A stretch of DNA of 60,642 nucleotides, filler included. It is 3 parts of 3 records of this genome, joined end to end, with 100 filler letters (N's around TTAATTAATTAA, not from the genome) between each part and the next. Parts side by side here need not be neighbours in the genome. Positions count along the whole stretch, not along the records: positions 1 to 27,231 come from SRR20825019_2999; 2 more parts are not named here. One strand, written 5' to 3'. This document shows positions 1 through 60,642 of this stretch, piece after piece. Below the pieces are notes generated by a model that saw only the letters and a list, made by a program, of their open reading frames with translations, was not told the origin of the DNA and made no database searches. Positions within the stretch are counted from its first letter, which is position 1; every line of letters starts with the position of its first letter. The position numbers were made by a program, and so were the translations under genes.

Positions 1-255
1 GTGCCAGCCGAGCAAAGAACCCTTCTTCCTTCTGCTCCCCGTGCTTGTCTCCATTCTTCTCTTCCTCCTTCTCCTTCACTTGTTTCTCCTCCTTTTCTGG
101 TTGTGTTGTGGTCCCGAGGGAGGCTGGTGTTGCCTTCAGCTGACGAGAAACTCCCTCTGCACTTACGTGTTAGATCCTGATCATGAGTTCTACACCTAAA
201 ATCACTCACCGTCATCCTCGTCTGGCGCAGGGCTCTTGTCCCTCCGTCGAAACAT
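1..255 (-). CDS. Hypothetical protein, 5' part only (runs off the window start)
   Basis: ATG at 255 (MFRRRDKSPAPDEDD), then a 53-nt GT-AG intron at 157-209 with a CTAAC branch point, then an open frame EGVSRQLK...EKEEKQVKEKEEEKNGD...FFARLA to the edge. Not in the ORF track; no family recognised. Confidence 0.5.
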
Positions 256-808
256 ACTGCTCGGCTCACAGCCGGGGTCCTCCACTGAAGAAGGTTGCGC
301 GACGTTGTCTTCTATAAACTAGACCTTCTTGGAGTGATAAATTCTCACGCCGACCACGTGTCTTGCCTGCCTGCCGGGTGGCCGACGGCGTGGGGCGCTG
401 ACTCAGAACTGAAGCCCAGTCAAGCATGCTGAAGGTTATTGGGCTCGGCGCCGCCCACACTAGAGAGCACCATGACGAACTGGCGTGGGGACTCGGGCTG
501 CGGCCACCAGCCACCGGCCGGCCGCTAACCAGAGTTCGGGGGCCTGAAGGGAGCCGTGTGTGGGACCAGCATACCGTGAAGCCGGGAATCAGTGAACCTG
601 ACCGGCAGGCCACAGCGTTGGATTCTCTCAGCACATCACTGGCCAGGGTGGTGATGGCGGTTCGATGAGTCACCGGCGTTTTTAGTGGCTCCGAGAGTCG
701 GAGCCGCTCGACGGCCGGTCAGGTTCAGTGCGGTCGAGGTCTGCTCCCGGTTTTTGGCGGGAGTTTCGGGAGAGTTGAGCGATGAATCCTCCTCGAAACC
801 AGATCCCG

Positions 809-822
809 CCCCCCCCCCCCCC
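809..822. repeat. C14 homopolymer inside a divergent intergenic region
   Basis: 14 consecutive C seen directly. Confidence 0.9.
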
Positions 823-1299
823 GGTCTGGGTCTGGGGCCCCATGACCGGCCGGCAACGGTGATTCAGGATGCCCATACTGGGGCCTGCAGGAGCGACTTA
901 TAATTATTAGTGATGCTGGGCTTGCCTTGTCGGCATTCATCACAATGGGACGATCCTGTGCCCCGGCAGCCGCGGTCCTGAGGTGGTGGGCGGCGGCGGA
1001 CGCACTGCCGCCGCAGTGCGTGGTTGTCGAGTGCCACCGTCAACCAACCCACAACACGACAGCCGGCCGGCAGGCGCAGCTAGCGGAACGGTCCTTCTCC
1101 GCATGGCTTGCTAATGGATCATCGGTGGGTCTGGGCACTCACCCCAGCTCATGAGCCTCGCCGGCGACACCACCGGCGAGAAGACGTTTTCTTTTCGCGA
1201 CACTCGAGCTTTGAACATTGGTGCTGTTCGTCTGTCCTGTGCTAAAAAAATACATATAGGCCCTGAAACGTGCCTGAGAATAGGCTGTGACCCTTCAGT

Positions 1300-3080
1300 A
1301 TGACTCGGGTAGTGGATACGGTTGCCTGGCTGCAGCAGGAGCTGCAGCAGTTTGATTTGGAGGTGTGCAAAGAGCAGCTTCTTTCAAACTGGCAGCACTT
1401 TGTCTTGTGGGCCAAGCAACGGGCAGAGAGTGCCGTGGACGATCCGTCCAAGTTAATCGATGACACCATGTACAGAGTTCGAAACGTCACATGGGAAGAG
1501 ATTCAGCTTGGAATCGTATTCCTGTTTTTCTGGTATATGTGGCAGTCCTTCTGGGAAACAGTTGCGGATGGCGGAGGTTTGTGTACATTGTGCTTTGTCA
1601 GGTGTTGAAGCTGACTTGGGCGTGTTAAGGGCTCCAGAAGTGGACGTTCAACACAGTGTTGCACTATGCTAAAAAGGTACCGCCGGTATCCACCTATGTG
1701 GCCAAAGAGCTCCAGAAGAGCAAGGACGAAATGGAGAAGAACGCTAAGCATGATCCGAATGCCATCCGCGCGATCCCATCTAAGGGTTGGTCCCGCAAGG
1801 ATGCGCTTCAGGTTATTGAGAAGAAAGTTGCTGAAGACTGTGACTGGAAGGGCGGGAAGGCGTTTGGCTATGTGTATCATGGTGATGAAGAGCATTGCAC
1901 ATTCCTCAACAAAGTATATTCCATGTACTGCCACGCCAACCCCCTGCACGCATCTGCCTTTCCATCCTGCATCAAGATGGAGGCTGAGGTTGTGGCAATG
2001 ACCGCTAGCATGCTGGGCGGGAATGAGCAGACTTGTGGCACGATGACGTCGGGTGGCACGGAGAGTATTGAACTCGCATGCCTCGCTGCACGCAATTATG
2101 GAAGGGCTGTTCTTGGAGTCAAGAAGCCAGAGATGGTGGTTCCCACGTCGATTCATGCTGCTTTTGCGAAGAGTTGCCATTACTTTGGCATTCGCCTGGT
2201 TACCGTGCCGTGCGACCCTGTCACTCGTCGTGCCGTGCCGAAGGCAATGGAGAGAGCAATCACGAAGAATACTGTTATGATGGTGGGTTCCACTCCGTCG
2301 TATCCCCATGGGGTCATCGATCCGGTCGAAGAGATTGCCGCCATTGCTCGCAAGCACAACATCTGGATGCATATCGATGGATGCCTTGGTGGTTTCATGC
2401 TGCCGTGGCTGAAGAAGCTAGGCTACAATATTCCAAACTTTGACATTGGAATTGACGGAGTTATGTCTATGAGTGCTGACACGCACAAGTACGGATACGG
2501 CTCTAAGGGAACCTCCGTCATTTTGCACCGAAACCGTGAGTTCCGCGCATTCCAGTTTTATACATGGGCCGATTGGCCAGGGGGTTTGTTCGGCTCCCCA
2601 ACCCTCGCTGGCAGCCGTCCTGGCGGCCTCATTGCTACCGCGTGGGCATCTTTGATGACCATGGGAGAAGACGGATTCCTGGAACTAGCCGATAAGATTA
2701 TGAAAACGGCCTTGAAGGTGAAGGAGGGTATCAACCAAGTTGACGGACTGCAGGTTCTTGGCGACCCGGATATGACCGGGATGGCATTCGAGGCCACTGC
2801 TAAAGATGTAGACATCTTCCTCCTAAGCGAGGCTTTGGAGAAACGCGGGTGGCATTTGGAGAAGCAGCAGTTCCCCAACTCTCTCCACATGTCTGTGACC
2901 AATAGACACATTGGCATTGTGGACAAGTTTGTTCATGACTTGCGCGAGTGCGTGGCCGAGGTCCGCGGCAAGAAGCCTACCGGCGTCGCGGCCGTGTACG
3001 GTGGTGCTGTCCATGTTCCCGACAGGAGCCTTGTCGAGCACGTCATCAAGGAGTATCTTGGCCGTTTGTACGACCTTTGA
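1300..3080 (+). CDS. SGPL1: Sphingosine-1-phosphate lyase (group II PLP decarboxylase family)
   Basis: ORFs 1300-1608 and 1656-3080 join in frame through intron 1577-1629. Motifs: N-terminal TM (IQLGIVFLFFWYMW), NPLH, TSGGTES, HIDGCLGGF, SADTHKYG (PLP lysine), WPGG..GSRPG. Confidence 0.95.
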
Positions 3081-3597
3081 CGGCTGTCAAATCAAAAAGA
3101 ATAAAGCATCACAAGGAGAGTAATGATGGTTAAGTAACTAAGGAGACTCCATAATCAATGTTAGACGTCATGTTTTGCGATCACAAGTATTGTTTTGGAA
3201 ATCATCCCAGTAAATTGCGGTTAATCTGCCTATGCCTACGCGGAGGCGGGCCCTTGCGGGACCATGGAGTCGGCACCGTCACGGTCGGCCCCTGCCTGCA
3301 AGTTTTGGGAGGCGGACAACTAGGACACCACAGCCCCTGACAAGCCGGCAGCCGCCGTGCCAAGTGAGTGTTGGGGTCGTCAGCTGGTGAACACTGAACA
3401 GGGCTGTTATCGGGGATGACGGGCCGGTGCCAGTTATTGGGGTGCTTGTTGCACCTAGGTAGGGAGCATCACTGTGTCCTTGGTGGGTGGCCCGTCGACA
3501 GTACTGTACACTTCTCTGTGGTCTCTACATATAGTTACTGGGATTCGTTACTAATCTTTTGTGTGGAGCCACCAGCGGGAGGGCAACAGGTGTGACT

Positions 3598-6500
3598 ATG
3601 GGTTGGAAACAGATTGAGGGCCACGGAACTCCACCCGCTCCACGGGAAGGCCACGGGACTGCAACCATCGCGTCCAATGGTCCTGAGGGGGACTACATGT
3701 ACATATTTGGAGGGCGCTCGCATGAGGGTAACCGCGACCTGAACGACATGTACCGCTTGGCAACGAGGACTCAGAAGTGGGAGAAAGTGTCGACCGGGCT
3801 GCGTGGGCCGTCTGCCCGAGTATCCATGACCCTCACGCCTATTCCCCCCATGAACCGCTTTGTCATGTTTGGAGGCAGCGGGACGGGAGTATCAGGAGAC
3901 CCCACCTTCTACAACGATGTTTGGGTGTTTGATACGACGACAAACGACTGGCAAAAGGTCAAGACACGCGGCACCCTTCCTGAGGGTCGCGAGTATCACT
4001 CCGCATCGTACTGTAAGGGTCAGCTGATCATATTTGGAGGGAACGGGGCCAAGAACCGGGTATTCAAGGACCTGTGGGTGTTGGACCTTGATCGATGGAC
4101 ATGGTCACAGCCTGAGTGCTCTGGCAGTGGCTCGCTTGAGTTCGGGGGGGCTCTGCCCGGTCCGCGATCAGGTCACACTTCCTGTGTACTGGCAAACAAG
4201 TTCCTGGTATTCATTGGTGGCCACAATGGCAAGGAGCTGGTATCAGACGTGAGGGTGCTGGATATTGACAGATGGCACTACAACAAGCCTCCGGTAAAGG
4301 GACCGACCCCAAGGCGATGGGGGCACACATGCATTGCGTTGAACAAGGGGGACATCTTCCGCCTGTTGGTTTTCGGAGGATATGACGGCAACTACACCAC
4401 CCAGGACATGTGGGTTCTTGACACCTCCACGATGACTTGGTACGAGCCTCCGCGCTCCACCGCCATACCTATCTCGGCGCGGTTTACACACTCTGCCACA
4501 GTGTGCAACGGCTTCGACATGTATGTGTTTGGCGGCTTCCAGGGCGATGTGAACCGTGGAAAAGGCAAGTGCTGCAACGATCTCCACGTGTTTTATGGGT
4601 CCAAAATACTTCATGATCTTGACCTGACACCAGAAGAGAAGGCTGGTGAGAAGCCATCGATGCCTTCTCGGAGTGCCAATGGCAGTGATGTCGGGGTGCA
4701 GACGGCCGGCTTTGGCGAGGTGGCCGACGGTATTTCAGCTCAGACGTTTTATGCTGAGGTTCAGGCGCTCACTGACTTTGTCAAGCACCGCAAGGTTAAC
4801 CGTTACGACTGGGGCTCGGTCGAGGTGATGCCGTTGATCAGACCCATGCGCCTAGCCGAGGTGGAAATCCTCAACTCTGACGTAGTGGATGTCCTTACGG
4901 ATATGTTGGAGCGGGGCCGGGATGATCACCGCACCTTTAAGGATAAGCTCAGTCGAGCCAAGGGCGACCTCGGCGATCGCTCCAACGAAGCATTGTGGGT
5001 GAAGTACATAGATGTTCGCGACTCTCTGCGAAAGAGGGCGCCAAATATCCCTGCGTCGGAGTGGGACAGCCTCGAGGGAGACTTCAGGAAGAAAGAGAAA
5101 TACAGGCACGAGTGTCTCAACATGTATCAAGAGGGCATGGACAATATTACTCGAATCCTCGAGATATATGGCGAACGGAAGCATTACGTGAAGACCGCGA
5201 CTTTCGAGGTTGATCGTGCCATCCACACCCTCCCTGACCTCCCCGTGTCGGATGGTCACCCATCTCTCTCTTCAGTCGTGGAAAAGTTCAGACGATGGAA
5301 ATCGCGTGTGGTAGCCGAGTGCATGCCAACTATCCTCAACACCAACAAGAAGGCCGAGGCTCTTCGCATTGCCCTTGATGAGGAACGGCGACTGGTGAGG
5401 GAACATGAGGCACTCTTTGCAGAGGGCTCTTCCATACTTGGAGGCTTCATTGCCATTGCCCAGGACTTCCTGCAGGATCTCAGCGGGGACAAGCTGGAGA
5501 CTGAGATTGGGGCCATGGAAGAGCTGAGACGTAAGTACCAGGAGCGCATCGACGAGCTACTGCGTGACATGGCCATTCGTGCGAAGGCCGAGGAGTGCAA
5601 GCAAATGTACCGCGAGTTCGCCAAGCAGAAGCGCAAGCTGACAAAGAAATATTATGAAACCGTTGCCCGCATAGAGTACTACAAGGCAGCGATGAATCAC
5701 GATCGGGACGCGGCGCGGAAGCTTAAGAAGGCCGAAAGTGATCTGCAACGAATCCAAGACGGGCTGACAGTTGCAGAGGAAGGTCTCGCAAAAGAAACCA
5801 TATGCATTGAGGAGGCAGGTGCGCTTGATCCTGAGCTGATGGACAAGGGCAACTCTGCAATACTGCAGAGTATCCGGGATACCGGCATGGTGCTACCGCT
5901 TACCATGGCCGACTTTGAGATTGTTGTGGACAAGGGCAAAACGAAGGTGTGCCTGTCATTACGTGAGAATCGTAAGATGTGTATTCTCAAGTGGTATGAT
6001 ATGAAGAGCCCTGCAGAGATGACAGAGGCGGAGAATCAGCTAGTCCTGGCGGAGGAGCTTGAACACCCGTCCATTAAGCCTTGTGAGGGTGTATTCCACA
6101 ACAAGGGCTCCCTTGTCGCTAAGATGCCATTCTTCGAACTAGGAACGCTCAAAGATTGGATCAACTCCAAGAACCCGCCGCCCTTCGATATACAAGCTGT
6201 GTATGCCCAGTTGTGTGCCTGTTTGGCTCATATGCACGATAGAGGATATGTGTATGCACGGCTGTCGATTCACTCTGTGGCGATCGCTGACGGGGGCAGT
6301 GTCGCCATGATCGACCTTGGTGGGGCCCACGAGGCTGACATGGACGACCCAGGTCTGATAGAAGACAACCCGAACCCGAAGACATCCGCCCCTGAGCTTC
6401 TCGATGGTGACGGTAGGAGCTGTCAGAGCGACATGTGGGACTTCGGTGTTGTACTTTATTATGCTGCATTCCATCACATGCCGGAGCTGAACTCTGGTGA

Positions 6501-7848
6501 AACAACTGTGAAGATCCCCGCGCATCCTCTTGAACGCCTCCGTGACCTCCTGCAACATCTTCTGGTGCGCGACGCACGTACCCGGTACACATCCCACCAG
6601 GCCCTTATGCACCAGTTCTTCACTAGGTCTATTGTGCATGACCTTAGCGAGCAGAACGAGGTCGCTGTGCGCGCAGATGTTGCGGTGACGGAGTTCCTTC
6701 CGCATGTGCGCAACGAGTCAAAGAAGAAGAGATTGGATGTCAACGAAAAGGCCCTGGTTGATTCTATGATGGACAAATTCGCACGGATCAAGAGTTCGGA
6801 GCTCATTTATCGCTTCGAATACTCATACAATGACAACAGTGGATGGCAGGGCAATTCTGCGGAGATTTACTCGCAGTTTGTGAAGATCATATTCTCGAAA
6901 CGCCGTGGGTCCGATGCGATGTTTGTCTCACACTCCGCTGTCGGCTTTATTCCGAATCCTTCGTACAATCCCACTGCAGACTTCGAAACCTTTGGCAAGA
7001 TTTTGGCCAAGGCAGTCATTGATGGATGCGTTGTACCGTGCATGTTTGGGTCATCGGTGTGGAAGTTCCTTTTGGACATCCCCGTCTCGCTTGGCGACCT
7101 TAAGGATTTCGACGAGGGCACTTACCGTGAATTCACCCGGATTCTTGAGACACCGAATGTCGAGAAGCTAGTGTCTGACCCAGATCTGAACGACTCCAAT
7201 AAGCATGAGTTTGTGCGCAAAAACACGGAAAAGATTCTTGTTGGAGTTTGCCGCAAGCAGCTAGAGGCTTTGTACAAGGGCTTCCATTGTGTGCCCGACA
7301 TGGCCTCACACGTGAAGATTCTGTCTGTCCGTGAGGTGAGGGAATTTGTGTGCGGGCAGACTCACATGACAGCAGAGGCTGTTATAGATGCCCTTCACTT
7401 TGAAAACTTCAAGAACCCTGAGTACATGAACAAGCTCTTGCTTTCCCTCTCGCCAAATTTGTTGCGTAGGTTCATGTACGCAGTAACTGGAATGTGGGGA
7501 TTCCCGAACGTCCGCCTCCATAATCCAACATACGAGGCCGTGCTCCGGGGCAAAATCACGATTCAGGGCAGCTCCAACACCGGCAGTCTGCCCACCCCCC
7601 GTGCCAAGCACTACCAGCTCGTGGTCCCTGAGTACGGCAACCAGGCTACACTCAAGGAGAAGATGGTGTCATGGTTGGAGCGTGTGGAGGATTATCCTGG
7701 AATTGAGCCCAACGAACCGCTGCTGACGCAAAACCGATCGGACCGCGCAGGTGGGCTGGTTGGCGAGTTGGGCCAAGATGCTCTGGCGAGCACTGCAGAT
7801 GATGTGAACCCGCAGAGCAACAGGAAAAAGAAGCTTCTTAGTCTCTAG
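3598..7848 (+). CDS. Kelch repeats + coiled coil + pseudokinase + HECT-like domain protein
   Basis: Six Kelch repeats (R-x-x-H...IFGG...ND.W), a helical/coiled-coil middle, a kinase fold (ILK, LEHPSIKP, DLG, SAPE, SDMWDFG) and a HECT fold (FGKILAKAV, VSLGDLKDFD, NKHEFV, QLEALYKGF, RFMYAVTG, LVVPEY). First ATG at 3598. Confidence 0.85.
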   Translation: MGWKQIEGHGTPPAPREGHGTATIASNGPEGDYMYIFGGRSHEGNRDLNDMYRLATRTQKWEKVSTGLRGPSARVSMTLTPIPPMNRFVMFGGSGTGVSGDPTFYNDVWVFDTTTNDWQKVKTRGTLPEGREYHSASYCKGQLIIFGGNGAKNRVFKDLWVLDLDRWTWSQPECSGSGSLEFGGALPGPRSGHTSCVLANKFLVFIGGHNGKELVSDVRVLDIDRWHYNKPPVKGPTPRRWGHTCIALNKGDIFRLLVFGGYDGNYTTQDMWVLDTSTMTWYEPPRSTAIPISARFTHSATVCNGFDMYVFGGFQGDVNRGKGKCCNDLHVFYGSKILHDLDLTPEEKAGEKPSMPSRSANGSDVGVQTAGFGEVADGISAQTFYAEVQALTDFVKHRKVNRYDWGSVEVMPLIRPMRLAEVEILNSDVVDVLTDMLERGRDDHRTFKDKLSRAKGDLGDRSNEALWVKYIDVRDSLRKRAPNIPASEWDSLEGDFRKKEKYRHECLNMYQEGMDNITRILEIYGERKHYVKTATFEVDRAIHTLPDLPVSDGHPSLSSVVEKFRRWKSRVVAECMPTILNTNKKAEALRIALDEERRLVREHEALFAEGSSILGGFIAIAQDFLQDLSGDKLETEIGAMEELRRKYQERIDELLRDMAIRAKAEECKQMYREFAKQKRKLTKKYYETVARIEYYKAAMNHDRDAARKLKKAESDLQRIQDGLTVAEEGLAKETICIEEAGALDPELMDKGNSAILQSIRDTGMVLPLTMADFEIVVDKGKTKVCLSLRENRKMCILKWYDMKSPAEMTEAENQLVLAEELEHPSIKPCEGVFHNKGSLVAKMPFFELGTLKDWINSKNPPPFDIQAVYAQLCACLAHMHDRGYVYARLSIHSVAIADGGSVAMIDLGGAHEADMDDPGLIEDNPNPKTSAPELLDGDGRSCQSDMWDFGVVLYYAAFHHMPELNSGETTVKIPAHPLERLRDLLQHLLVRDARTRYTSHQALMHQFFTRSIVHDLSEQNEVAVRADVAVTEFLPHVRNESKKKRLDVNEKALVDSMMDKFARIKSSELIYRFEYSYNDNSGWQGNSAEIYSQFVKIIFSKRRGSDAMFVSHSAVGFIPNPSYNPTADFETFGKILAKAVIDGCVVPCMFGSSVWKFLLDIPVSLGDLKDFDEGTYREFTRILETPNVEKLVSDPDLNDSNKHEFVRKNTEKILVGVCRKQLEALYKGFHCVPDMASHVKILSVREVREFVCGQTHMTAEAVIDALHFENFKNPEYMNKLLLSLSPNLLRRFMYAVTGMWGFPNVRLHNPTYEAVLRGKITIQGSSNTGSLPTPRAKHYQLVVPEYGNQATLKEKMVSWLERVEDYPGIEPNEPLLTQNRSDRAGGLVGELGQDALASTADDVNPQSNRKKKLLSL

Positions 7849-7929
7849 AGCTCTCTAGCAGAGCTACAATTTGTAGATTATTATTATTAAATTTTGGATC
7901 CGCAGAGTGCTGCCTTAGGCACTGATGAC

Positions 7930-8240
7930 TGCCTCGTCCGGGCGGCCACCGCGGTGGCTCATGCGATCGGTCCGGTCAGAATTGAATTCCGCCTCGCAAT
8001 CCGATCCCGGATCAGATCCGGCCCCGCTGAAGGTTTCTTAGTGCCCGGCGCCACGTCTCCCTCGGAGCCGCCGCCGGGCGCGCCGGCCGCCCCGTCAGTG
8101 CCATTCATGGGAGCCGGCCCGTGTCTCGCCCTCGTGCGGCCGGCGTGAGTCACCCACCTTCGGTCCGGGGGTTGCCTTGCCTGGCGCTCGGCCCCCCAGG
8201 CCCAAAGACTCGAGACTAGCGCCCAGAAGCATTCCTCGTG
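7930..8240 (+). promoter_or_regulatory. GC-rich promoter island upstream of the MATE gene
   Basis: GC-rich non-coding tract between tandem genes. Contains TTGAATTCCGCCT and AATCCGATCC, words shared with other islands. Confidence 0.5.
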
Positions 8241-8308
8241 CCGCCCAATGTCTCAGTTCCTCTCGCAAGTCCAAGGTGACTGTGTAAACATAATTACTTG
8301 GGCTTACC

Positions 8309-10269
8309 ATGGACTCACGAGTAGTAAGAGAGCAGGTCGATTCGTCCGCGGTGAAAACCGACAGGTACCGGGAGAGGAAATAGAGAGTGGAACGGCGTCG
8401 CTAAGTGTGCAAGAACAGTGCTTGTCCCTGGCGGCAGCCACGCCATCCGTTATACTTAGCCACACCTGCGGCTGGTGCATTGATATATAGCTAAGTGCCG
8501 GAGGAAGTGTGAGCATCGGCAAAGGCAACAAAGTGGAAGGCAAAGTCGGAATAGAGAACAGCCCCACCGGGGCTGCGCACAAGCCCCATGCAGTAGGGAG
8601 GTATGTACACTAGGCCACACTCCTATCTCGCGGGCCATTAATTTAATTTATTGTGATCAGGCTAGGGCGGGAGATCCTTTGCTTCATGCAGTTGGCTATC
8701 CCCGCTGCGGCGCAAGCTATCACTTGGCACGCGATGGGTATCACTGACGTGATTTTCATCGGTCAGTTAGGAAACACCAATCTGCTGGCAGCGGCAGCGA
8801 TTGGGAACGCTTGGAGCTACGGAACTTGTTGTGTCGCGGCTGGATTTGCTAACACGCTTGAGGTTCGTATGAGAGGATCTCACACACTCATCCATAACGT
8901 GCTGACTGAATGCCTTAGACGGTGGCAACAGTGGCTAATGGTGCGGGGAACAAGGAGGAGCTCGCACGGGTCCTAGTGCGAGCACATGTGGCCGTAACAT
9001 TGGCTGGAATCCCGGTCGGTGTGATGTGGTAGGTGGCGCGTAGTTCTTCGTTTTGGGGGCATTGTTGAATGGGGATGCAGGTGGCACACGGGATGGGTAG
9101 CTCAACACATTTTCCGGCAAGACCTCATTGTGAGCGGATATGCCGCCCTCTATGTTCGCACTCAGATACCAGTCCTTATGCCTTATCTGTACTTCCTGTG
9201 TCTCATGAAATGGCTCTACAGCCAAAAATCAACTACGGCAGTGGTCATTTGTGGTGTCACGAGTAGTCTGCTGAACGTGTTTCTGAACTGGTTTTTTATA
9301 CATTTCCTCGACCTCGGGTTCTTTGGCGCGGCCGTCGCCACTATGGCAGCAAGGACATACAACTACATTGTTCTCCTGCTGTATGTTGTCTTCTTGATAG
9401 TGGCCACCGTGACACTAGACGGGGATACAAGGGTTGTTACTGCTCCGGGCGCCTCATGGTTGAAAAGGGCACGTGCACGGCTCCAGGCGTTCTGGGCATC
9501 CGCGGTTGCTGCTATGACTGGAGGCGTGAAGATGGTCCATTACATCGGAAATGGAATTTCCAATAGCGTGATGTCCGCAGCTGAAGAATGGGCATTCCAG
9601 CTCTCAACAGTTCTAGTGGGCATGATTGGTGGACCTGAGATTTTGGCCGGCCATATCATTGCTTTCAATCTCGGGGCAGCTATCTATAGCTTGGTGGTAG
9701 GATCAGGTGTCGCCACCAGTACTAGGGTGGGCAACTGCATTGGAGCTGGGAGTGTCCAGGAGGCCAGAGAGTGCGCTACACTTTATATGTTCCTTGCTTT
9801 CGTGGTTGTGGCGGGACTGTGCGCACCTCTGTATTTCTTTCGCAATTCCGTGGGGCGGATCTTCACCGAGGAGGAAGATGTGCTTGAGAACTTATCCAAA
9901 ATTATGCCGATTCTCCTTATATTTATGGCATTTGATTCATATCAGACTGCAGGGGGTGGAGCGCTTAAGGGGATCGGGCGGCCTGAAGTTGGCGCAATCT
10001 GTCATCTCTTCGCGTTTTATGTGCTTGCAATACCGATGGGGGCTATTCTAGCATTCCCATTGAACCTTGGCATTGTGGGCATTTGGTTGGGGCTGCTGTG
10101 TGGCCTAGTACTCACATCCGCCATAATGACTGTGGTTTTGGGGGCAACAAATTGGGACAAGGCTTCAATGAAGTTGAGGGACGGGATTACCAATAGCAGC
10201 GGGGGTTACATTCATCCCGGTGAAGGAGTGGAACTAGAACTGGAGGACGGTTCTCCTCTCGATCTGTGA
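8309..10269 (+). CDS. MATE-family transporter (multi-exon; start uncertain)
   Basis: LAIPAAAQ..DVIFIGQLG..LAAAAIG, NVFLNWFFIHFLDLGFFGAAVAT, EEWAF, STRVGNCIGAG, FYVLAIPMG..LGIVGIWLGL. Several short introns in the 5' half. Confidence 0.9.
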
Positions 10270-11372
10270 GTGTTGAATGATAGGGGCACGCACTAGTGGT
10301 GAACATTGACACTGTCGCCCCACGTCGACATGCCGTTGGAAGCCGTGCATGCATGGTTTTTGGTGAGTTTTATGCATCGTATAGGCTTACGCTGCGAGGA
10401 ACACATGTTCACAAGGAAGGATGTGCACGTGTCCAAGACGCAGTCGTGCACGAATTGAGTAGCAATTTGATACTTCCCTAGTAAATTAACTGCTTCACAT
10501 GTTGTTCAAGGGGTTTCATGTTATGTGAGCACTGCGTGGTTCTAGTGCCAGTACGTTTGTGCTCCGGTACGTGTGGGACGTAAGTCTATTCCTCTCGTTT
10601 AGGTGCATAGTGCACATATAGCCTGTAGTGTGTAAACACGAAATGATATATATACATATATTTCACAGTACATTCGTGATTACAGGCATTTCCGAAGTAC
10701 TTACATAGCCCTGAACGCCCTTGACCAATCCAGCAGTTCACCGTTGAAATTTCATTTCGTATCTTTGAGAGTACATGCATGAGATGGTGCTGACGACAAA
10801 TCCATTCCCAATAAATGAAGAATAACCTTGGTATAGCTTAATTCTCACAAAACACTAATGTACAGGGAGGATGATACATCTGCAACAAATGCAACGTTTA
10901 TATTTTGCACCTCGCGGATTTTATCAGCTCCATCGTTTCATATGAATGGAATGCCGACATTGGCAATTTTCAAATTATAGCATCGACCCGAAGTTGGTTC
11001 CAACAGTATCTGGTTCGGCGCGTTTTACAAAATCTTTTTATCGGTAAATTAACGCGGTTATCATGTGCATCCGGCAATATTAGTGTAGGAATATAAGATC
11101 GTGCTGGAAACGAAATGGTGCAAACTCAAATCCGTTTTACAGCTCCATCATGTGCAGTCAGTACAGTGGCCGGTTTTCTTTCGAGGTGAAAATTTAACGG
11201 TTCTGTCGAGGGATTGAAGTGCTAAGCCGAATATTATGTCAAGGCACTTAATGATCCCAAAAACAAACTCGATGCCTACTATGATTACTGCATGTGCATC
11301 ACGAGGAACGTACGCCGGATGTTAACATACGAAACGGTGCTGTTTGGTTATTAAACATTGATGCATTTGTGA

Positions 11373-14015
11373 TCACATCTGCTGTTGACTGTCAGAGTTC
11401 CTCATAAGGGGAACAAATGACCACCGGCGATGACCATATGGTCCTTTTCCGTGCCCACGTTGTTCAACTGGGAGGTCTTCACCGGAGTCTTCAGACTCGG
11501 TGTCGGAATCCTTCATTATTATTTTTTTCTTGTTCCGGAAAACCTCATCCCAAGAATCCTTGGCTCGCACCTTCCTTTCTATAACCTTAAACTTATATTT
11601 GAATTTCTCACGGTACTCCTTCTGTCTCTCCTTTTTCTGCCTGTCGTGTTCCTCAGCCAGCCGCTTTAATTCCTCGCTGTGCACATGCATTCTATCAATA
11701 ATCACGGATAACTGAAACCCCTAGAATAATACTTACGGGGATACCCTCCTCTTCTTCTCCTTATTTCCTTTGTACCATCCAATCACGTTCGCACTGACTG
11801 AAGATCTTCTGCGTGTAGAGTTCTTGCGCAATACATAGGCAGCAAGCCCCGAGTTTGAGTTTGTTCGTTCTGATGGGGGCAATTCGATGTCTCCACCACT
11901 AAGGCCAGGTGGAGTCATACCCACAGTTTTTGGAGTTCCTAAATCATCCGATTCCTCAAAGGTCACTCCAGGTCTCTGGGAGATAGTGCCCGCGCTTCGC
12001 TGGGAAGTGCGACCGCTCCCTTCGCTGGACGCCGACCCCACCGACGACATTGATGCGGCCGATGAAGTTCGTGATAATTCCAAAGTGCCTCCTAAGACGT
12101 TGACGCTAGGACGCCTGATTGAGTTTGGATCAAAACCACCCAGGCTGATAACCGAGAACCCGCGAGTTTTCTCTTGCTGGATATTCCCTTCTGGTGATGT
12201 CAGCGGTTGGGATCGACCTTTTCTTCGGAGAGCATCAGCAGTGAGGGCCTCTTTGGCAGCAAGGGGGTGTTGACCTTCCATGTTTGCTCCCGCGGACTGG
12301 GCCCCTTTCCTTTCCTTGCGTCGCTCAAGTTTCTCTCTCATCTCGTCCATCGTGGGGCCTTTGTAATTCTCGATCTCTTCTACAAGTGACTTCAATTTGT
12401 AGAATGTGGCTGTCGGAATGTCAGGTAACAAAGAAGCACACTGCTTTGGCAAGAATACCTGCATCCCTGGTGTCTTCTACAATGGACGGAGGTTTCTCTG
12501 GCTTCGGCTGCACATTTATAAGGCTAAAACCGAAATTCCCTGGAAGATACCATTCTTACCTCCTGACTCTTTCTCATTCTCTCCTCGCATTTCTTGCATC
12601 TTCTGCGTGACCTTATTTTAGCATCCAACTAGCCTTTCAAGCCCATAACCTACGCTTTGTCTTCATCTCCTCTGTTCCAAAATATCTCTACTTCCTTGCG
12701 GAGTGACGCATACAATTCTGGCGTTAGCACCATCGCCCAAGGATTGAACCCCTGATTAGACTTCGTTAGCCAAGCCAACTTCTACTCGATAGTGTCACAT
12801 ACACTTTGCCTTGTAGTCTGATCCTCGAAATTGGTAACCTTGGGTAACCTGTAGCGGAGTCAGTCATACCACTATGATTCCCAAATAATCAACTTACGCA
12901 TCCTGAGCATAGCGGTCGGGGTTATAGTCCAGTTGGGATGTGTCTGTTGTAACTGAACCAGACTAGGATAGAGTTAGATCCCAACGTTATGACACACTAT
13001 GTTCAATACACACCATATGTGAATTGACCTTCTCTCTTCCAGTAACCTTGAGGTTAACCTACCCATTCAACTCAGCCACTTGCGCTATGGTTCTGGCATA
13101 TGAAACTCACCTGTTGTTCCTTCATGGTTCCAGACTTCGCTGCGTACTTCGGATTGTACTTTCCTGGCCCCATGAAATCAATCCCCTTTCCAAAGCGCGG
13201 GCCTTTGTTCTGTCGAAAGAGCGGTCAGAGGTCCCGAAACAGATATGTTACATGAGCCATACGTGAAGAGGCGCTGGTGTCGGTGATCGTGAAAACTTCG
13301 ACAGGAGCTTGTCATCAGGGTTGAAGAGTGCATCACTGGCAACTTCAGGCCACTTCTCCCGATCCCAAGGCATGTGTCTTCGCGAGGTTTTGTGGTCAGC
13401 ATCGGCTATTTCATGACGTCTCTGCTACTTACCGAAAGTTCCAATCCTCGTTGGTGTGCTTGCACCAGACATACTCGCTTGGAAAGTCTGCTCGCATGTT
13501 TAGGATACGGATTTATCACTCTTCATTGTCACTTACACAGCGGCATTGTCTTATTCACATCCGGGGTCAGGAGGGGTCGGTGGCAGGGGTCATCAGATAT
13601 GTCTCGCGACGCAAAACCCATTGGCTGGCCGGGCGGCTTTTTAAGCTTGGTAGTGACCTCAGGGTTGGGGTATAGAGCACTGCCGGGAAGGTGAATGGCC
13701 TTTCGGCGGAGAAACGGAAGCTTCTCCACGTTTTCATTTTCTACGAACTCCAGACGTTTTTCAAGGTCCGCATTGGTGTTCTCCACTCTCTTGATCAACT
13801 CTATGGTCTCCCTGCAAACGTTGTCAACAAGTGAGGTCAAGATGATGAACTTTCTTCACAAACTTTGAGAACTGATGTGCGGAGGCCATGGGAACGTTTA
13901 GCGAAGCCATGGCCTTCTCAAAAGCCCCAACATTTTGTGATGCACGGCGATTTTGGGAAACGGACGCCTGTGATGCTCGTCGCTGCATCGTGTCCTTGGC
14001 TGGAGTGTCCGCCAT
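11373..14015 (-). CDS. Hypothetical multi-exon protein with coiled-coil and Ser-rich regions
   Basis: Collinear minus-strand ORFs (13824-14015, 13529-13840, 11733-12464, 11373-11705) separated by short GT-AG segments; the first two join in frame as FSK|ETIELIKR. Internal exons only partly resolved. Confidence 0.55.
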
Positions 14016-14249
14016 CGCTCCTCAGACTCCTTTGCACGTTGAAACACGAGTCATCTCCTTCTTATGCCTATTCGTTTTCCATGCGTGTCCCAATAACACT
14101 TCGTTGCCGGGTCCATCCAGTTTCCCAGTGGCCTTCGGCAAAAGGCTGTTCAAGACTCCGAGTGGGGAGTGACAGGCGGTCCGGTTTGAGCTTGCCGCAC
14201 GATCTGAGCAGCAGCCCCACAGTTCCAGTGCTCCGTACTCGTCCTGAGG

Positions 14250-14880
14250 ACACCTGGCGAGGCGCGCCGGCGGTGGGGCCCCGCAGCCTCGGCTCACAGG
14301 GCGGTCCGGGCCGTGGTCCGGCGGTCCCGGCAGCCGGGCTCAAGGCCCGCGGCGGGCCGGCCGGTGCCATTTGGGTAATTACTAATCCGATCCGTAAGGG
14401 CGCGTGACAGTCCGTGCACCAAACTGTCACAATGTAAACGGCCAGTTTCATAATTGACATGTGCCACAAAATATGGGCGTCCCAAAAGGGGGTCAAATCT
14501 GATTATCTGATTGTTGTCGAGCCCGGCGTTCGGTGCCGGGTGCAAGGACCGACGCGGCCGGCGGCCGCCGGCGGCGCCTCACACATGCACAGTCCTGAGC
14601 GGCGCTGGCGCTGGCCGGTGCGCCGCTGAGCCGACCCGCGAGCCCGGCCAACCCAGCCGGCGCCGCGGCTGCCCGAGGCCCGACCCGGAGCCGCGGCCCG
14701 GCGACAGGCGGGCGCCGGCAAGGGCGCTGACCAGTCACGGGGACTGAAGCGCTCCGGCTGGCCAGCGACCGGACGCGACCGGCCCCGTCACCCAGCTAAG
14801 CCGGGAGTCCCGGCGCCGGCAGCCGGGGTACGGTCCCCTGCGGGCAGCGCCGGCGGGGCCGCGCCACCGCCTTCCGGTAG
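14250..14880. promoter_or_regulatory. Bidirectional promoter: GC-rich flanks around an AT-richer core
   Basis: Lies between divergent genes. The core (about 14370-14520) holds the perfect inverted repeat GTGACAGT-N11-ACTGTCAC (14404-14430). Confidence 0.55.
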
Positions 14881-14991
14881 TGTAAGGTCATCACTTCAAG
14901 ACTCCGCTGCTGGCGCTCAGCTTGCGGGCACATCCAACGCGTGTATATGTTTGTTTGCTGGATTTAGAAAGCTGCGGTTAGTTCGTTGAAA

Positions 14992-16182
14992 ATGGAAAAC
15001 GGCGGAAACAACCCGGTGGGGATGGACGCCCCGTCCCCCTACGTGTACCTTCCTCCTCTTCCCCTCTTGCTCCCCGTAGGATATTTTATGGGTTTGTTTT
15101 TATTAGTGTGCTGACCATGTATTCTAGGAAATGGCCGAGGCTCTGAAGAAACAAGGGAAGGTGAACGTTGCCACACCTAAGTCGGAAGCCGAACATTTGT
15201 ATGAACTCTACAAGCGTACAGCAGAAAAGGTTGCGGAGTACGATGAGAGCTCAAAGAAGTCACACAATTTGAAGATGCGGGATGTTGTGCTTGGCTTTAT
15301 GTCTTATATCCCTAGTGTGTCCACTGTTCGCCGCGACGGCGAGGAGCGTTCTGTGGACTCCAGGACGCTGGTCCCAGGAGATGTTGTAATCTTGAAGGCT
15401 GGAGGAAGTGCAGGGGCTGCTGTGGACGCTGACATGAGGATCATAAGCTGCTCTTCTGATTGCACGGTGTGTATATATTGGCTTCTTCGGTCGGTTTGTC
15501 TAACCATGGCGTGTGAAGGTCTTCACCCATCCTGTTGTCCCCAAGGATGCCGAATATCGCCCTGCGAAGCGCTCTGCCGGAAGTAAGAGTGGCGGCGCTT
15601 TTGCGGCTGAGAACATGCTTTGGAGCGGCACATTTGTTGTGACAGGTGCGGGTTGCGGGCAGTGTGCATTTTTTTTCTCTGATAGAGAACTTCCAGGCTC
15701 TGCTGTGGCGGTCGTGGTGGCTACTGGAGACTTCACCGCAGGGGCACGCGTTGATGCTTGGTGTGAGGGAATGAAGCTGGGAGGTAGGGTACCTTTCTTT
15801 GTATTCCAACCACACTGATAGACTCGGTTTCTAGGGGACGCGCTGAGTGCGAAGGGGATGCAGAAGGAGGAGGGTCGTGTTGCCAGTGGCTCTGATAAGG
15901 TGGGTTGCGGGTTGCGACTCGGAACAGAACTCACGATGTGCTAATGGGAATACACAGCTCCATTCCTTGAATCTGGTACAGGAGTTTGAGAAGACCATTG
16001 ATGTGCACACGATATCGGACAGGGATATTCTGCTGCGTGTGGATACCCCGCTGGATAACGGCCTTTCTACGAATGAGCACGACCGCCGAGTAGAGGAAGT
16101 TAGAGAGAACAATAGGACAAAGATCCCAAACATAGCTGGCGAGGCAGCGGGCGGAAAGTGTGCCAAGTGTGCCATCATGTAA
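14992..16182 (+). CDS. Stand-alone P-type ATPase actuator-domain protein, permuted order, C-terminal CaaX (CAIM)
   Basis: Exons 14992-15075, 15128-15466, 15519-15645, 15697-15783, 15835-15899 and 15958-16182 sum to 927 nt (308 aa + TAA). Contains STVRRDGEERSVDSRTLVPGDVVILKAG..ADMRII..ENMLWSGTFVVTGSAVAVVVATGDFT, then DVHTISDRDILLRVDTPLDNGLSTNEHDRRVEE. No TM helices and no DKTGT. Confidence 0.8.
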
Positions 16183-16330
16183 AGCTCGACAAAGAGATAT
16201 GGCATGCTGTAGTGTTTAAAAAGCTGCATTTGGGTCCAAAAAGAAAACAGTGTGTCATAATACAGTGGCGTCACTCGATGACTCGGCATGCTCTACCGCC
16301 TGGCCATCACGCTAAGAAAGCCAATTTCTC

Positions 16331-16785
16331 CTATTGCTTATTCTTGGGATTGTGCTTCTGCAAATAGGCAGCGAGAAACTCCACGGGGTCGGAGGGTCTA
16401 CACGGGATGTGAGTACCAGCACTATGCACAGCTAGACCCGGCCTACCTCTCCTTCACAAGCTGCGACAGAGCCTGCAACAGAATCGGGACTACGGTATGG
16501 TCCAGGTAGGCACGGATGGGAAGGGCATTGGCAGGAACCTTCTGCTGATCACCAAGAGAGCCCGCCACATCCTGAGCGTGGGCAGCCTGGAGAAAAACTG
16601 AGACCAGGAACAGACACAGTCATACACTACACGAACCTCATCCTTGTTATCAAGTCCACTCAAGAGAGCATCAGCAGCGGCGCCGGCATCGGACCCGGCG
16701 GCGGGTGTTCCAGCTTCACGAAGAGTTAGGAAGTATACCACACACACCAACACGTGCACGCACCAACTTCACCGTTGTCAGACAT
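16331..16785 (-). CDS. DPY30: Dpy-30 family protein (101 aa)
   Basis: Four exons (introns 16714-16763, 16587-16636, 16398-16446) give [43 protein letters not shown], the Dpy-30 motif. Missed by the ORF track. Confidence 0.92.
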
Positions 16786-16999
16786 GACGGACCTATTGTA
16801 AAACTTGATTGTATATTGTGCCACAGATACTTAAGGAGTTGATGAAAGTCAAAAGTTCCCTACACGACTTGAAAGGTGATGTTGGCAGCGTTGTTACTGG
16901 GTGGGGTCCGCGTGGACATTATGGACGGACAGCCAACTACCAATAGGCAACGCGACGTGTACTTCCCACTCGCCTGCCTATCCGCCTTCACGGACTGTC

Positions 17000-17640
17000 A
17001 TGCGCCCGCGGCATGACCGCGGCCCGGCCGGGCCCAGTCCGGCAGTCAGAGGGTCCCGGGACTGGCCGGCCGGGCGGCGCGGCCGGGGGCGGCGCGGCCG
17101 CGGGGGGCCGGGGCTCGGTGCTTAGTCAGTTGGGACCGGACCCCGACAGACTCGTGACGATCGCCCGGGCGGTGTCGTCGTGCTGAGCTGCCCGTGACCA
17201 TCCGTCTCGTTCCAATTCAGGGTCGGTTAGGATGGCGGCCAACCCCGGACGCGCCCGGTCGTCAGGCCAACGCCGGTGTTTGAAATGTGATTCGAATACG
17301 TTATTTCGAAATGCACTGGATTAACCGAATAACATGAAGCCTAAAGTAGACTATTAAGATGAGACACCTAAACCATCTGGTACGGCGCCGGGCCACGGCG
17401 CCGCCGGGGCGCCGGGCGGCCCGCGCGGGGCGCGCCGGGCGGCCGGCCGGCCGTGGGCGGCCTCGCCCCCGCAGGGCCCCCGCCGCGGCCCGCCGGCCGG
17501 GACTGCTCCGCCCCCGTCCGTGGGGTCCGGGACCCCCGGGCCTCAGTGGGCCGCCCTGACGGTGCCCGAGAGGCTATGTACTGTCGGCTGCCGCCGTATG
17601 TGGCTCAGTGCCGCCGTCGGAACGCTCAAACCGGGCTGTG
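17000..17640. promoter_or_regulatory. Bidirectional promoter island (Dpy-30 / TANGO2)
   Basis: 17401-17460 is 59/60 G+C, while the central core 17281-17340 is 21/60 G+C and carries TTCGAA palindromes. Confidence 0.55.
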
Positions 17641-17742
17641 ATCGCTTTGCTGAACCAATTAACTTTCTCCAACTAGGAAACAGTAACCTTTTATAAATGA
17701 GTGAGAGCTACAGTGAACATGACAAGAGAAATAGTCAGCATC

Positions 17743-18621
17743 ATGTGTATTCTATCCATATATAGAAGTGTGTCTGCCGATCATCCATACTCTTGTGTTA
17801 TTATCAGCAACCGCGATGAAGATCCGAAGAGGCCGTTCGCTCCTCCCGTAACTGATACTGAGGCAGGTTTTGTCGGCTCACGTGATCTACAGCGCGGTGG
17901 GGCACAACTGGGCCTCCACCCGTCCCGCCTTTCATTTGCTGGACTCACAAACTTCCACGAACATGACGAAGGTAACCCTGATGGCGAACGTCGGGCAAGC
18001 ATTGCGCTGTCCCGAGGTCATCTCGTTATGGACTTTCTTACGAAAGAACACTTGGCAACAGCAACAGAAATGGAGAACCACCGTGGATTCAATATGGTAG
18101 TATGTGAGGACTTAACAGCGAAGCCGCTGGAGTTCAAGTATTGTACAAATCGGTGGAGTGATGAAGTTGGGTTCAAAGTGCACATGCGGGAGATGAGGGA
18201 AGGTGGGGTGGACTGCGTGTCGAATGGGGTCATGGATGATAAGTGGCCCAAGTGTCGCCATTTGAAGATGCGGCTGCAAGAGGTGATGGAGGAAATCAAT
18301 GGATCTGCCGAGCCAGTGTGTGCTGAAGATGTTCGGGATAGAGTGGCGGAGTTACTCTGTGACAAAACACCTTTCCAGTTTGAAGATCTGAACCTTCCAT
18401 GTGGAGCGCGTCATCTGGAGGATGAGAACTGGAAGGATTTGGTGAATACTTATGGAAGCGTGTACGTTGGAGATTGCAACTGGCATCGCACGTTGTCTCA
18501 GACCGTCATTATGGTCAAGAGATCAGGTGATGTGGTATATTCCTTCCGTAGGGCCGGTGCTGCCGAGGGTGAGTCGCCCTCCTCATGGACCACCTTTCAC
18601 CTGAACAAGAACAAGCAATAA
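17743..18621 (+). CDS. TANGO2: TANGO2/NRDE family protein
   Basis: Starts MCI; motifs SNRDE..RP, RDLQRGG, LTNF, SRGHLV, RGFNMV, VSNG..WPK, TLSQTVI. Confidence 0.88.
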   Translation: MCILSIYRSVSADHPYSCVIISNRDEDPKRPFAPPVTDTEAGFVGSRDLQRGGAQLGLHPSRLSFAGLTNFHEHDEGNPDGERRASIALSRGHLVMDFLTKEHLATATEMENHRGFNMVVCEDLTAKPLEFKYCTNRWSDEVGFKVHMREMREGGVDCVSNGVMDDKWPKCRHLKMRLQEVMEEINGSAEPVCAEDVRDRVAELLCDKTPFQFEDLNLPCGARHLEDENWKDLVNTYGSVYVGDCNWHRTLSQTVIMVKRSGDVVYSFRRAGAAEGESPSSWTTFHLNKNKQ

Positions 18622-18631
18622 TGCACATGGT

Positions 18632-20957
18632 TTAATTGACTGCATATGCCAGCCGCTCCATCTTGAGGTTGAGAGTACAGCCGCTGGAAGTTGTTGAGGC
18701 CCGGTGTTTGCTATCCTGATTGACCGTGTCCAACACATTGCGCAGATCGTTGGACTTGGACGAGTTGATCGCATCGAACGCCGCTGCGAAGGAGGAAGTT
18801 GGGTCACCTATCGTGGAATTCTCTGTCACTGGTGCCAGGCCAGAGGCGCCAGATCCACCCCTGCTGCTGCTTTTGTTGGTTGCCGTTGTCCTACGGCTGC
18901 CCAGGGATACTGTAGCGAAAGTCTTCCTTGTGTTGGGTTTGGCATAAGGCCGCGACAACACGCTGTTCACACGGGAGTGGTTCTTCCCGACATTCTCGAT
19001 AAATGTTTCCTTAGAAAACAAGAGATTTTCGGGTGTCTGGAGCAGCAATATTAGTACTTGACAGTCGGCACAAAATCAAGCAGTATACCTGAGACGGCTT
19101 AGAAGTATCTCCAGCCTTGTCTGACACAACCGAGAGCGGAGAATCTTGCTTTGCTACGGACACCTCCAGTTCCTTGAACATCCCCGACGACTTCATGTCT
19201 GCAACTACCTTTGCAACGTACTCGGCCAGCTTGCCTGTGCCTGACGCCTTCCGGGAGAGCTGAACAAAGAGTCCCGCAACCACAGCATGGGCCATGCGCT
19301 GCAAGGATGCCGACGGCGCACCGTCAGCTTGCTCCTGAATATAGAAATAGGCAGAGCTGCCAACGTTCAGCTCCAGGGACGCATCTTCATCTATAAACAC
19401 AGACATGATGCGATGTACATACTGCGCGTGGCTCGGCTCGGTATCGCGCAAGAACAGTACGTCGGCCATCGTGGACCTGACTTGATCCTGTTGCTCCTTC
19501 CGGAAGAAATCATGTACCTTCTTGAAGTCTTTCTTCGCTGGCATGCGGAACTGCGAAGGAAGCGCACCGGTTGCTGCGGACTTGATGCGGAGGGCCAGGG
19601 TTACAACAAAGAGATCCAACAGTCCCTTGCGAGTGTTGGCATGCACGGTCAAGAATGAGTCCATAAATGCCTTCAGAAGGGAGTCGGGGTATGTGGGATG
19701 TGCTTTCATGTTGAGTTGAGTTGTTACCTTGATGCAAGAGCTTAGCACAGAGCGGACGGCATCCTCACTGCCCTTCTTCCTATCAGCCTGAGCAAGCTGC
19801 TGGATCATCATCGTCAACACGTCCACCAGGGCAGGCGAGTCTGCCGCAACTGCCGCAATACCCTCTACCGCGTTAAGAATTTCGCCAGCAACATTGTTGT
19901 CCTTAGCGGCAAAGTACGCTGACACTAGCACGGACACAACCTCCAGGATCCAGTGCCCTACAGCAGTGGTATCTTTGGCAGCGGTGGTCATTACTCTGAG
20001 CATGGGGATGAGTGTACTCCCGTGTGAGCCATGGTGGTTGGCGTGGTCAAACTCTTGAACGAGGTTCGAGAACACGAGATACGCATAAGGAACGCTAGTG
20101 GCCCTAGTGATAGCCGACATCAGACTTCCTGCAAACTCATTCTCCCATAACTTGTGCTGTGTGAGATACTTGCAAGCCCCCCTCACTACAGCTCTGGCAA
20201 GCTTGTCGTGACCACTATTCATAGCGCGCTTCAGGACTGCCATCGCTGCCCTACCGGTCATGGCGGCTCCGTCCTCTTCACTGGCTCCGTGTCCATCCCC
20301 GGTTTTCCCCCCAAGCGAAAGCTCCTTCGGCGCAGACTGCAGGGCGCTGAAGCATATATCAACAGTTTTCTCAAGGTCGGCAGCAACCAGAGAACCATAG
20401 ACATATACACAGCTGTCTACAACCTCAAGGGCCAGCCCTCGCAGCTCTACACTGTCAGATGCAGCGCATGCAGCAACCTTGGTGAAAATGGCGTCCACAA
20501 AACTCCAGCTGGAGGGGTCTTGGTAGTCAACATATGTCTTAAGGTTGCGAAGAGCCAATGCCTTGTGTGCTGGCGTGGAGCCAAGCAAGATTCCGTACAC
20601 CTTTGTGGGGTACGCTCCCAGAAGAGTGCCATCCTCCCCGCTCACCTCAACCAGCATAGTAACCAAGTCGCAGTCTATCGCCGCCCATCCAGGGGCCTTG
20701 CTCACGTTTTTCTTGACTTCTTTCTCCAGGAACTTTCCACTCTTAGTCAACTTAGTCGGATACTTCAAAGCATATGCCTAACAAAGACATGAGCTCCTGC
20801 GTTAAAGGGATTATACCTACACGACAATACTCACCTTCAGTTTGCCAGCTTCCTTTGGAGACAAATTGAAGTCGTCCGGGTCATCCTCGGGGTAGCAACC
20901 CTTGATGAGAGCGCGGTACTTCGAAGGCGGCTTGAGCCACCCCACACGACTGCACAT
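18632..20957 (-). CDS. EFR3: EFR3-like ARM/HEAT-repeat protein
   Basis: Spliced N-terminus MCSRVGWLKPPSKYRALIKGCYP...KLK|AYALKYPTKLTKSGKFLEKEV matches my recollection of the EFR3 N-terminal signature. Intron 20778-20834, and a second intron near 19037-19088 joins ORF 18632-19048. Confidence 0.75.
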
Positions 20958-21049
20958 ATCGCTGTACTTCCCAACGGTCGATGTCCGTTGCTCTTATTTG
21001 TAGGTTCACTTTCCAGCGCTGCCCCTACTAACTGTGAGCGCCGTCACAG

Positions 21050-21755
21050 GTGCTGTGCTCCAAGCGGGCGGCCGCACGCTGCGGACCAGCCGGCGTACGC
21101 GAGACTACTGCAGCCGGCTCGCACTGGTTCCTACGCCGCGGCTACCGGCCGCGCCCGGGCCCGCTCCGCTGTCGCCCGTTCCCCCGGTTAGGCCCTGGCT
21201 CGCCGCAAGCCGACGGCCGGTCCCACAGAATTGAGCGCCCACGCCATCATCGCACCCACCAGACTCCGTCACGGTCAGCGGCACAGCCCGGCGGAGGCGG
21301 GCTCGGCCTGGCAGTCTCCTCCGGCCGGCAACTTCTGGGAGCCCGTGAACAGCGGTGAACAAAGCCCCTCATCACAAGGCCGGCCCACCGGTCACGGGTA
21401 GCCGGCCCATCAGTCCGCACGGTGCCCGGCGGCGCTCGACACGCCAAATCAAGTCGGGGTCATTCATTAATTACGTGAAATTAAACGGTTGTACCTTTTG
21501 CTCTGTCTGCCACCACTCTTTGCCGAGGTCAATGATCAGTGTGATGATTGACCCCGCCCGCCATGGCGGCCTGCTGGCCTGCCGGACGGGCCGCGACGCA
21601 TGAAGGTCCCACGGCCCCCCGCCCTGGAGCGGAGGCGCCGGCGCCGCCACTGAGGCGCCGCGGCAGGTCCGGCAGCGCCGGCCGGAGCCCGGGGGCCCCA
21701 ACTGACTGGCCCAGCCCGCCGGCGACCCGGCCCGGCCGCCAGACCGCCGGGGCAA
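21050..21755. promoter_or_regulatory. Bidirectional promoter island (EFR3 / NDUFAF8-like)
   Basis: GC-rich flanks around an AT-richer core (about 21445-21555) bounded by a 12/14 inverted repeat. Confidence 0.55.
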
Positions 21756-21822
21756 AGGATATTTCTAGCGAAGGTTTCCGTGATACAACTAGGACCAGGG
21801 GTGCCTTGAAGTCATAGCGAAA

Positions 21823-22092
21823 ATGACAGCGCGCCGCGTCACACAACGGTTTGGCCAGGGGATATCTTCGTGTGGACCGGAGGTAAGATGTCAAGGGGGC
21901 CGGAAGTGCCTTGGTCTAAACTAGAGTAGGTACTTGCTTACGGGAAGTGTGTTGAGGCAGCTGGTGCTGGCGTTAAGCAGGGTGGGTGCGAGAAGGAATT
22001 TCGCGCAATGCAGGCATGCGTGAGAACCGCAGTAAGTGTGGCAGTGTGTTTGTGAGCTCCAGGCTGAGACCATCCAGATGGCCAAGAAATAG
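21823..22092 (+). CDS. NDUFAF8: Twin CX9C protein, NDUFAF8-like (58 aa)
   Basis: Exons 21823-21882, 21930-22031 and 22078-22092 give MTARRVTQRFGQGISSCGPEVLAYGKCVEAAGAGVKQGGCEKEFRAMQACVRTAMAKK, with two exact CX9C motifs. Missed by the ORF track. Confidence 0.8.
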
Positions 22093-22269
22093 TGGACATG
22101 GACAGAAGTGCAACTATTCTCACATATAGGATCTCCCCATGACTGCACTGATATGGTTGTGCGCGCACTCAGCTCGTTAAGCTGAGAAATATGGAAAGGA
22201 ATCCTTGTCAGGGATGATCACTCAGTAAACGCTTGTGAAGATCGTTTGCCCCTGTTCCCGTCCCAAGTT

Positions 22270-22890
22270 GCGGCCGTGACGCCGCCGCGAGGCACAGAGG
22301 CGCTATCTTGCGACTGCTGCGACTGTCGGCTGGGCTGGGCCGCGTGGGCCGGCGGAACGGCAGCGGGGCCCCTTAGCGGCCCCCTGAGGGTCACGGCCGC
22401 CTGGGGCGTCCGACAGTGACTCGCAGCCGACTTCAGGGCTGACGGGACGAGCCCGAGCCGCCCGCGGGCCGCCGCGCGGCCGCCCGCTGCGCACTCCTGG
22501 ACCGAGGCACGAGTGCGGCCAGGAGGAGTGTCAAATTGTGAACCGTGTCGTCTCGAGGTCGATCACCGGCACTGCCGGCGGCGCCGGACCGGCGGACCGC
22601 CAGGCAACTTGAATTCCGCCTGATGAGGCCGGAACGCGGGGGACCGGAGCCGGGCGCCCGGTGCCCGGCGGCCCGCGCCGGCCGCCGGCCCCGCGGCCAC
22701 AGGACGGCGCCAGAGCGTTTTCCTTGCGGGAGCAGGCGAGCCCCAGTCCCGGCCCGGCCCGCCGCGCCGGGGCCGCCGTCGGGGCCGGCCGGGCCGGGGC
22801 CAGCCGGGCCCCGTGTCCACGGCATCGACCGGCTGCACTGACCCGCGGGGCACATGGCAGCCACTTAACCGGGGCTGCTCGCCGCGGCTA
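22270..22890 (+). promoter_or_regulatory. GC-rich promoter island upstream of the EB1-like gene
   Basis: Very GC-rich non-coding tract with several GTGAC/GTCAC words and TTGAATTCCGCCT at 22609-22621. Confidence 0.5.
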
Positions 22891-22958
22891 GGCGAGACGC
22901 AGACTTATATCTCAATATATGTCATCTCCTCGTCCAGAATGAACCATATTGTGGTGTG

Positions 22959-23975
22959 ATGACGGCAGTGCCCGCTCATGCCCGAGCCAAGGTCTAGTGA
23001 CTGAGCCTGCTCTACTGAAGTCCGCACTAACTGTTCAAACAATAGGGCCGCATCGAGCTACTCAGATGGATCAACAAGCTCCTTGCAACCGAGTACCAAC
23101 AGGTCCAGGATCTGGCGGATGGGTTGGCGTATACTCAAGTGTTTGATGCGCTATATCCTGGGAAGGTGCCCCTACACAGACTGGAGTGGGCGCCACGCTA
23201 TGAGGAGGACTACATACGGAATCTGCGAATACTTGACAAATTTTTGGCTGACGTGCCTGGATCGATAGTTGTGCCCGTGGAGAAGCTTGCAAAAGCCAAG
23301 TTGCAGGACAATCTCGAGTTCCTGCAGTGGGTGTACCACTTTGTCACGAGCCGGGACCCGAACTGTATGTGGCTGTGGGTGCTGTTCAGGGGATGAGGAC
23401 TGACTGAATTATAGTGAGTCGATGGTATCAGGGCTATGCACGGCGGCTGGAGGCACAGGGAAAAAAAGGTGGGTGATTGGGAAATACCTGCTGTTGATGT
23501 GAATATCGACATATGTGTAGCGCTCGAGGTTCCGATGGAAAGCTATCATGAAGCATCCCGCGCTTCATCTAAGGGCTACGTGTCGGAGAGGGAAGAGCAC
23601 GCGGGGAGCGAGGCTCCAGAGGACACGCGGGTTCGGGAGATATATGATGTTATCGACGGACTTTCCATGGAGCTGCGTAACAGGTTGATATACACTGCGG
23701 AATCCTTAACAGCGTGTTATCTGACCGGACTGCCCATCCCGCAGATTCTCTGTACTAGAACAGCTGAAGGAGAGCAACCACAACATTCTGGAGGAAAGGG
23801 ACTTTTACTTCAAAAAGCTCCGACTTGTCGAGGTACGAAGAATGGCGCTACCATGCATCCAGCCCAACTCATGAACTTTCAGGACGTAGCACGAGCCTTT
23901 GGTCACACACGCGAGGCCCAGCAGGTACTCGACGTGCTCAGGGTCTCCAACCGCGCCTTTGAACCAGCCCAGTAA
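22959..23975 (+). CDS. EB1/RP1 family microtubule end-binding protein (multi-exon)
   Basis: CH domain GRIELLRWINKLL..DGLAYTQVFDALYPGKVPL..VPVEKLAKAKLQDNLEFLQW. EBH motif EERDFYFKKLRLVE in a downstream exon. Confidence 0.88.
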
Positions 23976-24028
23976 GGATTCTCATAGTAGAAGTGTACAG
24001 TATAGTAGTAGTAAACATATGACGCGAA

Positions 24029-26953
24029 TCAGCGAATGTAGCTGTCCATGAGGGAAGGTTTGTAGCCGATCGGAACCATAAGAGACTGCATTGTGCATCG
24101 CCTGACAATGCGCGGTGCAATGTGGAACTTGCGCAGACGATTGCGAACATTATCAGTGCAAATCTCATCTTCCGAGCGGACCAGGCATCGCTTCTTGTTC
24201 ACCATCTCCACACGGAGGCACCCAAGCATCTGTGCGGTGCGGAGTGTCGACGTGATGAGCTCCGCAGACATGGCATCGGGATAAAACACGGTCCCTTCGT
24301 TGAACATCTTCCTTCCGGCAACTTGGATGCTCCGAAGCAACCCTTTCTCGTCACGGGGCCCATTCTTCGGCATGTGATGGACGTAGTCAAACACTAGATG
24401 GCAGCACTCCACATACGGCCAAAGCATGGTGCGAAGAAACTCCACCTCCCGTTGCTCTGATTGGGACACAGTTACCACCACATCAAGCGCGCCGGAGCCC
24501 TCAACAGTGGAGGGTGCAGGCTGCGTGACACTCCGGAATATCTCCTTCGTGGCCGAAAGTCTGTGAAGGACGTTGGTCAGGCGGGTCTTCATCTCCTCGG
24601 AATCTGCGGCTAGTTCTGGGAAGTCATTCCGCAAAATCGAGGCCAGGAACACTGCCTCATCGACAAGAACGTCCATCGACGGGCCCTCCGCACCAGGTTG
24701 GCGGGGAGCCGCCTTGAATGCACACGAAAGAATCGCAGCATTCAGGGTGTGGTGGAGAATGTGGTTGCGGTAGAAACTGAGCTCCAGGCACTTGACCGGG
24801 GACAGCTGCGTGTTCTGCCGGATGACCTCCAAGGCATTATCTTGAAAGAGCATCACCAATGCTTCTTCAATAGTTTCCCTTGTCACCTCCTGAGTGAGCT
24901 TGAGCCCCTGGCGCACAAGGAACTTCCCAAGCCATTCTACTCGCGACACGAAGCACTCGAATGTGTGCACGCAGTCCGCACCCCCCGAGGGACATGAGCT
25001 CTCTCCGCAGGGGGCTGGCATCACACCATTGTAGAAGGGCGATGCCCGATACTGTCGGCAGAGGAGGGCAGTGGCAGTCAGATGGACTGCTGATGCAACA
25101 GATACGTTGTTGAGGCTGTCTACGATCGTCGTGGCCAGAGACTTCGTCAGAACCTTCCTTGCGCCTGCGCTGACCTCCTCAGGGCGTGGTGCGGACCCGA
25201 CCGAATCTAGTGGCGCCGAGGAGCGGCTAGCAAGTGCAAGATTAGAGCGGTGATGTTCCTGGAGGGAAATAGGCTCTGCGAACTGAACATGAACGCGGCC
25301 GTACTTCTTATTCAAAAGGGCACGCGCGCGGAACACCGCGCCGAGAGACTCCTTCTGCTTCTCCTTTCCAAGCAACTCATTCATCAAGCTCGCCTCCTCC
25401 ACCACCTGGTCGTATACAATGCTCACCGGTACTACAAGTACCTCAGGCACGCGGCCATCATGGACAGCATCGGCAATAGTGCCAAGAAGCCCCATTTTAG
25501 GAGGCCTCAACTTGCCCGTCCGGCTCCGGCCACCTTCGAAGAAAAACTCGATACTCTGACCGCGCTCAAGCAACAGCGTGATATACTCATTCACCAGTGC
25601 AGTATACAAGGGGGTATCGCTCCCGAACTTGCGCCGAATGAAAAATGCGCCAGCCTGTCTGAACAAGGGGCCGATAATCGGGATGTCCAAGTTGTCACCA
25701 GCAGCAATGTGGGGCATGGCCAGGTCGAAGCGAAAAGAAACAAACGAGAGCACAAGGTAGTCTATGTGGCTGCGGTGGGCAGGCACATAAACGACCGGCG
25801 CCTTGGTGCGCCGCGCCACGTCGCGAAGCCGTTCAAGCCCCTGCATGTCTACATCCACCCCATCGAACAGCCGTCCGAACAGCTGTGTCAGCGCAGCATC
25901 AAACAAGCGAATCACCGAAGGATCGTATCGGGCCGCCATCTTGGACAACATTCGCCTGGCGGCGATGCGACCCTCGCCCATGCTCTTATATTTGCCCGCC
26001 GCCACTTCCTTGTCCAAAGCGGCTGCCACGCGCTTCGAGTCAAGGATGTGGTTCATAGCGGCGCTGCGGTCGATCAGAGCCGGCCCTACTGAAACATGCT
26101 TCTCGGTCTCGAACAAACCCTTCATGACCATGGTCAGCTGCTGGGCGGACAGAGCGACGTTCACATCCTCCATGGGGACCCCCGCTCCAAGTACTGACGT
26201 GATACAAACAGGGCCGCCGCCGCGTACGAACATCCAGCGGAGATCCGTCAGAAACATCCATGCCTCCTTCAACACACCGGGGTCGCTGCGGGTACCCCAG
26301 ACCTTGCGAAGAGCAGCGTGCGGCGCTGAGGCCCTCTCCACCTCGGGGTCACGATTGAGCACTACATAATGAAGCACTACTGACACCCCACGCTCCTTCG
26401 CTCCCGGAATACTGCCCTGTTGCAGTCTGCACAAAAGCATAGCCCAGTCCTCTTCAGTGTTGGATATGACAATTGCTTTCTCTTGTGGGCTGTCTAGTTG
26501 GTGGCGCGCAAGCACGCGTGGCATGGCTATCCGCAAGATACGTTGTCCTGCCGGGACAACATGCACCAAGACGGCCGACTTTGCCGCGGCCCTCAACCGC
26601 CTGGCTCTATACTTATCCATGTGCAGGTAAGGAAAAAGCCAGTCTTTCACTGGCCGCTCAGGGCCTTGCATCACACACTCGTACGTGAGAGGAGGAATAT
26701 TGGTAGCCCTTCCGTCGCACATTTCTTCATCGTCGCTACTTTCACTCAGTGTTCCTAGAGAGGGGCTTGACATTATCTGTGAGGTATCCGTACTTGTAGA
26801 CAGAAAGGACCGGGACAAGTCAGCCAAGTCGTTGATACCTGTAGCAAGATTGCTGAGGGAAAACGTCCTTGTAATAAGTGCAGGGCCTTCCCCAGATACG
26901 GGCATGGCGAATATACACTTCCTAACGTTCTTTCTGCACTGATACTTGACCAT
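24029..26953 (-). CDS. Glycerol-3-phosphate/DHAP acyltransferase, PlsB-like
   Basis: Acyltransferase motifs HRSHIDY, GAFFIRR, FFEGGRSRTGK and VVPVSIVYD in a single 974-aa ORF. Confidence 0.92.
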   Translation of the reverse strand: MVKYQCRKNVRKCIFAMPVSGEGPALITRTFSLSNLATGINDLADLSRSFLSTSTDTSQIMSSPSLGTLSESSDDEEMCDGRATNIPPLTYECVMQGPERPVKDWLFPYLHMDKYRARRLRAAAKSAVLVHVVPAGQRILRIAMPRVLARHQLDSPQEKAIVISNTEEDWAMLLCRLQQGSIPGAKERGVSVVLHYVVLNRDPEVERASAPHAALRKVWGTRSDPGVLKEAWMFLTDLRWMFVRGGGPVCITSVLGAGVPMEDVNVALSAQQLTMVMKGLFETEKHVSVGPALIDRSAAMNHILDSKRVAAALDKEVAAGKYKSMGEGRIAARRMLSKMAARYDPSVIRLFDAALTQLFGRLFDGVDVDMQGLERLRDVARRTKAPVVYVPAHRSHIDYLVLSFVSFRFDLAMPHIAAGDNLDIPIIGPLFRQAGAFFIRRKFGSDTPLYTALVNEYITLLLERGQSIEFFFEGGRSRTGKLRPPKMGLLGTIADAVHDGRVPEVLVVPVSIVYDQVVEEASLMNELLGKEKQKESLGAVFRARALLNKKYGRVHVQFAEPISLQEHHRSNLALASRSSAPLDSVGSAPRPEEVSAGARKVLTKSLATTIVDSLNNVSVASAVHLTATALLCRQYRASPFYNGVMPAPCGESSCPSGGADCVHTFECFVSRVEWLGKFLVRQGLKLTQEVTRETIEEALVMLFQDNALEVIRQNTQLSPVKCLELSFYRNHILHHTLNAAILSCAFKAAPRQPGAEGPSMDVLVDEAVFLASILRNDFPELAADSEEMKTRLTNVLHRLSATKEIFRSVTQPAPSTVEGSGALDVVVTVSQSEQREVEFLRTMLWPYVECCHLVFDYVHHMPKNGPRDEKGLLRSIQVAGRKMFNEGTVFYPDAMSAELITSTLRTAQMLGCLRVEMVNKKRCLVRSEDEICTDNVRNRLRKFHIAPRIVRRCTMQSLMVPIGYKPSLMDSYIR

Positions 26954-27231
26954 GAGAGGGGGCTAGTCGTTCCTATCAAACTTGCAAGGTCAAAACGCTT
27001 GGCCGGAAAAACGGCCGGCGCAACCTTCCAACTAAAAGCCGACACTCCCGCTTGGCGGGTAGCACTCTCAAACTACACTGGTCTGGGTTGGCCTTGCAAA
27101 AAGGATTGAGTGTGTGGCGACTCGAGTGGCAAGGTCTGTTGCAGTCGTGTCACGGACGAGCGGTTGTCGGCTCCAGCTTTTAGCGGCTCTTCACACTCAC
27201 CGACTGGCGGGGGGGGGGGGGGGGGGGGAAC

Positions 27232-27331
27232 NNNNNNNNNNNNNNNNNNNNNNNNNNNNNNNNNNNNNNNNNNNNTTAATTAATTAANNNNNNNNNNNNN
27301 NNNNNNNNNNNNNNNNNNNNNNNNNNNNNNN
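27232..27331. other. Artificial contig-joining linker
   Basis: 44 N + TTAATTAATTAA (stops in all six frames) + 44 N, flanked by G20 (27209-27228) and G23 (27332-27354). Confidence 0.97.
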
Positions 27332-27640
27332 GGGGGGGGGGGGGGGGGGGGGGGTGGCGCAGCCACCAATTTGCACCGGCTGCTAGTGTACCGGTGTTGG
27401 CGTTTAATGGCACTGTGCAAGTGCTGGAAAGGGCATCAAATATATCAAGACCCTACTCGTAGAGCAATTTTTATTGGGCACGAGAATATTTGACTTTCCT
27501 TGGTCGGGTCTGTGTGGTGGTCTGTGGCCTTGATGGTGAGGGCGTCCAAAGTGAAGAAAGGGGGCTCCCGAAATGCATCCCGGGGAGAACACCGCCTTAC
27601 AACCCCCGAATCTGGGAGGGGGAGAAAGGAGAAGGACGCC

Positions 27641-29726
27641 ATGTCTTCATTATTGATGCTTTCAGACACGGACGAAGTGGGAGCACAACCTGAGTCAATG
27701 TTTGACAGGTTGAAAACCCCTCCGAATCCTCCTGGCCTCAACAATGTAAAGCCACGCAATAGCAGTGGCTTCTCACCATTGCAGGATATTCCCTATAGTA
27801 GAAGTGAGCTAGTGAGGCAGGCCCGCAATCGTGGAATATCCGCAGAGGGTTATTTCAGGGACGTTCGACCGACAGATATATCGAGGCGACCCCCGAGGCC
27901 GCCTAGCATATTGGAGGGTACGAAGTCCCAGGACATAGTTTCCGCGCCTCTCATTGAGGAGGAAGAGGAGGAAATATCATTCCGCGACTTCGGACCTGTC
28001 GAGCACACTGCTGTTAAAGTAGCCAGTGGAGACAAGCGAGGAGCTTCTGTGTTTCCAAGTATCGCAAAAGAAACTTACCAGAAGCCGAAGCCAAACGAGG
28101 CTCTGGCGCAGGAATCGGTGAGTATTGTGATTGGAGAACTTGCTTTTTGTCTAATTTTTGGTATCTTCAGCAAATCTCCATCAGTATTCCAGCACCATTG
28201 GCAAACGCGAAACATGTGCGGAAGGGGCTTGCTATCGCCAGAAATGCGGCCAGGCCAGCGCCGATAGATACAAGAGGGTCCTCCACTATACTGGATGGGG
28301 GCCAAATGCTCTCTCTGCAGCCTTCCACAACTTCAGTCGGTAGGGAAGAAAGCAGAGCGAGTTTGAGCTCTAGCCCCCCCAAAGCAAGTCACTATACCCG
28401 CAGCAGTCAACGAGAAAGAGGAGTCGAGAGTCCATTGCCCCCGATCGAACACCTTACTGGGACTAGATTGCACTTTGTTGAAAAGGAAGAAAATGATCTA
28501 CATAATCGGCCGCCCAGTGTACAAGAGAGCGTAAGTGGAATGTGGTCTTATGGGCTCAACACGGTATCTGATTTCTTGTGAAGGCGGCGAAAGTAGCGTC
28601 TTTAATCAGTGTTGCCCCGCCATCGCCTGTGTATGTGACAAGAAAAACATTTGTTGTGGATCCCAATTATCTAGAGAAAACGAAAACTCTCACATTAGAT
28701 AGCAGTCTTCTTGATAGGGCAGCTCTTGCATCAGATGCCTTGCGCAATACAGATGCTTTGGAATCATCTAAGCCTCCAGGTGCAGTTCTTTCTCCCTCGA
28801 AATCGACACTGAGGTCCCCGGTCGCTCTCAAGGCGCGATCCCCGCAAAGAGCCAAGGGAGGCCATGAAACCAATCAGTCAGTGGCGGTGACTGCTGGAAA
28901 TGTGGTGTTTGATGCCCCGGTTCCTGCGGAACAGGTGTATAACCCGAACACGACCAATCAAATGCCTTCCACGTTCGGGTCAAGTGAGTGCGATACATGT
29001 CCCCGATAGCTCCTGTCTAATGTACATCTGCAGAGAAACCACCAGCTGAGCCAGAGATCATTGGCACTGGAATCGAGATCGCGGCAGAGGTCTTTGATGA
29101 AGAGGAAGACTACGATTCTGATGGTAGTAACCCAGAGGACAGAGGCCTTCGGCAGTTGATTGCAAAGCACAGTGAGAACCGGCGAATCAAGAGGCCAAAG
29201 CCCCGAAGGGTTCGCGGTCGCAAAGGACACATCATGACTTCACAATTTCCGAGGGCTGGGGTGTCAACTAGTGTTATGGATCCATATGTCCGCACTCTGA
29301 ACAACAAGAAGAAGCAGTTCGAGGAAAAAACTTTTGTTGCCGAAATCAAAAATCTGCGTGAGGTCATGGCACAAGCTCAGAAATTCCGTGAAGAAAACAG
29401 AAAGTTGAAGCTAACGAGGAAGTCCTCTTCTGCTGTGACAGGCATGCAGGCGCTGGGCCCTGAGGGGGTGGGAATGCGCTCAGTGTCGCCAGATGAAGGC
29501 TTTAAGTACGCCTACGATAGCGAGGCGAAACAGGAGATGGAAGAGGTGTATGAACAACATGTGACTTTCCCGATGACTCCCCAATGAGCTCCTGCGGAGG
29601 TCTGGTTCGACTGAGAGTAGACTACCGATTCCCGTGATTTCGAAGGGACATATAGATACAAGCATGTCGTTTCCCACAGCATCAATGGCCCACAGGCATC
29701 ATCAAATTTCCAACAATGCGCACTGA
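27641..29726 (+). CDS. Hypothetical multi-exon Ser/Pro-rich protein with a short C-terminal coiled coil
   Basis: Collinear plus-strand ORFs 27500-28267, 28147-28581, 28578-29009 and 29156-29587 separated by short GT-AG segments. Start and last exon uncertain. Confidence 0.5.
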
Positions 29727-29954
29727 AGGAAGAAAAACGCCGCTACTGCCGCTCTTATGACGGACCATCTGAATGCTTTGTGCGCTTGGCGTGTCTGCTT
29801 CACTTGACTGGGGCACATAGATCCCTGGGCACAGCTCTCAATTCGAGGTGCTCAAAAGGATGCATTTAGGATTCTGGACTCATCCTGCCGAACGATACGT
29901 TATCCCTAGATGTATTATGCCATAGCAAGGAATTGAAATTGAAGCGGGCGCGCC

Positions 29955-31087
29955 CTAAAGCCTGGACACAGTTGCTACTTCCCTCCACCAAGGGAACCAA
30001 TCTGGCGAGTCTCGATAAGGGTCACTCGGGAACTGGGGCGGTCGCTTCTCCAGAAAGCTTCTGATCCCTTCCCCAGCATCCGCTCCTCGGCTGGCCCAGT
30101 AGATACTCTTGCTTTCAATAAGATGTGCTTCCTCTGGACTTACATTGTAGCCGTTGCGAATGATCATATTTCTGTTGATCATGGCGCTCATAGGGCTCGT
30201 CTGGCATATCTCGCTGGCAAGCTCCATGGCTTTGGGGAGCACCTACAAGCTATCAGTAAACCTAAAAGCGAAACATGCCCGCCATACTTTGTCGTGAGGC
30301 ACGATGTAGTTGAATAGCCCTGGCGGCGCATCAGACGCATTGAAAACCCTTCCAGTTAACACGAGTTCCATTGCGATCTGTACGATGTGAAGGTGCCTTA
30401 GCGAGGACCATTCATACGGACATGAAACAAAAGGATGTACCTTGTGACCCACACACCTTTCGAGGAGGTAGGAAGAGAGGCATTCCATAGTGAGCCCCCG
30501 CCGTCCAAACACAAAGCCAACTTTCGCCTTGTCACTCACTACTGTCATATCACAACACAGAGGAAGCGTCATTCCCACTCCAACAGCTGCCGCATTCACC
30601 GCACAAATGACGGGCTTTGTGCTACGCAATATCGCGAGCCCAGCAGTGCCACCCCCGTCTCTCCAATAGTGAAGATTTGCCTCCCGCCCTTCGGGAACGT
30701 CACCCTGCATGCTAGAGGGGTTGGTTGCGCTAGGTGGAGTGAGGTCAGCACCAGCACAAAATGCCTGCAGGATATGTTACTGGCGCGGCAAGCAGTGACA
30801 ATGAAAGAAAGACTCACCTTGCCAGCTGGGTCACCAGTAATTACAACGACTCTGACCTTGCGAATCTTGCTGGCCTCATCAAGACAACGAGCCAGTTCAT
30901 TCCTCATGATTTCATTCCATGCGTTGCGGTGAGCAGGTCGAGAGAGAGTAATGAGCGCAACACTCCCGTCCATTACAGACGTGTCGAACTTAACACATGT
31001 AAGCGGGTCATCAGTCCATTTTGAGACAAATCTGGCATTTGTTTCGACAAGCTTATGGGAGGTGTCACTTTCATCTATGTAGTTCAT
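29955..31087 (-). CDS. Enoyl-CoA hydratase/isomerase with C-terminal PTS1 (SRL)
   Basis: VALITLSRPAHRNAW, RDGGG, KPVICAVNAAAVGVG, FVFGRRGLTME, ELVLTGR, EGIRSFLEKRPPQF; ends TVSRL. Several short introns. Confidence 0.92.
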
Positions 31088-31159
31088 GTCTGTGCTAAGC
31101 TTCAATCAATACGATAACGAATTCTTCTGAGCAAGGTTCGACTTATCCTCATGAACTGC

Positions 31160-31725
31160 AGACCGGTGCGCCCCGCCAACCTGGCCGGTTGGCCGGCCGG
31201 GGGCCCCCCGGCCCGCCCCGGCCCGGCCGGCCCGGCCCGCCAGGCCGGCAGCCAGTGAGGAGTTCAGGTCCGCCGCCGGGGCGGCGGGTCCCCGGCCCGG
31301 TTTGATTGCGCGTCCGGCGGGGCCGAGCCGGCCGGAGCCCCGCCGCCGGCCCGGCCGGGGGCGGGCGGGCCGCGACGCCGGCCCGCACGTCACGGCCGGG
31401 CACACCACCTGGCCGGACCCTGGAGGAGCGGCCGGGCGGCCCGGCGGCCCGGCGCGACCATTCCGTTCGCCGAGCACTCCGAGGCTCGCCGGACTCAGAG
31501 CGCTCCCCGGGACTGTCACAGCCAGTGCCGGACCGGCGCCGCGCACCGGCCCCCGGGACCCAGCGCCGGCGAGTGGCCCCCGGGCGGGCCGGGCCGCACA
31601 GGCGCCTTCCGTTCGCCGGGCCCCCGGCCAGTGCTCCGCCGGGCACGGCGGCCGTGCCAGGTTCACACTGCCATCCGACAAGCGGACTCACATGTCCAAA
31701 GACGGAGCCGAGGGCGCAGGTAAAG
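31160..31725. promoter_or_regulatory. Bidirectional GC-rich promoter island (hydratase / oxidoreductase)
   Basis: Extreme-GC non-coding tract between divergent start codons at 31087 and 31785. Confidence 0.55.
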
Positions 31726-31784
31726 ATATTTAAATTTCATTTTTGAGCAGGTGCCGGTTCACTGTTAGTTGAAGTATCATCACT

Positions 31785-33142
31785 ATGTCAAAGGTAGTTT
31801 CAACCTGTCATGGTATTCGCACTTGCTATCAGGGCCCCGGCGAAGCCTTCACTCTCTGCGATCCTGCTGACCACTTGTACAGGTTAGGTGGGGAATCCTT
31901 TCAGGAGCCAATATTGCACGTAAGAATGTCCTTGCGATGAAAGAAGCAGTCAACGCCGACCCTATCGCGGTGGCCAGCCGCCAACTGTACGAGCCACAAA
32001 CACGTATATTTTCATACAGTCCTTACTTGTTTTGATTCTGCAGAGAGAAGGCGAGGTCATGGGCGGAGGAGAATGACCTCACTACCTTCTATGGGTCCTA
32101 TGATGAACTCTTGGCCAGTGATGTTGACGCTATATACCTGCCGGTTGTCACGTCGCATCGGTGAGTCCCCCTTGGCTTTTGTTGTCATTCTATCCCTCTG
32201 AAGAAGCGGTAGTGCGGAATGGGCGGTCAAGGCCGCCAACGCCGGAAAGCACATTCTGATTGAGAAGCCTGCTGGCGTGAACGCGGATCAGGTGAGGGCA
32301 GTCCTGGATGCGGCCAACCGTAACAAGGTGGTGTGCATGGATGGGGTGATGTTCATGCACCACCCCCGTCTGCAAGAGCTCCGCAAGGTCATCGATGGAG
32401 AAATCGGCAGTCTTCGGATGGTCGACTCGGCATTCACATTTCCTGGGGACCAGTCGGAAGAGTTCATGTCGTCCAACATCCGGGTAAACGCCGCGACTGA
32501 GCCTCTGGGCTGCATCGGCGACCTGGCATGGTACAACGTCCGGTTCTCCATGTTTGTTTTTGAGTACCGACTCCCTAAGCGTATCCGGTGCGACATTCAC
32601 CGCAAGCATGACGGTGTACCTCTGGATGCAACGGGCACGTTGGACTTTGGCGATGGATGTGTCGCGACATGGCATGCAAGCTTTGCCACATCTTTCCAGC
32701 AGCGTGCCCATGTGGTCGGGTCCAAGGCTTCCGTACACCTGGATGATTTCGTCATTCCCAAGCGACACGGGGATGACTGCTATTTCTCGATAGACAGGTA
32801 TGACAATGAACATTTCATATACCTTATCTGATGGCTGAAGTGGACTATGATAAAGGGCCGACGGTCTCGCAGACAAGGATAGGAGGGTTGCCGACAGGCT
32901 CTCTGAAATCACTGTGTCGGGAGTGAAGCAGGAGTGTGCCATGATTGAGAAATTCAGTAGCATGGTCCAGGCAGGGTACGACTCAAGCGAGGATGACAGG
33001 AAATTCTTTGAAGACATCGCCTTGAAAGGCCAACTGGTAATGAGCATTATGCAAATGTGGTCTCAAGCTCATCATCGATATACAGGTGATGGATGCCTCG
33101 ATGAAGTCTGCAGACCAAGATGGTGCTTGGGTAAATCTCTAG
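31785..33142 (+). CDS. Gfo/Idh/MocA family NAD(P)-dependent oxidoreductase (multi-exon)
   Basis: Spliced product MSK|VRWGILSGANIARK..AVASR..YGSYDELL..VDAIYLP..AGKHILIEKP..MDGVMFMHHPR..GCIGDLAWY; stop TAG at 33140-33142. Confidence 0.9.
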
Positions 33143-33210
33143 ATCACACTCATACACGACGGATCCAACAATCAATCATCACCACAATACTGCACAAATC
33201 CTGCCATATA

Positions 33211-36200
33211 TTATTCGATCGTGACCTCAAACCGCTGAAACTTTCCAGCGCGCTTGACTGTAAGATCAACCTTGGCACCTGATGCAAGGTCAAGAACTGG
33301 ATGGAACGACAAATCACACACAGCTTACCCCGAAGGAATATTGCCTTGCTCTCTACAAGGTCGCATATCTCAGTTCCGGGGATCGTATTGTCATTGCCCC
33401 TAGACCACTGGAAGATGACATCTCCTACAACCAGTCCGGCAGCGTGAGCTGGCGAATCATCCTCGATTGAGACAACCTTGGCACCCCATGGGGTGCTATT
33501 CATCTCCGCGCCAAAGTACCCATCAAAACTCGCACCTCCTAGCGATGCTACCGTAGAGCGGCGAGGCGATGTCGCTTTCTCTCCGGTATCTATTTTGCTC
33601 ATGCGAGTGTTCAATTTTGTTAGCAGCTCCTTGCTCCAATAAGACTTGGAGACATTCGAGTCGTCGGCCTTGGCCGCAACATGTGCGGCCTCTGAAATGG
33701 CCGCAGCGAAACCCATATCTGTGGTAGACTGGTTTGCCTGGTCCTCTTTCTGAACCGCTTTACAAAATGTCAGTTCACGGATTGTTAGCACGGTCGTGAT
33801 CTCCATTACCTGGTGCTATCACCTCCATCAAACCCTCCATGTCAGACATGTCCGAGTCGTAGTCATCGTCTTGATCACCAAAATCGTCGATGATCCTCTC
33901 TTGTACATCAGACCCAAAGCGCACAGAGGCGCGCACACTGCTGGCCGCAGGAGATACCGAGGGCGGGGCACTTGTGGGCGGTGGTGGCGGAGGAGGCTGA
34001 TCCACTGCCGGAGGTGGTGGTGGAGGGGGCTCATTAGCGGCAGGTGGGGGAGGGGGTGGTTGGGCAGGGGCCTCCATCGATGCTGGCCTTGGCGGGGGTG
34101 GCGGTTGTTCAGATATGGAAGTCGCCGCCGCCGGTGGAGGTGGCGGAGGCTGGTCGAAAGCAGCTGGAGGTGGTGGCGGTGGTCCTTCGTCACGTGGCGG
34201 TGGTGGAGGTACCGTTAAGGGGACACCTCCCAAGACTTGAGGCTTTGGAGGCAGGGGCGGAGCCGCGCTTGTTGGCAACGGTGGAGGGACATCTTGCGTT
34301 GGCGTCGCCACAGACGGAAGTGGTGGAGGTGCAGTTGACATTGGAGGCGGTGGCGGCGGCTGGTTTGGCACCGCAGACCATGCCTGCTGGGGTACTGGAG
34401 GGGGGGCAGTGGGAGCAGGTTGCGGAGGGATCTGCGCAGGCAGAAATGTTCCCGAGGCCCTCTGCTCGGCCTTGTTGGCGGCTGCACGAGCCAATGATGC
34501 AGCAAAATCATTCGCTGGAGTCACCACAGCAGGATTCGGCACTGGAAGAGAAGCGCCTTCCTGCACTTTGGGCGGAGGAGGCCCCTGCTCATCTAAACCC
34601 GACGCCTTCTTCAGCGCCTTCCCCATGATATCGCCCCTCACCGACGGATTTCCTCCCGCCCCCGATGGAGCTGCATCATCCTCATCATCACTGTCCATTC
34701 CCATCTCTCCAGACTTAGGGGTAAGCGGCATCATCCCTTCGTGCTTTTTGATTTGCGCATGCTTGTCAGCTGAATATCCTACAGTCAGTCACTATCCCAC
34801 ACTCCCCATGCTCGATGTGAACTCACGATCTTGGGAGAAGAAGCATTCATCGCAAGCTCGCACCGGCTTGTTTTGGCCCGGAATGGTCAGCTTTTGGCTA
34901 CTGCAATCGGAGCAAAAAACCTTTCCGCAAACTCGGCAGTGATGCTGCGCCCATGTCATTCTCCCACTTTTCATCCTTCCACATCTCACATACCCGCCGG
35001 TTCACCAGAGTGAACTTTGGATTCTTACACAAAGGATTCATACAACTCTTTGCGTTCTTATCCGAGACCCACACAGGGGCAGAGAAGTCACCATTGCTTT
35101 TTCTCTTGGCCTCCCGCTCCTCCGCGGACCCCTTGACCATCTGGGATGTCCTCGCTGCGTTTTTCTGTCGCTGTGCTTCAATGCACTCCATGATCGAGTT
35201 GACCCACTGGTCTTTTTCCTACAATACAATCCAACATGTAAGGCATTTCGGTATGACCATGCCATAAGTCCAGCCACACTCACAGTATCATCCGCGCATA
35301 TTGCCGTGAATGACTTTTGCAAGCTAATAATATTGAAGGAATGCTTAATAGCCTCCGGGCCATTCCTATCCAACCTGGTTGTCGCCAACTATTTGGGGTG
35401 AGTGAGCAGGTGGCGCCATATTGCAAAAATCAATGCTTACCTCAAGTGTCCGATGATATATGAATTTTTCAGTACCTGGCACTGGCTCACCATACACTAG
35501 CACGTCATTGAAAAGGAAAAACCAGAATCTCTTTGGACCTTTTCTACAAAGCTTGGAAATCGGCCCATCACGGACGTACTGTCGGTGCGGTTCAATCAGC
35601 TGTACGTTCTGCATGGCTGTAACCTTTCCAAGCAGATTCGTCACACGCCCTGTGAGGCCTTCCTTTGTTCCCACTGTATCCACCATGTTCCCTGCAAACG
35701 ACTTCTGAATCTTCATCATCTGCGCCATGTTCTCCTGTCGGCGAATGGACTCGTTCACCGCCGTTGCTGTCGTGGATATAGCTGACAATGCTGCAATAAG
35801 TGTATCATGATCAGCGTGACCTGGCGGCGTGTTCTTCAACAGATCCTCCAGCAGCAGTTTATATCGCGGGATTCTCTGAATCGGAGTAATCAACAGTGAA
35901 GGCAAGGGAGTCTGGAAAGATGCCAGAAAGTCCGCAAATTGCTTATTCTCTGTGGTTAGCCGCGTCAGCGTTTCTCTAGAATTGTCAAAGTTGTTGCAGT
36001 ATTGAGTGTACATCTTGAAGAATGGCGAGAACCTTGAGAACACAGGGCCCACCATGGCGTCAGGTGTCCAGTTCTCGGAAATGGGTTCCAGAGTGTTAAG
36101 GAACTCTTTGTTCGTTGACAGAATAAGCTCCATATTGGAGAAAATGGCCAAAAGTTCTGGCATGGTGATGAAAGGCTTCTCGTCCTAAAGGTTTTTCAGC

Positions 36201-36605
36201 TACCATCCATTTTGCCATTAAAGCCCTTACCTCGGAAATAGGATTCTCGACAATGCTTTTCAAAGGCAACAACACTACACCAATCGCTGTTTCCAAACCC
36301 TGCTGATAAGACCTCTCTGTGGACACGATTTCCGCAATAATTGCTTTTCGCTTCTTTTCCATTTTCTGGAGCTTCTCTTCCGGAATCTGGGGAGGGTCAG
36401 CCGGAGGTGGTATGACCTTAGGACTGTCCAGATTTTCGACCACAGCAGCCGCCACTCCGACCCCGGGATCCGAAGGAGGAGTATCTGCCGGTGGTGGAAT
36501 AAACGTTCCCCCGGGCGAACTCGCTCCGAAGGGCAAGGGAGGGGGAACCGACTGGGGAAGAGGAGGCGGCGCAGCAGCAGGAGGTGGGGGTGGCTGGTCT
36601 CCCAT
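33211..36605 (-). CDS. FGD/frabin-like RhoGEF: DH-PH-FYVE + polyproline + PDZ
   Basis: DH ([36 protein letters not shown]), PH ([10 protein letters not shown]), FYVE ([29 protein letters not shown]), a long polyproline tract, and a final PDZ ([24 protein letters not shown]..|[10 protein letters not shown]). Confidence 0.88.
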
Positions 36606-37049
36606 CTTCACTCTCTTACACTGCTTCTCGTTTGCTTCCGGTAGTGTAGAGGCTGATATATGTGACAAATGTGGACTTGGTGGGCCGGGTCAAAGAGTGG
36701 AGGACTCGGGCACTGCCTTACGACCTGACGTCGCTATATTCGCCTGTTGGCGGGCCGGGTGTTGGTGACAGCTGACTGGAGTGGTCCTGGACGACTTCTC
36801 CATGCTGATTGGTGGTGGAGATGGGATGGTGTTCGGTTTGACTGCAGCCTGTCCGGGCTAGCCCGGTGGGGCGCTGTCCCGGCGGACTCTGCCGCCGCCC
36901 GGTCAAGTGCAGTGGCCGCAGTCGTGAGGGCGTGCCGAAGCCAGCCATGTGATCATAATCCCTTGTTCAGGAACATGAGGGTGGACCAGGGGGAATCAAG
37001 GAATCCGCCACGAAATTTTTTGTCATTACATATAAAAACCGACTCTGCT

Positions 37050-37455
37050 ATCTTGGGGTTTGTGCGCCAGATGGGCCAGGGTAAAACCCCGAGCCAAAGG
37101 CACTTTGGCGACCTCCTTACCATCTGATCCGCAGGACGCACCTGCGTGACCGACAGCCGGGTGGAGCCAGCGTGCCTAAGGCCAAATCCCAAACAGCACA
37201 TTGGGTTGGATCTTCATCGCCGGTTAGCTTACACTATTGTATGTTGCAATCACAGAGATGTGAAGATACCCTTGATAACTTTGTAAGGCCCTGTGGCCAG
37301 CCCTCGCCGAATTTTGACGCAATTGTGGGATTTGCACCATGGAACCACTGGGGACCCTCCTCTAGTTATTATCCATACCACGGTATGGGTACGAGACCTT
37401 AGGCTTGTGGCGCTTGACGTGCCCGGGCTCATCAGTGAAGTGCGGGAGCCCGGCG
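37050..37455 (+). ncRNA. Candidate structured non-coding RNA (unassigned family)
   Basis: Nine largely compatible helices of 6-10 bp, including a pseudoknot, found by eye downstream of a TATA-like TATAAAAA (37031-37038). No family motif recognised. Confidence 0.25.
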
Positions 37456-37853
37456 CTGGGCCCCGACACGGCACGGGGACGCCCGCGGGCGGCCGGCTCA
37501 ACCTCCGCCGTGGGACCGGTAGCGGCTGATTGCCGTTGATGGTCTCGTTAACGTTAGGAATACCCATACCCACAATGGTGTACTCCTTACTGAACAGACA
37601 CGTAGAGCAGTCCTCTGTTCAGACCTCCTCCTGCCTGTCCTTCCAAAAACCCTCTCGACTCTTGGGGTCTGGGCGTCGGTAGTATCACCTGAGCCCCAAC
37701 GGTCGTTCTGTGATCACCCCAAGCGGGGACACCTTTCAAACGAGCACTTCAACCATCCTTCCCTCCCTTCCCCTCCCCTTTCCTTTTCTGTAAGTAAACG
37801 TAAGAAAGCCAAACTCAATTAATGGTATCGTTCAAGTAGTTAATTTTGGGAAG

Positions 37854-38648
37854 ATGGAAACGGTACATGACGTTCTTGCTTGGTTGGAGACGAACGAGAC
37901 CCACGACAAGGCTCTTAACCTCATTATGGTGCTCTCTTTGGTGCTTCCCCTCACGTTGACATATGTTGTTCAGGCTCCGTACGGCCGCTATGCAACCAAA
38001 TCATGGGGCCCAACTGTTTCCGCGCGAGTGGGATGGTTCGTTATGGAGAGTCCTTCCTTCTACATGTACCTCTTCTTCTTCCTCCGCTCTCCCCACACTA
38101 AGTGGGAGTTCATGCCCATCGCATCGTCAGTGCTCTTCTGCGCACACTATTTCCACCGTTCAATTATCTACCCAATGAAGCTGAACCCAGCAAAAACTTC
38201 ACACATGCCCATCATCACATCGTCCCTTGCGTTCATGTGGTGCAACTTGAACGGCTATGTTCAAGCATATTACAACGCCAACCCTGCCAACTTTGAAGGA
38301 GTCAGCATGACCACTTTCCTCATCGGTGCCACAGTATTCATCACTGGTATGGCCATCAATATCCACTCGGACTACTACCTGTTGACTCTCCGCAAGCCCG
38401 GAGAAACAGGCTACAAGATCCCTCGTGCGGGCATGTTCAACTATGTGAGTGGGGCGAACTTCTTTGGTGAGATACTGGAGTGGACAGGATATGCAATTGC
38501 CTTGAATTCTCCCAGCGGGTGGGCGTTTGCTGTGTTTACCGCCGCCAACATTGGACCCCGCGCTCTCACCCACCACAAGGACTACCTGAAGAAGTTTGGT
38601 AAGAGTTATCCAAAGTCTCGGAAGGCTCTCATTCCCTTCGTTCTATGA
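37854..38648 (+). CDS. Steroid 5-alpha-reductase (SRD5A/DET2 family)
   Basis: APYGRY, GWFVMESP, HYFHRSIIYP, NGYVQ, NIHSD..LRKPGETGYKIP, ANFFGEILEW, PRA..HHKDY, RKALIPF. Confidence 0.95.
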   Translation: METVHDVLAWLETNETHDKALNLIMVLSLVLPLTLTYVVQAPYGRYATKSWGPTVSARVGWFVMESPSFYMYLFFFLRSPHTKWEFMPIASSVLFCAHYFHRSIIYPMKLNPAKTSHMPIITSSLAFMWCNLNGYVQAYYNANPANFEGVSMTTFLIGATVFITGMAINIHSDYYLLTLRKPGETGYKIPRAGMFNYVSGANFFGEILEWTGYAIALNSPSGWAFAVFTAANIGPRALTHHKDYLKKFGKSYPKSRKALIPFVL

Positions 38649-38851
38649 AGTGGCGCAGCAGGAGCGACGTGACTATCAAACCCGTCCTTGCCTCCGTATA
38701 CTGCCCTTGCTCTGGATGTACAACCCTACCTATGACTGAAAAACAACCAGTGAAAATACAGTGTCCAAGTTTACTTTCGCGTCATCTGAAGCAACAGAAC
38801 GCGGCGTCGAGAGAGTTTATGATTTGGAGCCGGAAGTTCCGACTCGTGACC

Positions 38852-41800
38852 TCACTGTCCACAGGCCTGATACAACTGAAGATTGCCCAGGGTATCCACC
38901 ACAGCGACCACACCTTCATTGATGGCCGCGGCAGAATGAGCAGGCAGCTCCAACCTCCTTGTGATGCCAGCACTGTCGCATTCGCACAGCTCTACAAAGT
39001 TGGCGTTTTCAGCTAGAACTGGCGCCCTGTTGATTGGATGTTCCACAACACCTTCCCCAAAGCAGGCTGTGGAGCCGTTGCAGAAGCCACAGACCTGTGA
39101 TCCACGCACACGTGTGGCGGAAAAGTGGACCTCCCGGTTGTAGATGGTAGGCATCACCGAGTTCTCGGCCTCCTCAAGTTCAGACATATCAAAACGCGCG
39201 GTGAAGTAGTTTGTGCGCACCATCAACAAGCGATCGGTCTGGGCCGAATCCCCGGAACCCAAAGAAACAAACTTCATTCCGGCGATGACAGGAACCCTCT
39301 TGGTCTCTATGAAGTGTTCCAGCAGCGCCGGGTCAAAGGACGCCACGCCCATCTTGTGCAGCGAATGCCTCATCATGGGCAGGCGCTCAATCTCGAGAAT
39401 GTCAACGCTGTAAAACCCATTCCCCGCAAGGGCAGCGGCATTGGATGTGGCCGACGCCGGCTTAGACTGCCGCAGAGAAGCGTTGGACCTTTGGGTTGAC
39501 ATGCCAGACGCGAGAGCGGCCTCGGCCAAGCTTTGCTGCGACTTCTCGTGGCAAACAGCAAGTATCATTCCACCCTGCCCAAAGCACAAAGAGTGCACTC
39601 GCCCATAGTCCTTCACAACAGTGCCCACGTTCTCGGCGACCACAGTGCACTCAGGCGACCCGAACCCATTCAAATCCTCGAGTGCCTGGGTGTCAAGCAG
39701 GAATATGCCGGATGCAGTGCCAACCGCTAGGGTGCTGCCATCTTGGCTAATACTGCATGAATTATACTCAGCCAAGTTGAGCGCCGTCTTGTCCACCTTC
39801 CTACGGCGATTCAGGAAGACTCGACAGACAACAGCACACTCCATCACGTCGCACATGAACATCTCGTTCTTGTCCGGTGACTGGTTTGCCACGGTACAAA
39901 CGTAGACAAATCTGCCGTCAGGTGAAAAGATCAAATTTGTCGGGAGACAAGGTAGCTGTATATCCCCCAGTTGCGTGAACCTCTCAGTCGAATGGTCCAC
40001 GCTCACAAGGCGAACAACATTGTTTGAATAGGCAACAGCCACCACCCCTCCGTTGCTACTGATAGCCATAGTCAGAGCTGTTGTATCAGCACAGTTACGG
40101 CTCACAGCATCCTTGGCATTTATAACCACCAGCTCTTTGTGGAATGGATTCACAAAGTCGAGGGGGTTGTTCTTCTGCCGTGCCCTGGATGAGAACACAG
40201 CAACTTTTTGGCCATCACTCGAGATCGCCTGGGACACGATCGGCAGGTTCCCGCGTATCGTAAAGTGAGTGCTCCCGCGCTCTCCCACTACTCGGGAAGC
40301 ACGCGAGCATGTTTCATTAATGTAGTTGGCGCCTTGCTCGAAGGATGGGATATTGACCACCTCAGCAGATAGAGTGCCTGACTCGCACGTAGCGGAATCT
40401 TGGTACCGCTCGCTATCCTTCAAGATGCCCTCAAAGTAGAAACGGCGTTTGGCGTGGATATCATCCTGCTGGGTGCCCATGGAGACCCCGGAACCCGCAT
40501 CAAAGGACTCGCAAAGTACCTGGGTGGACACGCCGTCGCAGAAATCGTTCAGATAACCAATCGCATCCCGCACGCGGCCATCTTCCGTGCGCCAGCGCGC
40601 GACCTTCTCTTCGCCCTCCACTGGCGCCAGGAACCGCCACTTGCTCCCACCACGATAGAAGGAATTCACCAATTCCTCATTTGAGATCCGGCACTTGTCG
40701 CTCTCCGCCAGTGCCTGATCCACACTGAGAGGGTCCGTGCTGGCATACTTTGTCACAGGAACGTCCATGGGCGGGGACACAAGGATGGCGCCGGTATTCG
40801 GATCAGTGGTGATCACCGTCCGGCACGTCATTGGCTCTAGGCAAGGATTAACCACAATGGGCTCAATTCGTGACCTCCATGACTGCCGGGACCCAGGGGC
40901 ATGGTTTCGGGGAGGTGGTGCCCTGCGCTTATTCCAGAGAATCTGCATAAAATATCAGGAATTATCCGGCTACACACACTCACAACGGCAACGTACGTCC
41001 CCAAGCTCCGCGTTGTGGACCACGATTGCCCGTGCCCAAGTCTCAGCGACGATGAATTTACCATGACCAGCATAGAAGGTATGCTCGATAGGACTGGGGT
41101 TGAAATTCTTCTTCGGTAAACCGTGAAGTACACGCACCAGACCATGAAGAGGATTGACAGTCACCGGACCTGCAGGGGCCACCAATGGATCGGCGGACCC
41201 GAGGGTGAAGTGGCCATGCCAGTTGGTAATGTTGACGGACACGCTCACCTCACCGTTCAGACCAGGACAGTTTGAGAAGCTGAGCAGCATGTCTGAAGAA
41301 TTCGGGCGGAAGCTGACGCGAAGGTATTGCCAAGGCTCAAGATTGGGGTGGGTGTTCTCGATACCAACCTGCTTGTTCGCCACAGCAGCATAGCGCTCCG
41401 AGAAGTGCAAAGTTCCGTCTCGAACATCCACAAGGCCAACACACCACTCCTCGCGAATTAGGAGAAGAATGCGCCCGCATGGAGAAAAGCGGAGGCGCAG
41501 GTCCGCATAGGATGAGTCGCTGACCTCCTTAAGGTCATCCACCAGGTGCAGAAGAAGCGGTTCCTTGTACTCTTTGTCCACACCGTCGATCTGTTCCGAG
41601 TAACGCCTCATCCATAACGGGTGTTTTTCCTCATCAGAATAGTGAGCTGTGCTATGGAACCCTACTCCAACAGTTGCAGCCACGTGGAGAGACTGCTCGG
41701 GTTGCCGCCGAATACCCCTGCCCACATGATTATCCAAGAACTTGATATATGCTTCATACTGGTGGATGTTGGGAAGCCCTGGTGCTTGTACCAGCACCCT

Positions 41801-43312
41801 CTCCACAAGTTTGCGCAAATCGTCGAAGAGTCCGTGAGAGCACACCTGCTGAATGAAACCAACATCCCATAGGACCTCAAGGGCGTCATACTCCTTAAGT
41901 TCCATCACCCTCTGGAAGAAGCATTCGAAGTCCTGCTTATCCTGGAGAAATTGGCGTGTCAATTACGCATGATGAGAGGAAAGCGGGGAATGGGGGCTTA
42001 CCTCAGCCTGGAATGTCGCGTCATTCCCCGGATCAAGCCTTGCCTTCAACTCCCTGATCACATCGGAACGCTCCTGTTCAGAGGAAGGGACCTCCGCAAG
42101 AACCTTCTGAAGTGATGTTGCATTGGCTGCTTGCTCTGCTGTAACAACACCATTGTGTCGAGGGTCGTCGTGAAACAAATTCGCGGCCTTGACTTTTTCC
42201 TGGGGAGTCACTGCAGCATTATCGAGGACTGTGAGCATGGGCAGCGCAAATACGATCAGGAAACGGTAGTTGTCCATATTTTCAATGGGATTTCCCGAAA
42301 GGTCAAGGCTGCGAAGATTCTCCTTATCTGTGATAAATACTACTTCCGATGGTCTGGAGATCTCATTGCTCGCGGCATCTACTACAGTCAGAGACGGTAA
42401 CTTCCCTTCCACAAGTCCGCGGAGTGAGGTCAGCATGTTCTTGCGAACGAATATCATCTGAAGATTATCCATGCAACCCATACCCTCAAGCTGTTTCACG
42501 TGATTTTGGTTCTGGTAATCACGTTAGACTCCGTTAATTATACAGTCACAAAAACACGGCATACAATGTTCAGAATCTTGAGTTTGGAAAGAGTCTCAAT
42601 TCCAGCAATGCTAGTTAGTTTGTTTCTCTCAAGGGATAGCTCCTGTAGTGTGGTTACTGTAGATAGCGAGCCGACTTCCGAAATATTGTTTCCCGCCTAT
42701 CACACCAATCAGCCCAGAGGTCCTATTGGGGATGTTTAAAACAACCAACCATATTCAATCGCCTCAGAGAAAAATACTCCTCAAAACCGTCAGTGGTACA
42801 GATATGGTTGTTTGATAGATCTAGCTCTACCAACGTCGACAGTGCAGGCTTCGTCCTAAATGTCTGTGTAAACAGGTTAGGGCCGCAACCTTCGTCTCTA
42901 CTCTCCGAACCATGCATACCAGGAGGTTGTTATTACTTAAGTTAAGGTGAATGAGATGAGACAAACAAGACAGAGACGCCACGTTATCAATATTGTGGCC
43001 ACTCAAGTTCAAGCTCTGGAGATACTTGTACTTTGCAACAGGGTCCGTACTTTGGAGATATGGCAAGTTCCCTTCGTCTTCTTCAATAACTGTCCCAGGA
43101 AACTCCAAGTGAAGAGCAGACACACGATCTCCCGCAGTGCTGGCTCCTATCTTTGTTAGCGAGGCGCGAACGAGTTCGTCTCGCAGTTCTTCCTCGGTAG
43201 GCGGTGCCATTGGTGCCTCATCGGGCACTTCGTCACCCTCCGCGAACTCGTTCTCATAACCTTCCTCGGCGTTTTCGCCCTCAACCTCCACGGGTGCCTC
43301 CTCCTCGGCCAT
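38852..43312 (-). CDS. Large LRR (LRGUK/LRRC23-like) + beta-propeller-like protein
   Basis: Acidic N-terminus, SDS22-type LRRs with cap LDLSGNPIENMDNYRFLIVFALPMLTVLD..TPQEKVKAANLF. In-frame introns (e.g. 41942-42001) link to ORFs with WD-like motifs FSPCGR, SSDGQKVAV, FSPDGRFVYV and SQDGSTLAVG. Confidence 0.72.
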
Positions 43313-43689
43313 ATGCTCTTCTGTGAAAGAGTGGAGTGACGTCCAAACGTGATTTATATCTTCACAGGGTGTCAAAGACTGCTCCACCCGGGCGAACAGT
43401 GGACTATCCCGCAACCAATGTGCTGCCGGCCAAAACTCCAAACGCGGGTTGCCGGCGGCCGACAACACTCAAGCTTACTCGGCTTCGGTGGCGGCCTGAG
43501 CCGACCAGAAGAACGGAAGGCTCTCCCGGCCTCGCCCCCACCCGGCTGCCCGGCCGTCCATCAATCCGGCCGGTTCGGGGGGAGGCACCCTCCGGCTGGG
43601 GTTCGTCGGCCGCGGCTGGTGGGCGGGTCCGTCACGGCGTGAACGGCATCAAGTGGGCAGATCAGTTCAAAACCAAATGAAACGGCTTC

Positions 43690-43860
43690 CGTAATCCCTT
43701 GTCTAAGGATTGATCTCGATATAACGATACTATTTGAGAACAATCGCCTCGGGAAAGTTCCTATCAAGTTGTGATATTGAATCGATTGTCTCACTCAGGT
43801 TACAAGGCTCTGATCGGGAGGTAATGCCCCCGATCGGAATTTTGTTCGCAAAACCTCTTC
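43690..43860 (+). ncRNA. Candidate structured RNA or structured 5' leader
   Basis: 11-bp bulged helix, 10-bp hairpin and a UUCG-capped hairpin within about 170 nt of a divergent spacer. Confidence 0.2.
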
Positions 43861-44106
43861 AGACTGGATAATGCAGAATTGTTCCTCATAGACCACCTCC
43901 CCAAACCGACTCCCGTATCACGGTACCGGTTGCGTATACTGCTTCAGTATGTTGAAGCATGGTTAGTCGACCGCAGACGGCTACCTAGCATGCGACCACC
44001 TCTCTAGCGCCGTCGCTCGCTCCCAAACTCTTCTTTGCCGCATGGTGGGGGTGAGCAGTATTAATAACAATTATCCCGAATTGCAACTAAGCGCTATGCA
44101 GGTGAT

Positions 44107-46560
44107 ATGCGCGCAACTGCGGTTCTGGCATGCTGTATTCTATTGTTGCTGATCTCCAGCAGCGAGAGCAGCAGCGCTTACTCTCATAGTGTAAAGTTTA
44201 GCGACGAGATGTCCCTGTCGTGGACGATGGACACCGCGAATGGTGTGTTGCATGGTATGCTGACTGTGGAGCAGGAGAGCTGCTGGGCTGGTATCGCGCT
44301 CAATGCCAAGGTGGCCGGGATGAAGGGGTCGTCCTACATCATTGGTGAGCTCAAGGACGGCAATTACGAGGTGAATGACTACGTCGCCGGACCGAGGGAC
44401 GGACAACCTGTTGCACACAGTGGTGCAAAGCTAACGACAACAGAGAGCCAAGATGTGCAGCCCGGGCGCAGTGTGTATCGGTTTGTGCGCAAGCTGAATG
44501 CTGGCGCGGACAGCGCGCTACTCTCAATCAAGGACAGTGAGCCTCTGCAACTCGCATACGCTTACTGTGGTAAGGAGGGCCAGGCAAAGAAGGGACCTCA
44601 CAACGGCAATGCGGGCAAGTATGGTGCCGTGGATTTCTTTACGGGATCTTCGGAGAAAACGAATGATAAGTGCGGTGGCTGGTGGGTATTCCCAAATTGG
44701 TCCGTCCTTATCGTTGCGGGAGTGCTTGGGTTGTCTGCGTTGGCGTGCTCGCTTGGATGCCTCTGTGATGCTCGCTCGACGAGGCACCCATGCGGCTTTG
44801 TGACTTTGATTGCCTTCCATGTAATGTTGACTGCTTCAATTGCTGTGAGCTCGGTGCTGTGGCCATTTGTTCAAAGCCGTGACCCCATAAGCTTCAAGTG
44901 GCATGGTGTTGATTGCGACCTCGCGCTGTGGTACCTCATGATGACCGTGCTGTCAGGGGCTGTGATAGTAATGCCATTCCAATTAGTGCGCGTACTGAGG
45001 CAACCCATGCTTGGCCGGTTGTGGTCATCCTCGTTCTTTCCATGGTTGTCATACGGTGAATGTTTGGGCGTTTCATTCTACCTCATTATGAATATCTGGG
45101 CTGTATTTACTTGGGTGGGCGCTCCTCACATGGAAGGTCTGTCCTGGTATGTGGTGTTGACTCGAGTGGTTGGACATCTCACGGAGATGAATCTGGCAAT
45201 GGCTATTCTTCCTGTCACCCGCAATTCTGTATGGACTGTTCTTACTGGAGTTCCATTTGAGCGAGCGATCCGTTACCATCGCTGGTTGGGATCGGTGGTG
45301 TTTGTTTTGACCACCCTTCATCTTTTGGGATGGTGGGTAACTTGGAGTGTGAATGTTGGCTTTGGTGCTGCCATGAAATGCCAATTTGCGCTTCAATGTG
45401 ATGGCGGCATCTCTATTGCTGAAACCAAAACAGTTCTGTGGGGAGGTTTGTCGTATCTATTCATGCTAATTGTCATCGTGTTCGCGTATGAAACCATTCG
45501 CCGCAAGTGGTTTGAGCTCTTCTACTACATCCACCATCTCTTCATTGCAATCATTGTCTTCGCGTCACTTCACAGTGCCACCGTCAACAGTGGCAAGAAT
45601 GGCCGGCTGCTGTACTACTTCGCATTCACGCTTTCTTTGTACTTGTGCGACAAGGCCGCGCGATTCTATTGGTCAGCGGTTCGGACTTCACGAGTGCAGT
45701 CTCTGACTGTACTGCCAAATGGAGTCACCCGTGTTGTGCTTGGAAAAAAGATGACATACAAGGCTGGACAGTATTGCTTTGTGTGCATTCCCTCCGTCAG
45801 CGCTACGCAATGGCATCCGGTCACCATCAGCAGCGCGCCTAATGATGATGTGGTGACATTCCACATTCGCGATATGGGGACTGGGACATGGAGCGCTCGT
45901 GTTAGAGCCTTGGCACGTGATGTTTCCATTGGCAAGATTGAGAATCCTCTTATTTCGTTGGAGGGTCCGTATGGCCACCCCGGGATCTCGGTGAAATCGG
46001 GTCACAACAGGCTCATCTTGTGCGCCGGTGGCATCGGATTCACGCCAGTGGCATCGATTTTGGCAGATGCTCTCAACCAGGCGGACGAGCAAGTTGCCAA
46101 CGGCAGCAAGAGTGCTTCTACACCTTTTGTACACGTTGTATGGGCTGTCCGCTCTGTCGAATGCGTTGCCTGGTTCGAAACCCTGTTAGAGCGTGTTGAG
46201 TCCCACACAACCAGTGGGGTGCTGGTGGATATTTATATCACCAACAATGCGAGGCCTAACAGCAACTACAGCAGCTCTCAGACCATGGAGGATCCCCTTC
46301 TTTGCGACCAGCAGAGGTTTGAGGTGATGCGTATCTCAGAATCCAAGAATGTTGTGTATCATGAGGGCCGCCCCAATTGGGAAGAGGTGGCTCAGGTCAC
46401 AGCTAACGATATCCGCAGTGCGGAGCCGGTCCACGGCAAAGGCCCCGTTGGATTGTTTGTGTGTGGTGTTGAGGCAATGGTTGGTGATATTGTGTCTGCC
46501 TGTTCGAGAAACCTTCGGTCATCTGAGCACGACATCCATAAAGAGACGTTCTGTCTGTAA
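44107..46560 (+). CDS. DOMON-domain ferric reductase (NOX/FRE family)
   Basis: Signal peptide; DOMON (LSWT, WAGIAL..GMKGS, GPH); TM heme histidines (YHRWLG..LHLL, IHHLF..LHS); FAD site HPVTISS; NADPH sites EGPYG, AGGIGFTP, GRP, VCG, ETF. Confidence 0.92.
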   Translation: MRATAVLACCILLLLISSSESSSAYSHSVKFSDEMSLSWTMDTANGVLHGMLTVEQESCWAGIALNAKVAGMKGSSYIIGELKDGNYEVNDYVAGPRDGQPVAHSGAKLTTTESQDVQPGRSVYRFVRKLNAGADSALLSIKDSEPLQLAYAYCGKEGQAKKGPHNGNAGKYGAVDFFTGSSEKTNDKCGGWWVFPNWSVLIVAGVLGLSALACSLGCLCDARSTRHPCGFVTLIAFHVMLTASIAVSSVLWPFVQSRDPISFKWHGVDCDLALWYLMMTVLSGAVIVMPFQLVRVLRQPMLGRLWSSSFFPWLSYGECLGVSFYLIMNIWAVFTWVGAPHMEGLSWYVVLTRVVGHLTEMNLAMAILPVTRNSVWTVLTGVPFERAIRYHRWLGSVVFVLTTLHLLGWWVTWSVNVGFGAAMKCQFALQCDGGISIAETKTVLWGGLSYLFMLIVIVFAYETIRRKWFELFYYIHHLFIAIIVFASLHSATVNSGKNGRLLYYFAFTLSLYLCDKAARFYWSAVRTSRVQSLTVLPNGVTRVVLGKKMTYKAGQYCFVCIPSVSATQWHPVTISSAPNDDVVTFHIRDMGTGTWSARVRALARDVSIGKIENPLISLEGPYGHPGISVKSGHNRLILCAGGIGFTPVASILADALNQADEQVANGSKSASTPFVHVVWAVRSVECVAWFETLLERVESHTTSGVLVDIYITNNARPNSNYSSSQTMEDPLLCDQQRFEVMRISESKNVVYHEGRPNWEEVAQVTANDIRSAEPVHGKGPVGLFVCGVEAMVGDIVSACSRNLRSSEHDIHKETFCL

Positions 46561-46636
46561 TAAATACTTACGAAGTCCGACATTAGCCAATATTGGGACT
46601 CTAACCATATTTCTGAGGGCGTTTGTAAACTTTTGT

Positions 46637-48257
46637 TTATTCCCAGAAGGCAAGTACCTGCTCTGGGGTCTCGCGTTTCTTGAAGGTGGTGAAAACAAAC
46701 TTGCCATTAACATCCTCATAGGCGATGAAGGCCGGGGCGCACCGGCTGTTGTACCTTGAAAACATAGAATAGGTGTAGCTACCGGAGTCGTGGACGACAA
46801 CTAGAAAAAGAGAGTGAGCCCAATCCTTGCCCAACCCCTCACCAACTCACTCATATCTCCCATTTCAACCAGAGGCATCGCACGATTCGTGGCCATCAAA
46901 TCACCGCTGAAGCACAGAGGGCCAGCAATATCCTGATTCACATCCTTGCCCTGCATTTTGCGGTCATGATTGGCCCGTCGTGGATAATTTAAGTACATAC
47001 CTCCTTGGGGGCAAAGTTCGCCTTGCCATCAAGAACGGAAATGCGCAAGGGCCACTTTTCTGGAAGGTAAGAGGGTCTGACAAACAGATCCGCGCCAGCA
47101 TGAGTGGTTGCAATAGGCCGGCCACCAGACACTTTGGTAGTTTCGACATAAGACACAGTGATTCCAGGCTTAGTCACCAAGGAGCGGCCCATTTCTGTCA
47201 AGATCTTAAACTCGCTTGTGAATACCTCCGGCACAACCTCCTTCATGACCTTGCTGTAATCCTCAAAGGAGGGATATGTTTCGTCACCGCAGTAGTTCAC
47301 CGGAAGCCTGGTGAGTCGCCATTAGAGAGCTCGCCATGCCACCATCAATTACTTACCCTCCACCGATGTCCAAAGTCTCAATTTGCTGGCGCCCCAGTAC
47401 CTTGTTCACTTCACGGGCGAAGTCGACAGTACGCTTAGCACCATCGGCAATGAGGCCTACAGGGCAGCCCTGAGAACCCACATGGCAGTGGAGGCCCTTG
47501 AGCCAGGAGTTGTTGCGGAAGGCCTCGATCAGTTTCTCCCTATCGGAACACTCAGGACAGGACTAAATTGGGAACGCATAGCGGTGTCTACCTGTGGTCC
47601 AGGAGAGCAGTGCCGAATTTGGATGTCGCAGTGGCAGTGCTAGTCACAGCGATGGAGCCGCCACCGACTTGAGGGTTGATGCGGATGCCGACGCGGGCCT
47701 TGGACTCAAGCTCGGGATGTTTCTTCAGGAGTTCAGCGACGCGGTCGACCTCTATTCGCAAGATCAGAAGTGCACTTCAAGGCAGCACTGGCCAAGCATA
47801 CCTTGGAAGTTGTCCAGATTAACATAGATTCCAAGCTCGAAGCTCTTCTTTAGCTCACTACCAGTCTTGCAAGGTGAGTCAAAAATAACCTTCTCTGCGG
47901 GGAATCCGCAATTCAATGAGTGTAGCACTTCAGTAAAGCTTGCGCACTCAGCTCCAAGTCCGGCCTTCAAGGCTTCCAGCATCACCTTTAAGACGAATCA
48001 ATACTCAGATTGCGGTAATGCACATGAATACTTACTCCTTTGACGGGGTTCGCCTTCACGGCATAAGTGTGCGTAACGTTTGGATGGCTAATGGATGCGA
48101 GGCAAGCCTTTGCGTTGGCCCGAAACACGTTCAAATCAAAAAACTGGGCAATAGGGGCTTCTTCGGGGTCGAGGAGACCTTGTGCGAGAGCAGAATGGAC
48201 GACTGGTACCACACGTTGGGCCCATGAAGAGGAATAGGGAGTGGTGTTGACGCTCAT
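46637..48257 (-). CDS. Fold-type III PLP decarboxylase (diaminopimelate/ornithine decarboxylase family), multi-exon
   Basis: YAVKANP (PLP lysine), ECAS..E, FDSPCK, SKFG, HCHVGSQG, DIGGG, EMGR, AGPLCFSGD, SGSYT..SRYN. Confidence 0.88.
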
Positions 48258-48414
48258 GATGAATTTAGAAGTGGAGAATGCTGCGCAGAGACTTACGGAA
48301 ATTATATATGAGCAGAAGCCAGGCTCCAGTTGTCAGACGAGGTGGGTTCGGGAAGTGTGAAGTGACGAGCTCGCCGTTGGCAGAGGGGAGGTTGGGGGGG
48401 GGGGGGGGGGGGGG

Positions 48415-48514
48415 NNNNNNNNNNNNNNNNNNNNNNNNNNNNNNNNNNNNNNNNNNNNTTAATTAATTAANNNNNNNNNNNNNNNNNNNNNNNNNNNNNN
48501 NNNNNNNNNNNNNN
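48415..48514. other. Artificial contig-joining linker
   Basis: 44 N + TTAATTAATTAA + 44 N, preceded by G21 (48394-48414). Base composition changes abruptly after it. Confidence 0.97.
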
Positions 48515-49019
48515 CCCAGTAAATTTTTTGGTACATATTTTAGGGTGTTTAACAAGTGATTCCGGTTAAGAAAATTTCCCAAAAAACCCTTATTTTATGG
48601 TAAGATACATGTCGCTTAAATGAAATTCGCGTTATAAGATTACTATATACAAATATTACAAATGTTCCCTGTTATGAGATTATAACATCAAGAAGTAGAA
48701 AATGCTAAAACTTCTTAAGTTTAAGTATTCAGAAAGATTCAAGTAAAATTGTAGCTTTTTTAAAGAATGATCAAATATTACCAAAGATAAAAAAAGCAGT
48801 TTATAGTCAAAAATTTACAACTAAACATAATGACTACAATACAAAAATTATTATTAAGTTTATTAATATTAATAATACTATTATATAGATTGTTTAAAAT
48901 TATCAAGGCTTATTTTGAACAACTATAACTTACTATAAGGTGATTGAGTTAGTATTTAATTCAATTTTTATAAAATCATCATCTTATTATATAAGCTTAA
49001 TACTGCATTATTTAAAATC

Positions 49020-51950
49020 TTATAAGGTTATAATATTACTATCATTAATTAAATCATCTTCATTACATATAACTCCTAGTTCTTTAAGAGCATCATCATA
49101 TCTTGAAAGAAATCCTAAAAAACCATCAGAGTAATTATTATGGCTATAAGTAAATGCTATAATAGCAGCTTTCACCATAGGATCTTTATCTGTAGTTACT
49201 TCAGCTAAATTTCTAGCTATAATATAAAGTAATTCACTAGGTAAATCTGTTATACTCGGTTTGTTTTCTTTATTGATAGGTTCAGCATTAGAAGATTCTG
49301 AAAATAAGTCTTTACAGGTAATTACTATATTTTTTAAAGCCAGGATGTTGATACCTCTATAAATTTCTATATGTTCAAGGTACATTTTAAATCCATCGCC
49401 ATCAAATGTTGGCCATTCATAATAAGGATCATGCATAGTTAAATATATCATTGACTCTAAATGACGGTTACTGTGAGCTATTGTAAAGGCTAAATCATTA
49501 CAAGCGTGTATAATATTTTTCTTATTTTCAGAGTACTGGTCTAAATCTATTAAGTATTTCATAATTTCTATATGACCATTACTTGATGCGCCTACGAAAG
49601 CAAGGCTAGCATAATCAGAAATCATATTTTTTTTAGTTTCTGGATCTTGTATCAGATCAATTAGATATTGCAATACCTTAATATGACCATTTACAGAGCT
49701 GGCTATAAAAGCAGCATTATTCTCTGAATGAATCATGTTACTTCTAATTTCAGGATCTTGTGTTAAATCAATTAGATATTGCACAATCTCAATTTGGCCA
49801 CATCCAGCGCATGTTATAAAAGCAGCATTATTTTGGGAATGGATCATAGTATTTCTGGTTTCTGGATCCTGTGTTAGATCAATCAAATACTTCATTACTT
49901 CTATGTGACCTTGAATGGAAGATGATATGAAAGCTACATCTTCTCTAGCATGAATCATTTCTTGAATAGCTTCTTGGTCTTCGGTTAAATCAATCAAATA
50001 CCTCATATTCTCTAAATGACCATAGCATGCAGTTAATATAAAAAGATCAATATTTTTTGCATGAGACAGAGATCCAAGCTCTAAGGTCAAATCATTGTTA
50101 TTTTCTATGGCTTCATAACTTTTATTAATAACTGAGTCTGATGCAGCATTATTAAAAACTGTCATATCTCTAATTTTACTAATGAAATTGTTTTTAATTT
50201 CTGTAATAGACTGATATTTACTATCAAAAAATTCTGAAACTTTATAGAAAAGTCGTTTTTCATTTTTGTGAGCCGCTAAATGATTTAGAGATAGCTGTAA
50301 GTTATTTTTTGCATCATTATTATCAGGTTCAATCTCTAATGCTTTTTTGCAGTATTTTAACGCTTCATCATTTCTTCCTAAGCTCCTTAAGTCATATCCT
50401 AAGTTAATATATGCAGAAACAAAATTGGGGTTTAAATCTAAAGCTTTTTTGTAACTTTCAACAGCTTGCTCAGTCTGACCTAAATTCTTAAGTGAATGTC
50501 CTAAATTATAGTATGTAAGAGAGCATTTATTATCTAAATCTATAATTTTTTTAAAGTATTCAATAGCTTCTTCATACCTATCTAGATTACACAAAGTCAA
50601 ACATAGCTTGTTATAAGCACCAATATATTTAGGGTCTATTTCAATAGCTTTTTGATACCTTTCAATAGCTTTTTCAGGTTTACCTGTTTTCATATGAGAA
50701 TCTCCAGCATATTTGTTTGAAATGGCTAATGCTTTCTTAAGGTTATATTTGCCTTCTTCAATATTTTCCAATAAACATTGCGATATAGCAATGTTACTAT
50801 ATGCCATAGCGCAGTCTGGGTCTAGATCTATAGCTTTTTTATAGAACTTTATAGCCTCCTGGTGTTTGCTTGAGATAGTCAAAAACTCTCCTATTTTATT
50901 ATATATTGTAGAATATTTAGGATCTAATTTTATGTCTTTTTTTATGTTTTCTTTAGAGTTTTTACTTATTAAGAAATTATCTGATGTAAATCCTACTACT
51001 TCATTTGACACTTTAACTATTTCTGTTTCTTGAACATTTTGTGGTTCTTGATTTAATGATATTGATTCATTATAAAATATTTCACCTCGGTTATCTTTTA
51101 TTGATTCATTAATATTATTGTTTTTAAAGTTTTCTTTATTTTTTATATTTTTTTTTAAATCATCACGAGAAATATTAAAGTCAACATATGAAGTGCTACA
51201 ACCAGTTTCTAACTCTTGGGCTTTCTGAAAGTAATTTGTTGATTCTGCACTATTTCCTAAACTTCTAAGGGCTTTACTCATTTCATTATATGCTAGAACG
51301 AATGTTGGGTCTAATTTAATAGCTTTTTTGTAACTTTCAATAGCTTCATTGTATTTACTATTAATATTAAGAGAATTACCCATATTAAAGTATAAAATAG
51401 ACCATTTTGGTTGTAGTTCTATAGCTTTTTTATATCCTTCAATAGCTTGATCATCTTCCCCAATATAATATAAAGAATTACCTATTTTATTATAAGCAAT
51501 TGCTAATGATTTTTTGTATAACTCTAAAGCTTCTTCAATTTTACCAGATTTTCCTAGAATATTACCAATGCTTACATATGCAATAGAACATTGTGGATCT
51601 AACTCTATAGCTTTATTATAGTTCGTTACAGCGCATTCAGTATAATCTAATTTACTATAACAAAATCCTATGTTGTAGTATGCTAAAGCATTCTTTTTAT
51701 CTAGCTCTATTGCTTTTTTACAGCAGTCTATAGCTTTACTATATTCTCCTAAATTACAAAGTGACAATCCCATATTATTGTAAATAGTGGAATATATAGA
51801 ACTTAACTGGGTATCGTTCTTAGCATTTGTAAGACATTTCTTGTAGGCTTCAACAGCTTCTTTATAACTTCCACTTTTGTAATAATCATTTCCAATATTA
51901 AAGAATGTAAAATCAGTTTTATTACCAAATTTTTTAAATAAATCTTTCAT
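49020..51950 (-). CDS. TPR + ankyrin-like repeats + C-terminal F-box-like motif; candidate secreted effector
   Basis: Two TPR blocks (YKKAIELDP..AY.N.G), six 37-aa ankyrin-like repeats, and SITDLPSELLYIIARNL. ATG at 51950 follows an RBS-like AGGGGT; the ORF track begins at an upstream TTG. Confidence 0.85.
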   Translation of the reverse strand: MKDLFKKFGNKTDFTFFNIGNDYYKSGSYKEAVEAYKKCLTNAKNDTQLSSIYSTIYNNMGLSLCNLGEYSKAIDCCKKAIELDKKNALAYYNIGFCYSKLDYTECAVTNYNKAIELDPQCSIAYVSIGNILGKSGKIEEALELYKKSLAIAYNKIGNSLYYIGEDDQAIEGYKKAIELQPKWSILYFNMGNSLNINSKYNEAIESYKKAIKLDPTFVLAYNEMSKALRSLGNSAESTNYFQKAQELETGCSTSYVDFNISRDDLKKNIKNKENFKNNNINESIKDNRGEIFYNESISLNQEPQNVQETEIVKVSNEVVGFTSDNFLISKNSKENIKKDIKLDPKYSTIYNKIGEFLTISSKHQEAIKFYKKAIDLDPDCAMAYSNIAISQCLLENIEEGKYNLKKALAISNKYAGDSHMKTGKPEKAIERYQKAIEIDPKYIGAYNKLCLTLCNLDRYEEAIEYFKKIIDLDNKCSLTYYNLGHSLKNLGQTEQAVESYKKALDLNPNFVSAYINLGYDLRSLGRNDEALKYCKKALEIEPDNNDAKNNLQLSLNHLAAHKNEKRLFYKVSEFFDSKYQSITEIKNNFISKIRDMTVFNNAASDSVINKSYEAIENNNDLTLELGSLSHAKNIDLFILTACYGHLENMRYLIDLTEDQEAIQEMIHAREDVAFISSSIQGHIEVMKYLIDLTQDPETRNTMIHSQNNAAFITCAGCGQIEIVQYLIDLTQDPEIRSNMIHSENNAAFIASSVNGHIKVLQYLIDLIQDPETKKNMISDYASLAFVGASSNGHIEIMKYLIDLDQYSENKKNIIHACNDLAFTIAHSNRHLESMIYLTMHDPYYEWPTFDGDGFKMYLEHIEIYRGINILALKNIVITCKDLFSESSNAEPINKENKPSITDLPSELLYIIARNLAEVTTDKDPMVKAAIIAFTYSHNNYSDGFLGFLSRYDDALKELGVICNEDDLINDSNIITL
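49440..50045 (-). repeat. Intragenic tandem 111-bp (37-aa) ankyrin-like repeats
   Basis: TGACCAT recurs at 49573 and 49684 (111 bp apart). Consensus AF..S..GHIE..YLIDLTQDPE...MIH..NN. Confidence 0.85.
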
Positions 51951-52427
51951 ATTACTTTTTACCCCTAATTTAAAATTGTTATATGATTTTGAACTATGAT
52001 CATAGCACAAATATATAATTTAGACAAGTACTTGATAATTGCAGTACAGTCTATAAAGATATTGAAAGTTAAAGCTAATATGCTTATATTCTATGTATGA
52101 ATTATATAAAAGTTGCATTTTCTGAATATAAGGATAAAGCATATATGATCATAGACTGAATTAGTTTTGAGTGTATAAGTGCATTTTCTGATAAATAATT
52201 AGCCCATCTCTAAAAGAATAAAAAACATAACTATGTAAATAATTATTAATGATTTTATGCATCATTTAGTATGTCCTTTTCATGGAAAGTAAATATTTCT
52301 AGATTGATTTTACTTTTCTTTTATAGCAAATATACTAAAATGCTATTTTTTAAGGAAATAACCGTTGGCTTTAATAACTTGAAATTATTTCTTTAATAGA
52401 GTTTAATCAATATTTAAGTATTATTAT

Positions 52428-53414
52428 ATGTTTCCTCTAACACGCTTGAGACGAAATAGGAAAGATAAATGGATCAGGGATTTAATTGCTGAAACTAGTT
52501 TATCAGTTGATGATTTAATATTGCCTTGTTTTGTAATAGAAGGTCATAATATTAATGAGGAACTACAAAATATGAAAGGGGTATATAGAATGTCAATTGA
52601 TATTCTCATAGAAAAACTTAAATTAGCTACAGATTTAGGTATTAAAGCAGTTGCATTATTTCCGTATATTGATGACTCACTTAAAACTTCTTGTGGAAGT
52701 GAGGCATTTAATCTTGATAATCTTATATCAAGAACAATAAGAACCATAAAAATTAATAATATTAATATAGGAATTATTGCTGATGTAGCTCTGGATCCTT
52801 ATACCTTGTCTGGTCATGACGGGATTCTAGTTGATGGAAAAATCGATAATGATAAAACATTAGAATCTTTATCTAGGCAGTCCTTAGTTCTTGCAAAAGC
52901 AGGTGCTGATGCTATTGCTCCATCAGACATGATGGATGGAAGGGCTTTGACTATTAGAGAATATATTGATGATGAGGGTTTTAGTAATATAAATATATTT
53001 TCATATTCAGTGAAGTATTCATCAAGTTTTTATTCCCCGTTTAGAGGAGCAATAAATGCATCTAGTAATTTAGGACCTGAAAAAAAGAATACTTATCAAA
53101 TGGATAAAAGGAATTTTAAGGAGGCATTAAGGGAGGCCGAATTAGATGTTCAAGAGGGCGTTGATGCAATAATTATAAAACCGGGGCTTCCTTGCCTTGA
53201 TGTTATTCATGCAGTAAGTAATCTGCATCAAGTACCTGTTTTTGCTTTTCAAGTTAGTGGAGAATATGCAATGATACAAAACTGCAATAACTTAGATATG
53301 GATCCAAAAGAAATATTATTTGAAAGCTTGATATCATTCAAAAGGGCTGGCGCGAATGCAATATTCTGCTATGGTGCTATAGATGTCGCAAAACGAATAT
53401 CTGAACATAAATAA
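52428..53414 (+). CDS. hemB: Porphobilinogen synthase (ALA dehydratase), Asp-rich non-zinc type
   Basis: RLRRNR, ADVALDPYTLSGHDG (Cys ligands absent), APSDMMDGR, KYSSSFYSPFR, YQMD, IKPG, QVSGEY. Confidence 0.97.
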   Translation: MFPLTRLRRNRKDKWIRDLIAETSLSVDDLILPCFVIEGHNINEELQNMKGVYRMSIDILIEKLKLATDLGIKAVALFPYIDDSLKTSCGSEAFNLDNLISRTIRTIKINNINIGIIADVALDPYTLSGHDGILVDGKIDNDKTLESLSRQSLVLAKAGADAIAPSDMMDGRALTIREYIDDEGFSNINIFSYSVKYSSSFYSPFRGAINASSNLGPEKKNTYQMDKRNFKEALREAELDVQEGVDAIIIKPGLPCLDVIHAVSNLHQVPVFAFQVSGEYAMIQNCNNLDMDPKEILFESLISFKRAGANAIFCYGAIDVAKRISEHK

Positions 53415-53439
53415 CTTCTCTACTTAAATCATATATTTT

Positions 53440-54072
53440 ATGGAAAAATTTCTAAAGATTGTAATTATTTTTACACTGCTAATATTTGGTGTATCTATAT
53501 ATTTCATAGTTAATAACAATGTTTCTTATGATAAGCCAGTAGCTGGCAAAGGTAGTACAGTAAACAAAAATGATATAAATATAGGAGGAGAGCCTTTTAC
53601 TTTAACTGATCATAATGGCAATATTTTTACAGAACAAGATTTAATAGGAAATCCAAGTATGGTATATTTTGGATTTACTTTTTGTCCAGATGTATGTCCA
53701 GCTTCACTTGAAAAATTTGCTAAGATCTTTGATACTTTTAAGAGATATTCTATGAAAGTTAAGTTTATATTTATTAGCATTGACCCATTAAGAGACAGAC
53801 CAGAATTACTCAAAAAATATCTTGAATATTTTAATGAGGATTTCATAGGCCTTACTGGTAGTGAAGAAGAAATAAAAAAAGTTGCTGATTCATTTAAAGT
53901 TATTTACACAAAATCTAACTCTTTAGAAAATAAAGATGATTATATGATGGATCATACTACTCTTCTTTATATATTAGATAAAAATGCAAAGTATCAGAAG
54001 CATTTCTTTTTAAATTCTACTCAACAAGAAATAGAAAATTACATAAGATCTAATAAGAATCTTTTATTTTAA
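53440..54072 (+). CDS. SCO1/SenC copper chaperone
   Basis: N-terminal TM, YFGFTFCPDVCP, ISIDPLRD, YMMDHT. Confidence 0.95.
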   Translation: MEKFLKIVIIFTLLIFGVSIYFIVNNNVSYDKPVAGKGSTVNKNDINIGGEPFTLTDHNGNIFTEQDLIGNPSMVYFGFTFCPDVCPASLEKFAKIFDTFKRYSMKVKFIFISIDPLRDRPELLKKYLEYFNEDFIGLTGSEEEIKKVADSFKVIYTKSNSLENKDDYMMDHTTLLYILDKNAKYQKHFFLNSTQQEIENYIRSNKNLLF

Positions 54073-54296
54073 TGTCTAAATAATAAATTTTTTAGTCGTT
54101 TATCATTTATCATTTATTTATAAAATTCACTATATTAGTTTATATAAAATATTGATGAAGAAAAAATTTATAATATAATAATTTAGATATTAAATAATAA
54201 AGATTAACTAATTTTTATTTATTAATTTATATAATTTATCAACTTAGATATAAAAAATTAATACCAATTTTTTAGAAATTGAAACAAAAAGATTAA

Positions 54297-55391
54297 ATGA
54301 AAGATAACCAAAATATTTTAAATTCAGATAGCGAAAAGCTTGAATATATTGAAAAGCAAAGTAAATTTTTTAATATAGATCTTGGTAATATTAAAAGTCT
54401 TACACATGATAGGCTTGATGATTTAGTGAATTTTTTAGGTAGAGGTGATGCTATTTTAGCTAGTGCTGGTAATATCATTAATAGTATTGAGGAATTTAAA
54501 GAGCATAATAAGGTTGCAAGATTTATTGATGATAAAATTGGTGGGGTGAGTTTTGTTAAAGATTTTCATCACTCTTTCAATGATTCTATATATAATCCGT
54601 TGATTACAATGCAAAGAGATCTAAAAAAAAGCTACCATGAAAAAGATTACCTATCTTTAGTACAAACGATACTTGGAGGAGTTATTAATACACATAAAGG
54701 ATTAGGTAGGTTAAGAAAAGAAATGCGTCAAAAGCATCCTAGAAAAGTGAGGTTATTAGAAGCTTCCATTGCGCCAATTATAGTTTATTTAAGTACAAAA
54801 ATAGGGCCAGCATTTGGTGTTGCTATGGGCACTTGTGTTGTTGCTAAAGGTGGGGTTGATGTTGTTTCAAAAGGAAGAGATATGATAAAAAATTACAAAG
54901 AAGCTAAAAATCTTAAAAAAGATGATAAAGATTTTGATAAACTAGTAGATGATTTAGTAAGTAAGGAAGAAATTAGTGATTCATTACCTATAGCAAAAAA
55001 AATATTATATGAAGAGAAAATATCACCCAAAAAAGTGCATGGGTTAATTGAAAATGATTTAAAAGATTATAATATAGGTCAAGAACATAAAGAGTTTTTA
55101 GATAGCTATATATCAGGTTACTCAAGATTAATTCAAATTGCAGCAGAAGAAAGATCTTCATCACAGAGAAATATTTTAAAAATAAAGGCTTTAAATAATC
55201 TTATAGAAGGATATGAAATAGTATGTGAGTTAAATAATATTAATAGTAAAGAAAAAAAGGAATTATCTTTTAATTCTATTTCAAAAACTATTATTAAAGA
55301 TTGGAAGTCAGCAATTGAAAAAGAAAGAGGGCTTGAGAATTCTAAAGTAAACTTGCATTCAAAACAAAACCCTGTAGAAAGAAGTATATAA
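54297..55391 (+). CDS. Hypothetical helical protein with a central hydrophobic segment
   Basis: A 364-aa ORF in very AT-rich DNA is unlikely to be chance; no family recognised. Confidence 0.8.
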   Translation: MKDNQNILNSDSEKLEYIEKQSKFFNIDLGNIKSLTHDRLDDLVNFLGRGDAILASAGNIINSIEEFKEHNKVARFIDDKIGGVSFVKDFHHSFNDSIYNPLITMQRDLKKSYHEKDYLSLVQTILGGVINTHKGLGRLRKEMRQKHPRKVRLLEASIAPIIVYLSTKIGPAFGVAMGTCVVAKGGVDVVSKGRDMIKNYKEAKNLKKDDKDFDKLVDDLVSKEEISDSLPIAKKILYEEKISPKKVHGLIENDLKDYNIGQEHKEFLDSYISGYSRLIQIAAEERSSSQRNILKIKALNNLIEGYEIVCELNNINSKEKKELSFNSISKTIIKDWKSAIEKERGLENSKVNLHSKQNPVERSI

Positions 55392-55425
55392 TCATTTATC
55401 AAAAATATATATTAAAAGAAAAGTT

Positions 55426-56142
55426 ATGAATACTTATTTATTAATAATTAAGATCTGCATTTTGGTATTAACTAGCAATGTAAAAGCAAGCGGTATATTA
55501 CCAAATATATTTATGGGTGGTAGCTATTCATATTCATCTCCATTATCTGGGTCAATTATAGAGAAAGATGTTGATGAAAATGAGAGTGAGATAAAAATAA
55601 AAAAATCTAGAGGATATAGTGTTTATGTAGGTACAGGAATTATTCCAGGCAGTGAGTTTATGATTCAATATTTAAGCAGAAATAACTTTCCAGCTTCAAT
55701 ACTTACTCCAAGTATCAAGAACATAGCACCTGCAACTAAATCAGATACTAAAGCAAAGATTTCAGCTTTTATTGGAATGGTTAATTTAAAATTACTTCCT
55801 TTAGGAATAGTTGATACCTATTTTAGAATAGGACTTGGGCGATCAAGATCAAGAATATTAGCTTCTGATGGAGAAATTGCTGAAGGTAATAATAAGGGGA
55901 TGGTAGCAATCAAATATTTAGATAATAAAAAAAATGGTATAGCTACATATTTTGGTGTTGGTAGCATTTTTCATTTAAGTAGTTTTATAAAACTCACTTT
56001 TGATGCAGGAATTTTGGGTATTTCTTCAGCAGAAATTAAATATAAAAAATTGATGCCAAGTGGTAATTGGTCAGAACCATCATCAATTAAAAAGGCTATG
56101 GGGGCTTATGAGTTTTTGATTGGTTTAAGATTTAATATCTAA
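55426..56142 (+). CDS. Outer-membrane beta-barrel protein (OmpA/opacity-like small barrel)
   Basis: Signal peptide ending VKA, amphipathic strands (YFRIGLG, YFGVG) and C-terminal beta-signal YEFLIGLRFNI. Confidence 0.8.
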   Translation: MNTYLLIIKICILVLTSNVKASGILPNIFMGGSYSYSSPLSGSIIEKDVDENESEIKIKKSRGYSVYVGTGIIPGSEFMIQYLSRNNFPASILTPSIKNIAPATKSDTKAKISAFIGMVNLKLLPLGIVDTYFRIGLGRSRSRILASDGEIAEGNNKGMVAIKYLDNKKNGIATYFGVGSIFHLSSFIKLTFDAGILGISSAEIKYKKLMPSGNWSEPSSIKKAMGAYEFLIGLRFNI

Positions 56143-56251
56143 TTATGACGCATATAGCTATAAGCTTTTAGTATAATCTTGAATTTTTAGAATAGTAAGT
56201 TTTAAATTACCTAGATATCGATATATAGGGAAGAAAATATATCAAATATGT

Positions 56252-57490
56252 TTATATTTTTTTCCAGTCTTTCTTTTTAGTAGCAGGTGAGAAATAATTT
56301 CCTTGCATTCCATGTATTTTTATTTCTTTTAGATATTCAGCTATTTCTGAAGATTCAACATATTCTGCAACAGTTTTAGCCCCAATACTTTCTGCAATTT
56401 TTATAAGCGTTTCAACAAGGACTCTATTTTGAGTATTTTTAAATATGTTTTTAATATAATGTCCATCAATTTTTATAATATCTATAGGTAATTTATTTAA
56501 TTGCATAAAAGAAGTATAACCAGATCCAAAATCATCGATTGCTATAGTTGAACCTAATGAATGAATCAAATCAATAAATTTTCTAGTATAATCATAATCT
56601 AAATTACAAGCTGTTTCAGTTATTTCTATAACTAGTCTTGAAGCTATTTCTTTATTATATAGTAATTTTTTTATATATTCATGTAAGCCAAGATCTGATA
56701 CTCCTAAATGAGAGATGTTAATAGATAGTTTAATCCTTGAATTTTTTAACTCTTCTATAACCATATCAAGTACCATACGGTCAATAATATTTATTAAACT
56801 ATTTTGTTCAGCTGATTTAATAAGAGGACCAACTGAAAAAACTTCTCCATGTTTATTTGGGATTCTTAAAAGGCATTCATAATAAATTATATCATTACTT
56901 TTACATTCTAATATTGGCTGATATACAAATGATACTTGTTTTTTTATAATAGCTTCTTTTAGTAAGGAGAGGTTTTCATGGTCATTTTTTAATTGACTTA
57001 GTTTATTATTTTTTTCTTGATATTCAATATAGTAATTACTACATTCTTTACATACTGTACTAGTTACAAGTTTTTTAAGCAAGTTTTCAGGGGTAGTTCC
57101 AAATTCCGGATATTTTATAGATGTAATTTGTAAATCAATATTTACTTTGGTTGATTTATAAATATCAAGCTGACTAAAATTAAAAATTCTATCTGATAAA
57201 AGTCTTACTTCATGATTTGTAAAGTCTTGTAATATTGAGATTATCTCATGATCATTTAGTTTTATCCATGAAGCGTTATGAGTATTATCTAGTATTTTGA
57301 TTATACCTTGAGTTAACTTTTTTTTAGTATTTGTATATTCATCCTTTCCAAACATAATAGTGTTTATGTCTGAATTTGTATGTTTTATTAAAATAATAAT
57401 ACCTTGTTTTGATAAAGAGATTGAATTTTTAAATTCCTCTTCTACTAGCTTGAGTTTATCTTGGCCATATATGGGCTCAAAACATTCCAT
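56252..57490 (-). CDS. Degenerate GGDEF + EAL c-di-GMP phosphodiesterase
   Basis: YQPI, ECLLR, SIN, EITE, DDFGSGY, KIDG, AEYVE, QGNYF. The GGDEF position reads NDHEI. GAGG RBS upstream. Confidence 0.92.
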   Translation of the reverse strand: MECFEPIYGQDKLKLVEEEFKNSISLSKQGIIILIKHTNSDINTIMFGKDEYTNTKKKLTQGIIKILDNTHNASWIKLNDHEIISILQDFTNHEVRLLSDRIFNFSQLDIYKSTKVNIDLQITSIKYPEFGTTPENLLKKLVTSTVCKECSNYYIEYQEKNNKLSQLKNDHENLSLLKEAIIKKQVSFVYQPILECKSNDIIYYECLLRIPNKHGEVFSVGPLIKSAEQNSLINIIDRMVLDMVIEELKNSRIKLSINISHLGVSDLGLHEYIKKLLYNKEIASRLVIEITETACNLDYDYTRKFIDLIHSLGSTIAIDDFGSGYTSFMQLNKLPIDIIKIDGHYIKNIFKNTQNRVLVETLIKIAESIGAKTVAEYVESSEIAEYLKEIKIHGMQGNYFSPATKKKDWKKI

Positions 57491-57809
57491 TGCTACCTCA
57501 AATTACTATGTTTTTCAGATGCTAACACAAGATTTAAAGGAAAGCAAATAAGTTTTTCAAAAAACACAATAAATATTTGTATTCATTACTTATTGATGAG
57601 TTTAAACATATTTGTTATTGATGATTTAATTAATAATTGTAGAATGAAACAGTTAAATAAAAATTCAAACAAAATTTTAGTCAAACAAAGTTTTTATAAA
57701 AGAATTTAAATAATTTTTTCAAAAAATAATTAAATAATCTTCTTATTTAGTTAATTAGTTGTAAAGTTTGCTTTTTAAGAAATCATAAAATAATTATAGG
57801 ATAAAGTTT

Positions 57810-58160
57810 ATGTATGATGATAGAAATATATTTGCCCAAATACTTAATAAAAAAATTAAAATTAATAAAGTTTTTGAGAATAAATATGCTATATCATTTT
57901 GGGATATAGCTCCTGTTGCACCTATTCATGTTTTAGTTATTCCCAAGGGTAAATATAAAAATTATAGTGATTTTATCAGTAATGCAAAAAATGATGAAAT
58001 AAATGGCTATTATAAATCTATACAACACACATTAAGTGCACTTAATATAACAGATGGAAGTTATAGACTAATTTCAAATTGTAAAAGTAAATCAGGTCAA
58101 ACTGTTATGCATTTTCATACTCATATAATATCTGGTAAAGAATTAACCAGTTTAATATAA
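57810..58160 (+). CDS. HIT family nucleotide hydrolase (HinT-like)
   Basis: NIFAQI, DIAPVAPIHVLVIPK, GQTVMHFHTHII. Confidence 0.95.
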   Translation: MYDDRNIFAQILNKKIKINKVFENKYAISFWDIAPVAPIHVLVIPKGKYKNYSDFISNAKNDEINGYYKSIQHTLSALNITDGSYRLISNCKSKSGQTVMHFHTHIISGKELTSLI

Positions 58161-58262
58161 TTTTATTAATGTTATAAATAATAAAAGCTAATTATCTAAT
58201 AGAAATAATTTTATAAATCTCAAAATAGTTAAAAACCTAAATAAATCAAAAAAGTCAAATTT

Positions 58263-59273
58263 ATGATATCAAAAAAATATAATATAGGAGTAGTTGGAGC
58301 TACTGGATCAGTTGGTAGATCTTTAATCAGTCTTTTAGGTGAAAGGAATTTTCCAGTATCTTCTCTAAAAGCATACGCAACTGAAAAATCCATAGGAAAA
58401 AAAATTAGTTATTTAAATACAGAGATATCTGTTGATCTAATTGATAATATAGATTTTAGTAAGATAGATATAGCATTTTTTTGTACAGAAGCCTCTATTT
58501 CAAGAAAGTATGCTACTAAAGCTATAGAGATGGGCTCTATAGTGATTGATAAATCTTCATGTTATAGAATGCAGCAAAATATTCCCTTAATAGTACCTGA
58601 GGTGAATTTTAATAAATATCTAGAAAGTAAAAATCAATTTATAATTTCAAATCCTAATTGTTGTGTTATACCTATTGCATGTGTATTAGATATAGCTCAA
58701 AAATTATCAAAAATAAAAAGAGTTATTATATCAACATATCAATCAGTTTCTGGTTCTGGTAAGCATGGTATGGATTCTTTGTATCAACAAACTATGTCAA
58801 AATTTGGCTTTAATTCAGAAGGTTTTAATATATATAAAAAACAGATAGCATTTAATATAATACCTGAAATAGGAGAAGTTAATAGTTCTGGGGATACTGA
58901 AGAAGAACAAAAAATTGTAGAAGAACTACAAAAAATTTTTTCAAATGATATTAAGATAAGTGCAACTTGCGTAAGAGTTCCTGTTTATATTGGACACTCT
59001 TTTAGTATTAATATAGAATTTGAAGGGGCTCCTCAATTATCAGATCTTAAAAGAGAATTTACATCACAAAAACATATTAAATTTTTAGACTTTGGGGAAG
59101 AAGATATTACACCTAAGGATTTTAGTGGTAAAGACTACATATCTGTCTCAAGACTTAGAAAAGATACATCATGCAGTAACTCTTATAATTTATGGGTAGG
59201 GTGCGATAATCTCAGAAAAGGTGCATCACTCAATGCTATTCAGATTGCTGAACAAATAATAAAAACAAAGTAA
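58263..59273 (+). CDS. asd: Aspartate-semialdehyde dehydrogenase
   Basis: VVGATGSVG, PLIVPEVN, SNPNC, TYQSVSGSG, ATCVRVPV..GHS, DNLRKGA.LNAIQI. Confidence 0.96.
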   Translation: MISKKYNIGVVGATGSVGRSLISLLGERNFPVSSLKAYATEKSIGKKISYLNTEISVDLIDNIDFSKIDIAFFCTEASISRKYATKAIEMGSIVIDKSSCYRMQQNIPLIVPEVNFNKYLESKNQFIISNPNCCVIPIACVLDIAQKLSKIKRVIISTYQSVSGSGKHGMDSLYQQTMSKFGFNSEGFNIYKKQIAFNIIPEIGEVNSSGDTEEEQKIVEELQKIFSNDIKISATCVRVPVYIGHSFSINIEFEGAPQLSDLKREFTSQKHIKFLDFGEEDITPKDFSGKDYISVSRLRKDTSCSNSYNLWVGCDNLRKGASLNAIQIAEQIIKTK

Positions 59274-59457
59274 ATAAAATTTATTATAATTATAAAATAA
59301 TTAATACTTCTTACTATTATAAAAATTTAAATATTATAAACCATGAATTTTGCTTAAGTAAAGTCTAATTTTATCTAAATATATTTATATATAAACTGAT
59401 TATTATTTATGAATTTATTATTTTTATGATAGCAAAGTAATTTAACTTATTAGATTA

Positions 59458-60642
59458 CTAAATATCTGATGTAGATTCACCTACAACTTCTAAATCAGCT
59501 TTAGTTTCTGTTTGGATAATCGGGTCATTTATTTTATTATTTAAATCTCCAGAGTAAGACATGGCAGATTGTTTCTTATTAGATAAATCAAGTTCAAGAT
59601 TCTGATTATCGCTTATATCATTTTCATCTTTATCCTGGCTTATTTTTTCTATAGCTCTTTTCTTTGATATATCTTCTTTTTGAGTTGCTTTTGAAGTATT
59701 ATTTGAAGTTTCTTCTATATATGTTTCAATTAATTTGAAATTTTCATTAATTATGTTTTTTACATATTCTTTCTCAGAATTAAATATTAAATATTTATTT
59801 TTACCCCAATTATTTGATTTATATAACTCATACGCTTTTTTAAAGTCCCTTACTGATTCTTCTATGTGTCCTTTTTCTTTCAATAGAGTACCTCTTTTAC
59901 AATAAGAAAGAGGGTTTTCTTGAAATAATTCAATAGATTTTGTTAGGCTTTCCATTGCTTTATCATGATTTCCCAAAATATAATGTGCAGATCCCTTTAA
60001 ATAAAAAGCTGCTGTATCAGGTGCTAAATTTAATGCTATACCTGAATATTTAAGACTTTCATAGTAATTACCTTGATACAATAGTGAACCTGCTAAATTG
60101 CTATAATAAGCAGATTTAGGGTCGAGCTTTATTGCTTTCTTATATTTCTTGCTAGCTTCACTATATTTCCCTGTATTTGAATAATATATTCCAACTTCAT
60201 TATATACAATAGCATTTGTAGGATCAAGCTTTATAGCTTTTTTAAAATTTCTTAAAGCCTCCTCAAATTTTTCTAAGGAATTTAAGGCGCCACCTTTTCC
60301 GCAATATGCCAAAGAGTTTGATGGATTTAACTCTATAGCTTTATCATAATTTTTTATAGCTTTTTCATATTCGCCTAATAAATGTAAAGAACGGCCATTT
60401 GCAAAATATGCCTTGTCGTAAGAAGGGTTTAACTCTATTGCAACTTCAAAAATCTTATGAGCTTCTTCGTGTTTTTCTACATTACCTAAAGATGAACCTA
60501 TGTCATAATACATTCTATATGCACATCCAGGATATCTCTCTATTGCTTTATTAAAACACTTATAAGCCTTTTTATGTTTTCCTAAAGCATTTAAGGAAAT
60601 GCCCTTTTCAATATATGCCTCAGCGCTATAAGGATTTAACTC
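59458..60642 (-). CDS. TPR-repeat protein, 5'-truncated by the window end
   Basis: The frame of ORF 59458-60513 stays open to the edge (ELNPYSAEAYIEKG..). Repeated KAIELNP/KAIKLDP, then a low-complexity tail ending LEVVGESTSDI. Confidence 0.9.
   Translation of the reverse strand, partial: ELNPYSAEAYIEKGISLNALGKHKKAYKCFNKAIERYPGCAYRMYYDIGSSLGNVEKHEEAHKIFEVAIELNPSYDKAYFANGRSLHLLGEYEKAIKNYDKAIELNPSNSLAYCGKGGALNSLEKFEEALRNFKKAIKLDPTNAIVYNEVGIYYSNTGKYSEASKKYKKAIKLDPKSAYYSNLAGSLLYQGNYYESLKYSGIALNLAPDTAAFYLKGSAHYILGNHDKAMESLTKSIELFQENPLSYCKRGTLLKEKGHIEESVRDFKKAYELYKSNNWGKNKYLIFNSEKEYVKNIINENFKLIETYIEETSNNTSKATQKEDISKKRAIEKISQDKDENDISDNQNLELDLSNKKQSAMSYSGDLNNKINDPIIQTETKADLEVVGESTSDI

Follow-up and report, generated by a model that had tools for sequence, protein, structure and literature searches.

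Introduction

In every P-type pump the actuator (A) domain is the part whose movement links ATP chemistry to gating, and to our knowledge it has been studied only within pumps. In the type IIC P-type ATPases, represented by the alpha subunits of the Na,K- and H,K-ATPases and by fungal and rotifer proteins (P0016-P0135), it includes two blocks, a cytoplasmic N-terminal segment (N-segment) and a beta-core in the M2-M3 loop. The protein described here contains the same two blocks. It is encoded in a stretch of eukaryotic DNA of 60,642 nucleotides, referred to below as the window (about 52-60% GC up to 48.4 kb), and it differs from the IIC pumps in the reversed order of the blocks, in the absence of M1-M2 and of everything past the A-M3 linker, in having DAEY for TGES and DAD for PAD, in a 4-residue insertion before DADMRI and in a CaaX tail; the best sequence matches between the two, of 41-45% identity, fall in the first half of the core.

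The second system of reference is an unnamed family of tandem actuator proteins (P0144 and 26 further members, 349-401 aa) encoded on eukaryotic metatranscriptome-type contigs of about 1.2-1.7 kb. From P0144-P0187 we kept every protein that reached 340 aa, 27 in all; shorter and later entries were left out. These proteins consist of an N-segment, a degenerate core, a linker, another N-segment and a second core with a variable TGES, without TM helices. A confident AF2 model of P0144 obtained with a 27-row alignment (pLDDT 81.9, pTM 0.76) contains two folded modules and a disordered linker (residues 186-220); in the PDB it is matched best by H,K- and Na,K-ATPases, with E about 3e-13, and in the ESM Atlas P0144 retrieved bacterial pump-fragment clusters only. 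Like the window protein, the tandem proteins are pump-derived and IIC-like, lack TM helices, P-domain and N-domain, and have a lost or variable TGES. Unlike it, they are arranged as N-A-linker-N-A, that is, the pump order minus M1-M2, and a CaaX ending occurs in 0 of 27. The existence elsewhere of a conserved family of this kind indicates that membrane-less actuator modules can be stable proteins.

A third comparison concerns the C-terminus. Ras-type CaaX proteins have the tail pattern ...C-x-x-C-a-a-X, with Met as X, after a flexible Gly/Ala stretch, and the window protein has this pattern in common with them; the likeness is one of how the tail may work only, the folded domains are unrelated and lipidation of the window protein is putative.

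Contigs that join all the exons, together with profile comparisons, show that the locus is transcribed, has six exons and encodes a protein of 308 aa that was cut from a type IIC-like (Na,K/H,K-type) P-type ATPase at domain borders.

Gene Structure and Transcript Evidence

The gene was compared with the contigs of two runs, X1 and X2, over positions 14300-16900 of the window. Both runs come from one sample of one study, have no recorded kind and are not on record as RNA; based on their intron-less joints and adapter-like ends, the contigs are read here as cDNA. They cover 14976-16389 with 0 other letters and skip exactly five GT..AG introns (15076-15127, 15467-15518, 15646-15696, 15784-15834, and 15900-15957), and the joint 15075>15128 is present in both runs. 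A six-exon, 308-aa spliced model had been proposed in the sequence-only reading, with transcripts suggested as the check on its junctions; the contigs reproduce this model at all five introns, evidencing that the gene is transcribed and spliced as predicted in the one sample to which they belong. A splice donor at 15043 that had been considered by eye, giving a model of 297-303 aa, was discarded, as the contigs place the donor at 15076.

The X1 contig, of 1177 letters, starts at 14976 behind a 27-letter loose end, which we take to be the SMART template-switch oligo, and extends to 16389; the other loose ends of the X1 and X2 contigs presumably derive from Nextera adapters, which they resemble. 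The template-switch-like end places the 5' end of the mRNA at 14976, 16 nt ahead of the ATG at 14992, so that the 5' UTR spans 14976..14991 on the plus strand, where the other parts of the gene lie too. Exon 1 (14992..15075) encodes residues 1-28, a Pro-rich leader (..PSPYVYLPPLPLLLP), according to its translation and to the joint seen in both runs. The six joined exons amount to 927 nt (308 aa), begin at the first ATG of the transcript and end in ...GGKCAKCAIM-stop. The 3' UTR (16183..16389) reaches at least to 16389, as read from the X1 contig piece 15956-16389. A convergent gene lies on the minus strand, with contigs that show CT..AC joints from 16204, and its 3' end is overlapped by this 3' UTR.

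The transcript stops at 16389 without further exons, and no pump piece was found elsewhere in the window, in agreement with the earlier proposal that the gene does not extend into a full pump. These data bear on the idea that the locus is artefactual, errors of assembly or gene modelling having made a separate gene out of part of a full pump gene. In favour of it, the assembly has draft status, and the window includes N runs and poly-G as well as a linker at 48.4-48.5 kb; against it, independent cDNA-like contigs have 0 differences over 14976-16389 and both begin and end beyond the ORF, and neither the 15 kb upstream nor the 32 kb downstream on this contig contain other pump parts. We consider an artefact very improbable.

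A more serious contender, though in our estimate an unlikely one, is that a IIC-like pump gene was duplicated in part or rearranged and left a transcribed by-product, with a frame that is open by chance and without a selected function. The restriction of the transcript evidence to one sample fits such an origin, but 308 codons stay open over six exons with all five introns removed precisely, and the codon usage of the gene matches that of its host: the reading frame scores 0.251 bits per codon, within the 0.146-0.254 of five ORFs nearby, and the two other frames score -0.35 and -0.48. By a rough estimate, a random sequence of 308 codons with equal composition would be open with a probability of about 5e-6, which argues against long neutral drift but not against a very young gene.

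The Actuator Core and the Catalytic Loop

For the comparison with pumps, IIC-like proteins were gathered with P0012, which matched 3555 of 7992 candidates at E<=1e-10. The best 120 of these formed the starting set; in their sources most are named as Na,K-, H,K- or cation-transporting ATPases, from rotifers and fungi. The 109 pumps of at least 900 aa among the matches listed, plus P0012, were the input of two profiles, one of the A-core (110 rows) and one of the cytoplasmic N-terminal segment (108 rows, 2 mostly-gap rows being left out).

Exon 2 (15128..15466, residues 29-141) encodes, in this order, a hydrophilic stretch, what is left of the M2 stalk (about residues 76-92) and the first half of the A-domain beta-core, whose landmarks are VRRDG at 95, LVPGD at 109, and DADMRI. 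Taken alone, it matches PF00122 (E1-E2_ATPase) with 32.9 bits, above the gathering cut-off of 28.1 (E 5.9e-8, model positions 2-49), and its best phmmer matches in the PDB are a Listeria Ca-ATPase and Na,K/H,K-ATPase alpha subunits (E 0.0014-0.018). The spliced protein matches the A-core profile of 110 IIC-like pumps over residues 81-202 with 67.8 bits (E 4.4e-23, Z=1), while the maximum from 20,000 shuffles of the protein was 13.2 bits. The whole match to pumps spans residues from about 76 to 213, that is, from the cytoplasmic end of the M2 stalk to the start of the A-M3 linker. The A-domain beta-core of a P-type ATPase that had been recognized in the sequence-only reading is thus borne out both by Pfam and by the pump profile.

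Exon 3 (15519..15645, residues 142-183) carries the degenerate TGES loop and the strand GTFVVTG, and exon 4 (15697..15783, residues 184-212) the last strands of the A-core (SAVAVVVATGD) and the start of the equivalent of the A-M3 linker; both are defined by the joints and by the alignment to the A-core profile. The read-through of exon 3, intron 3 and exon 4 matched no Pfam family, and against the PDB phmmer gave a weak match (E 1.4) to residues 233-270 of the Na,K-ATPase alpha-3, partly via intron-coded residues.

Among the 29 A-core columns that are at least 90% conserved in the pumps, 15 are kept and 14 lost. RDG (its R), V.GD and AD.R are among the kept columns, as are Gly/Thr in the last strands. 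Losses include three residues of TGES, namely T, G, and S, and also the Pro of PAD, which has become DAD. In the hmmsearch and MAFFT alignments, and by the position of the motif, D151-A-E-Y154 (15546..15557) is aligned to T-G-E-S of the pumps. The earlier claim that the TGES loop is replaced was right for T, G, and S, each of which is found in at least 99% of the 110 pumps; the Glu, by contrast, is retained in the alignment (DAEY). With three residues of TGES lost, dephosphorylation activity would not be expected in spite of the Glu, and the term "catalytically dead" is best taken as a prediction from these replacements. A degenerate catalytic motif fits a by-product of pump rearrangement, yet the losses at conserved columns include catalytic residues while many residues related to the fold are kept.

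The C-Terminal Segment and the Swapped Order

Exon 5 (15835..15899, residues 213-234), known from its joints and translation, encodes a hydrophilic linker without a family match. Exon 6 (15958..16182), defined by the joints and the profile, encodes residues 235-308 and the stop codon and contains a pump N-terminal segment followed by the putative lipidation tail. The former corresponds to residues 247-281 (TIDVHTISDRDILLRVDTPLDNGLSTNEHDRRVEE; 15994..16098), a homolog of the cytoplasmic N-terminal segment of IIC-like pumps: it matches the profile of 108 such segments with 18.1 bits (E 7.5e-8), a score reached by 0 of 20,000 shuffles of the protein (maximum 11.0). This test is independent and not circular, as the pumps of the profile were chosen through their A-core alone. 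Four of the six columns that are at least 90% conserved in the N-segment are kept (H, G, L, and N), and the segment ends at the point where the pumps enter M1, with ENNRTKIPN aligned over G.N..(S/T)PP of the pumps.

Other searches on this part of the protein had a weaker or negative outcome. Pfam PF00690 (Cation_ATPase_N) did not match exon 6 at E<=10, and neither of the two phmmer matches of that exon at E<=10 in the PDB is an ATPase. In the ESM Atlas the top 3 clusters for the segment were annotated as Cation_ATPase_N at 0.89, with 148 of 256 features in common, which serves as a lead only. Homology to the pump N-segment is supported, and Pfam membership is not, since the IIC-specific profile matches exon 6 and PF00690 misses it. 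As judged by the profiles, the resemblance is real but subfamily-specific, and both pieces of the protein resemble one pump subfamily, the general Pfam model of the N-terminus missing what the IIC-like profile detects.

With the core at residues 81-202 and the N-segment at 247-281, the order of the pieces is swapped with respect to the pumps, where the N-segment stands before M1-M2 and the core after them. The reversed order of two actuator pieces, core then N-segment, had been inferred from the letters alone and is recovered with both pump profiles. The HMMER check proposed along with it, in which both Pfam families were to be found in that order, succeeded for E1-E2_ATPase with exon 2 and failed for Cation_ATPase_N with exon 6, the latter being the family whose place is taken by the match to the IIC-specific profile. 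The three cuts that would separate this protein from a pump coincide with domain borders and have left no hydrophobic TM stretch, which speaks against an accidental by-product. A split-chain complex prediction, in which exon 2, the read-through of exons 3-4 and residues 1-60 of exon 6 were entered as separate chains and alignments were unused, scored 0.28, the mark being 0.34.

The Putative Lipidation Tail and the Absent Pump Parts

The protein ends in C305-A-I-M308 (16168..16179), a C-terminus of the CaaX pattern that is read directly before the stop codon, as had been described previously; a second Cys, C302, is located three residues upstream of C305. CaaX with Met as X is a farnesylation signal, and in H-Ras the farnesylated Cys is accompanied by an upstream acylated Cys as a second lipid site. 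No orthologue, and no homolog with the same order or tail, was found in the searches described in the next section, so the CaaX could be a chance ending of four residues.

DKTGT, P-domain, N-domain and TM pieces were found neither in the gene nor in the window. A tblastn search of the whole window with 8 pump-related proteins gave nothing below E 0.5 outside 15131-16110, which indicates that the gene is not part of a full pump. The sole hydrophobic window of 19 residues (174-192, Kyte-Doolittle 1.81) aligns with the cytosolic beta-hairpin GT..G....V.ATG of the pumps and is not a TM helix. The negative tblastn and the assignment of this only hydrophobic stretch to the core agree with the absence of TM helices, P-domain, N-domain and DKTGT noted at the outset; of the features by which a functional pump is judged, DKTGT, TM helices and TGES, all three are wanting.

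Relatives of the Window Protein

A word-index protein search with exon 2 gave 624 candidates, none of them at E<=0.001. A HMMER scan of 1.84 billion representatives with the same exon detected 15 proteins at E<=0.001, none of which reached E<=1e-10. In 14 of the 15 the match stays inside residues 47-112 of exon 2, in its A-core part; only P0011, a chance-looking repeat protein, departs from this. Ten of the 15 were analyzed with Pfam, which identified E1-E2_ATPase in 9 and Cation_ATPase_N in 6. Two of the 15, P0004 and P0015, are membrane-less actuator proteins, and a search with P0004 yielded 68 proteins at E<=1e-5 among 627 candidates. In metagenomes, exon 2 matched 16 loci, all restricted to residues 52-110 (41-57% identity), which is the A-core region common to pumps; with exon 6, 262 pattern matches included 0 relatives. 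The N-terminal 75 residues had no match, either in Pfam or in the exon 2 scan of the 1.84 billion representatives.

Neither the word-index search, nor the 1.84-billion scan, nor the two metagenome scans contained an orthologue or a homolog of the same architecture, and the homologs retaining the CaaX that the sequence-only reading had called for were not found in the protein or metagenome scans. No paper on a stand-alone or permuted A domain was present among the literature matches listed, in the part of these sources that was accessible. The lack of an orthologue in any search and the N-terminal 75 residues without any match are the points, besides those given above, that speak for a by-product of pump rearrangement.

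The tandem family was compared with the window protein by means of its own HMM. The core aligned with the second core of the family (47.4 bits) and the C-terminal segment with the first N-segment (5.1 bits). Membership of the window protein in the tandem family was rejected on these grounds, the alignment being out of order and its total of 54.9 bits standing against 67.8 with the pump profile. A degenerate first N-segment at residues 29-66 was also considered and is unsupported, since residues 1-90 score 1.6 bits with the N-segment profile, less than the 11.3 that shuffled sequences can attain.

The tandem proteins nevertheless provide the model for a further explanation, according to which the protein is functional and involves no permutation in three dimensions: the core would pack with its own N-terminal helices (residues 29-75) as substitutes for the missing N-segment, the C-terminal N-segment would be a separate membrane-proximal peptide or binding motif beside the putative lipid anchor, and the gene would encode the N'-A-N remainder of what was once a (N-A)(N-A) tandem. 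Membrane-less tandem proteins of the (N-A)(N-A) type do exist; MAFFT places QGKVNVATPK of exon 2 on YGxNxxTPP of the pumps; in tblastn the N-terminal segment of P0015 falls on the beginning of exon 2; and an ungapped insertion of 4 residues (GGSAGAAV) is common to the A-core of the window protein and the first core of P0004. The low score of the N-segment profile over residues 1-90, well within the range of shuffles, argues against a remnant of this kind, as does the tandem profile, which aligns the core of the window protein to the second core of the family in a non-collinear way and with fewer bits than the pump profile. We regard such a remnant as improbable.

A Proposed Mechanism

The preferred explanation is an actuator-only, order-swapped, lipid-tethered and non-catalytic module. 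For composition and mechanism taken as a single proposal our judgement is evenly poised; what the protein is can be stated with high confidence, and how it may work is put forward tentatively, with rather more doubt than trust.

Along the chain the protein consists of the Pro-rich leader, the hydrophilic stretch, the cytoplasmic end of the M2 stalk, the whole A-domain beta-core, a linker of about 30 residues, the N-segment and GGKCAKCAIM. In the proposed mechanism the N-segment may fold back against the core, so that an actuator-like module would be rebuilt from swapped pieces. Counted from the end of the core match to the start of the N-segment match, the connecting stretch (203-246) has about 44 residues and would be long enough for such a fold-back. 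By analogy with Ras-type proteins, a farnesyl on C305, and perhaps an acyl group on C302, would replace M1 as the membrane tether; with the lipid tail at the point where the N-segment would exit towards M1, the module would be held at the cytosolic face of the membrane roughly as in a pump. We therefore prefer to see it as a module that would be tethered to the membrane and serve in binding or regulation, with no catalysis of its own.

The first candidates for a partner would be a pump's P/N headpiece and the proteins that usually bind to pump A domains. Action in trans on pumps, as the regulator or decoy suggested in the sequence-only reading, is put forward as no more than a possibility. One form of it, in which the farnesyl-tethered module would act as a trans-acting actuator by docking on the P/N headpiece of a pump and gating or locking the E2P/E2 steps, is a long shot, and an objection to action in trans is that the A domain of the pump itself competes in cis at a very high local concentration. 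If the trans-acting reading were true, the protein would be a detachable regulatory subunit built from the pump's own moving part, and the proteins of the P0144 family would be independent versions of the same regulatory principle.

Concluding Remarks

The locus is a real transcribed gene, and its architecture is new insofar as no description of a membrane-freed, order-swapped actuator with a CaaX was present among the literature matches listed, which were accessible in part. It can be considered a natural experiment in protein engineering, in which an A domain was cut at its three membrane connections and rejoined in the reverse order, a signal for a lipid anchor standing where M1 had been. 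It offers a minimal soluble A-domain for study, and with it one could ask whether native connectivity is needed between the N-terminal segment and the beta-core. Binding to pumps, if it occurs, would make the protein a novel type of pump regulator. The window gene and the membrane-less tandem proteins jointly suggest that headpiece domains of pumps have been recruited repeatedly as stand-alone proteins.

Membrane-less actuator proteins outside the window

Outside the window, the actuator modules of P-type pumps are also found without their membrane part in a conserved family of database proteins (P0144-P0187) of about 375 aa, which derive from metatranscriptome-type contigs and share 40-79% identity with the member P0144. 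These proteins consist of two pump actuator modules in tandem, each with an N-segment followed by a core [(N-segment + core) x2], and are membrane-less. The TGES motif has been lost from the first core and is variable in the second. The fold of the family is predicted with confidence, and its top PDB matches are Na,K- and H,K-ATPases. Neither a name nor a paper for P0144-P0187 was encountered.

A further membrane-less database protein, P0015 (247 aa, in a cluster of 2), opens with a brief N-segment-like stretch and then has two A-domain cores, matched by PF00122 in two stretches, with EETGG/TETGE-like loops in place of TGES. When the sequences are compared by eye, P0015 and P0144 look to have originated from different pump subfamilies. 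P0005 is a pump fragment of 117 aa with the C-terminal end ...LTGTFTHPV, and the pentapeptide FTHPV is also present at the start of exon 3 of the actuator gene (VFTHPVVPK; window 15522-15536), where pumps have the TGES loop. This match could be due to chance or could be the mark of a related lineage.

Intron 3 and upstream region of the actuator gene

Intron 3 of the actuator gene (window 15646-15696) is 51 nt long, keeps the reading frame and contains no stop codon. Its retention would add 17 residues within the core beta-hairpin; it is removed in the cDNA-like contigs. Upstream, a tract which by eye is very rich in GC, with many GCC/GGC runs (window 14520-14880), adjoins the transcription start of the gene.

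Low-GC part of the window

In the region 48396-48515 of the window, a poly-G run closes the eukaryotic sequence and is followed by the letters TTAATTAATTA flanked by N runs, which look like an artificial linker with stops in six frames. Past this putative linker the GC content falls from about 52% to 20-30%, and the segment 48516-60642 forms a contig of its own that looks bacterial and carries ORFs without introns for ALAD/HemB, SCO1/SenC, aspartate-semialdehyde dehydrogenase, an EAL-domain protein and a 999-aa protein with TPR and ankyrin repeats. This segment probably stems from a symbiont or contaminant and was attached by the assembler rather than through a biological junction.

Other features of the eukaryotic part

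A minus-strand gene convergent to the actuator gene (window 16204-16799) is likewise represented by intron-less contigs with CT..AC joints; about 185 nt at its 3' end are shared with the 3' UTR of the actuator gene. It encodes a product of 101 aa, the C-terminal part of which we take, by eye, to resemble a Dpy-30 motif. On the plus strand, a stop-free frame of 1437 aa (window 3535-7848) comprises Kelch repeats, a protein kinase domain and a HECT ubiquitin-ligase domain, which would be an uncommon combination if the frame corresponds to a single gene.
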